A DNA stretch of 64,000 nt from Octopus vulgaris (taxonomy: Eukaryota): positions 22,754,001 to 22,818,000 of the forward strand of contig OX597823.1 in NCBI GenBank assembly GCA_951406725.2, in the 5' to 3' direction. Both the position numbers and the translations under genes were made by a program. The notes under the pieces were generated by a model that was given only the letters and a program-made list of their open reading frames with translations, did not search any database and had not been told where the DNA came from. Shown in pieces: positions 1 to 64,000 of this stretch (positions within the stretch are counted from its first letter, which is position 1; every line of letters begins with the position of its first letter).

Positions 1-591
1 AGACTATCTAATGTACGTTAATTGAAAAAAAATTAAGCTTCTGTTATGGAAAAGCTCTTTAGGAATGTGTTCCAAATGCTTGATGTTCCTGGAAATGTGG
101 ATTCACCAACTGCAGACTGGAGTCATGTACTACTAATTTAAATTGATTGGGGTTGGAAGAAAGAGAAGAAATATACATGCAAAAGAAAAAAAAATACTTG
201 TAGAAGTATTGATTTGTGCGAAGTCATTGAATAAATTCAGAGTAATAAATATATTTGTTATGTTCTCAATTATGTGCAGAGGAGCGTTCAACTGCCAGAG
301 ACAGTTTCGCAATAATAATGATTTTTTTCTTCTTCTCTTTACGTAGGCACAAAAAGCCTAAGAATTATAAAGAGAGAAGATAAGTTTGAGGCTGTGTGAA
401 GTGCATTAACACCAGAGATGGGAACCTTTTTTTTTTTTTTTTGCGGCTGCCCCACCCATTAGAAATAGCAACCAAATCACACTTAAATGATATCCTGTAC
501 CCTAAAAAATATAGTCACATTGGATAATGTTTGTTGAATCTACAATCACGCGGCTGCAGCACTTTTGATCACATATTTTCCCAAATAGAAT

Positions 592-592
592 C

Positions 593-654
<62 letters not shown>

Positions 655-655
655 G

Positions 656-710
<55 letters not shown>

Positions 711-730
711 CAGCAGCAGCAGTAGTAGTG

Positions 731-785
<55 letters not shown>

Positions 786-834
786 CAGCAGCAGCAGCAG
801 CAGTAGCAGTAGTAGTAGTAGTAGTAGTAGTAGT
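592..834. repeat. (TAG)n/(CAG)n compound microsatellite
   Basis: Direct reading; explains the poly-T/poly-V ORFs 502..837 and 653..856. Confidence 0.97.
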
Positions 835-1044
835 CAAGCGAAATGGTGATGAATAAGAACTGAAGCCAACCCGAATTGACTGAATGTCAAATTAATATTT
901 AGACTAAAGAAAACGCTGAATAACAGAATGTCAGAACACCGTAATTTACTTATACTTCTTTGAGTTCAAGTCCTGATGACGTCAGTTTTTTCTCTTCATC
1001 CGTGGCCGCCGAAATAAGGTGCCGATTGAGTATTCAGGACAAGG

Positions 1045-1200
1045 CAACTCGGCTACGGCTATCCCGTCCAGTACGAGAGGAACCGCGGGATCACAACAAC
1101 GGTTTGCGCGCTCGCTCGATAGAGCGGTGGTGCCAGGCTGCCTCTGAGTGATAACGGCTGAACGCCTCTAAGCCGGAACCGTAGCTGGACCCGAGTTGTT
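1045..1200 (+). rRNA. Isolated fragment (pseudogene) of LSU 28S rRNA 3' domain VI including the sarcin-ricin loop
   Basis: AGTACGAGAGGAACCG (1070-1085) is the eukaryotic SRL; GCTGAACGCCTCTAAG (1157-1172) is a conserved downstream 28S motif at the expected spacing. Helices pair: ATCCCG/CGGGAT, GCTC/GAGC, CGGCT/AGCCG, CTACGG/CCGTAG, CAACTCGG/CCGAGTTG. No other rDNA nearby. Confidence 0.85.
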
Positions 1201-2115
1201 TTCCAAAAGCGTCTCAACCTCAAGGCGCATGCCTTAGCTCGGCGTTCGCCGTCAGCCCGTCGCAATATTGAGCTGATGTTAGAAATCAATATTTAGATTA
1301 AATAAAGTAGTGAATGGTAAAATCAGTAGAGCGTTATACAACATGACATGAGATATTAAGTTACTCTTCTATACGTTATAATGGTGCAAGCATGGCCGTG
1401 TAGTTAATAGGTTTGCATTCCAACTGTATGGTTTCTGGTTCAATACAGCTGCGAGGCACGTTCCGGTAAATGCCTTCTATCACAGCCTTGGGTTCACCAA
1501 AACCTCATGATGGATGAAAGCTATATGGAATCCAGTCTTGTTCTTGGATGATTGACTTATATTTAATCCGTATATTATTTTAACATCCCTACCTAGGTTT
1601 TCAGTACCTTTAGCGGTTCCTACTCTTTAAGTATGCAAGCCAGGTCACCACCCTGGGTGTTATTTCCTCCCACCATTCGGGAGGGCTTTGAAATAGTATA
1701 TGGACATTTACCTTTCTCTTTTGCCAGAACTATAGAAGGTAAAAATAATTTCAGTTTAACCGAGTCGCTTCACCTTTCATTTACCGGTAATAATAAGAAA
1801 CATGCGGGTCAAAAACTGGAGTCCACAAGATACTTTCCTCCACAGCATCCAAAATTCATAGCGATGTACTTGTACTAAATTTAAATAACTGTCCAACAGG
1901 GACTAGAGATTAGGCGATGGGGAAGAACAGTCTACGAAATCCTTTCAATCCCAGTTTAGTACTTTATTTTATCGATCCCGAAATATTGGAAAAATCAGGT
2001 CGGTTCCAGTAAAATGTAAACTCAAAACATACAAGAATATCGATAAATACCACAAAACAGTTGCTTGTCTTCCATTACAGAGTCTGCCAACCAATACCCA
2101 AATACATAGAATATT

Positions 2116-2131
2116 TCTCTCTCTCCCCCTC

Positions 2132-2214
<83 letters not shown>

Positions 2215-2410
2215 ACCAAATCTACCAGTTAATACCCTTTATACACAAGACTTTCACTTATACCCCCTCTTCCGTATTTGTCTACCAACACCGCAATACC
2301 ATAAGATATTTGCTATGTCTCTTTCGCTCTTCCTCTCTCTCTCTCTCTCTCTCTCCTTCTCTCTTTCTCTCTCTCTTTCTCTCTTTCCTCTCTCTCTCTC
2401 TCTCTCTCTC
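2116..2410. repeat. (CT)n microsatellites
   Basis: Direct reading. Confidence 0.95.
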
Positions 2411-2757
2411 CCGGAGGTTGCTAACCAACACCCTAATAACAATAATGTATAATTTAGTCACGATGCCAGCAATTTTGAGAAGAGGGCTTTAAAACTGTCA
2501 TCGACTTCAGCACTTGACTGGTATTTTATTTTATTGACCCCAGAAGGATGAGCGGCAAAGTTGACCTCGGTAGTATTTGAACTAAGAACGTAATGAGTAG
2601 TAAACTTATTTTAAGGCGTTTTTCCCGACACTCAAAGAATCATTGCTAATCCACCGCCATTGACACCCTAATGATGTTTTTGAGTTAGACACCAGACCGG
2701 CAATTTTAAGGGGGTGGGCAGTAGATTATACTACTAAACTAATATTTTATTTTATCA

Positions 2758-3395
2758 ACGCAGGAGTGGCTGCATGGTAAGTAGCTTTCTTCCCAACCTC
2801 ATGGTTCCGGGTTCAGTCCCACTGCGTGGCACCTTGGGCAAGTGTCTTCTCGTATGGCCTCGAGTGGATTTAGAAGACGGAAACTGCAAGAAGCCCGCCC
2901 TATATATGTATATATATATGTGAGTTTGTATATGTTTGTGGGCCTGTGTTTGCCCCCCCCCCCCCATCGTTTAACAACCTATTTCTTTATTACCCACAAG
3001 GGGCTAAACACAGAGGGGACAAACAAGGACAGACATAGGTATTAAGTCGATTACATCGACCCCAGTGCGTAACTGGTACTTAATTTATCGACCCCGAAAG
3101 GATGAAAGGCAAAGTCGAACACGGCGGAATTTGAACTCACAGCGTAACGCAGACGAAATACCGCTGAGCATTTTGCCCGGCGTGCTAACGTTTCTGCCAG
3201 CTCGCCGCCTTTCGTTTAACAACCGATGCAGGTGTGTTTACATCTCCGTAACTTAGTGGTTCAGTAAAAAGAGACCGATAGAATAAGCACTAGGCTTACA
3301 AAAAATAAGTCCTGGGGTCGATTTGCTCGACTAAAGGCGGTGCTCCAGCATGGTCGCAGTCAAATGACTGAAACAAGTAAAAGAGTAAAAGAGTA
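2758..3395 (+). mobile_element. tRNA-derived SINE family A, split by a nested SINE B
   Basis: Head GCAGGAGTGGCTG..GGTAAG..GGTTCAGTCCC (A/B-box-like), CCTTGGGCAAGT core, (TA)/(TG) linker, tail AAACAAGTAAAAGAGTAAAAGAG; matches the copy at 40686-41100. Confidence 0.85.
2980..3211 (-). mobile_element. tRNA-derived SINE family B monomer (Meta/MESC-like core) with 13-bp TSD
   Basis: Reverse complement of the 54856-55087 copy; TCGTTTAACAACC at 2967-2979 and 3212-3224. Confidence 0.9.
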
Positions 3396-3959
3396 ACTCC
3401 GAAAAGATAAAAGGCAAGGTTGGTATCAACTGAATGTAAACTTAGAATGTAATTTTTCCAGACTTTTTCCAGACGCTCCAACAATTCTGTCAACCTTCCC
3501 CCTTAAAACCAAAATAATAAAGCCAAACTCACCTTCTCCAAAAGAATATGTAAAAACCTCCATTTGTCTTTTGATTTTACATGATAAGAGACATCATCAA
3601 TGGGTGATGAACCTATTGATCTTAAGGTAAGATCAAGTAAGATCTAAATCATCTTAAGGCCGCAGCCAAGGAGTTGATCTCAAGGGGTTGACCTCAGAAT
3701 TGCATATGAACCGACTGCTTATCAATTTTAAAAGCATTAACTTACGGCAAACAGTGACTATAGGTGAACTGGTCTATTTTACAAGTTATGTTAAAGCGAA
3801 CGCTAACATCGTTCAGAGAGTGAACCAAAAGATTTAATTAATTAATTAAAGTTACATCTCTAGCGATGAGAATAATCATTATCTTAATGATTAATCCTAA
3901 TCTAGAAAGACAGGGTGTCTTGGTCATGGATACAGAGTAATGTCGAGGGAGAAGGTGAA

Positions 3960-4700
3960 GAAGGACTTCTTGGAAAGTTCCAAAGATGGGAAAGGGAAGG
4001 AAGGACTTCACCAAAAGTTCTAAGGAGGGGAGAAGGGGAGGAAAGACCTCCTGGAAAGTTCTGAAGAGGGGAAGAAAAGTCCCGAGTAGTGGAAGCGAAT
4101 TTCCGGGGAAAGAGTCTTCCTTAAAAGTTCCAAGGATGGGAACATCCTGGAAGGAACTGAGGAGGGACAAGCATCCTGGAAAGTTCCGAGGAGGAATGGA
4201 AGAAAGATCCCTGGAGAGTTACAAGGAGGGGAGGAAGGAGAGAAAGAATTTCCTGGAGACTTCCGAGGATGGGGACTTCCTGGAAAGTTCCGAGGAGAGG
4301 GACTTCCTGGAAAGTTCTGAGGATGGGAGCTTCCTAGATAGTTCCGTGGAGGTGAGCGAGGACTTCCTGGAAAGTTCAGATGAGAGGAAGGAAGGTCTTC
4401 TTGGAAAGTTCCGAGGAAGGGGAGGATGGGGACGAAAGTTTCCCTGGAAAGTTCCGAAGAGCATGAGGAAGGAGAGGAAGGACTTCTTGGGAATTTCCAA
4501 GGAAGGGGTTCTTCCTGGAAATTTTCAATGGGGCGGGGAAGGACTTCTTCGAAAATTCCCAGTATGGGGATTTACTGGAAAGTTCCGAGGAGGGGAGGAA
4601 GGATTCCTGGAAAGTCCCGAGGAAGGGAACTTCCTGCAAAATTCCGAGAAGGGGAAATACAGGAAGGACGTCTTGGAAATTCCGAGGACTTCGTTTACCA
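3960..4700 (+). repeat. Minisatellite of ~23 units: palindromic core GGACTTCCTGGAAAGTTCC plus variable purine-rich spacers
   Basis: Shortest unit 27 bp (ggacttcctggaaagttccgaggatgg); spacer length varies between units; generates the DFLESSE-repeat ORFs. Confidence 0.9.
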
Positions 4701-4804
4701 AATTTTCGTAAATATGCGCATATAGAAATTCAGACACAGGTACGCCCAAAATATATGCATTTATCCACGTGTGTGTGTAAATATATATGCATGCGTGTGT
4801 ATCT

Positions 4805-4906
<102 letters not shown>

Positions 4907-4914
4907 GACTGTTT

Positions 4915-6111
4915 GCTGAAACGTTCATAGGCTGACTAAGAAGTAGTGATGCTAGAGCTGTGAAATTTTGCGTACCTTAAATTCAACTCTTTCTACTTAT
5001 AACACCGTTGTTTCTTTTCAAGTAAACATCTGGCTGTTCAAAGAATATTTCAAAAGTATCTAGTAGCGATGAACAAAACATGCAGAAATGGGGTTTAGCC
5101 CCCATCAACTTTCATGCTAACGTGATTGCTACATTAGGGGATATCGCTCCAGCTTTATTAACAGTGCAAAATTGGACAGCTGAATTTTGGAGTGGAAGAG
5201 TCTTGAAGATGTCCCAAGGTCTGGACGTTCTGTCACTGCCACCACCGAGGAAAACATTGGTCATGTTCACAACATGGTGATGGTTGGCAAGCGATTGACT
5301 ATAAATCAACTAGCCAATGCTATTAGCATATCCCGTGAGTGAATTCAGAATATTATGCCCAATGAACTTGGCATGAAGAATGTTTCTGCTCGGTGAGTGA
5401 ACGTCTTCTGACATCTGATCAGAGGCGCACCAGGCTGATCACATCACGGGAAAAACTGACATTGTTTGAGGCACATCCAGCTAGTTTCCTTGAGTATTGG
5501 TTTCATTGCTTTGAAATCAGAGACGGAGAAACACCTCTCCTCACCAGTTACAATGGAGGTCAAGGTAGTTTCATCTGCAGGGAAGGTGATAGCCTCAGTT
5601 TTTGAGATGCAAAAGGCATTGGGTCCATTGGCTATCTCCAAAAAGACCACGCCCTCAATAGAGAGTACTATGCCAACTTGCTGAGGCAGTTACGAAAGGC
5701 TATCAAGACCAAACGGTCAGGAAAACTGATGAAAGGTTTCTTGTTTCATCAGGACAATGCTCCGGTACACAAGTCCTTAGTTTCAATAATTGCTGTGCGT
5801 GACTATGGCTTTGAACTGGTTAATTACCCTCCCTATTCTGATTTGGCCCTATGATCTGTTCTCCAAAATGAAAAATACACTTGGCTGGGAACTAGTATCG
5901 CAGTGATAATGACGGTATATCTGCTGTTGATTACTGTTTTTTTTTTACCAATAGTAAGAAAAGTTCTTCGCCAATAGGATGCAAGCATTGCAACACTTAT
6001 GAAAGAAGTGTGTGGACCGCAAGAGGGACTAGGACAAAAAAATAAGCCTCATTTGGTCACATTTAATGGGAATATTCTTAGTCAGCCTATGAACTTTTTA
6101 TCCGATCCTCG
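4915..6111 (+). mobile_element. Degenerate mariner DNA transposon
   Basis: TIR remnants GTTCATAGGCTGACTAAGA (~4923-4941) and TCTTAGTCAGCCTATGAAC..CCTCG-TA (6076-6113). Broken transposase motifs ERLLT, GKVIASVF, HQDNAPVH, PPYS-DLA; many stops and frameshifts. Confidence 0.88.
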
Positions 6112-6709
6112 TAAACAAATATATACACTCTTAAATAACGGATACGACCATAAACAGACGACTCAAACACACAGAAACCAACATCACAATTCAAGCAAAG
6201 ACACAAGCATACATACTCTCCACCGTTCGTTCACACCCATAACCACGCTTATAGACAATTCACCCAGAGGACACTCATGCACAAATAAATGCAATCGACC
6301 ACATGCTTACAATATGTCACAAAACAGTACCTTTAAATAGTTCAGTACAAAATATAAACAAACAAGTGACCAAAAAATATATAGACAATTAATTGTAACG
6401 GATGTAACAATAGATATATGACTCAAACAAAGCAAAGCTTAATTGATACATCAATAGCTATTTAAACATGCGTAATTGCATTAATTGAAGCATTCTATCG
6501 GCTCACTAAATGTAAAATTGCAATTGAGGTACACTAAGATGATAATAAAATTAGATATAACAAATATGAGATGCAATGCAATTGTGGGTAGATGGATGTT
6601 ATAGTTCTCATTAAGAAAATAATCGTTATGATGACACAGAAAGAATTAATAACGCTCGGATTATTGGTAGAATTATGATCCGTCGCTACTAGGGGCACTA
6701 TGATTGTCG

Positions 6710-6732
6710 GTGATGATGATGATGACGATGAC

Positions 6733-6763
<31 letters not shown>

Positions 6764-6769
6764 GTGATG

Positions 6770-6814
<45 letters not shown>

Positions 6815-6841
6815 CGATGGTGGTGATGGTGATGATGATGG

Positions 6842-6901
<60 letters not shown>

Positions 6902-7080
6902 CGATGATGAAGATGGTGATGATGATGGTGATGATGATGATGAGGAGGAGGAGGAGGAGAAAAAAGAAGAAGAAGGAAAAGAAGAAGAAGAAGAAGAATA
7001 ACAACAACAACAACAGCAACAACAGCAACAACTACAACAACAACAACTACAACAACAACAACAACAACAGCAACAACAAG
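6710..7080. repeat. Compound trinucleotide microsatellite (GAT/GAG/GAA/AAC)
   Basis: Direct reading. Confidence 0.97.
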
Positions 7081-9064
7081 AAAATTAAAGAAAACCAGAA
7101 ATAATTTCTTTTGCTCGGCGCTTTAGATTGCCTTTGAAAGAGAAAATGTTAACATATGACTAGTTTGTGTAAAATAATTCAGAAACAGTGTATGTATTCA
7201 CCTAAGCCTGATATTCACCAGATCTACATATCTAAATAAATATGAATATAAATTATATACATATGAAGAGATATCCTAAAGATATCTCAAAATTCAATCG
7301 AGACAGCTATCTTCAAAGACAACAAGACGCCTCGTTCAGCATGACAACGTTAGGTGAAGAAAGAAAAAAAAACTTTCGTTCGATATATAGGAAGAAGTAG
7401 AGTAAAGGGAGATAAACAACCATTTCTACAGCAATATTAATAACAACAACAAAAACAGAGATGATAGAAAGAGCAACAACAGGAAAATCTCTCACACATA
7501 CAGAGCCACAAATGCGTGCATATACACACAGAGACACACGCGCGCGCGCCTAGAAATGCGCAATGGAACACAAACCTGCGCACATTGAAACTCGCACTGA
7601 AACCCATACATAAAAAAAAATCAAATGCACTAATAGCTATATTGGAAATCATACGTTTGGCATCAGCTAACACATCAGAAATATAAACAAATTAATCCCA
7701 TAAATTCACACACACACACACACACGCACACACACACGCACACACACACACGCACACACAAACACACACACACATTCATACACACACACGTCCACAAGCT
7801 CCAATAGAACACTAACACGATGATTCAAAGAGATCAAAAGTTAAAACTGCAGGAATACTGCGAGTTGAAATCGCTATTGGGTTACTTCTGATGAGCGATA
7901 AATAAAGCTGGCCGTAATAAATTACAAGGCATAGAAGATTGTGAATATACTGCATAAACAAAAGACAAACATAAATAAAAAGATCTTAAAATTCTAGTTT
8001 AGAAGCAATCCGCCCCCATTAGGTAATATCAGAAATGTATATATAAAGCAAACAGGAGATTGGTGACGTACACGTGACAAGTGTTGCATGACATCAAACC
8101 ACATACTTGCAGGATGGCTGACTCTAACCAACTCTCCACAGACATGATAAAAGTAGTTAGCCACATCCACTGGAGAGGGTGTGCAGTCAACAGTGGAGAA
8201 GTGATATCTGAAGCCATCTGATACGATTGTAGGAAGTAATTACGTAAGCATTCTCTCAAAGCGATAAAATATCACATAGACAGAGAGTAATATCACATAG
8301 ACAACGAGCTGGGAAATAACAGTTCTGCCAATGTTATTAAGTACAGGCCGAGCAAGGCACTCAACATGATCAGTGTAACAGGATATGTAAAATTGTTAAT
8401 GTTTCCAAACCTCTTCTATGAGCTGGTTATTGGTTCTGATTTCATTCTGTTCGATAAATGAGACACAAATTCTCCCCCACCACCGAATAGGACGCACGCT
8501 TAGCAACTGGTTCGTATTGTCAATAGATAGAACATCCAAGGCAATGTAGAAATAAGTGCACTTCCCAAATCCTCTAGATTTTAAAGTGGCAGTCCGAAGC
8601 CAAATCGGTCTCGACCATTTTACCTGTACGAACTACATCATATACATTTTATAGGGAAATGAAATAGTGAAAATTTCGAAGAATGGAAACTAAGTCTGGA
8701 TGTGTTTAAATTATAAAAGGGAAAACAAAACTATGGCTCATTGTGGAATCTTTGCCATAGAAATGAAAACTTCAGTATACGAAATTACATATTTGTTTAC
8801 ATTTAGAAATAGTTGATAATTTTGCAACATTCCTTTGCAAAAAGTTTTAGCTTCTCTTTATCCATAAAAGTTTTCTTTTTCTACAGCAGAAGATGGTGCA
8901 ATTTATTTATCATATTCTATGCAGCTAGCGGCACATCACAGAAATTAGTACAGTCATCTCTGATGAGGAAACACATTGGGAAAGCGGAACTATGACACCT
9001 TAGTCGAATACATGTGTGTGTGTGTGTGTGTGTTATATATGTGTGTGTGTGTGTGTGTGTATAT

Positions 9065-9103
<39 letters not shown>

Positions 9104-11078
9104 ATACTTCAGGCTGGTGTTAGTTTATTGATCCCGGAAAAAGAAAGGTGAAGTCGACTCCAGGGGGATTCATACTAAAATCATAAAAGGACAAAACTAA
9201 ACACACCGCAAACCATTTTATCTGGAACTCTCCTGATTCTCACATCAATCGCCATTATAGACATACAAAGTATAACTACTATTTTCCACTCACACAATAT
9301 CAGCGCTTCAATTTCCGATTGTCAAGAAAAACATCTCTAGATTTCAAAGCCTGCTCTGCATGAAATCATATTTTATTCTCTTTGAAATTATATCTAACTT
9401 TTCTCTAAAAGATAAAAAATCTGTTCTGTTGAACTGAACTGCACTCAGGAAATTACTAAGGTGCCAGAATTACTCAAGAAATTATAGCTTTTGCTTGGTT
9501 CCTGTCAAATAACTTCGACTTAACTCGATCTTTCATTCGTCATTCAACTTCAAACGAAATGTGTACCATCATTTTATTATTATCATTTAGTATTATTTTC
9601 CGTCTTGTTTACAGCCAAAACGAAATACTTTCATCTCATTCATCTCATAGTCAAAAACCTTTCAGTCCGTCGACAAATATTTCCTAAAATCAACATCTTC
9701 TATCATATTTCCATTCTTCTCAGAAATGCTATTTCTGCACACCTCTTAATAGCCTAAACAATCAGGATATATCATACGATACTTTGCATGCTAATTTCCC
9801 AGGCAACTATCAGTTGATAAGTGGTTCTCGCTGAGGTCTCAATGAATCTATGCCCAAGATATCTATCTGTTTCTCGCCCTCGTCTCTGTTTTCCTATCGT
9901 CACGGGCGCAATGTTGATTCTTTACAAAAGCACATAGGTGAAATATTTCTTTTGATTATATGCCTAGTTTATAACTATAAAATTTGAGATGAATATGGCG
10001 CCGAGATTTCTTGGTAATTGATAAGAATATGGATAGTTTAAACTGTATGGTGAGAGGCTTTTACTGCGCTAATATATTGAGGAAGCAATAAGCGTCATTG
10101 AAACTCAGTCTCTTTTTTCTATTGGAAGTATTTTTCCTTTGTAGAGTTAAGCAAAATGATCTCTGAAAGCATGATTTCTGTCGGGCTATTCAGAATTATC
10201 CAACTGTCTAAAAGATATGCGTAAAACGCAGATAAAAAGTTAAAAAGAAAAGCAAGGTAAAGAGATAGAAAGCAGGGGGCTACTCTCGCGATATTCATGC
10301 ATTTGTATTGATCCCATTGTCATATCTCAATAAACAACATTGTCATTCATGTTATTTATTTCAAGTAAACTATCTTATATTTAAAAATGAATTTTTTTTT
10401 TTTTTGTCATTTCAAGTCAGTGGCTTCAGCAACTATTTGGCTTTTCGCATTCATTTATTAATCCCTTCCAGGCTTTTATTGATCTTCCAATCAGGTCTCG
10501 TGAGATCAAACTATCATTTCTCAACATACAGATATAAATATTAATTGTTATTACTGAGAAGATATTGGTGACATACAAGAATACAAAACTATAAATATGA
10601 ATAAGTTGCTCTTCCGATATGTACAAATAGGAAATATGGAGCTGGACAGTCAGCTCTTGTCCGCCAAGAAGACAGGAAGTACTCTCCATTAACTTTCAGC
10701 AGCTAAGGAAACTTATGACAAACGTTATCTTGAACCTTCAGTTGTGTATTTCCATTATTTGTTATATATATATGTTCCATGTTGAACTTCATATGTATGT
10801 TATATAAATGCTGTTTGTTGATACTGCGAATTGCTATCTCAAAAGAATTACTCCAATAATTTATAACACTGCATATCGGTATAGAGACTATAATTAATCT
10901 ACGTATTCGCGTTAACTATAAAGTGCACGCGCTAATTATTATTACGTTACTCCTTCAATACACACATTAACAATTATCATTCCATATGTATAAACTTTAA
11001 CTAGTATTATTTTATATACCTGTGTGCACAGTTTTAATTTTATATTGCTATTATCATTATTTAATAGTCTTATTTTTA

Positions 11079-11480
<402 letters not shown>

Positions 11481-11765
11481 ACAAAAACTAAAACAACAAA
11501 TTAAATTTATTAAACTTATTCTGCCATTTTCCACGCTGGTTATGTCAATAAGACGGTTTAATAACTGCGTTTGATGTAAGCGAGGTTTGAATGTAAATTA
11601 CCAAACTGTTTTTTAGGACATTACCAGCTTGAAAATGGCAAAATAAATTTAATGTTTCGATCAGGAAATCTTGGGTAGCTGAATCCCACAAGGGTTTTGT
11701 ATTTTTCTTATTAATAATAGTATATTTACTCTCTTAACTAATCGAGTGTTCTTACTGCTCGCACG

Positions 11766-11869
<104 letters not shown>

Positions 11870-11882
11870 TATTTAAATTTAA

Positions 11883-11935
11883 TTTTTCAAAATATTTTCG
11901 TCACTTTAAGACCGCGACCTGTTCACTGACAAAAA
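11883..11935 (-). ncRNA. Candidate minimal type I hammerhead ribozyme with G3-C8 core
   Basis: Minus strand: UUUUUgUCA GUGAACA g GUCGC ggucuuaaa GUGAC GAAA aUAu UU UGAAAAA. Stems I and II pair, stem III is palindromic (AAUAUU), and it abuts a (TA)n tract. Confidence 0.6.
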
Positions 11936-12679
11936 TACAAAAAGGGACAAGAACACAAAACCACCGGACAACAGTCACACGAATGCATCAGTGGTGACGA
12001 ACAGACAGAATAAGGGTTACTCAGTATCAGAATACAGTATAAATCATTAATGCTTATATAAGTTGCAATTCGAAAGCCATGCTCAATATCTACTTTTCCT
12101 GTTAACAGGATGGTTCAGCTGGTTTTCATCTGTTGGTTTGTATTTTAACGGTTGACAGAAACACAAGCCTCATACAAGACCAGAGTTAAAAACCCTAGAC
12201 TCATTTCAAGTCGAGAGAAGGCGTTCAAACATTTTTGCTAAATATAACATGCTTTTGCGTAGTCATATAACTGACCGGCTGAAGAATGCCAACAAACTGT
12301 TCGATCAACAGGAAATGCAGAGTATCTACCTTGGAATACACACACACATTCTCGTGTGCACACACTCACTCACATACAAGCCCACACGCATCCACACACA
12401 CACACACACACAGAATATTTCAAAATTAGAAAATAATAATTTTATATAAAATTGAGTTGGGGTTGGACGAAACACTGTTATGTATGTTTAAAACTTCCGA
12501 TGTAAAATAGGACCGCTAATTGCGGGACGCAATTAATGTTCCTTTCTTACGAAAACTCGGTTAAAGTTTTGTTGTATTTTTTATTCAGAAACTAAAATCA
12601 TTTAACGTATTTCTTTTTTCAGAACACACCAGCACCTACATGTTTCATCCTTCTCTCCTATTTGAGGTTTCCATCAATT

Positions 12680-13450
12680 ATCCTGAAGAATTGAAGGGAA
12701 ATATTGGTGAAAGAGACTGTCACCAGAACGCGTGTACAATGTTACTGAAACTGAACTTTACTGGAAACATATGACTATTAGGAATTTTATTTTCAGTGAA
12801 GAATAATCAGTATCGAGCTTTCGAGTTTCCAAAAATCTTTTGATACTTATTGTAGTAATATAAAATCAAAAATACAAACATCACTCAGAAAAATCTAAAG
12901 ACTTTCGAGGGTTATGTTAGACTTAATTTATCTGTGATGTGACCATTGAAATAAGAAGAGTTGGATGATAGTGAACGTTTTCTATTGATGCTTTCAGACT
13001 ACGAACCAAACATTCCACCCACAATGAAATAAATTATCTTTTTGATAATATATAGCCAAGAACATTTCTTTACCCGACCCAATGGATTAAAACATATTAT
13101 CTTCAAAGATCTTTGAAACTACTCATAAAGGCAATTGTTGTGGATGATAAATCTATAGTTAGAGACTTCTAGAAAAAATATTCGACATGGTCTTTACAGA
13201 ATATAATTTAGTCATGTCATGAAATGATACGAAATCCTCAGCCACGGATGCTGTTTGGCAAAATATGACCAGGTTTGCCATCAATATAAATTCTGCGTCA
13301 AATTTATCAAGATACTGACACACTGGCTAATGATGCAGTATTTACTGAAGTCGTTACAGATGTTGTGGTTGAGTTGCACGGATTCCATGGAGAAATTTTG
13401 TCGAATGAGAAGCAAATGATGATTCTAAAACAAGAACGAGCTGTAGGAGA
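12680..13450 (+). pseudogene. Highly decayed pogo/Tigger-family transposase
   Basis: Translation PERVYNVTETELYWKHMTIR..SFRVSKNLLIL resembles PEQVFNxDETGLFWKKMP..GFKASKDRLTLL; HHSEKSK resembles YHSENPR. Confidence 0.6.
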
Positions 13451-14277
13451 GAAAAAGAATACTGAAACTCCACCGATTCAAATTCAAACCAAGGGTTAAA
13501 TACGGTCCAACTGTGACCATACTGTCTTTATGTATATCTAGGACTATATCGACTAATGTGTCCTTTCTATTTTACGATGAAAAGGTGTAATTTGAAGGAA
13601 TTTGGTTGCTTCTTCTAAATAGTAAAACAAGCGCGATGATAAGCGTTGGTGCACTGATATGATTTCCATAGACAACTGAAAAACATATTTTAAACCTCGA
13701 TAGACGAGAGAAATAGAACAGAAATGATGGGAAGTGACGAACGCAAATGTTGAAATGACCGGTAAACCAAATGCAAGCTGTAACATAATACAGAATCTTC
13801 ATAAGATGCTGGTAATAACATATTTGTGTGAGAGACTGTGATATAGTTGATGTAATGCATAAAAAAGTTGAAACCTTTGTAACAATAAGAATTTATTCAT
13901 TCCTTCAAAGCCTGCAGAATAAGTTTAGAAAGAAAAATATGACACAAGTAATCGATCGAGAAATATAGTGTAGAAGGCAACAACGGTGGATAAAAAGAAT
14001 AACTCGGAAAATGCATTCGATCTAATCTAATCAAAGACAGTGCGTCACTCGGTCACTACTCCGGTTTTCTCACTTTTGTTGCGTTCGTTTAGACAAATTA
14101 TAACGAATGAATATGGATACACTTTGTCATGACTTGAATACCTTTTTCTCCTGTTTGCTCATTCACACACACGTGGATGTACAGACGCACACACACGCAC
14201 ACACAGAAACTCATATGCACACACACATCCATATACACACATACACATGTATATGCATATATATATATACATATATA

Positions 14278-14309
<32 letters not shown>

Positions 14310-14317
14310 CACACATG

Positions 14318-14397
<80 letters not shown>

Positions 14398-14422
14398 GAG
14401 AGAGAGAGAGAGTGAGTGAGAG

Positions 14423-14591
14423 AGGGTGACAAAAGTGACAGAGGGTACTGATTAGTACCGCTTTTGCTAAAGATAAGAGTTAAACTAACTCAAATGCACA
14501 AACGCACTGTCTTAAGTGTGTTTGTGGCTTTGTGTATCTTTAGCAAAAGCAGTGCTAGCTAGTCAGTACTCTCTGTCACTGTTGTGACCTC
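14423..14591. mobile_element. Foldback/MITE-like palindromic element
   Basis: Arms GTGACAGAGGGTACTGATTAG..GCTTTTGCTAAAGATA and TATCTTTAGCAAAAGC..CTAGTCAGTACTCTCTGTCAC, plus an inner CACAAACGCACT/AGTGTGTTTGTG hairpin. Confidence 0.7.
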
Positions 14592-14652
14592 TGTTTTGCC
14601 TCTAGATTCTAATTGCTAATACGCCACCCTTTTTAATTTGCTATATATATAT

Positions 14653-14845
14653 GGCGTGTGTACCGTTGGTGATTTTTTTCCTCCGTCTTCCCTTCTTTGG
14701 ATCTTTCCTTCTCCTATGTTTCCGACGAAGAGCTCCGCTGGAAACGTTAAACCCTCCTTCTTACCTTCTTTCCTGAGCGTCCAATAATACTATATTTGTT
14801 CCACGTCCTCGCGTTGTGTTTTTTTGTGCTTTCTTGTTTGGATTA

Positions 14846-14849
<4 letters not shown>
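14653..14849 (+). mobile_element. ~200-bp HHR-bearing repeat (probable solo PLE pLTR) between (TA)n tracts
   Basis: Homologous to 55212-55412 and 24466-24600(-). HHR-like gUUU CCGACGA a GAGC ucc GCUG GAAA cg UU AAAc at 14718-14752. Confidence 0.75.
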
Positions 14850-14885
<36 letters not shown>

Positions 14886-14888
<3 letters not shown>

Positions 14889-15435
14889 GTGCAGCGATTA
14901 AACTGCTGTCAAAATTACGCAAAAATGAAAATAACACTGACGTCTCATTTTAATAGATATATTTGCCAAAATTACATAAAAATATCTTGTAATACTAAAG
15001 AGTAAATTTAATCAATAAAATCGTCATTGGCCTCAACCACGGCCTCCAGGCAACTTCGGAATCTCTTGTAACTCTTCTGGACAGTCTCCTTGCTTAAGTT
15101 GGTGAATGCTGCAATAATCCTTGCCTTCAGTTCATCTTTGGTGTTACAAGGAGTTTTGTTGGTGTCTCACTAAACTGTGCCCTACACATAATAATCAAGG
15201 GGATTTGAAGTCTGGGAGGTTAGGAGGCCAGATTTTAGGGGTGACGTGGTCGCAGAAATTGTCTAACAGCCATGATTGGGTTTTCCTGCTTGTGTAACAT
15301 GGTGCAGAGTCCTGTTGCCAGACATAGCGTCTTTCAGCAGCCACCCTCTTGAGCCAGGGCAGCACTACCTCCTCCAGGCACTTGATGTAGGCCTCGGTGT
15401 TGAGTTTGAGGCCGTGTCGGAATATGAATGGAGAT
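14886..15435 (-). mobile_element. 3' part of a DD37D (maT-like) Tc1/mariner transposon
   Basis: VWQQDSAPCYTS..WPPNLPD..NKTPCNTKDELK; TA-CAGGTGCAGCGATTAAAC terminus. Confidence 0.85.
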
Positions 15436-16379
15436 ACAATATATATCGCATGAAACGATTGGAAATTATAACAATGAAAAGAAAAAGAAACTATAAATTT
15501 AACTAACATTGCGAAATGCGAACGATGAATATTTACTTCTGAATCAATTTGATGCTCTCGTTTCAACATATAATTTAGTAGTTAAAATTTTACAACAGTT
15601 TTATTACTCTGTATCCAGCAGATGAGAGACAAGTTCCTCGATGTCACAAATTTAAGCCACGAAGCCATCACAATTTGGCTATCCATAGTTACAAATTCCA
15701 AAAATTTTGCGATCTGCGGTATATTTCTATGCCATTCACTTGATATAAATATACAAATAGGGTTGTTTACGTACAGATACCAGCGAGTCTGAAATAAACA
15801 ATAGTAACGAGAAATACTAAAATTAGTGTTTTAAAACTTGTAAAATGATATCTTCAACACAACAACGCAGAATCAGAGCTGCTAAACACTCTGCTATTAA
15901 TATACTATAAATATTTAATAATAATAATATCTCCATCAACCCCTGCGATCCGTAATGTCAGTTCTTTATCTCCAGATTCTGTTAGATTAAACGGTGTTGA
16001 AACAGTTCTGCTCTTGGGTAAGAAGCTCGCCTACAGCGCGTAACACTCACGGCAAAGTTGATAAACATCTATAACGAGATGATGTAAGGCAAGTAGACTT
16101 TAATAAGAAGATTAGAGACAACAAAACTCCAGCAACAAACAGGTCTTGACTAATGAGCTTTAATATCAGAATTCTACCAATTCAACCATTGAACTACTAC
16201 TCTTTTTTTTTCTGTTTTCAAGGATATTCAATTTGGCTAGATCAGCTAGATTATATTTGTAGGTTTTACTAAGTGAGAAGTTGTTATTTTGTCCAAGGTC
16301 AACTCTCAGACGGCACACCGATAGTTATGGCCAAAACTGTCACAGTATGACCATCACATTATTTTTTAAACATAGTACG

Positions 16380-17217
16380 CAGTGAGACCTAGCAGTGACC
16401 TTCGTGAGACAGTGTGTCGAGTGACATCGCTGTGTTCATTTTGCAAGTTGTGGAATTTGGGTTTTGTGATCACGTGTGTACTGTAGTCTGCGATCTTTAT
16501 CATGGACAGGAACAAAGAACCAACGTGAAATTTTGAGTTATACTTGAGAAGTCTGCTGCAGAGACGTTGAGCATGCTTCGGCAAGGCAGTGAGTTGCAAG
16601 CAATGTTTTGAGTGTCACGGGCGCTTCAAAAGTAGGAGAACGTCCCTGGAAGATGATGGAAGATCTGGAAGACCTGCCACGAGCGTCACCTCTGGAAATG
16701 TGATATTGTACATCGAGAATTCATCCCCAGGGCCAGACCGTCCGTCGAGAGTTCTACTGCGACGTGGGAAAAGTTTGAGGGAGGACATTCGGCGAAAGCG
16801 ACCGGATCTGTGGAGCGCGATGAATTGGATTCTTCACAACAATGCACCTTGTCACCAAGCTCCCTTCACGCGTGGGTTTCTGGCCAAAAACAACATTGTA
16901 TCGCCTTTCCATCGCTCCTATCCGTCAGACTTAACACCTGCAGACTTCTATCTCATCTCAAAGATGAAAATGCAGCTCAAATGTCACCGTTTTAACACCG
17001 TTGTCAAGATCTAGAGCGAATCGCAGAAGGTCCTCGACTCGCTTACGGAAAGCGACTTCCAGGTCGGATTCCAAATGTGACAGGAGCGCTGGGACTGGTG
17101 TATTGCTGCGCAAGGTGACTATTTCAAAGGAGGTAATGTTAAGACTTAGGTAAATAAGTTATTTTTTAAACATTTTTTTAAACATAGCTACTCCGTGAAC
17201 TTTTTGATACCACCTCG
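16380..17217 (+). mobile_element. Internally deleted mariner transposon
   Basis: FKSRRTSLEDDGRSGRP, IRRKRPDLW..WILHNNAPCH, YPSDLTPADFYL; right TIR GAACTTTTTGATACCACCTCG-TA. Confidence 0.88.
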
Positions 17218-18219
17218 TACGTCAAGAACTATATCATCCAGCTTGTACTACACTTTTTAAGGTTGGGATTTGAGAAAGATTTGATCGGTGCTGATATAGA
17301 GACCATGACGAAGCTTCTTCAAAAGCTCGTTAAATAGAAAGCTATATTCTCTGCTGAATAATTGCCGCCGTCTCATGGAAAATGAAGACACTCTGTGTAA
17401 TATTGGCAAAGTGACAATGCAATGGAATATACTCTAAAATCTGTCAAGATGTTAAGGACGACTGCGGCAAACTTCTTCATTAAGAATACGAATTGGAAGA
17501 AGTGGCGCTTTATCAAGTCAATCAATACTTTCCGACAGGAACATTGTCCGGAAAGAGTTTGAGAAAATATCAGAGTGAAATAGTTTGAGATGTGAGAATA
17601 TTTAGATCCGGAAGATAGAGGATGCGACGTATGTGATACATGAAAATAAAAGAATCATTTTTAAAAAAGCTGCTGGAAGGGTTAAAATATTTACAAAACT
17701 GCGCAAACTATCATGAATCACACACGTATATTTGTTACTAAAACTACCACAACACATGTCTTAATTACGTGTAAGGTAGACAGAATATAGTATTTTCTAA
17801 GATATTGAAGAGCCTACAGATAGTACAACAAATACTTAAATCAATAAAACACTTCAAATTGTAGTCATTACTAGTTTAGCATTGAACGTGTCAGGAAATC
17901 CGCAATTAGCAGCGTTCAAACGGGATGTGACGATTTTTAAAGTTTTCAACTTCAAGTTTGGAGTGTTGTCGATTATATTGGTCAAATGGTGTGCGCTTTG
18001 CCAATATATTATTCGATGTGGGTTATAAATGTCACGTCTGAAAGCGCAAAATAGTCAAACGTCGAACAAATGAGGTCATTTCAGCAATACAGTTCTATGG
18101 TTTCTCCTTTTACCTGAGATGCAGCCAAATAAAAATCAAAAATTTTAAGTAACGTATTGGATTTTTCCAGGAATTCTCAGCTCTTTCTTCAATTGAATTT
18201 GCATCCTTGACTGGTTTAT

Positions 18220-18405
18220 CACCTCAGTTTCTTCCTCTTCCCATGGAGTATCAAGCAATGAGAGATCTTCACCCAGCACGATTGCAAAGATTATCTTGAG
18301 CCTGATCTAAGGCTAGGCCCATATATGCTATGTCCTCCATGGTCTTTAACTCGTACGCCATCCGGCGTCCACTCGAGAAAGGCTTTCACTGGCCCCTTTA
18401 TGGAT
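18220..18405 (-). mobile_element. 3' end of an RTE-like LINE (decayed)
   Basis: Minus-strand translation PVKAFLEWTPDGVR..GLALDQAQ..NRAG*RSLIA resembles the RTE ORF C-terminus. Confidence 0.5.
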
Positions 18406-19689
18406 TTATAGTTCAGAGATTTTTGTTTTCATAAATGAGCTATTGAGACCTCTTTGGAATTAGTAAGGACAAATTTCACGATTGTTTCAGAGAATTTGTA
18501 GATCAAGTTCCGAAATAATGTTCTATCAATACATCCAGAATGCCATGGACAAACAAAACAATCTGGAAGTACAATTGAACTACCAGTAAATCTAGACATG
18601 TTACAAACAGAGTTACCATTATCTTATAACCGGATCGAGGGAGCAGTGCAGCTAGCATTTAGACAAAAAGCTAACCAACACAATTGGAATCAGAAGGTAT
18701 ATCGACTAAATTAAAATAATTGAATTATGCTATCATAGTCTTAAAGTAAAGATAATCCGACAAGATCTCTATGTCTCTTGGTAGTCACCAAAGAAATGAT
18801 TTCCTAGACAAGTGTAAAAGTGATGAATAGAATTGTCAGCTTTAACAACTTATTCGTTAAAACTATTTCCTAATGAAGAAGAAAGTACGGACAATGTGAG
18901 ACGTGTGGAGAAAAAGAAATAAAATTTCAATGTGAAAAGTGAGTGAAAAAGAAATAAAATTTCAATAAGACAAGGTATGACTCGTATAAGAAGATTATAT
19001 GTAATAAAGTAAACTGTTTTTCATCATGAAGTATATTTCGTGCGAAGCTTAAATTTGTTTGAATTGTTTTGTTTGAACGTTTTCATCATTATATTATGAC
19101 TTTGTTCATTCTTCTACTCCATAATGGTAATGTTGATTTCTATTGATAACTAGACTGAGGTTATATTAGCCATAATGAATAGAAGCGTTAGAGTGAGAAA
19201 TGACATATGTCTGCACAAATAAGAATTCCTTTCACAGGTATGAGTTGTTCCAAAGGAACATTGAGTACTTATTTGATCAATTACAGGTTGATAGCTCTTG
19301 GTTTATTAAACCCAAAGAAGAGGGAAACGAAAAATGAATTTGCGTTGGTGGGATTTGAACTAAGAAAACAAAAGAATGTAACTAAATTCTTCGGGTCATT
19401 TTGTCCAATGTTCTAATGATTCTTCTATTTGCCGCCCCTTTTATAGTATAGGCGCGAGGCTTGAAATTTAGGTTAAACGTTAGACGATAATGATGATACC
19501 AGTACTTGATTGGTACTTTATTTTTGTACCCCAGTAAGGATGAAAGGCAAAATTGACCTCGACAATACTTGAACTCATATGTTTTGTGCATGTCCTTTAT
19601 TGAGGTCAACGCCTTCCCACCTACCCTTATTCTCCTTGAGAGTTCAGCTTCCCTATCTTGACACATATTTATTACGTGCTCTGAGTAGA

Positions 19690-20540
19690 AATATTCCTTT
19701 ACCTTTTCGATTTCATCGTTTCAATGTCTATTTGGCTGCATATATTTTATTTTCATGTGGTTCATTTTAAGGCTTACTGCTAAAGTATGAATGTCCAGCT
19801 CTGACAGTTTGGTCTGCAGCTGGGCTGTGGTTTCAGCGTTGAGTACAACGTCATCTGCGAACAAGAGGTGTGTTAGTTGTTCGCCATTGATGTTTACAAC
19901 AGCTATCTAGTCAATGTACTCGATGACCATTTCTAGACTGGCGCTAAGGAGTTTTGGAGAGAGAGTATTTCTTTGTTTGACACCCTTCTCAATTGAGACT
20001 CTTATTGGTGGAGATGGCAGAGCTATATTTGCTGTGCATCCAGATCTCGCATCTCTAAGCAGTTTCATTGCGTCAAGATTTTCCATTTCCAGAGATTTCA
20101 CTACTGCTTTCATCTAGACACTATCGAAGGCCTTTCCGTAATCAACAAAGGCGATACACAGAGGAAGCTTGTATTCGTTCGCTCGTTAGAGTTAGAGTGA
20201 ATATGTGATCTGTCGCACTATAGTTTATACGGAAACCCGCTTGCTCTCTCGGCTGTTGATCGTCGACGTGCTTCGATAGTCTGGTGATTACAACCTTTGT
20301 AAATAGGTTATAGAAGTGAGACAAAGGCATATGAGGCGATAGTTTGTTTTTTTTTATTTGCTTTATCACCCTTCTAATGGAGCAAGATGTTATTCAACTC
20401 TTTCCACAGAGACTATTTTTTGACTCTTACTTAGAAACTGAAGAGTAGAACGAGGATTTTCCACAGATCTTTACCTCCGCATCTTAACGTTTCTTTTGTA
20501 ATACCTTCGTTCCCAGGGGTTTTTCTGCTCTCATCAGTTT
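19690..20540 (-). mobile_element. RTE-clade LINE reverse transcriptase fragment
   Basis: QQPREQAGFR..YSATDHIFTL, IAFVDYGKAFDSV, GVKQRNTLSPKL, LTHLLFADDVVL. Confidence 0.9.
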
Positions 20541-20718
20541 GGGGGCATTATCAGTTTCACTGATCAGAATAGGTAACAGAGATAATAAATGGCCCGCGCT
20601 CCAAGCCAGCGGGGTGGCTTCAGCACCTGTGTTTAAGAAGTTGCAGAACGAAGGCGCTTACACGCTAGATATTGGCTATACGAAAACGTTTTTCCAAGAG
20701 TTATACGTATGTATATAT

Positions 20719-20791
<73 letters not shown>

Positions 20792-20793
<2 letters not shown>

Positions 20794-21877
20794 AGCAGAT
20801 ACACACGGCATTACCCGGGTTAATAATGAAATTTAAAATCGCCGACTAGATTACGCAGGTCTCAACTGCTGTTAGCTGAGATACAAACTTTCTACATTAA
20901 TACCTCAACAACCCGTGCCAGCATGGAACATAGAAGTTAAGTGAAATGTTAAAAGAAAGTTTTCAACTCATATATGTATATAAAGTAAATACATATAATT
21001 CAAAAACACGTTTTGTATAGCTTATTTCATAACCAAAAAAACAGGTACAGATTATAAACAATGAAAAGCCGATTTTGGTGATTCATTTGACAGAGGTAGT
21101 ACAGAGCCAATCCGATGATAAATCTGACCTTGGATCTTAAAAGTTTGCATGAATCCTGACTCAGTTAAATTTCTTGTGTTTCCAAATGATGTCATCTATA
21201 GTGCAGCGTTCTATTGTCTAATTTTATTTTGGAAGTGCTCGGAATCTCAGTCAGTTGATGACAAGTATCTCCAATGGCTCTGGAGGTTGGGGAATTGCAG
21301 GGAGTTCAGCCTTTCCACCACTGCAGCACAGTGCAGGTGTCTCTCAAGGCCACTTCCTTGGTCTACAATGTATGAACTCAGTTGTCATTGGACCAATGGA
21401 AACTCAAATGTCATCTGCATAATGAACTGCTGGATCATAATTGAAAGCTGCTTCATAGAACTTGCTTCTCTGATCTGTTGCAACTGCTTTTCGTTCTGCA
21501 TCAGAGATCCTATTCCTTGTTAGCCGCGCATACCTCTGTTCCTCACCTTGAGATGCTCCGGATTTTGTAGTGCACAGTCTGTTCATTCTTTGGTATGCTT
21601 CCCTTTCTGGAGCTATCTCTCTTACCCTGGACAGAGACATTCTTTTGGTTGACCTTGACATTGAAATTTATGAAGTTACTTCTGTCAGTAAGTTATGTAT
21701 GAAATTACTTTCATCAGTAATTGTGAACTTCTTTCTGTCAGTAATTTGTCGTTGTTGTTTGTAAATAGCGATTGAAAACATACAGTGAAACAATAGAGTG
21801 AGTGAGATATAGGGAGGGGGAGAGAAAGTGGAAGATAGAGGGAGAGAGGGAGAGATAAGATATAGGGGGATACAGAG

Positions 21878-21925
<48 letters not shown>

Positions 21926-22258
21926 GCATAAAAAGCGAATACACACACATCTCAATTTTGTATATTAGATAAGATTGTGGTAATTTTTTGACCAATGGAT
22001 GTAAGGGAGACATTCAATTTCTGAAAGTTACTTTGCAAAGTTACCTCCCTACTCCACGTAACGCAGGAACAGGTATTTTCTGTCCCCTTTAGGCCTGTTA
22101 CTCATTATGTGAAACCTTTTAAGAGTCTAAAATCATCTCTAGAACATAAGTAATGTATGTTCCCAGTTTGGAGAAAATCAGTTGAAAAATACGGCCATTA
22201 TAATCTTTTACACACACACGCACGCACACACACATACACAGAACAGGGTTTATATTAT
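20792..22258 (-). mobile_element. Internally deleted, decayed Helitron
   Basis: Minus-strand peptide AAFNYDPAVHYADDI*VSIGPMTT..CRPRKWP*ETPALCCSGGKAELP aligns with the RepHel N-terminus near 59885; degenerate 3' hairpin/CTAG-like end at 20792-20819. Confidence 0.75.
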
Positions 22259-22313
22259 ATATTATATTATATATATATTATATATATATATATTATATTA
22301 TATATAATATATA

Positions 22314-22346
<33 letters not shown>

Positions 22347-22498
22347 GTAATGTATGTTCTTATGTAATGATAAATATATTTTTACATTAAGCTTAAGAAT
22401 CACTCAATACATTTGTAACATACAAATTTATCATCCTTTAACAAGTAACAAGTATTGATAAAAACTTCGAAGCTTCGGCCAACTAAATCATCACACAC

Positions 22499-22581
<83 letters not shown>

Positions 22582-23329
22582 CCACAAAATAGTGGTGTCT
22601 TATACGACTACGAATTTATAAGGGACCATCTGTTCCAGTAGATACATGATTTTCGTTTTATTTTATCAACACAGGCAATACAAAGTCGAATCACTGAGTC
22701 GATAAAATATTAAACATATACCAAGAGATCAATTCAATCATCTAGATATCTCCTCAAAATCTAGGGCACAGCCTCAATTCGAGAAATCATTATTCTATGA
22801 TCCAAAAAGCAACTATAACACTTATTTTCATTTTAAGATTTTTCAGAAAATAAAACTAAAAATACGAAGTATTTCAGTATGTTAAAAATGACCTCCTATA
22901 TATGTTTATGTAAACTTGTACTACATATTTGATGGTCAACAACATCGCTCTAGGGTCTCATCTGATGTGCGGATGGTTAGCACTGATAGGACAAAAGCAC
23001 AATGCCTTTTTGCAAGGGAGAATATACTCAACAAGGAATCAACGGCAATCCATTTAATCTACAAATGGGGTGGAGATCCATTTACGTTTCTAGGAGAAGC
23101 ATTGCTGACTCTCTTAGTAACCCCCCGTATCCAGTAGTCCCCCTCAAACGAAATGGTTTTATATTTTCTCTAATCCAAGGAAACGCGAGCAAGAGAAGGT
23201 CCTCGATAAATGCCAGAAGCATCTTAGGTGACTTACATCAATCTTGCCTAAGAGGCATGTAATGACTGTTGATAAGTGATGCTGCTCCTATCACATCGCC
23301 GGAAACAACATCAGGTGCCATTCATTCAT

Positions 23330-23525
23330 TCTTTTACTTGTTTCAGTCATTTGAATGCGGCCATGCTGGAGCACCGCCTTTAATCGAACAAATCAACCAT
23401 ACGGCTTATTCTTTCTAAGCCTAGCACTATCGGTCTCTTTTACCGAACCGCTAATTTACAGGGTTGTAAACACACCAACATCGTTTTGTCAAGCGATGGT
23501 GGGTGGGGAAAAATACTGATACACA
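23330..23525 (-). mobile_element. SINE family A, 3' half
   Basis: Reverse complement of the SINE A tail region. Confidence 0.8.
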
Positions 23526-23537
23526 AACATAGATATA

Positions 23538-24452
23538 CAGGGGTTGGACAAAATAATGGAAACACCAAGCATCATATCATCATTATTTTGAAATATCTAT
23601 AAAACCGTAAAAAGCTTGTTTATTTTTATGTTTTATATTTATTATTAGTGTTGCTTAATATGTTTTGTTAAAATTGTTGGGTTTTTTTCAGATATCATCA
23701 GAAAAAGGTATTTAAAATTCATTAAAATGACAGATCTATTGGGCTTTCAAAGAGGTCAAATTGTTGGTGCTCGTATGACAGGCGCTAGCGTAACGAAAAC
23801 AGCCGAAATGTTTGGTGTATCAAGAAGTACTGTCTCGAAAGTAATGACAGCCTTTGAGAAAGAGGGGAAAATATCCTCGTCGAAAGGAAACTCCGGAAGG
23901 AAACCAAAATTTTCAGATAGGGACCGTTGGACTCTTATGCGAATTGTTAGAAAGGATCACAAAAGTACAGCTCCCAAAATTACTGCAGAAACCTCCAGAA
24001 ACCAGTTTCCACAAAAGCTGTTCACCGGGAGCAGCACAAAGCCGGATTCACGGGAAGGCTGCAATCAGAAAATCACTACTTTCAAAAACAAACGTTGCAA
24101 ATCGTTTAGAGTGGAGTAAAAACCTACAGAATTGGTCCCTAGAGCAGTAGAAGAATGCTAAATTTGTTACTGAATGGCACGATGAACATTCTAATGAAGT
24201 TGAACATCTTTTCTAGTCACCATAGTCCCCAGATCTCAATATTATTGAATATTTATGGGGCATTTTAGAAAAACAAGTAAGGAGTTGATATCCTCTACCA
24301 TCATCACTACAAGAACTGGAGACTGTTTTAGCTGAAGAATGGACAAAAATTCCTTTGGAAACTATTCAAACTTTGTACGAGTCCATACCTCGTAGAATTC
24401 AAGCTGCCAAAGGCGGTCCTACCACATATTAAAATATATTTGTTGAAATTTT
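23538..24452 (+). mobile_element. Tc1-like transposon, internally deleted, 3' TIR lost
   Basis: TA-CAGGGGTTGGACAAAATAATGGAAACAC TIR; HTH FQRGQIVGARMTGASVTKTAEMFGVSRSTVSKV..GRKPK; SPDLNIIEYLWGILE. Confidence 0.9.
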
Positions 24453-24465
24453 ATATATATATATA

Positions 24466-24600
24466 GTTAACCCAAACATGTAAACACAAAGAGAAACCAC
24501 AACAACTCGAGAACGTGGAACAAGTATAGTATTATTGGACGCTCAGGAAAGAAGGAAAGACGGAGGGAAAAAAATCGCCAATGGTTCACACGCGGTCACA
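24466..24600 (-). mobile_element. Copy of the 200-bp HHR repeat with the ribozyme deleted
   Basis: Aligns to both ends of 14653-14849; the central HHR segment is missing between repeated CCTTCT tracts. Confidence 0.75.
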
Positions 24601-24615
24601 TTTTGAAATAATATA

Positions 24616-24651
<36 letters not shown>

Positions 24652-24681
24652 TGTATGTATGTATGTATGTATGTATGTATG

Positions 24682-24835
24682 TGACGAGCTTCGTTCAGTT
24701 TCCGTCTACCAAATCCACTCACAAGGCTTTGGTCGGCCCGAAGCTATAGTAGAGGACACTTGCCCAAGTTGCCACGCATTGGAACTGAACCCGAAACCAT
24801 GTGGTTGGGAAGCAAGCCTCTTACCACACAGCTAT
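24682..24835 (-). mobile_element. SINE family A, 5' half
   Basis: Reverse complement of the SINE A head and core. Confidence 0.8.
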
Positions 24836-25084
24836 ACCATTGGTGAGAGAACAAAAAATATCAACTGTTTCAAACTCTACCGATATGCGTCAATACCTCC
24901 AGGGAATCATATTTGTTCAATGTATAGGACATTGAATAGTTGGTATATAAAAAGAAAGGAAAGAAGAGAAACACCAGCTTGAAAACACTTAACTTTGGCA
25001 CTTTGACGCGCACAGACACATTTTGAGGGAAAGCAGTCACTTCAATCGACTCTGGTTATTGCTACTGCTGCTGCTGATGATGAT

Positions 25085-25280
25085 GACTATCGCTGGTGTT
25101 ACGTTCCAAAACACTCCGCGATAGGTGAAACAGTACTGTACTGTATATATATTTTTTTTTTCTTTATAATTTGTATATATTTATTTTATTATGAATACAA
25201 AACAACACCACGGAGGAATCGACGTAAGCTTAGATAATAAACCGCGATAGGTGAACCGTGATGTGGCAAGGAATTACTGT
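25085..25280. mobile_element. pogo/Tigger-type MITE remnant
   Basis: Subterminal CCGCGATAGGTGAA occurs twice; end GGAATTACTG-TA. Confidence 0.5.
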
Positions 25281-26482
25281 ATTGCTCTGCTCTTGTTCGT
25301 ATTATCGCTGTAGGCGGTGGTGGTGGTGGTAGTACTGGTTGCTTTAGTCCTAGGTCAATCATGATCCAATAGACTTCTGCATAAAGACATCCCAGTCGTG
25401 ATCTCTCCCACCGAAATAGCAAAATATGCGTAGTACTACGTTGTGGATGGAGAGACTGCGAAAACTTAAGAAGACTGCTTTGTAATCAGGTTCCGAATTT
25501 GAACCCACTTGTTGTCATCATGAGCAAATCGTAAATTTCTAAATCCTAGGGTCGGCCCAAGGCTTGTGAGATCAAGTCGACAGAACTTGTTTAGAAGCCC
25601 ACTAGATAAGCGGACCGGTAATTCAAAACGCCAGGTTAACCACAAACTATGACATGCCGATCTTCTGTGATAACTACTTCAAGGCCACACATGTCTGTTG
25701 AATACTCAACCACTCAGGTGGTAATTCAACGAATAGGTCCTGCTATCGGTCAAATAACTCGAGCAATCATCTTTGAAAGCGACAGAGGATCCATTTAATC
25801 GTACAACGTTGTCCTTATATCTATAAAACGGTGATGCGCAATTCCAGCGGCATTTGGTCGCTGTTTCTAGTCGGTGGAACCAAGTGTAAAGGATCTCTTG
25901 CAATCTCGTTAGCAAGTATCTTCTTCTGGCACTCGTCGACTTCGAAATGTGGTGGGATGTGAATATGTAAAGAATGTAAAGAGCTGAAGCTAAATAGGGC
26001 AAGGTATTTTTTGTCTGACGATCAAACCAATGCTGAACACCCGGTTTATATTACATTGTGTTGTCATCGTTTCTTGTTGTTTAGTAGTTTAACAACGATA
26101 GACATTCATTTGTAGTTAACGAATAAGAAGAAGAAAAAAAGGAGTTCAACAAAAACTCACATTTCTGTTTGATTGACGAAACATGAAGCAACGTAAAAAA
26201 TAAAAATAAAACGAATTGCTAAATAAAATAACAGAGACAGATAAGATAGACAAATAAAAAAAAATAGATAAAGAATTAAAGTATAAATAAAGTAATAAAA
26301 ATGTATCGAACTGTTGAGCTGATGTGTAGGAAAGTTGTTAGTAGAGTAAGTGAAACGTTGGTGTGTTTGAACTGTATTTAACCTTTGGCTTATAAGTTCA
26401 GGGCAGGCTTTCAGCAAGACAGATCGATAAACAAGAACACCTAACTAACGGATGCTGCAGCACTTCAGTAGCTGCTTTTTCT

Positions 26483-26518
26483 AATGATGATGATGATGAT
26501 GATGATGCTGATGATGAC

Positions 26519-26576
<58 letters not shown>

Positions 26577-26770
26577 TGATTAAAATGATAATGATAATGA
26601 TAACGATGACGACGACCATGACGACGACGACGACCACGATGACGACGATGATAGCGGCTGCGGTCGTGACGGCAGCGGCGCTGGTGGCGATATTGACGGT
26701 GGGATTGATGGCAGTGGTGTTGGTGGTCGTGGTCGTGGTGGTGGTAGTGATGGTGAATGCTGATGGTGAC

Positions 26771-26821
<51 letters not shown>

Positions 26822-27050
26822 AACATATTTTAATGAAGCTTATAGAATCGTTACGTTAGTGGAGATGGGTGGTGGGGGAGACGATGGTGGTGGTGTTTGT
26901 GGTACAGGAGCTGGTGATGGTGATGGTGGTGGCGGTCATGGTGGTGGTGGTGGTCATGGTAGTGGTGGTGGTCATGGTGGTGGCAGCGGCGACGGTAGTG
27001 GTGCTGTTGGTATACAGTTGGTGACAATGGTGATGATGATGATGACGTTA
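26483..27050. repeat. Compound GAT/GAC/GGT/CAT microsatellite field
   Basis: Direct reading. Confidence 0.95.
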
Positions 27051-27527
27051 TCGCTAAGATTTTAATAACAGATCGACTGTCAGTGATTTATTTTCGCCAC
27101 TTAACCCAGGCCCCTCCCCGCCCTCCCGCCGCGGTCATCCCTGTCGAACATCGATGCTGGCCGGAAGTGAAGAAATTGGAACAACTTACAGTCTGACAAA
27201 ATGTAAAGGAGGTTATATACATGTGTGTGTGTGTGCGCGTGTGTGTGTGTGTATGTGTGTGTGCGTGTGTGTGTATGTTAGTGCATGTACCCGCATGTGT
27301 GTGACAGCAACTGTTAATTAGTAGATGCATAATTAGTACATATGCACACTCACACATACACACACTCATGATTAAACACAGACACAGACACACACACACA
27401 CACACACAAAACAAATACGTAAATATGTTATAGAACTATAATTCTGTTCACATGGGTGTACATATATGTATGCGTATATTTGTCTGTGTGTGTACTATTT
27501 GTATGTACTCTTACGAGTATCTATAAT

Positions 27528-27905
27528 AGGCGCAGGTGTGACTGTGTAAGAAATTTGCTTTCCAACAACATGGTTCCGGGTTCATCCAACGGTGTGGCAC
27601 CTTGGGCAAGTGTCTTCCCCTATAGCCTCTGGGCGACTTATGCCTTATGAATAGACTTGATAAACAGAATCTAAAAGAAGCCCGTCAGAAATATGTAAAT
27701 ATATTTATGTGTGTGTAACTTTGTGTCTGTGTTTGAACCCTACTGCAGCTTGACAACTGGTATTGGTATGTTCCCGTAAATTAGCGGTACGACAAAAGAT
27801 ATCGATAAAATAAGTACCAAGTTTTTTAAAAATTAAGTAGTGGGTCGATTCCTTCGAATAAGAATTCTTCTAGGCGGTGTCCCTGCGTAGCAGCAGTCTA
27901 ATGTA
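27528..27905 (+). mobile_element. SINE family A, old diverged copy
   Basis: Colinear with 40686-41100. Confidence 0.75.
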
Positions 27906-28010
27906 ATGTATGTGTCTATTCAAATATGTATTAGAAGCAGCGCTAGTATTACAAACATTATCAAACGCAATAATTGTTTCTGTGCATTGGTAACAGCTGC
28001 TAGTAGTAGT

Positions 28011-28318
28011 TGTGTACCTGTACGTCGTCAGGGGAGTGGCTTTGAGAGGACTGCTGAATCACGTTCAGTTTCCCATTTTATACCCATATTCTATTTCTAG
28101 CATTCCCTCTGTAGAGAGGTTAACAGAATAAAAATCAAATTTATTTATTTACAAAAAGTACTTATTTATAAATATGTTTATGACTTCTGTCGATTTGAAT
28201 GTATAAGTTACTGTGTATAATGGAAATGCTAAGAGTAGAATATGGGTTTAAAATAGGAAACTGAATGTGACCCAGAAGTACTCTCAAAGTCACTCACCTG
28301 ACGACGTGCGGGTACACA
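28011..28318. mobile_element. Foldback element with ~95-bp imperfect inverted repeats
   Basis: TGTGTACCTGTACGTCGTCAGG..CCCATATTCTA..TAGCATTCC versus GGAAATGCTA..TAGAATATGGG..CCTGACGACGTGCGGGTACACA. Confidence 0.75.
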
Positions 28319-28357
28319 GATACTCTGGATCATATTTGCATATTTGTTTATATAATA

Positions 28358-28746
28358 CTAGCAGTATCGCCCGGCGTTGCTCGGGTTTGTAAGGGAAATA
28401 ACTATAAAACATTTTTAGAGAGTTATAGCCAAAAAAATAGCAAAAAAATGCATTAAAAATGGAAAAAATATGATGGTAATTTTTTTTTAAATCGTTGACT
28501 CATCGTAGACATTTTTAGAGAGTTACTTCCCTTTAAAAAAATATGCATTAAAATGGAAAAAATGATGGTAAATTATTTTTAAAATCGTAGACTCATCGTA
28601 GACGCGCGCTAATACCCAGAAGGGCTCGATATGAATCACGACTATAAGATACCCGGTTTTGGTTAAACTGCACCGTAAAATGTGGGAGTAGTTAGGAATC
28701 TAAATCGGAGTAGACAGACACACAACCTTACTTTTATATATAAAGA
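28358..28746 (-). mobile_element. Non-autonomous Helitron (389 bp)
   Basis: Minus strand starts A|TCTTTATATATAAAAG and ends hairpin CCCGAGcaacgCCGGG..CTGCTAG|T; AT target, no TSD; 3' end nearly identical to that of the autonomous element. Confidence 0.9.
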
Positions 28747-28869
28747 TTTATATAATAGTGTGATATAGAAAACTAAGCAATGAGCAGCTGTTATCAATGT
28801 AGTGAAACAATCGTTGAGATTTGTGATTAAAGTCTGTTCATTCCATCATCTTGTTTTATAAATTTGTAC

Positions 28870-28904
<35 letters not shown>

Positions 28905-28905
28905 C

Positions 28906-28980
<75 letters not shown>

Positions 28981-28997
28981 CAGTCAGACAGACAGAC

Positions 28998-29066
<69 letters not shown>

Positions 29067-29077
29067 CACTCTTTCCA

Positions 29078-29110
<33 letters not shown>

Positions 29111-29759
29111 TCTCTGGTTATTCCTCCTTCTTTCAAATATCATGGCAACATTCTAAACAGTGATGCACATCGTGGACGAAACTGCAAATAGAATTCAGAA
29201 GATATCTTGTGGAAAATAACCATCTTCTCTTGGGACTTAACGATATCTATATGTGCAAGATGACACTAAAATATCCATTTTCTAAACATTCATTATCTCT
29301 ATTTTATTGTTTTGCTACGAAAGATGACAGTTACTATTCAAATAATGTGAATTATTTGATGCCTTTTCAACAAAACTGTCTTCGATAAACTTTGCTTGTA
29401 CTTTCAGTAAACCATTCATTTATTCTTTTAACTCTCTCAGTCCCTAATCTGCGGCCATTCTGGGTCACCGTTTTTGTTAAATCACCAGATTACGGGTACA
29501 TAACAAACCGATATTGGTGTAAGGAGGAGGAGACAAACTCAAAAGTACGTACATACATACATACATATTAGTGTGTATGTGTATGTACATATGTATATAT
29601 ATTTCTTTTACTACCCACAAGGGGCTAAACACAGAGGGGACAAACAAGGACAGACAAACGGATTAAGTCGATTACATATGTACATATGTATATATGTATG
29701 CATGCATATATGTGTGTGTGTATGTATGTACGTTGTTATACACCGCTGATCCCAATGCG

Positions 29760-29945
29760 CTTCCTCACATTGCTGTACCCTTCGAATGATTCACCCCAGC
29801 GGCTGGGTGGGTCCGTTACAGGGTTTCTCATTTACAGCTGGGTGGACTGGAGCAACGTAAAATGAAGTGTTTTGCTCAACGCGACATAGCGCCCGTCTGG
29901 GGATCGAAATCACGATCTCGTGATCGCGATTCCAAATCCACAACC
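29760..29945 (-). mobile_element. tRNA-derived SINE family C (CORE-like)
   Basis: Homologous to 37580-37870 and 52455-52655 (TTGAGCAA..ACTTCATTT.ACGTTGCTCCAGTCCAC). Confidence 0.7.
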
Positions 29946-29983
29946 ACAACATACGTACATCCATCCATCCATATATACATACA

Positions 29984-30015
<32 letters not shown>

Positions 30016-30045
30016 AAGGTATATACATACATACATACATACCTT

Positions 30046-30077
<32 letters not shown>

Positions 30078-30524
30078 TGTATGTATGTATGTATGTATTA
30101 TGTATGTATGTATGTATGTATGTATGTATGTATGTATGTATGTATGTACGTATATACGTATATAGTTATATGTTTTGTTTTCTTTTACTTTGTTTTTATT
30201 TGTTTTTTCCATTTGATATTTTATCAAGAGGTTGCTAAAAAAATAGTATTCTCGTCTGGTAAAAAGAAAAAGTGTGAAAACAGCATTGGTTTTAACAGAT
30301 ATTTTTACGATATTTACCTGATTAAATGCATCAACCGGTATTGTTGGGTTTTAGTAATTAATACGGTGTGTTATTTATAATATATTTAACATTCAAGAAT
30401 GAAGTTTGTAGTCATGTGCAGAAACAATTGCTAATGATATGGATAAAAGCATCTTCAATTCCCCTTTCTTAATATTTCTATATATATACTCGTTCGAGCA
30501 CACTCACATATGTACATACATACA

Positions 30525-30618
<94 letters not shown>

Positions 30619-30697
30619 AGGGTGGAAAGGAACACACGAGTTGATATATATGAAAAAACAAGTCAAAAATAGAAAATGCTAAGATGATTTTATAGTG

Positions 30698-30750
30698 AAT
30701 CTTTCAGTACCGGTTTCGGTCATTTTGAGACCTTTTCAACTGTAACGATT
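30698..30750 (-). ncRNA. Minimal type I hammerhead ribozyme, U3-A8 core (sense pLTR)
   Basis: Exact reverse complement of 32734-32786; same strand as the ORF. Confidence 0.78.
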
Positions 30751-31294
30751 AAATAATTAAATTTAGAAAAATTTAGAAAAATTAAAAGAAAGGTTTTTTT
30801 AAAGGAATACTTCCATAGTAGTCTTCAGATATTGGTGGCATTCTGCCTTTCTCTGACTCCCTTGTTTGCACTTGTGTATTCGAGGTCGTTGTGAGTTCTT
30901 GAGGGGGTGGGAGTGGGAAAATCTGGGCTGGTCAGTGGCGACCGGCAGTCGCTGCGTAGGCGTTATACTTAAAGACATTAGTGACAAGGTTAAGGGGTAG
31001 ATGGTGGAGAAGAAGAAGAAGAAGAAGAAGATGACGGTGTTGATGATGATGATGATGATGAAGAAGAAGAAGGAGAAGGAGAAGATGACGATGATGATGG
31101 TGGTGATGACGTTGACGACGATGATGATGATAATGATGATGATGAAGAAGAAGAGGAAGAAGAAGAAAAAAACAGAGAAGGGAGAATATGAATGGGTGAA
31201 GATATAGCTGTGATGGGGCGATTAGTAATGGATTCTATGGAATGTAATATTTGTGTGTGTATATATATTTCTTTTATTCTTAAGTTGAGGTATA

Positions 31295-32311
31295 TTAATT
31301 GTTTGTCGTAGACCCGTTAAGAAGTGGCCTGTATTTTATAATAAAGAGATTTTCTTTACTTATTCGTTGTCTCGAGGTTGTATCGTCCCTAAATTGGTAG
31401 AGGGGGAAAATTCTGAAGTTTGGTGTTTTTTTGTTGGCGCAAGTATCTATGTGTTGGCTAAAAGCTATTTTTCTGTTTTGGGGAATTTTTATCTGGGATC
31501 TGTGCAGGGCCATTCGTTTACGCAAACCATTTTTTGTTTGGCCTATGTACTGCTCTTGACACCCGGAGCAGGTTAGTGAGTATATTAGGTTCTCCGAAGC
31601 ACATGTGAAGTTGCTTTTCACTGTAAACCGTTGTCCCTGTTTGAAGGAGAACTCTGAACCCTCGATTAGATAGTCGCATATCCCGCAATTGGGTCTTCCA
31701 CATTTTTTTACTGTCGGCTTCTGTGTTGAAGAGTGAATTCGGGCTTGTGTTAGGAGACTTTTCATGGATCTAGGCTGTCTTTTGCTTTTTATGATCGTGT
31801 GTGTTTGGAGGATTGTGTTCATTCTGTGGTCTTTTTTTAGGAGGGGTATGTTGTGGAGGATGGTGCCGAAGGCTTCGTTATTGAGAGGGTTGTGTGTGGA
31901 GATGTATGGTAAGGCTTTTGGTTGTAAGTTTTTCTTTGATTTGGGATGTCTCAGTTCCTTGATGTTAAGTTGAAGGGCACGTTGAATGCACTTGTCAATA
32001 AGTGAAGGTGGATAGTTCCTGGTGATAAGGGTATCTTTTAGTTCTTGTAGTCGTGTGTCTCTGGTGTTTGCGTTAGAGACTATAGTGCATATCCTTTTTG
32101 CTAGATTGAAGGGGATATTCATCCTGGTGTGTCTAGGGTGGCATGAATTGAATGGAAGATATTGCTTAGAGTCTGTAGGCTTATAGTATATGTCTGTTTC
32201 TATTATATTATTAGCTTTCTTAATGAGGATATCGAGGAAGGGAAGTTGTTGCTGGCTATATTCCATCGTGAATTGGATGTTTACGTCCAGCCCGTTTAAA
32301 ATTTCCTGGAA
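31295..32311 (-). CDS. C-terminal part of PLE polyprotein: RT C-terminus/thumb, Zn linker, GIY-YIG endonuclease (5'-truncated)
   Basis: LNGLDVNIQFTME..LPFLDILI..TDIYYKPTDSKQYLPFNSCHP; CGRPNCGIC; NLIYSLTCSGCQEQYIGQT..RMALH; open with no stops up to the inversion junction at 32311. Confidence 0.92.
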   Translation of the reverse strand, partial: FQEILNGLDVNIQFTMEYSQQQLPFLDILIKKANNIIETDIYYKPTDSKQYLPFNSCHPRHTRMNIPFNLAKRICTIVSNANTRDTRLQELKDTLITRNYPPSLIDKCIQRALQLNIKELRHPKSKKNLQPKALPYISTHNPLNNEAFGTILHNIPLLKKDHRMNTILQTHTIIKSKRQPRSMKSLLTQARIHSSTQKPTVKKCGRPNCGICDYLIEGSEFSFKQGQRFTVKSNFTCASENLIYSLTCSGCQEQYIGQTKNGLRKRMALHRSQIKIPQNRKIAFSQHIDTCANKKTPNFRIFPLYQFRDDTTSRQRISKENLFIIKYRPLLNGSTTNN

Positions 32312-32733
32312 TTTTTTTCTTCTTCTTCCTCTTCTTCTTCATCATCATCATTATCATCATCATCGTCGTCAACGTCATCACCACCATCATCATCGTCATC
32401 TTCTCCTTCTCCTTCTTCTTCTTCTTCATCATCATCATCATCAACACCGTCATCTTCTTCTTCTTCTTCTACTTCTCCACCATCTACCCCTTAACCTTGT
32501 CACTAATGTCTTTAAGTATAACGCCTACGCAGCGACTGCCGGTCGCCACTGACCAGCCCAGATTTTCCCACTCCCACCCCCTCAAGAACTCACAACGACC
32601 TCGAATACACAAATGCAAACAAGGGAGTCAGAGAAAGGCAGAATGCCACCAATATCTGAAGACTACTATGGAAGTATTCCTTTAAAAAAACCTTTCTTTT
32701 AATTTTTCTAAATTTTTCTAAATTTAATTATTT

Positions 32734-32786
32734 AATCGTTACAGTTGAAAAGGTCTCAAAATGACCGAAACCGGTACTGAAAGATT
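32734..32786 (+). ncRNA. Minimal type I hammerhead ribozyme, U3-A8 core (inverted pLTR)
   Basis: AAUCguuaCAG UUGAAAA GGUC ucaaaau GACC GAAA C cg G UA CUGaaaGAUU; palindromic stem III ACCGGU; predicted cleavage after GUA at 32776. Confidence 0.78.
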
Positions 32787-32828
32787 CACTATAAAATCAT
32801 CTTAGCATTTTCTATTTTTGACTTGTTT

Positions 32829-32895
<67 letters not shown>

Positions 32896-33244
32896 TGAGA
32901 AAGTTGGTGTGTGAAATGTCATATTAGTAAATGTCATAAGCATAGAAGTTCCATTCTAGCAGACTGAGGTGGGAAGGCCATGTAGTTGTACAGTAAATAG
33001 AAGAATTCGAAATCTTCAGAGAATTATGTTCCAGGAAATGATAATCTTACAAAACGAAGTTATGGGACAGTGTCTGACTTGAAACTGATCTGAAATAAAG
33101 TAATATTCATGCGGCAGATGGAGCTTCATGGAGGATAGCTTAGGGAATGTATATATGCATTGTGAAGAGAATCGCAAGAAGAACGCAAGAGCGTGACGCC
33201 AAAAAGGTAACTTTGTATATGTTGGTTTCAAATTTAGACTCAAG

Positions 33245-33437
33245 GCCAGCAATTTGGGGTAAGTGGTAAATCGATTACATCGATCCTAGCGTTCAATTGG
33301 TACTTATTTTATCGACCGTAAAATGATGAAAGGCAAAGTCGATCTTGGCGGTAATTTGAACTCAGAAAGTAAGGACGGACGAAATGCTGCCATGCATTTT
33401 GTCCAGCGTGTTAACGTTTCTGCCAGTTCGCCGTCTT
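33245..33437 (-). mobile_element. SINE family B, diverged
   Basis: Reverse complement of the SINE B head and core. Confidence 0.75.
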
Positions 33438-33469
33438 AAACTCCATTTATATTAATAAACCCTTTAACT

Positions 33470-34030
33470 GGTGAGTCACAAGACAGGAATTTCAAAATCA
33501 AGAGTCCATCGCATTTCCAAGCAGAGTCAATGGAAAAGTTATATTCCAAAAATAGTCCACGCTCTTAATGAAGATGATGTGAACCAAAGAGTGGAGTTTT
33601 GTGTGTGGTACATGAAAAGAAGTGTAGAAGAGGCATAGTTTCCCACAAGTATTGTTTTGAGTTGTAAGGCCACATTTAAATTAAATGGCCCGATTTACTG
33701 CCATAATTGCATCTATTGGAGACCTGAGAATCTGCATATTACGAAGGAATATCGTGTTAATTTACCAGAGGTTATAATACGTGCCACTTATCAAAAGAAT
33801 TAATTCGACCATTTCTTTTGACGGTACTGTGACATTTATTTGAACTTGTTGCGACACTCTATCATGCCAAGTTTTCAAGTGGACTGTGAAGGTGTGAAGT
33901 TTTATTTCCAGCATGCCAACTCTACTGTAGTCATGTAAAGACCTACGTTGATGAGACTTTACCAAAAATATGGATTGGATGAAGACAAGTTCGTATCTCT
34001 TTGGCCTCAATATTATCCTTCCGACGGATC
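33470..34030 (+). pseudogene. Decayed Tc1/mariner-superfamily transposase fragment
   Basis: VHALNEDDVNQRVEFCVW, ATFKLNG, HNCIYWRPEN, PFLFDGTV, FYFQH. Confidence 0.65.
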
Positions 34031-34035
34031 TCATT

Positions 34036-35330
34036 ATGTAGTGTCTTGGCTAAAACATCATGTTTCATCGGTAAATAATTACGCGATGACATTTTTGGAT
34101 AACTGCTTATGATGTGTGACACATCTTCGATGATAACTTCACAAAGTCTGCATCGGTTATTACATTTTGGTGTATTTTCCTGCATCTCTGTCCCTGTTGA
34201 TCATCAGGCACTTGATTAGTATTTCCTGTTACTGGATGGCAGACGCATACTCTTCAAAGTGAGAGCTAGTAATCCATGATAGACTATTTGATTAGCAAAA
34301 TTGCTGTCATCCCGGAGCTTTCTGTATTCATGCATCCATTCACGCTCCTCTGCTGATCTACACTCATCCTTTCATCTGATAATACGTTGCGGAAGAAAGG
34401 AAGCGAGCTGGCAGAAACGTTAGCTGGCCGGGCGAAATGCTTAGCGGTATTTCGTCTGCCGTTACGTTCTGAGTTCAAATCTGCCGAGATTGACTTTGCC
34501 TTTCATCCTTTCGGGGTCAATTAAATAAGTACCAGTTACGCACTGGGGTCGATGTAATCGACTTAATCCTTTTGTCTGTCCTTGTTTGTCTCCTCTGTGT
34601 TTAGCCCCTTGTGGGTAGTAAAGAAATAGGTTTTTCATCTGTCTTTACGTTCAAATTTCGCCGAGATTGACTTTGCCTTTCATCATTTCAGGGTCGATTA
34701 ATTAAGTATCGGTTGTGTACTGGGGCTGATCTAATCGACTGCCTCCCCACTCCCTAAAAACTTCGGGTTTTGTGCCTAGCATAGAAAAGAATACGTTGCG
34801 GTAGAGTTGTTCAACTTCTTTGGACATGCACTCAAGGTTATCAAAGATTGTTGCTCAAGTATCTGTTTTTCAAGTCTCATGATGTTATCTGCCTCGTGTA
34901 TGCAAACTTGGTCTAAGAATGCTCTTCGACCCCTGGTGGTTAAAAGATGTTGCCAAAAGGATATGATATGATTATCCAAAGTCAGTCTGAATCGATGTTA
35001 AGCCTCTGCCCTTGCTTTCGTTTTAGCTAGAGGCTGCCTCCGTCGTTGTTATTTGTGCCGGTCAGTATCTCCGGGTTTTCACATCAATGACTTGGATCTC
35101 ATCAAGTGTCCAATCAAGTATCCCAAATTTTGGTATGAGAGCTGGTACTGCAAACACAATGTGGGTCACTGTTTTATTGAATGCAGCGAGTTCCGAGGCC
35201 CATGTTTTCCTTATCCGGCTGTAATATTCTCTAGTGACACGTGTCTTGTGGCAGGTACCACCGTTAGGTAAGTTTTCATCTACCCATAGATACCTCTAAC
35301 ATTCCTCATCAGATATAGGAGAAACAGTTA
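34036..35330 (-). mobile_element. R4/Dong-like (RLE) non-LTR retrotransposon fragment, interrupted by SINE B
   Basis: RVTREYYSRIRKTWASELAAFNK..FAVPALIPKFGILDWTLDEIQVIDVKTRR; AIQ*QEI; CRLCEVIIEDVSHIISS..HDVLAK (CCHC knuckle). Confidence 0.8.
34397..34789 (+). mobile_element. SINE family B dimer with ~16-bp TSD
   Basis: Core present twice; AATACGTTGCGGAAGA (34381-34396) and AATACGTTGCGGTAGA (34790-34805). Confidence 0.88.
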
Positions 35331-35877
35331 AGTCATTGATGGAGATGCTGCTAGTCTGATTTACAGTTTTCTCTCTTTTCACATATAGAAAAACTTATCT
35401 TGACAAAACTCCAACCCTACATCCTTTGAGAAGGTAGGTATGTATGTATCAATGTATGTATGTATGTATGTATGTACTCCTATAAATACATTCACATGCA
35501 CACACACACACGTACACATATAGATAGAAATACACATATACATATATCTTTGTATGTCTATGTGCATATACGTTCGTGTGTGTATGTTTATATGTGTTTT
35601 TGTGCATAAATGTTTGCTTTAATGTAAAGTTTTATATAAAAACAATCAAGCATTAAACTGAAGAATCAATACCTTCTCAGTAAAGCGCTATATTTATTTA
35701 CTTTTACAAAGAAACGGTTGACCTTTTCGTAATATGTAATTTTATATATATAGTCGAAACCTATGAATCGTTTTATATGCAAGATATAAAAATCTGAGCT
35801 TATGAAATTTGCTTTTAAAAAAAACACATAATCAAGTCATATTCTAACTCCTGCTGACATATATAGCCTAACTTCTG

Positions 35878-35938
<61 letters not shown>

Positions 35939-36384
35939 ATATATATAGAGCATTGCTTCAGCGTATATATAGCATTGCTTCGACGTATATACAGCATCGC
36001 TTCTGCCTGTGTTCCACACGCAATGGTTATCGCCATGCGTTTGAATTTGCCACATCATAGCGGCTGTTACATTCCTAATTTCTCGTAAAACTGATTGCTG
36101 AGTAATCTCCATATTTTGCGTAAAGGAGGGGAGCAAATGGAGAAGTGAAAATCTTTCATTTTTGAAAGTCACTCAAAATGCGGGTTACACATTTGATTTA
36201 TATTTATTTAGTATCTTATTTAATATATTTATAAATATTTCAAAGATATATCATATAGAGTATTGGCACACATATGTTGAAAGGTTTTCCACAAACGATA
36301 AAGAAAAGTATATTTCTCTTCCAGATTGATTAATACAGCCATATTTTTTATGCATATATGTATCATTAGTTTTGCTTCTGTAAG

Positions 36385-36585
36385 ATGGCGGCTGGCAGAA
36401 CCGTTAGCATGCAGGGCGAAATGCTTAGAGGTATTTCGTCTGTCTTTATGTTCTGAGTTCAAATTCCGCCGAGGTCGACTTTACCTTTCATCCTTGCGGG
36501 ATCGATAAATTAAGTGCCAGTTGCGTACTATGGTTGATCTAATTGACTGCCCTCCCCCCTCCCCAAAAATTTCGACCTTATGCCT
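36385..36585 (+). mobile_element. SINE family B monomer (second tail type)
   Basis: Head plus core plus CCCCTCCCCAAAAATTTCG tail. Confidence 0.8.
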
Positions 36586-36689
36586 CTCTGGGGTGTATAT
36601 TTTTATTTACCCTTACGTACCTATAACATTTATCGCCAGATATAGGAGAAACAGTTGTTGTTCTGGCTTAATTTTTCAAATTTTTTTCT

Positions 36690-37560
36690 AATAGACTTAG
36701 CTCATTTCTATTCATGTGTTCTCTTTCTCTTTTTAATTTAGAATGAATTTTGATCGGCCACTTACTCGATAAGAAGATTGCGAAGGAAGGCATCATAACC
36801 CTTTAAATTTTAAGGTCTTGCAGATTTTCTTAGTTCCAGATATCGTGATCATTTGTAGTCCATGAATTAAGAATTTGCGTTCTTTCCCCAAGAACCCAAG
36901 TTCAACTATAGCCAGGTGGGTATCCTGTTGCTCCATTAATAATAGGTATGGAAGTGTATCTTGGATATTGGTCCATAGACGTCCTCTTTCCCTTGTATTT
37001 TCGTACTACATTGGTGTCCAGAAGGCATCTGATTTCCACAACAGAGTATATCTTTTCCTTGTAGATATCTGGCCGGTTATGTTTTAAATTGGGAAGTTGT
37101 TTAAAATTTTAAGTTCCACCAAAACGCTTCTAACCCTTCAGTTTCAATATAATTAACTTCGTCTTTATGAATTTTCTTCTTCGTTATTCTGTTACAGACT
37201 GTTCTAGCCATCGCGTCATGCCCCATCGCAGTTGACAAATGTGGTTGATGTCTTCTGTCTTGCTCTAGTGCAGCCTGCATTTGTTGTCTGTCAATCTTTT
37301 CTTTCATTTGTTTTGTGGGTATTGGTGGGTATTTCTTGTCCTTGAATAGCATAGAGGTAGCCTATGAAGTGGGATGCTATAAACTTGTCGGTACTCCACG
37401 TCAAGCTTTTGACATGATCAGTCCCTTCTATGGTTTGTGTTTTTCGTGGTACGTACCCATATACTATCTTCTCAGTGACCTGGTCCATTTGTGTTCCGAT
37501 AAATAGATTTACCGTTGCTCCTTGGAAAGAGGTCTCTATCAGCTCTTATTTTATACCCTT
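36690..37560 (-). mobile_element. R4/Dong-like LINE 3' fragment (second copy)
   Basis: SHFIGYLYAIQGQEIPT, HDAMARTV, FWWNLKF, IPIINGATGY. Confidence 0.7.
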
Positions 37561-37579
37561 TCTCAAGCTCAATGTATGT

Positions 37580-37870
37580 GCGAGGGTAGTTAGAGCGTCA
37601 GGCTCACAATCATGAGGTTGTGAGTTCAATTCCAGGACCGGGTTGTGTGTCGTGCTCTTGAGCAAGATACTCTATTTCACGTTGCTTCACTCCATTCGGC
37701 TGTAGAAATGAGTTGGGACGTCACTGGTGCCAAGCTGTATAACCCTTTGCTCTATGGATAACATCGGTGGCGTGGAGAAAGGGGGCTGGTAGGCATGGGT
37801 GACTGCTAGTCTTCCTTAAACAACCTTGTCAAGACTTGTGCCTCGGAGGGGGAACTTTCTAGGTGCAATA
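37580..37870 (+). mobile_element. tRNA-derived SINE family C
   Basis: tRNA-like head GGTAGTTAGAGCGTCAGGCTCACAATC..GAGTTCAATTCC; CTTGAGCAAG core. Confidence 0.75.
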
Positions 37871-38039
37871 CCATATTTGTACGTATGTATGTACGTATGT
37901 TTGCATGTATGCATATACACGCATAGATGTATATGCGTGTATATATATATATATATATATATATATGCATGCATAAATACAAGTGTGTGTGTATACAAGC
38001 ATGGATGTCATGCATATATGCATCATATATATTGTACAT

Positions 38040-38700
38040 ATTTTTGATATTTTTGATAGGTTGTCGTAATGATCTGATTAGGCATGTTCTTTCTGTTTTT
38101 GTGCAACTCAGCTTCTCGAGATTGGCATCAAGATAGTTAGTCACGTAGGCAGGTTCTCCGATAATAATTGGTAGAAATCCATAATTAGAGTCTGCATGGG
38201 TAACTGTAGATTTCTTTTAGATGTTTTCTTTTTCCCTAATCTTTAATATTATGTAGACATCAACTGAACAAGTGATCTTTGCTTCTGTGTGTTTCTTTTC
38301 AATGTAACAGACCACTATATCTGGTCTGTTTTACTTGCGTTTTATCAAGTCTTGGTCGGTATATTCCACCAGTATTCTTTCAAATCGTGTATAGTTATAC
38401 CTTCTAATCATAATAGCTTCTTATATTTAATCCAGCGGATTTCATAATATAATGACATAGCTACGACATCGCGTCTCATAGGTAGGCAATACCTGATGAC
38501 ACTTTTCGAAAACTACCTATGATTGTAGATGACATCCTAAATGTTTGTTCCACAGTGTCTTCCTCTTTATCACTTCCAGGTAGTTTACCTAAACCCCTAC
38601 ATAACATATCTGATACTATCTCATACATACTCGTGCACAGACATACCATTCTGTATGCACTGACGTGCAAGGTGACTGCATAAGACTACTGGTATTTTCT
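38040..38700 (-). mobile_element. R4/Dong-like LINE 3' fragment (third copy)
   Basis: NRPDIVV restriction-like endonuclease motif; FLPIIIGEPAYVTNYLDANLEKL. Confidence 0.65.
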
Positions 38701-39307
38701 GGTTATTTTATGCACTTGTTTTTCAAAGGTGTATTTTTCAATATCTCGGTTGTTAGTCCACAGTAGACTACTCCTGATTTCCATCGTTGCTGTCACTTTG
38801 ATCTCCTCTAGAAATTTAGCTGTGCATGACCTTGTGCCGGTATATATGCAGCTTCTCTTTTGGTGAACTATTGCAGAAGAGTTGAACAAATTTTCTGGCT
38901 GTGTATCCCAAGTTATCAATTATAGAATACTTTCTGGAATCCTTTCCAGCTCCCACTCTTTAATAAATGGCTGTTAAACACCGCTAAGCGAAACGAAATA
39001 CTTACTGGTAGGAGATGTTGAGTCGTGAAAATACGAAAAAAGGGTAGGCGAATTCCAACGAAGAAAACTGATAATACTGAGAAAGCGAACACTGGCTGTT
39101 TTACGATTAATGGCTATTTTTATATGAATGGCTGTTAAACACTGTTAAGTGAATTCAAATACTTAGGAGAAGTTGCGTCGTGAAAATACGTTAAACAGGT
39201 ACACGAATTCCAACGGACTGGAAAAGTTTTTACATACATATACACGTACATGCACACATCCATCCATCCATCCATCCATCCATCCATACATACATACATA
39301 CATACAT

Positions 39308-39342
<35 letters not shown>

Positions 39343-39439
39343 GTCATATTCAAGAGTTTTACTCGACATATAACGGTCAAGTTTAGAAATGTACTTTTGC
39401 TTCCATGGGTAATATCAGGAAATATGCCATACGTATAAC

Positions 39440-39928
39440 GACTTTGCCTTTCATCCTTTCGGGGTCGATTAACTAAGTACCAGTAACGCACTGGTGTCGA
39501 TATAATCGACTTAATCCGCTTGTCTGTCCTTGTTTGTCCTCCCTGTGTTTAGCCCCCTGTGGGTGATAAAGAAATAGGTATTTCGTCTGCCGCTACGTTC
39601 TGAGTTCAGATTCCGCCGATCGACTTTGCCTTTCATCCTTTCGAGGTCGATTAAATAAGTATCAGTTACGCACTGGGGTCGATGTAATCGACTTAATCCG
39701 TTTGTCTGTCCTTGTTTGTTCTCTCTGTGTTTAGCCCCTTGTGGGTAGTAAAGAAATAGGTATTTCGTCTGTCTTTATGTTCTGAGCTCAAATTCCGCCG
39801 AGGTCGACTTTGCTTTTCATCCTTTCGGGGTCGATAAATTAAGTACCAGTTGCGTACTGGGGTCGATCTAATCGACTGGCCCCCTTCCCCAAAAAGGTTG
39901 GGGCTTGTACCTAGAGTAGAAAAGATTA
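39440..39928 (+). mobile_element. SINE family B multimer (three tandem cores, ~180-bp period), 5'-truncated
   Basis: GACTTTGCCTTTCATCCTTTCG.GGTCGAT at ~39440, ~39622 and ~39806. Confidence 0.88.
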
Positions 39929-40240
39929 TGATTTGCTTTCAAATTTCTTGTTCCTTAGACAAAATGATTGAAATGAATTCTAATTTTCAAAGAAAATGTT
40001 ATTTTACTATGTTACTTGTTACCTGTCCTCTTGCTCTGTCTCTGCGATCCTTTCTCTCTTATTGTTTGTGTAGGAAAAGCGTTCTTCACTCCTTGCCTTA
40101 CACCAAATCTCATATATATACTCATCCTGCTCCTCCACTCTCCTGCTGACTCCTTCTGAGTCTCTCACTTTCAATCTATCTCTCTATCTATCTCTATCTA
40201 ACTATCAATCTTTCTCTCTCTCTCTATTTATCTATCTATC

Positions 40241-40289
<49 letters not shown>

Positions 40290-40564
40290 TTTTAATACTT
40301 TTTGATAGTTATATATATTTAACTTTTAAAAAAATTAATCAATTAATTAATAAATTAAAAGTTTAAAAGTTTTAAAATTTATAAATTTAAAATTTTAAAA
40401 AGTTATTAAAAAATACAAAAATTTATAAATATAAATTAAAAATTTTAAATTTTAAATTTATATTTTATATATTTTGTATATTATATTAATTATATTTATT
40501 TTTATGTATTGGTTTATGTTTTTCACTGCTTGATTTGCCTAATAGTGGTTTTATCTCTAATGTA

Positions 40565-41100
<536 letters not shown>

Positions 41101-41364
41101 ATATATATATATCAATTCTATCTCTACCTCTACCGCTCTCTGTATATTGTAAAGCGTGACTGCAAGAATTATCCAACCACTCAGTCAACATTTATATCGA
41201 CCATTATGAAAGATATACGAAAATGAAAGTGAAACGAGAAAACCATTCAACAGCGTGAGATTTGTACTGCGGTGTAGGACAACAACACTAGACAAATGTT
41301 TAGGAGGGAAATGTACGCAGAAAATCTTAAAGTCACCTGGTAAGTCAATGTATACAGTATTTTG

Positions 41365-41980
41365 TGTACATGTCTGTGTGTGTGTGTGTGTGAGTGTATC
41401 TGTGCACGCGTGGATATGTGTGTATGTGTGAGTGCAGACGTATGTAGGCATGTGAGTGGATGCGTGTGCGTGTGAGTGTCAGGGTGTGTATGCGTGCGTG
41501 TGCGTGTGTGTATATGTGAGTGTATCTGTGAGTGTAGATCTATATATGTGAGTGTAGATGTGGATATGTGTGTATATGTGTGTGCAGGCGTATGTCGGCG
41601 TGTGGAGGGGTGTGTGCGCATGTGAGCCTCAGGGTGTGTATGCGTGAATGCGTGTGTGTCCATGCGTATGTGAGCCAGTATGTATGTGTATGTGAGTGTA
41701 TGTGTATGTGAGTGTATGTGTATATGCGCACTTGTGTGTGTATGTGTGCCTTTGTGTATGTGTATGTGTGTGTGTATGTGAGTGTACCTGTGCACATGGG
41801 GATATGTGTGTATGTGTGTGTAGGCGAATGTGAGTGGCTGTGTGCGCGTGTGGGCGCCAAGTGTATATGCATGTGTGTGCGTGTGTGTGCCAGTATGTAT
41901 ATGTACGTCAGTGTATGTGTGTATGCGCACATGAGTATGTATGTGTGTCTGTGTGTGTGCGTGTGTGTGTGTGAGAGAGA
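41365..41980. repeat. Degenerate (TG)-rich low-complexity tract
   Basis: Direct reading; explains the His/Thr-rich ORFs. Confidence 0.9.
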
Positions 41981-42233
41981 GAGGTCGTTTTGTAACGGTA
42001 CATTGGAATTTGAAAAAAACTTTAATTAATTTATATATTATCATTGTAATTAAAAGACAAAAATGTTACAGACATGATCCATTCATTGTCATTATTTTCT
42101 GATAAAATGGATTAGTTGATAATATTGAAATTATCTTCTTTGCTTACTATTGTCGGATTTTAATGAAACACAGGGAAATTTTACCACCTAAATGCAAGAA
42201 TAATCTTTGTTAATTGAAGCTTTTCAACTCACT

Positions 42234-43350
42234 GTAGAACAAAAACAACCGACGAGTGTAGATGCGGAGAGAAAGCGATGGTTAGACATGTTCCGTCAAA
42301 TTGCAGACTAGCACTAGAAAGATATACATGGCGGCATAGTCAAGTCCTCGGTGTCATAAGCGCAGCACTCAAGGATAAGATCGAGAAGTACAATAGAGGA
42401 GAATACCCAAAAGTAGAAAAGCGCAGGAGAATATACTTCCACAAGGAGGGGAAAGGTTATAAAACCAGGCCTACAAGTAAAGTATACGAGATAGACGAAA
42501 GATGGAAGGGATACTGGGAGGTGGCCACAGACTTGGAAAGACAAGTGATATTTCCACTAATAAAACAACAAAAAGACCGGAGTTAGTTCTTTGGAACAGA
42601 GACCGGAGAATGTGAATTTTACTAGAACTCACAGTACCTTGGGAAGAGAACATCGGCAATGCAGAGGAGATGAGGTATGAAAAGCTAATCGAAGAATGCA
42701 GAGAACAGGGATGGAATGTCGAATATTATCACCTGGCAGTGGGAGCTAGAGGCTTCATTGAAAAGAAAATGACAACGCTTTTCAAAAGAAGATTTGTTTT
42801 TTCTAGCCCCGAGCTGCGTAAACTAATAAGGAGAGTACAGGAGGCGGTCGAAAAAGCCAGCTTCTATATATGGCTGAAGCGAGAAGACCAAAAATGGCTT
42901 GAAAGTTATAAACACGCCGACGGGAAATAACATTATTAGTTGAGACAAGCTGACTGACAGGAGACGGTCGTTTAGAAAAAGCGGGGGCTAAAACTACGCG
43001 CCTTCACTAGTCAGTTAAGGTGAGACAGTGTCACGTGACAACTTGCTGGGGCTGCCTGCTGGAGCCTATGCGGCAGGTATTTAAAGGGAAAATTTGACAA
43101 GACAGTCAGTCACCGGCTGACACTCGCTGACGATACATCGAAGAGGCCAGGGAACAGAAGAAAGAAGACAGAAGACATGCACCCAACACCAGAGCTGAAG
43201 ACACCTCCGAAAGGGGGGGGGGGCACGTCAAAACGGTAGAGGAGTAGGGGCCGGAACCGGACGTGGTTCCTCCTGATGATGTCTTGAGCTAACTGGATCC
43301 TATAAAGAGCTGTTGTTGTAGCAGACCACGAAACACGGTTGTAATTCCTT
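42234..43350 (+). mobile_element. 5'-truncated Hero-like RLE non-LTR retrotransposon with long structured 3' UTR
   Basis: CRCGEK..RHVPSNCRLALERYTWRHSQVL knuckle; RPELVLW..LLELTVPWEEN..RYEKL..AVGARGF..AVEKASFYIWLKR endonuclease; frameshift and stop near 42575-42615; possible TSD ACTCACT (42227-42233 and 43351-43357). Confidence 0.85.
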
Positions 43351-44313
43351 ACTCACTATATCATTTTATTTATAATATATTTCTATAAATTTCATACGCA
43401 ACCTATATAAAACTATACCGGTATATTTCACTATATATTTTATATTACAAGAAATATGCTCTAAAATTATTAGCATATAAAAAATATATAAATTTTCAAC
43501 ATATTCTTTTAATTTAACTTGTTAATACCAAAAGTTCCTATTTAATAACTAACTATAAATATATGTTAAGTTAGTATAGAAATATATAAATATGGAATTA
43601 TTTCTATATTCTCCATCACTCTATTGTGAAAAATACTGAAATTCTTCTGATTTCTTTTTTTTTTGTGTGAAAATAATTCTCTAAAATGTACCTATGTATA
43701 TAAAAATAACACTGGGTTGTCAAATAGTTAAGTATTATAAGTTTTACTCTCCCTACCCAATCAAATTTTGGCTGAAATATATTCTTACTGAACCAAATGG
43801 TTTTACTTCAAAGAAATCTTGATTTATGACTTTGCCACATAAATTGTCTTTTTACCCTATCCATTAAAGATAGGTTCTAGTTTCTATTAGACTTGATAAA
43901 CTAGTCTATAAATTAGAACTAACCCCCTCCCCCATTTGTAAATCTGAATAACAAAATAAAATCAATGATAAGCAGTCTTCCCGTGAAAAAATATCAGTTA
44001 CAACTATGATGTCGTTGATGAAACATGTTCTTTGTCGATCTACTTATCCTCTTTGTGATTTTGGATAATAAGAAAACTATACAAATGAATCCTTCGAATT
44101 TAACTAAATTCTATATTCTTATGCAGCTGAAGATTGCTCTACGTTTTAAAATTGATGTAATATTTGCATTGTTCAATTAAATGGAGTTGCATGAAACGAT
44201 CGTACTGCATTACTTCTGGATATCCTTGTTGCTTATTTTGATTATAATCACCCCATTTTGAATACTATACTAAATTCTGGTACCATATTCAACTGAATCT
44301 AAATGTTACCGAA

Positions 44314-44347
<34 letters not shown>

Positions 44348-44439
44348 CACATGTGTCTATAGGTACGTATTTGTATGTATTCGTATGCCACTTTATATTC
44401 TGTGTACATATATATGTGTGTGTGTGAGTATGTATTTGT

Positions 44440-44645
44440 GTGTCTGTGTTTGTCCCCCCGCCATCGCTTGGCAGCCGATGTTGGTGTGCTTACGTGCCCG
44501 TAACCTAGTGGTTCGGCAAAAGAGACCCATAAATTAATTACTCTTCTTACAAAGAATAAGTCCTGGGGTCAATTTGCTCGACTAAAGGCGGTGCTCCAAC
44601 ATGACAGCAGTCAAATGACTGGAACAGGTAAGAAAAATAAAAGAA
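44440..44645 (+). mobile_element. SINE family A, 3' half
   Basis: Colinear with 40895-41095. Confidence 0.8.
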
Positions 44646-46299
44646 TGCTTAAGTGTATGTGCTTCTATATAAGCGTGAGTATTGTTTTGGTTTCATTACA
44701 GTTCATTGAAATAGAAAGCATTCTGAAAAGTAGTAAGAAAATGTGAGTAATATCAAGGTTCATAAGTTTTTGTGTGGTCTTTTGACCTCTTAATCCTATT
44801 TGAAAATTATTGTTCTTCAATACTCTCTGTTGGTTTAATCTTTATATCTCCAGCTGTCTGTTCATTATTGAATTCATTTATATCATATTTTTAATATGTA
44901 CTTTTAAATACTTCTTAGAACCTTTCATTCACTATAATTCCTGTACTTCCTTTTGCTTATCCGTCCTTGTTTTTTTTGTTTCTTTTTTGTTAACATTAAG
45001 GAGAGTCAATTCCCTGAATTTTGGTCTAACACCTTAACTGATATGAATACATGTATTTATTTCTACTGACCACACCAAGCTAATACTATCTAGTCTCAAT
45101 CTTCCATACATTGTATGTATAAAGGAAATATATTGTATTTATACTTAGCAAATTAGTTCAAACCTGTTTTTGGTACATTTTAGCATATTTTCTCCTCTGA
45201 CATCACAATTTGACCCATAGCAGTTTTTCTGCCACAACTTCTCCAACAGCAAATCTATCCAAATATCCGCAACGTAAACAAACTTTCAGAAAAATATATA
45301 GTTTACTAGGGAGAGAATTTGTGGCTTAATCAGATATTTTCTTTGGAAAATCAAAAATTTTAAGAATTTTCCAACTACAGTCTAAGCAAAGTGCAAAAGA
45401 AAATTGCTGATCGAAAACGACCCAGCCGGAATCCTTTTTTGTAGCCTTTTTAGAAACACTTTTTATCACGGCAGTTTTTGTGTTGACATAAGGAAAATTT
45501 GAGGTGGTGAAAATATCTGCAGAAAGCTAACTTTAAATTGACATAATTTTTTCGGTGCTTTTGAATAATTATTTTGTTGTTAAAGCAAAGCTTCACTCTA
45601 GTTTAATGTATTATGTCTTTAAGAAGCAAATTTTTAACTCCAATTTTTGTGAAATATGTCCTCCCTGTCCACTGTGAGGTACGTCCGATTGACTTTCGTA
45701 CAGCTCCATCTTTAGAACCCCCTAATTTGACCAACCTAATGCAAATTTTGCTCATTTCGTAGATTTTTAACCAAAATGCATTGGGTCTATGAAATTTATG
45801 GCTATATTTCTCCATTTTCCAGCTAAATTTTTAGGATGCAGTGTTATAAAATACTCGACTAATAACATATTTTGATGTATGAAAACATTACTTTTATATA
45901 TTGCAACTTTGTCTAAAATAAGTTAAAATATGTATTTACAAAAAATGATAAGTGGAAAATCATCTGCGTGCACCGAATATAACCTCCAGAGATGGAAAAT
46001 CACGGGTAAGTGATATGTTACTGTAGAAAATTTTCCGTTCATGTATGTTACTTTACAAACATACATGATAGTGATGCACGGCATGATAATGATTCACAGT
46101 GCCATTATACAAAAGCAGTGTTTGAAAATCTTCTTAGTATTTGAGATATTTCATTATATATTGCTCGAACAAGAATTAATACACACTGTAAGGATAACGT
46201 TATGAAATGTAGGCCTACTAAAACTTAAACAAGAGAGTTAAAGGTTCGCATTCAAATACTAGCCAATGTCAATCTTAAAATAAGACAAGAATATCTTGG

Positions 46300-46920
46300 T
46301 AGAAGGTGCCTGAAAGAATATATTTATGAGTTGAACAGAAAATGGCACCCCTGTATAAAGCAACGAAGGAGAAACTGGCATTACTTGTTGCCAATAGAGT
46401 TGGGAACTTTAAACTGAAACCAATGATAGTTCATCACTCTGAAAATCCGAAAGTTTGGAAAGAAACACTATAGAAATGATGTCAGTCATTTGGAAAGTAA
46501 ACGAAAAAACTTGCGATACGGCATTTATATTTAAAAATTGTTTATGTTTAAAAATGTTCATTATGTTCCTTGCAGTTAAAGAATATTGTATCAGAAATGA
46601 TTTATGATTTAACGCGGTGCTCGTAGTATTAGATAATGTTCATGGGTATCCAAAAAAATTCTGTTATTTTTATTCAGTAATTAAAAAGGTTATTTTGCGT
46701 TCAAACGCCACAAGCCACTAGATCAAACAGTATTATCAATCTTCAAGATCTATTACTGTAGGAAAACATGTTAAATAAGCTAACAACACATCTGATAAAG
46801 AAGATCGTGGCAACTTAAAAGATTTCCAGAAAAGAAGTAATATCTAGAGTGCTATCAATGATATTAGATTCACTCGAGAGGAGATAAAAGAATGAATAAT
46901 AGTTGCTGGAAAAATTTATG
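46300..46920 (+). pseudogene. Decayed pogo/Tigger-family transposase
   Basis: APLYKATKEKLALL..GNFKLKPMIVHHSENPK; PAVKEYC..LVVLDNVHGYP; PLDQ. Confidence 0.7.
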
Positions 46921-47909
46921 CTAAAATATCAAACTTTAAACCATTTTGATATCATACTTCCGTGGAAATACACTGCCTTTGTTTCAAATAATTTTGAAAG
47001 TAATTAAGAATTTAGTAAATAACTTCGTAATTATCAATCTGGTGTTTGGAGCATAAATTAACAGGAAATTTTGATGAAACGTTTTAATTTAGATTACTGG
47101 TAGTATCATAACACCAGGAGAGTTCTCAGGTGCCTTTGTAACAAAAGGGTTAGATTTTGAGGATAATTCTGAAGCTGTTACAGAGGAACGTTGTTCAGCT
47201 TATAGATAAGCTTGGCTCACAAGTAACCACTGAAGAAGTAAACGAGATAATTGTACCTTATTCATAGCCTCTAATTTTGAACGAAACAACTTTGACTTGT
47301 TAGAAAAGAAAAATGATGAAATAGTGCTAACTTAATATATGACCTTCACTAGACTTGGAGGCTGATTCACGTTCATGATGGTCTGGGGTTTATGCTCCAG
47401 ACTCTAGTTGTAGGTCAATACAAGGCTTTGATCATTTTGGGGGGTTTGGGGGGGGGGTTACATTTATTGATTAACCGAAAGTTGTAGCTGCATATCGAAA
47501 ATGATGTGTAATATTTTGAATACCATCAGTAGAATTAGATACTAGAGCTGCGTAATCTTTGAAGAGAGGATCGCGAATACACATAACACGATATTAAGAA
47601 TCCATCGTCCACTCTTGAACAGATATACACTACATTTGTGAGCTTGCCATCTTTTCAAATACAGTACCAAGAAATAATTCGTTCTACTGTAGGCACGACG
47701 TCTGTAATTTTGTGGGAGTGGAGAAACTCGATTACGTTAAATTTGAACCCAGGACGTAAAGACAAAAGAATGACATGCAGTTTAGCCTTTTATCTAACGT
47801 GCTAACGATTCAGCCTGTCCACCGCTTTATGCACCCAAAAATAATCCAAATAACCTTGAAGTAAATATACTGCTTTACTTTACTCCATAAGAGGCTAGAA
47901 AAGTAGCCG

Positions 47910-48540
47910 AGATGTTGCATTTAGGAACTACCTATCTCTGCATATTAGTTCAGAAACATGTATATCTTTTGAATAGAGTCCACAAGCCCTCTTTTCCCAC
48001 ACTGTCGAAAGCCTTCGTAAAATTGATGAATACGATGGAAAATGGAATACGCTATCCAATAAGATTTTCGTAAATGTGAAGCTAGGTGTAAATGATAACA
48101 CTGATGCTTCCATCCATACGAAATCTTCATTTCATTCCATGATGCATTCGCTCAGTTACTTTGCTACAATTTTGCTTGCAATTGAGAGAAAATAGCTTCC
48201 ACACATCTATCGGTAGCTCTTCTATGTGTAAAGGTGGAACTAGGAAATGTTATTGCAATGCCAACATTCTCTAGAGAATTGGAGAACTTTACAGTGCAAA
48301 TAGGAATACTGACATGACACAAAACTGGACAAAACTCTTGATCTCAACACCAAGAGCTTTTCCCGGTTCGGATATGTGGGTGTCAGGTATTGCCCCCGCC
48401 CTATATTTGGCTTCGAGAAATTGTCGCATACTTTCGAAATTTTCACGAGAAATTGTTGAGAGACAGGTCAGTAGCTCACTAAAATGCCACGTCAATACTT
48501 CAGGATCTCACCTTTATTTGTGTTGAATATTGAACCATGC
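47910..48540 (-). mobile_element. RTE-like LINE RT fragment (decayed)
   Basis: SIASKIVAK..IVFINFTKAFDSVGKEGLWTLFKRY. Confidence 0.65.
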
Positions 48541-49005
48541 TTAATCTTTATTGGTGTCTATCAGGGATGGAGGTATACCTACCACAGACCAGCACAGAAA
48601 ACCTTCACATTATAAGAATCACTTAGAGCTAAATTTTCATTCACCTTCTTGTCTCACCATCGACTTTCAACTACGTCCTTCAGATACAAGCTATCATTCT
48701 ATCTCTATTTCATTTTATCAAACGAATGTACTACTATTTATTTCTCCAAAGTTAACTTACTGCTTAATTCATTCCACAAACTTATCCTCCGGCCAAACAG
48801 CTCAGTTTATTACTCTCGCCTATTCCAACACCGTTCTTCCCTTTCCGAACATAATGGGATAGGATAAGGTTCAATCTGAACCATATCTTTTATCTTTTAT
48901 CTTTTATATTTTACTTGTTTCAATCATTGAACTTACGGCCAAGCAGGGACAACATGAAGGGTTTAGTCGAGCAAACTGACCCCAGCACTTACATATATAG
49001 ATAAA

Positions 49006-49345
49006 TCTCTTATGATAAAAGACAGATTTTCTCTGCCTGTTCCCATGTTTCTTTTTAATACAATTCTACGATATAGAATTTCTTCAATTGGAATTTACCT
49101 ATGATTTTTCCAAGTAGATTCGATTGGCTCATGGCATGTAAAGTTTTTTCAATTTGACACCCCAATTAAGCAAAAATTCGAGAAAACTCAATATTTTACG
49201 ATTTACCTCTCTGATTTCAAGTGGTTTACTCCTGATATTACCACCACACTTTCTTCTGCTTTGTCTTTGCAAGTGTGAAACTATTAAAGTGAAAGTATTT
49301 ATATAACAGGGATGAGCCATTAATACTGGTCATCCTTTTTGCTAG
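49006..49345 (+). mobile_element. Probable non-autonomous Helitron
   Basis: A|TCTCTTATGATAAAAG start; subterminal hairpin GGATGAgCCA..TGGTCATCC then TTTTTGCTAG. The base after CTAG is A rather than T. Confidence 0.5.
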
Positions 49346-50159
49346 AGGAAGATCCGCTATGGTCTTATATGCTACACCACTGGTTTTCAATTCATATTAA
49401 TCAAATTAATATTCAATTTTTGTCCCTTATTATATGTGTGTGTGTGTGTGTGTGTATTAGCAATTCGTATAAAATTGCATCAATGACTTGAACTTGAATA
49501 AGTGGTTTCACATAAATGAGGATAAATTAAAAAGGTTTGTTGTTATTATTATTACTGTTTGACTATTGTAATCACGTTTGTTGGTTCCTCATCAGGGAAA
49601 CGTTGTTGTGTTGCATTTGTTAAATAATTGTAAACCGTAATCCTCCCCCTTTCAGAGAAGGGGCTTTGGTTATTGTTTAAAACTTGAATTGTGTCCCTTT
49701 TTTGGGGAAATTGACAATATTTTCACCGTCTTTACGGAAGCATTTTTGTTAAAATGCCTTCGATAGATGAAAGTAAAAAAATGAATTTCGCTGCAGCCGT
49801 AACTTCTATACAAGAGGGAGGACAAGATCCAATTGATCGAAATTGCAAGAGAAAGGCCTACAATTCCAGTCTCTTATATATTTTGAGTATTGTTATCACT
49901 AGCGATATCAAGATATAACTTTGTATTTTGTATTTTATGTGTAGATGTATATATATAGATGTACATGTAATATGTACATATATATATATACACATATATA
50001 CATGCATAATATATCTACCCATACACACATACGCACACACACACATACATAGAGGCAGGTGTGGATGTGTGGTAACAAACTACGTTCCAAACACATGGTC
50101 CTCGGTTCAGTCCCACTGTGTGGTGACTTGGCATATGTAGGCACAAATACTCTGTCTTC

Positions 50160-51047
50160 ACATTTGCTGCGTGAGACATGTTTTAATGTTGACGAGCTTG
50201 CCGAGTACATAGCCGACAATGAGCCAAAGCTCCTCCCAGAACAGAAGTTCGCTTACAACTCCGTTGTTAATTCAGTCCGGGCCAAAGCTGGGGGGATTTT
50301 TTTCCTGGACACTCCTGGGGGCACTGGGAAAACTTTTGTCAACAAATTAATATTGGCTGAGATTAGGCGAACACAAGGCATTGCCCTAGCTGTGGCATCA
50401 TCTGGAATTGCGGCTACTTTGTTGCCAGGCGGCAGGACAGCTCACTCCACTTTCAAGCACCCGCTTGACTTAGCGAAGACTGAGACACCAACTTGCAACA
50501 TCAGTAACAGCTCCGATCAGGCAGAAGTCTTCAGACGATGCAAGCTTATCGTTTGGGATGAATGCACGATGGCCCACAGACGTGCTCTTCAGGCACTAGA
50601 TAGATCTCTCAGAGACATCAAACACTCTTCAGCTCCCATGGGAGGCATAACACTTCTTCTTTCAGGGGACTTCTGACAAACACTTCCCGTTATTCCCAAA
50701 GGGACTACAGCTGATGCAGTAAGTGCGTGTCTTAAGTCATCCACATTATGGCCACTGGTGAAGACTCTCAAACTTCACACCAATATGTATGCTCATATGC
50801 GACGTGATATCACATCAGCAGCATTTTCTCACACTCTCCTTGCACTTGGCGAAGGCAAAATACCAGGGAATGAAAATGGTAATATTGCCATCGATTCTAT
50901 TTGTACCATTGTTAAAACGCCTTCTGATCTCAGAGATGCAGTGTTCCCAGATCTACAAGCTAATTATCAGAATATGGATTTGATTGGCCAAAGGGCTATT
51001 CTGGCCTCGAGGAATAAAGCTGTTCACCATATTAATGGTGAAATGCT
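50160..51047 (+). pseudogene. Helitron PIF1-helicase fragment (related but distinct family)
   Basis: GGIFFLDTPGGTGKTFV, IVWDECTMAH, SGDF*QTLPVIPKG (TGA at 50674-50676 replaces Arg); colinear with the RepHel helicase. Confidence 0.92.
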
Positions 51048-51088
51048 ATTTGGCATTAGAATTTTTTCTTTTGCCCTTGTTTATAAGT

Positions 51089-51150
<62 letters not shown>

Positions 51151-51153
<3 letters not shown>

Positions 51154-51590
51154 GTAGGGAATATAATTCCAAAACTTACAGGGGGAAATTCAATTTAACA
51201 ATTTTAAATCAAATTTCACAATATATATGTATATAATTTAGAGAAAAACCTCTGTTAAACAATTCAATAAAGAAAGATGCTATTCGCGCCATATAGAAAA
51301 CATTATTTTTTATTATTTATTATCTTAGACCTGATGAGTGACTATTTTAAACAGAATTAATTTTAGTTCGATTTAATTTTGGATCGAATTGATTTTATTA
51401 TTATTATCTATTTGAAAATATAGCCACGAAACGCGCGTAGTCTTCTTACTACTATTTACTATTAATTGTACTTTATTGATTTTAAAAATAAGTTTTTTTA
51501 TAGTATGTTTTCTATATGGTGTGAATAACATCTTTCTTTATTCAATTGTTTAATAGAAGTTTTTCTCTAAATTATATACATATATTATAT
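51151..51590. mobile_element. HHR-bearing module with outward-facing ~80-bp inverted repeats (probable PLE pLTR pair)
   Basis: 51223-51303 is the reverse complement of 51505-51585; the left arm has an extra ~70-bp tail running into (TA)n. Confidence 0.7.
51327..51443 (+). ncRNA. Type I hammerhead ribozyme with ~90-nt stem II
   Basis: AGAC CUGAUGA GUGaCUAU..(AU-rich hairpin)..AUAGcCAC GAAA CG cg CG UA GUCU; canonical core; palindromic stem III ACGCGCGU; predicted cleavage after 51439. Confidence 0.8.
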
Positions 51591-51595
51591 ATATA

Positions 51596-51848
51596 CTCCT
51601 TACTTGTTTCAGTCATTTGACTGTGGCCATGCTAGAGTACCGACTTTAGTCGAGCGAATCGACTCCAGGACTTATTCTTTGTAAACCTAGCACTTATTCT
51701 ATCGGTTTCTTCTGCCGGACCGCTAAGTTACGGGGACCTAAACACACCGGCATCAGTTGTCAAGCGATGTTGAGGCGACAAACACAGATACACAAACATA
51801 TACATATACACACACAAACACACACACACACATATATATATATAAATG

Positions 51849-51926
<78 letters not shown>

Positions 51927-52356
51927 CACATACACACAGACACACACACACATATATATATACTCTTTTACTTGTTTCAGTCATTTGACTGCGGCCATGC
52001 TGGAGCACCGCCTTTAATCGAGCAACTCGACCTCGGGACTTATTCTTTTGTAAGACCAGTACTTATTCTATCGGTCTCTTTTGCCGAACCGCTAAGTAAC
52101 GGGGACATAAACACACCAGCATCGGTTGTCAAGCAATGCTAGGGGGACAAACACAGACACACAAACACACACACGCATACATATATATATACATATATAC
52201 GGCGGGCTTCTTTCAGTTTCCGTCTACCAAATCCACTCACAAGGCATTGGTCGGCCCGAGGCTATAGTAGAAGACACTTGCCCAAGATGCCACGCAGTGG
52301 GACTGAACCCGGAACTATGTGGTTGGTAAACAAGCTACTTACCACACAGCCGCTCC
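51596..52356 (-). mobile_element. Two SINE family A copies (3' half at 51596-51790; full-length at 51962-52356)
   Basis: Reverse complements of 40686-41100. Confidence 0.88.
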
Positions 52357-52454
52357 TGTATATATACATACAATGGGCTTTTACATAGTTTCCATCTACC
52401 AAGGCATTGATAGACCTGAGGTTATAGATTGTAGTAGAGGACAAGAATCGTCTC

Positions 52455-52655
52455 TTAGAGAGTTGGATTCATAATCGTAAGATTGTGGTTTCGATTCTTG
52501 GACCATGTGATGTGTTGTGTTCTTGAACAAAACACTTCATTTCACGTTGCTCCAGTCCACTCAGCTGGCAAACATGAGTAATCCTGCGACGGACCGGTGT
52601 CCCAGGTGGGAAATATATATGCCATGGAAACCGGGAAACCGGCCCTTATGACTCG
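52455..52655 (+). mobile_element. SINE family C
   Basis: Homologous to 37580-37870. Confidence 0.7.
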
Positions 52656-52662
52656 AGAAGGT

Positions 52663-53077
52663 ATCATACGATCTTGGTTTCCTGGACCTCATCTGTAGGA
52701 AGCGCCAGTCACCGCATGTGAGTCAAATCTCGCTGCCACCATATGCAGAATACCAGCATATTTTCAGGCACAGATGTCGCAAATAGCCAGCAGTCTTATT
52801 AAAAATTAATTATTGGTGACGGAAGCAAGTAATAATACCAAACCGTAATTGTTATATCCAACTTAACAAGGATACCTTGTTAGAAGATCGACTACCATTT
52901 GGTACTAATACTGCTTCCCTCGCTAATAATTAATTTTTGATAAGCCTGCTAGCTATTTGCGATATCAGTGACTGAAAAGTTGATGGTATTCTAGATATCG
53001 TAGCAGCGAGATTTGACTGACATACGGTGACCGGTACTTCATACTGATGAGGTCCAGTAGACCGAAATCACATGTTA
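52663..53077. mobile_element. Foldback element with ~185-bp imperfect inverted arms ending in HHR-like motifs
   Basis: CTGGACCTCATC..GTCAAATCTCGCTGC..CGCAAATAGC..AAAAATTAATTATT is mirrored on the right; the right end reads CTGATGA GGTC cagta GACC GAAA (53044-53067). Confidence 0.75.
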
Positions 53078-54237
53078 TGGGAATTCCGATGCCCTTGACA
53101 GACGAGTCTCGTCAGCTGCAATCTGTGTGTGTGCTTTCATGCACCAAGCGCCTATAGATAGGTAGGTGGGTGGGTAGGTAGGTAGGTAGGTAGATAGAGA
53201 GAGAGAGAGATGGTTGTTACCTCACGTAGCATCTTCATATTTTGGTATTAAAAAACAAAAAACAACTTTTCAAGACTTAAGAAGGCATGTTGTGTATAGT
53301 GGAGAAAGATTACAGATACTATTACAAGGAAAGTGTATCAGGAGAATTCAAAAACAAATGGATGGATGGATGGATGGATGGATGGATGGATATATCTATA
53401 TTAATAAATACCAAAATGAATTTCTGTGTGTCAGTGTATCACAATTTGACCCCCCTCTCTCATTAATCAATGATACTTCGACTATTCCTCCTGCTGGGAT
53501 GAGAGTAATAATAGGCATAGAGACGGTGAGGGCGGTAGTAGATTGATAGTTGTGATTGTAACGAGGTGATAGTAATAGTATGAGCTGTAGTTGAGATAGA
53601 ACCGGAGACAACGGTGATGGTGGTGATGATGGTGGTGGTGGTGGTGGTGGTGGTGGTAGCTTAGGCGGTCGGGGATGATGGTGATAGTAAGTGGTGTGAA
53701 AGACTGTGGTGATGGTGGTGAAGGGGAAGGCGGCGAAGCCAAAAGTATTGATGGCGGTGGCGTCAGAAGTCTGAATGTTGTGTGTATGGCAGTTGCGGTG
53801 GCGATGGTGGTGGTACTGGTGATGGTGTTGATTGAAAGCTATCAACAAAAAAGAAGTGCGAGGAAGAACGAGGTTTAAACAGAAAAAAAAATTGTACTGA
53901 CCCCTGAATGGGAAGACAAAACATGTTGTTTATCATGTGGTTTTGCAATAAGTTCCAAGTCGACAAATTATATCATTGTTTTGATGACAATTCTTTCAAT
54001 ACATCTAGCATCGATTCCCCTTGCTATATACCTAACGATCACTGTGAAAGTTGCCGTGCTTTACCAGTAAGCTACCAGGTGTGAACCGTTCGTTTTATTA
54101 TCCCTTGTGTGTGTGTATGTGTGGGTGTATAATCTTTTGTAAAATTTCCTTGATAGAATCACAATAATTAAAGAAAGTAATAGAAATATTAAAATTACTA
54201 AGTCTCTCTAAAGGAGATTACGGCAGCGTTACTGGAT

Positions 54238-54412
54238 ATTAATAGTTATCGCCATACTAATATGGCAGTCTATAAATAAGGTTCGAAGGTTGTAATGGAC
54301 GCAGGTTCGTGTGTCATATAGCTAGCTAGAGGCGATGGCCTCTTGGAGCTAATCAGCGACAGCTTTAGTCTTATTTATAGACTGCCATATTAGTATGGCG
54401 ATAACTATTAAT
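54238..54412. mobile_element. 175-bp MITE with perfect 43-bp terminal inverted repeats
   Basis: ATTAATAGTTATCGCCATACTAATATGGCAGTCTATAAATAAG (54238-54280) and its exact reverse complement (54370-54412). Confidence 0.85.
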
Positions 54413-54789
54413 TAAAGAAAGGTTTTTCTAAAAAAATTTGATTATTTTAAAAACTTTTGTATGACAGAATGTCACCAATCTTTCTGGAAGAAGTTTGCGT
54501 ATAGTGTTGTGCATTTTTTGTTAACACTTTTATTGTTCAATTTTTCGAACGCACGTATTCTGCGCTAATGCGTATAGTCGTCGTCATCGTCGTCGTCGGC
54601 GTGTATCGTACGCTTTTGCCGCGCGTTGATGACACTATCACGAAAGTCTTCCAGATTAAGCGCGATTTCTTCCATCGGATGAACCATAACGTTTCTTCGT
54701 TCTTTCTCAAAGGGGGGGGTGCAGTTATGTACACTTTGACAGAAGAAAAGCAGGACAAAAACAGTTTTATCGATCACATTCTCACCTGG

Positions 54790-55185
54790 AATCGATTTTT
54801 GTAATTTTTTCAAGACTTATACACCCCCTGATACAGTCGGTATCTACATATCAAAAGGCGGTGAGCTGGCAGAAACGTTAGCGCGCCGGGCGAAATGCTT
54901 AGCGGTATTTCGTCTGCCGCTACGTTCTGAGTTCAAATTCCGCCGTGGTCGACTTTGCCTTTCATCCTTTCGGGGTTGATCAAATAAGTACCAGTTACGC
55001 ACTGGGGTCGATATAATCGACTTAATCCGTTTGTATGTCCTTGTTTGTCCTCTCTGTGTTTAGCCCCTTGTGAGTAGTAAAGAAGTAGGTATCTACATAT
55101 CAAATTTGAGCGCAATCGGATGGAGGAGGTCCGAGATCCTAGAAGACACACACACAGACAGACAGAACGGATTTTATATAACAGA
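54790..55185 (-). mobile_element. 5' end of another Helitron-type element, interrupted by SINE B
   Basis: Minus strand A|TCTGTTATATAAAATCCG..(GTCT)n(GT)n..CCGATTGCGCTCAAATTTGATATG, same layout as the 5' end at 61745; 3' end not located. Confidence 0.55.
54856..55087 (+). mobile_element. SINE family B monomer with 17-bp TSD
   Basis: GGTATCTACATATCAAA at 54839-54855 and 55088-55104. Confidence 0.92.
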
Positions 55186-55211
55186 TATATATATATGTAT
55201 GTATGTATGTA

Positions 55212-55408
55212 TGTGATCGCGTGTGTATCGTTGGCGATTTTCTTTCTCATGCTTCCATTCTTTGGACGTTTTCTATATTTCTGATGAAGAACTCCGCTCG
55301 AAACGTGAAATCCTCTTTCTTTTCTTTCCTTTCCTGAGCATTCAATAACACAGTACTTATACCACGTCCTCGTGTTGTTGTTTTTTCTTGCTTGTTCTTG
55401 TTTGGATT

Positions 55409-55412
<4 letters not shown>
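55212..55412 (+). mobile_element. ~200-bp HHR-bearing repeat (probable solo PLE pLTR)
   Basis: AUUU CUGAUGA a GAAC ucc GCUC GAAA cg UG AAAU at 55277-55311; homologous to 14653-14849; ends in (TA)n. Confidence 0.75.
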
Positions 55413-55465
<53 letters not shown>

Positions 55466-55492
55466 AATAATAAATCTCTGAGCGAGGTATAA

Positions 55493-55562
<70 letters not shown>

Positions 55563-55736
55563 ATAAATCTCTGAGCGAGATATAAGTATATATATATATA
55601 TATATATATATATACTAGCAGCATAGCCCGGCGTTGCCCGGGTATGTAAGACCCCTAGTAGGCAACGACTAATCCCAATATAGTCCTTTCCCTCTGAGGG
55701 AACGAAGGTGCATGTGGACGTTGCAATGTCTTGTCT

Positions 55737-58700
55737 TCACTGGAATACTTCTGTATATACGATGTTCCTAGCTGTCCGTTTGGGCGAAAACATGAAAACA
55801 TCATTGCGCCTCCCAACGCGTGAACAGCCCACGTAGAGTTGACCGTGGGCGAAGCACTGTTCGCCCAAATGTAACCCAGCGACTTGTAGCGTTTGGCCTT
55901 GGGATTTATTAATGGACATTGCGAAGCAGAGTTTAACAGGAAACTGAGAACGCCTGAAGTGGATTGGTAGGTCAGCGCCCGACGGTTGAAGGTGCATCCG
56001 TGGAATGAAGACGTCCTCTGCCTTCCCACAACCGGTAAGTATTGTGGCCGTTATTAAATGTGGTGCCAAATGTTTCACAACCAAACGTGTGCCGTTGCAC
56101 TGTTTAGGTGGAACCAAATTCCTGATGAGCATAATGGGCGCACCGACTTTTAACTTCAGGATGTGTGGTGGCAGGCCTGGCGGTTCAAGTGAATTCAGGA
56201 ATTCAACAGGATAATCGGCAAGCTGGGCGGGGTCTGCTGTCCTATCTATAGATTTGTAGACGTGGACATCACCAGGAATAGCTTCAAGTAGCTGGATATT
56301 GATGGAGTTGACGGTTGTATTTTTGGGTGCGAGAATAGCTCTGCCTGCCAGCCATTTTAGGTCGCGTAAAATGTTTTGTAGGTCGTGGAAGACAGCGTCC
56401 CGGAGGCTAGCAGGGGTGTCGACAATGGTGCAAAGTGAGTCCAATTGAACGTAGCCATCCGCATCAGACAGCATCCTATTTTCACCGAGCGATAAGAGGT
56501 CCCTGGAGAATGCAGCGGATCCGCTGTCACCAATTAACTGCGCGCGCATGTTAGTTTGGAGGTGCAAGGGCCGCACATGTGCCCAAAGAGCTGACGACTT
56601 AAGGCACGCGCGCACGGCATCGGCACGGGTTCCTTTTGGAATAACAGGTAGAGTCTGCCTGAAGTCTCCTGAAAGAAGTAAAGTTAATCCTCCCATGGGG
56701 GCCGTAGAGTCTCTCATGTCTTGCAGGGACCTGTCCAGTGCCTCAAGGGCGCCTTTGTGTGCCATAGTGCACTCGTCCCATACGATGAGTTTGCATCTGC
56801 GCAGAATGTCGGCCTGTTCTGAGTTCTTGGCGATGTTGCAGATAGGTGACTCGGACTTTGCCAGATCGAGCGGGAGTCTGAAGGCAGAGTGGGCGGTTCT
56901 GCCACCCGGAAGCAACGTGGCCGCGATACCAGAGGAAGCTACAGCCAGGGCAATGTCCGTGTTGCGTCTGACCTCTGCCAGAATTAGTTTAGTGACGAAG
57001 GTTTTGCCAGTGCCGCCGGGTGCATCAAGGAAGAAAATCCCCCCACGTTGCTGTCTGACAGAGTCTACGATGGTGTTGTAGGCTATGCGCTGGTCTGGAA
57101 GCAGCCGTGGTTCATTATCTTGGACGTACTGGTGCAGTTCCTCAATGCAGTAGGAAGTTTCGCGTAACAATTCAGCAGACATAACATTGGCGTGTTCACG
57201 TGTGGGTGGTGGAAGGCCGTACTCTGTTAAAGCAGACCCACCCATATCGATGACAGCGTCTTCGAGTTGAATGAGCGCAAAATTGTAAATGAAGTTGGTG
57301 AACGTGATCTCGGCGGAAGGGCAGTGTTGCTGAGCCGTACTTAAGAAGTCGTGCGACATGTCATCCCTGTATTTCATCCAGAGACTTAGTGGATCACTAA
57401 GCTGACATTTTTGAAGAAGGATTGCGAAAAGATGTCGTAGGGCCGAATGCGTTTGCAGTAAAGCACCCTCTGCCATCGTGGCGTCCCACTGGGAGTCATC
57501 CTCTAGAAGGCCAAGTCTCATACATGCTTCTCTGAAGGTGTCGCACAGAACCCCATTGACGGTACGTATATTGGCGAAACCTGTTGGACCAGTGACCTCA
57601 TGTAGAAGGAGACGGAGGTAGAAGCATTCTTGCTGGTTTGGCGGGATGTTGTAAACTCGACCCAGGCAGGAGTCAAACTTGACGCCTGGGAAGCTTTCGA
57701 CGTTTTTGCCGGATTTCCGTCGAACCCAGGTGTTTTTAGACCACACGAAGTACGATGGGACCTGTGGGTACAAAAGCGTTCGAGCGAAGTCATCACGTTG
57801 GCATAATTTGAAGAAACCAGTCAACGTTGTGTCTTTAGGGCTGGTGGCTATCTGCACAGCACTTTGCTCTGTGAAGTAAATCCGCTGTCCATTTTCCAAG
57901 TGTACAGCAAGCTGTACCACAGCCGGGTGTCTCTGATGGAGCGGGAAGCCGTAAATGCGCCAAAACGCTTCGTTGCTGCTGAGGTACCGGCCAGCCAAGT
58001 AGTTGGACACTTCGTCGCGACTGGTGGTCCTCTGGATGCTGAACATGGCAGCATCGCTGCCTTTGTTGATATATTTGCAGACATATTGTATTGACCTGAT
58101 GGAGCTGCAGAACTCAACGTTGATGTGGGCTTTGAATATCTTCGACAGGAGAGGACAGTAGGGGACAATGTAGCTGTTGTCCACTTGATGTCGCCCAACC
58201 ATAATCGTGCGGCCTCCATTGGCTGGACTCCTTCGTTTGTACAGCGGATACCCATCGCCGCCTGTTTGAGTCTCCAAAGTGAACCGTTTAGGGAATCCCT
58301 TTGAGCAGGCTAATCCGTTTTTGTAGCATGGTGTGTTGGCGTAATTTGGTCCACAGGGCCCGTGTACCATGGTAGTGCGGACAATTTCGTAGAGTCCGGG
58401 GTCCTCATCGGGGTCAGGAATCTCGGCGGAAATGAATTTGTCAATGTCATTAGTCTCGATTTTATGAGTGAGCCAAATTAAGATGTGAGCATGTGGCAAG
58501 CCCCTCTTTTGCCACTCGACCGAAAACATGTGGCACCTGACATGCCCGAAAATCTGACCCTTAACTATCAAATCCTTCATTTTGCCCAAATTCAGACGGA
58601 AAACCCTAGCAACGATGTCGTGTCGATGGGTGTGAGATTGACCCGGGAGGAGTTCGCGAGTGATTTCGTCGCAGCTGGGATTGCACGTGTAGGTGATAAA

Positions 58701-60598
58701 GAGGTCCGGCCGGCCGTAAATGCGCACGTAGGTCAAGGCGTCTTGGGTCCTTTCACGCATATATCGCGGTCCTCCCGTGAAGGTGGAGGGTAGAATGCAT
58801 GGCTTGCCGATGTTGCGAGGGTCATTTTCTTGTTGCAAACCGTCACGGAGATGAATGTAGGAGTCGGAGCGAAGTTTGGTTTGATTAAGTTTAATGTATA
58901 GCAGCCTTTCCGATTCCATTTTTGCGGCCATGTCGACGGCGAACTTGTTGAATAGCTGACGACAACGGGGAAATAAGTTGAACTCACCCTCCCTGACCAT
59001 GAACCGGTATGAGTAGAACGCCCTGCAGGAAACCGTCTTTGATGCCGCAGTAGTTTGATTGGAGGGCTGCCGTAAAGGAATTCCGAAGTGGTAGCCGTCT
59101 TCCCCATAAGGGAAAAGCAATGGATACTGAAGCGCGTCATAAGATCTGTGAGTCTCGCTGATCCTGTGTAGGTTGTTACCACGGGAGGAGATGATTATGT
59201 CACGGCTGTTGTGTTGCTCTCCGTGTATGACTGCGGCAATTTCGTTGCACGCAGGTGCGTTGAAACGGCGTTCGTGCTCCCCGTGGGGTCGTTTATCAGC
59301 ATCAATGACAACGGTGAAGTTTGGAGATGGAGCACTGTCCAAGGCATATCTGAAGCTGCAGACGTAGCTGTTGATATCATGAAGCATGGTTTGGAGACGG
59401 AGAAGAATGTCTTTGCGGGGAACATAGCTTGTACCCGGTATTATTCCAAGGCGTGCATCAACCTGGTGGTTGTAGTCGGCAATGAAGTATATTTGGAGGA
59501 AAGAAGACTGCTGAATCTCGTCTGGCAGAAGTGACCCAATAAGATGGTAGACCTGTCCCTGCACTTTGAAAGTAGGCATCCAGCCTTCTCTGGGAGGAAT
59601 TTTGGCCCCGAAAGAGGTCATTTGGAATGAGCAGTTGTACTTTCGAATTATTTCAAGGAATTGTGACGAATCGGGGGTTAAACCCGCCGCGAGATCCTTC
59701 AGTAGTTGAGGTGGTTCCCGTAGGGGTGGCAGGTCCACTTTGCCACCAGAGCAGCACAAACCAGGTGGCTCTCCGGGCCATTTCTTGGCTTTGCAAAACT
59801 GGCATACAATTGTCATTGACCCTATCTTGATGTCGTCACGCAAGGAGAAGTTAATTGTGGCGTCGTAGTTGAATGCTAGTGACAACCAGAAAGCGGGGGC
59901 AGGGGTACGTACACCACGAATGATATCCCGACGTTTGTTGATACTCTCAAGTCGAGTGCACCGTGCCTCAGCAGATTCAGATGCACGTGCGACAGCGGTA
60001 GCAGTGGCATCCCTTGAAAGCCTTTCAGCTCTCGCCTCAGCACCCTCTGAAGCCCTAGCAGAAGCAGTGTTAATGGCATGTCTGGATGTCCGAATAGTCC
60101 GTTGGTGTGGAGTTTCGGCAGATCGAGCCCTGGCTGTGTTTGCGGCGTTAGCAGCTTGGCGAGCTCTCCTCTGTTGAGGTGTTTGGCCATGGCTTTGTTT
60201 GCGGCGTCAGCATCTTGGCGAGTTCTCCTCTGCTGTGAGGTTTCGACAGATCGTGTCCTGGCAGTGCTAGTGGCGTTAGCCGCATTCCGAATGGCCCTTT
60301 GTTCGGGGTTCTCGCGAGCTCTGCGGATGGAAGCACAGTAAGAAGCCCGCATGTTTTGGCTGGACTGTTGCTCTTTCGTCAACCTCGAGCGGAGGGAAGA
60401 TCTGTACGCTGCGACCCTTGCAAGTCGGGTAGAACGGTCGCTAGTAGTTTCAGATGCCTGAGCAGCGGCATAACGGGAAGCTGTTTGCGAGAGGCGCAAG
60501 GCGGTTTCCTCGTGGGTCTCGCGTGCCCTTCTAGCCCTAGCAGCCGATGCCTTGGCCGTCCGAGGGCTGAGGAGGGTCCTTCTCTTCTTGGGTGGCAT
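55737..60598 (-). CDS. Helitron RepHel (HUH-Y2 Rep plus PIF1-family SF1B helicase); one frameshift near 60185
   Basis: Rep motifs PDLFITYTCNP, VEWQKRGLPHAHILI, YVCKYINK; helicase GGTGKT, IVWDEC, GDFRQTLP, FAMSINKSQGQT, HGQLYVGCSR. The frame of ORF 55737..59885 stays open upstream to ~60205; the N-terminal 22-aa repeats start at MPPKKRR (60598) in another frame. Confidence 0.93.
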
Positions 60599-60720
60599 TT
60601 TGGTGGATAGCAATGTGTTTGGCAAAGGTGTAATAAAAAGGAACACGTGGGGTAAGTATTTTGGTGGATAGCAATGTGTTTGGTAAAGGTGTAATAAAAA
60701 GGAGCTCGTGGGGTAAGTAT
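60597..60720. repeat. ~61-bp tandem duplication in the Helitron leader
   Basis: TTTTGGTGGATAGCAATGTGTTTGG.AAAGGTGTAATAAAAAGGA.C.CGTGGGGTAAGTA twice. Confidence 0.9.
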
Positions 60721-61740
60721 CCGAAAATGTATAAAAAGTACAAAAACGGCCAAAAAGCTGGCAGCAATGTGAGTGACAACAACGAAAAAGTCAAAAGTGA
60801 TCAAACTGAACAAACAAAAGGAAAAGTTTTTTGATGCACACGACAAAAGTGGTTTATAATAAACCAAGAGTTTGCAAGTAGCATCCGAGGACCGTTAGGG
60901 TACGTCAAAAATTGAAGGTAAAACGTTTGGGGTGGTAGTTATAAAGAAAGTTTAAACAAAAAAGTATTCGAATAACTTGCGGCTGCAGCAGCTATTAGCA
61001 GAAGTGGCGGTGTTGGGGGTAAAGTCTCGAATGTAATTTCTTCCTGGTAGGAATTGGTTGGATCGAATTATCGATAGCTAAAAAGGTCAAGTTGCGTCCC
61101 CTAGACAGTCTGGTTTGTGTTTAATACACAAATTTGTTTGCTATGTGTGCCACATATGATTAAATTAACCGATTTTTTCCAATAATGTATCCTATTGGAA
61201 TAAAAAGGGCTATATAGCTCCTTGGAGCAGACATGATGCTCGTTGTGAAAAAAAAAAGATTCCTGCCAATTTGTGAAAGATATTGTCGAAAATATGTCAT
61301 CTTGAATTTGAACGCGATTTCCCAAAATGGCATGATTTTATCGATTGTTTCTGATGGTAAGGTATTGCATGGAAAACTAACGTCAGAATTGAGTTTCTTA
61401 GGGTAACATTAAGCTTCACCATGAGTTTGGTGAAAATCGATTGCAAGTTGAGAAAACTACCATAGATAATGCGTTGCATAAAAAAAGCTTAGATTCTCGA
61501 GTTGCGTCCCCTAGACAGTCTGTGGTTCATGTTTATGATTCTCGACCCCATGTCGAATTTATCAATTTTTTTCAGAACTGGGGGAACTTTTCAAAATTTT
61601 CGCTGCGTTAGTTTTGAATTATGACATTGGGCGATGTGTGTGTCAAGTTTCATCAGAATCGGTTGAAAGCCGTGGTCAGGGTGAGGGTACGAGAAAACAG
61701 ACACACAGAAGCACGCACAGACAAACTGCCGTTTATATAT

Positions 61741-61784
<44 letters not shown>

Positions 61785-62907
61785 GTAGCTTGCTTTGCCT
61801 TGAAACCTCATGCCATAAAACAATGCATTTTGGGGTGTTTTTAAAAGTAGCAGAACTATTCGCTCCCTCAGTCTGGTCACAAGTGATATCTAACATAGCG
61901 CACACGCGGATTATTACAAAATGCTCCGAGTTCAAATCATCCCGAGGTCATCTTTGTCTTTCATCCTTCTAGCGTCGATAAGTGCCAGTCCTATACTGAG
62001 ATCGCTTTCTTTGACTACAGTTCATTTTCGAAATGTGAGGCTTTGTGCCTAAATCAGATATCCTTTAATTACGTTGCCATGTTTTAATACTTCCTGCTTC
62101 ACCAAATTAAATAAGAAGCTTTTTCTGTTGGCTGTTGTAGAGAGATAACTGGACGACGCCATTCTATCAGGTAATACTCCAGATGATTCGGTATTAATTC
62201 TTTAACAGCAAGATTAAGTGAGGCAATATAGAGTCAATGGTAAATTAGGCACTTTTATTGTAATGAGCTCAATAACTTTAATTAATTAAGATTATAATCG
62301 TATTCAGGAGTGATAAACACTGCTATATAATGCAGAAATCTACCGAAGGGAAGAGTAGCAACACAAAATGAAAACATATTTTTTAATGGGTTGACACACC
62401 AAAGTCACAATTAATTAGAATTGAAAATAAGAAATGTGTTGAAGGCTCTGGATATGTTTTGCCTCATTAAACCTCGACGGTGAAGTTTGGTTATTCACGT
62501 GTCCGTCACTTTCATAGAGAGAAAGGGATATATGCCTATACAGACACCGCACATACACTTGCATTACAACAGCATAAAAATTAGAACTCAAAAAGTCTCC
62601 TAATCAAATGCAGGATGAAACATAGCCCATTTGAACTCGCGATCTACGAGTTAGCTTCTTAATACTTTATCCACTCACCTATTTTTACACAAGCTTCTTC
62701 ATCAGAAAATGTAAAACTATGCAATTCAGTTTGTTGTTCATTTATTTAAGACAGTTGACTGAGGTTGAGGGAGAGGCTATGTGGTGAGTCGACCTGAGGC
62801 AAACAGTAGCCAGATCTCTCTCAACCATACCATACTGTCTTAAAGACCGAAGGACACACAAATTTATATTTATCATATTAGTAAAAGATTTATTATGTTA
62901 TAAAATA

Positions 62908-63558
62908 CAGTGTTCGGGTTAAATTTGACGATATTTTATATCTTTTTTTTTTTTTTTACAAAAGCAGCTTAATGTGTTAGTGAACTGTCAACGACGTTGG
63001 AGATTAAAGCTGTAGTTGAGAAAAAGATAGCTGACATGGGGGACTGGAAATCATCTGAATATTTGAAAAGAGTTACCTGTATCACGATGCTTCACGCCGG
63101 CTGCCATTGCTGCTGATCAATGCTGTGGATTGTAGGACATTACATGAATAGTTGCAACGGAGATAACGAAGCCCTCGGCAGAAAGAGACATGGCAAGCGG
63201 TTCTGACTGCGTCTGTACGCCGGAATTCAACACCACGTCTTTGAGAAAAGACACCAACCGCTCTGCCTGCAACACCAAGGTCGAGCTTGGGACCAAGATC
63301 AAGGAAGTGTTCGAAGATCTTCCCAGGGATGCAGTGAGGAACGTATTCACCAAGTTCCGGAGCCATCTTGAGGTCGTGGTTGAAGGTGGTGGCGGAAGTT
63401 TGAGTAAACTGCTATCTCCCAGCCATAATCCAGTTGGTATTTTTGATATTTTAAAAAATACTTTTATTTTTGGATGAGATATGTTTTCGGTCTTTTCTTT
63501 TTTTAGTTTTTTAGTTTTTACCTTTATGCGAAATGACAAATTTATCCTGAACACCCTG
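62908..63558 (+). mobile_element. Internally deleted DD37D (maT-like) transposon with both TIRs
   Basis: TA-CAGTGTTCGGGTTAAATTTG and CAAATTTATCCTGAACACCCTG-TA; TNRSACNTKVELGTKIKEVF..FRSHLEVVVEGGG matches the C-terminus of the element at 14886. Confidence 0.8.
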
Positions 63559-63589
63559 TATGTTATTTGTATGCACTTAGAAAAGAGAC

Positions 63590-63880
63590 TGTCATCATAT
63601 TTTCCAGCTCTGCATGATGGTATATTACCAACAGCAACAATTTCCTCCCTTTTGTCTACTGGTACCAACTTTACAGATGTGGAAATGAAGATTACTTTTG
63701 TCAATTCCACTAAGCTATTACTGGTAGTAATATACCGTCTCGCTGAGATTCGAGCCACCGTTCGGAGGAAACCTCTGTTATGTTGTTTTATGACCCGGAT
63801 CACAACAATTTAGGCAGTACTGCAGTTTGGATATCCATTTCACTGCTCTGGCTAACTCCTGCATTCTCACGCAATTGTAT
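63590..63880 (-). mobile_element. Possible CRE-like LINE RT remnant
   Basis: SVKLVPVDKREEIVAVGNIPSCRAGK loosely resembles RLIPLDK..RPIGIGEVLRRIIGK; weak. Confidence 0.3.
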
Positions 63881-64000
63881 GGATTTTTATCTTGCTGCTG
63901 AGCATATTATGTAAAGACGAGATAGTGAGTCGGTTGCGCGTGCACCTCTGCACATTAGGGCGAAGGTACGAAAGATACACACTTTTGTTTATTAACATAT

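Follow-up and report, generated by a model that had tools for sequence, protein, structure and literature searches.

The motif and its layout

The minus strand of the window, the whole 64,000-nt stretch of Octopus vulgaris DNA that was analysed, carries a short fragment of the pLTR of a Penelope-like element (PLE), and within this fragment lies a minimal hammerhead motif in which positions 3 and 8 of the core are G and C. The features of the locus, in hammerhead numbering where residues are named, are as follows.

11870..11939, minus strand: PLE pLTR fragment (hammerhead plus about 20 nt); homology to other copies is confined to about 11939-11870
11927..11933, minus strand: 5' arm of stem I (UUUGUCA)
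11920..11926, minus strand: core G3-U4-G5-A6-A7-C8-A9 (GUGAACA), with G3 at 11926 and C8 at 11921
11919, minus strand: unpaired G between A9 and G10.1, a G in 64 of 67 family copies
11900..11918, minus strand: stem II, GUCGC/GUGAC, 5 bp (11918-11914 with 11904-11900)
11897..11899, minus strand: G12-A13-A14
11891..11896, minus strand: palindrome AAUAUU (A15.1 to U16.1), through which two copies are predicted to make stem III
11890, minus strand: U17, with the predicted cut at 11890/11889
11883..11889, minus strand: 3' arm of stem I, in which a copy-specific C>A at 11886 breaks a G-C pair
11762..11872, no strand assigned: (TA)n at 11839-11872 and (TG)n at 11762-11839, the 3' junction, 12 nt past the motif

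These coordinates bear out the layout proposed in an earlier sequence-only reading, namely a minus-strand GUGAACA core followed by an extra G, a 5-bp stem II, AAUAUU and a (TA)n(TG)n tract. That reading had extended the element to 12005, which is too far, as the element spans just 11870-11939 and 11940-12005 has no match in other copies. The bulged g that it had placed in stem I is actually a G·A mismatch, which goes back to a C>A at 11886 peculiar to this copy; stem I of the family comprises 7 bp, and a C stands opposite the stem I G in 62 of 67 copies. Stem II of the window copy contains a G·U where most copies have G-C, its 9-nt loop II varies between subfamilies, and the fragment lacks a cap-proximal start, a tail and the beginning of the ORF. 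Because of the changes in stem I and stem II and the absence of both ends, the window copy is most likely a dead fragment. The (TA)n and (TG)n tracts are likely to represent the insertion target, and many copies of the family end in (AT)n.

A descriptor search of the window returned three matches, the G3-C8 motif and two copies with U3-A8, and none in 300 dinucleotide shuffles. Rfam at E<=1 gave no hammerhead match at the G3-C8 locus and reported weak HH9 matches, at 22.9 bits with a cut-off of 52, solely at the two U3-A8 copies. Folded alone, the window copy does not adopt a hammerhead fold (z -1.26). The silence of Rfam and the failure of the single copy to fold are what would be expected of a chance fold in AT-rich single-copy sequence, but this explanation is refuted by the empty shuffles together with the thousands of copies, the linkage to an ORF and the covariation across families described below, and we give it practically no credence.

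A repeat family that keeps G3 and C8

The exact pattern with G3, A7 and C8 has 4,714 matches in the genome; when positions 3, 7 and 8 are freed there are 5,191, of which the same 4,714 are G3-C8, and the reversed control has 0. In a set of 67 copies anchored on downstream sequence, some of whose loci were retrieved by a query containing the motif, 54 carry G3-C8, 5 carry G3·G8 and 63 have UUU as the triplet, so that UUU, once suspected of being a mutation of the window copy, is the triplet of the family. U4, G5, A6, A9, G12, A13, A14, A15.1 and U16.1 are each kept in 65-67 of the 67, and the fraction of letters departing from the commonest is alike in the core (0.027) and the spacer (0.035) and is 0.167 in loop II. 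The proposal of a natural G3-C8 hammerhead motif belonging to a repeat family is thus upheld: the motif is multi-copy, and the family consensus, which had been suggested as the check, retains G3, C8 and the stems.

The family has several features of a type I hammerhead, namely stems I and II around the core, an NUH triplet (UUU) and a Watson-Crick 3:8 pair. It does not answer to the literal CUGANGA definition (C3, G8), having G3 and C8 in those places. It also shows what characterizes the minimal hammerheads (min-HHR) of PLEs: the extra nucleotide at 9/10.1, G10.1-C11.1, a palindromic 15/16 region and location in the pLTR.

Contigs assembled from runs under four organism labels hold the family, and GTGAACA is seen under labels A, C and D, which do not by themselves establish that the organisms behind them are distinct. 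The motif is also covered by contigs from four runs that were merely guessed to be RNA, a coverage that is not evidence for transcription or cleavage. One contig of run X19 (L169:5705-5828), at a depth of about 1,500, carries a diverged copy whose stem I and loop II, as well as its palindrome, show changes.

The host element

Walking upstream from the motif leads through a microsatellite-rich 3' UTR of 1.0-1.8 kb to the end of a GIY-YIG coding region. The suspected link to a PLE is borne out by the six long-ORF copies fetched (L167-L172), in all of which the G3-C8 motif is physically linked to an RT and GIY-YIG ORF and lies about 1 kb after its stop. The frame in L167, which is 5'-truncated, is stop-free for 1025 aa and includes YVDD, a CxxxCxxC Cys linker and a GIY-YIG domain (YIGET; PF01541, E 1.8e-5, above cut-off); RVT_1 has no match in this frame. 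The linker that joins RT to EN, CQSNCAVC, fits the CX2-5CxxC trait of the Neptune or Nematis clade (PMC8557442); the protein tree was built with unnamed homologues.

At the other end of the element, the upstream pLTR of L169 continues through the tail into the ORF start, with the ATG 56 nt past the predicted cut and a stop just before it, which places the motif outside the ORF. The L169 ORF carries a stop and a frameshift, and among the copies examined, L167 with its truncation included, none is an intact full-length element; L071 also carries the ORF start. Copies terminate at two 3' sites separated by about 60 nt, frequently within (AT)n. In 30 of 292 non-(AT)n copies a BLAST filter found no shared continuation past the tail. 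Head-to-head inversions and tandems occur, as described for PLEs (PMC8557442). The family in this way displays the traits of EN+ PLEs, which include the pLTR, partial tandems, inverted 5'-truncated copies, a tail and AT-rich targets. The 3' UTR of one copy contains a donor-like GTAAGT (L043:4485-4495); none of the copies seen is spliced.

5' ends and the inferred transcript

The 5' ends of copies cluster at -24 to -20 relative to G3, in 17 of 39 copies selected by the tail and 23 of 56 selected by the motif. In the 23 short copies the base before A(-23)G(-22) is G in 16, C in 6 and A in 1, where the element itself has C, and one base further out G is found in a single copy of the 23. The p value for the extra G, 2e-7, derives from the 17 non-C cases under an assumed 33% G and from 21 loci that are not all independent. 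An untemplated 5' G marks a reverse-transcribed cap. We infer that transcription starts at A(-23), 23 nt before G3, which would place the hammerhead in the 5' UTR and the cut at about nt 60. Given this start and the extra G, the short copies are likely, as judged from their sequences, to derive from capped, uncleaved RNA. Splicing as the source of the 5'-end cluster is disfavoured, as 45 short copies share no upstream exon and many include the AG; a branch-point/acceptor-like sequence does lie just before -21, upstream of the motif in L014.

Among 100 listed copies lacking the upstream core, judged by eye, 2 begin exactly at the cut site, and in the same 100 there is no peak there, starts being no commoner than at -2, +8 or +16. 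These ends bear on the possibility that the motif is a fully active ribozyme that processes tandem transcripts into unit-length or circular RNA templates, as for PLEs and retrozymes, a model proposed in PMC4209133. Arrays of units of about 170-215 nt do exist (L005, L006, L010), and the palindrome is suited to dimer formation. However, copies start at the cap-like site and hold an uncut motif, few start at the cut, and the (AT)n that separates tandem units fits repeated insertion. Processing of this kind is therefore improbable in the octopus family.

Covariation of the 3:8 pair

Three octopus families with G3-C8, C3-G8 and U3-A8 form one protein clade (100/100; 50-59% identity), and the sister families share a homologous ORF start with the G3-C8 family. 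The C3-G8 sister has 3,503 hammerhead matches, and the U3-A8 sister is known from a single locus, L180. Across the three, stems I and II have undergone compensated changes, and U4-G5-A6, G10.1-C11.1 and GAAA are invariant. The motif is outside the ORF, and therefore coding does not account for the compensated changes. Among older relatives that share this stem II, the pair is C3-G8 (43 matches) or U3·G8, and none of the 43 C3-G8 matches has the stem III of the G3-C8 family. At the level of sequence comparison, the 3:8 pair covaries in nature across sister PLE families, and this covariation is the main evidence that the G3-C8 swap preserves a real pair.

Not all core changes have been compensated. 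In the C3-G8 sister family (L173-L179, L181, L182; e.g. L175:6892), C replaces A9 in 92 of 100 listed of the 3,503 matches, and older copies retain A9; core changes can therefore sweep through a family without compensation. Within the G3-C8 family there are 152 matches with G8, 92 of the 100 listed having a G3·G8 mismatch, which equals an engineered C3G mutant that was inactive in tests. The G3·G8 copies, about 150 in number, form a lineage with its own diagnostic sites that has spread as a subfamily. They are strongly enriched on contig C16, mostly at 1.3-10.6 Mb (L247-L266), which accounts for 34 of 100 listed matches.

The spread of the G3·G8 lineage and the dominance of A9C in the sister family are consistent with a second possibility, that the motif is the catalytically silent descendant of a hammerhead, retained because it folds in the 5' UTR, binds protein or serves as promoter sequence, in which the swap drifted through a tolerated G3·G8 or C3·C8. 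The 5' ends bear no cut-site footprint, catalytic mutants left insertion in vitro unaffected in the experiments given in PMC11167929, and at 24-60 nt from the inferred start the core is in a region whose sequence could be constrained by promoter elements. Drift of this sort is harder to reconcile with the pairing of positions 3 and 8 in all three sister families despite different letters, or with the constancy of the other core positions while spacer, stem I and loop II diverged between families. The phylogeny also speaks against it: two of the three trees nest the G8 copies within the C8 copies, the third giving no resolution, the root being unstable and rows without a linked hammerhead having mostly been dropped from one of the three, and the youngest ORF-bearing copies carry C8. 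We regard a silent descendant as possible but rather unlikely.

Folding and a proposed mechanism

On the whole we favour, as the probable interpretation, a truncated copy of a minimal type I hammerhead that an EN-bearing PLE of a G3-C8 family carries in its pLTR, and which likely acts as a slow self-cleaving switch in the 5' UTR assisted by dimer formation or by protein. Monomers of the family fold stems I and II, the best fold extending stem I by a G3·U17 wobble. The 6-nt palindrome forms a duplex of only -0.2 kcal/mol, which is weak; extended to 10 nt (-3.8) it would hide A13, A14 and U17 and so be an inactive duplex, and cofolding of two copies did not yield an active dimer. Catalysis may in fact be dispensable or absent, in light of the spread of G3·G8, the A9C of the sister family and a weak palindrome able to form an inactive duplex.

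The PLE of Anolis provides a precedent: its cleavage needs protein, uncut RNA is the main template and RT starts at two internal sites (PMC11167929). In the proposed octopus cycle, a capped element RNA would start at the A 23 nt before G3, and the element protein would bind near the ORF start and prime reverse transcription at two sites, which would correspond to the two 3' ends about 60 nt apart and would yield thousands of copies of uncut RNA of about 150-210 nt. Stem III is predicted to form by way of a palindrome partner or with the help of protein, leading to a cut after U17 at about nt 60; such a cut, upstream of the ATG, would remove the cap, and the RNA would be lost to translation and copying.

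In this scheme Watson-Crick pairing at 3:8 would be maintained by G3-C8, and in the engineered Anolis PLE the C3G/G8C double mutant partly restores cleavage (PMC11167929). A C at position 17 could mispair with G3, which U17 would prevent. The UUU triplet may accordingly suit G3 rather than being a defect, because the wobble would become a G-C pair with C17, and the activity of a G3-C8 variant was reported to be lower with C17 than with G17, the latter as 'data not shown' (PMC3884650). U17 is also present in the C3-G8 relatives. A more speculative extension, which we put forward only tentatively, is that octopus PLEs have walked the 3:8 pair through C-G, U-A and G-C via inactive intermediates that still transposed, the pair being kept because a protein-triggered decapping switch in its own 5' UTR limits the element, and G3-C8 being possible because U17 pre-existed.

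Relation to known hammerheads

The closest known counterparts are the min-HHR that metazoan PLEs carry (Cervera and de la Pena 2014, PMC4209133), which are likewise found in the pLTR with an extra nucleotide at A9/G10.1, G10.1-C11.1 and a palindromic stem III region, occur mostly as single truncated or inverted copies and commonly have U17 among the examples given. In the 56 representatives aligned in that work G3 is found in none, position 3 being C or U only, whereas the octopus family has GUGANCA; it further differs in its longer stem I (7 bp) and in having G as the extra nucleotide where the consensus is H. The PAc element of Anolis carolinensis (Poseidon; Frangieh et al. 2024, PMC11167929) resembles the octopus family in that its hammerhead sits where the ORF has its 5' end, its targets are AT-rich, two 3' ends define a tail and uncut RNA serves as template. 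In PAc, as described there, engineered G3-C8 gives a partial rescue and stem II contains the start of the ORF, whereas in octopus G3-C8 is the natural majority and the ATG follows the predicted cut by 56 nt; the tail of about 60 nt and the Cys-linker protein also set the octopus family apart.

Natural covariation of the 3:8 pair has a precedent in U3-A8 variants (Perreault et al. 2011, PMC3088659; PMC4209133). The octopus pair, with purine 3 and pyrimidine 8, is two transversions from C3-G8 and is not among the variants in the available part of PMC3088659. Non-LTR retrozymes (PMC7229834) are similar in that short units bearing a type I hammerhead are repeated, but as described they have canonical hammerheads and no ORF, whereas the octopus motif is minimal and resides in a coding PLE; a non-LTR retrozyme is defined as a short tandem unit that is non-coding and has a canonical hammerhead, which the octopus family is not. 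A natural G3-C8 hammerhead was not found in the part of the literature searched, where the form appears only as an engineered mutant. Natural G3-C8 is thus provisionally a new form of the PLE minimal hammerhead, U3-A8 having already been published.

When the hammerhead core is rescued by engineering, G3-C8 is the standard choice, and a natural family with thousands of copies, including recently active members that bear an ORF, suggests that evolution uses the swap as well. Such families escape searches based on CUGANGA or UUGANAA, as this one escaped Rfam. Within a single genome, related elements make up a natural allelic series comprising C3-G8, U3-A8, G3-C8, G3·G8 and A9C, and with this series and the inferred cap site the role of PLE hammerheads becomes directly testable.

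Other elements in the window

The two U3-A8 hammerheads in the window, at 30739 (minus) and 32745 (plus), belong to a different family from the G3-C8 motif, with a protein only about 28% identical over a short stretch. They lie in a 5'-truncated PLE of this distant family at 30550-32900, which comprises an ORF at 31295-32338 (minus) and an inverted 3' UTR copy. That ORF was considered as the partner of the G3-C8 motif and rejected, as it belongs to the distant U3-A8 family. All 121 of 121 scored genome hits of the distant family are 98-100% identical, and many of them have 784-aa frames behind an overlapping ORF1; the family is therefore very young. The stem-loop II region of one G3-C8 subfamily shares GGTCTCAAA with the distant family (11919-11905 against 32752-32761), which may be chance.

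Elsewhere in the window, an ORF of 1489 aa at 55737-60206 (minus) is, from its motifs, presumably a Helitron Rep/helicase-like protein, and a second fragment at 50053-51198 presumably a piece of a helicase. A helix-turn-helix ORF fragment at 23649-24119 we take to be Tc1/mariner-like.
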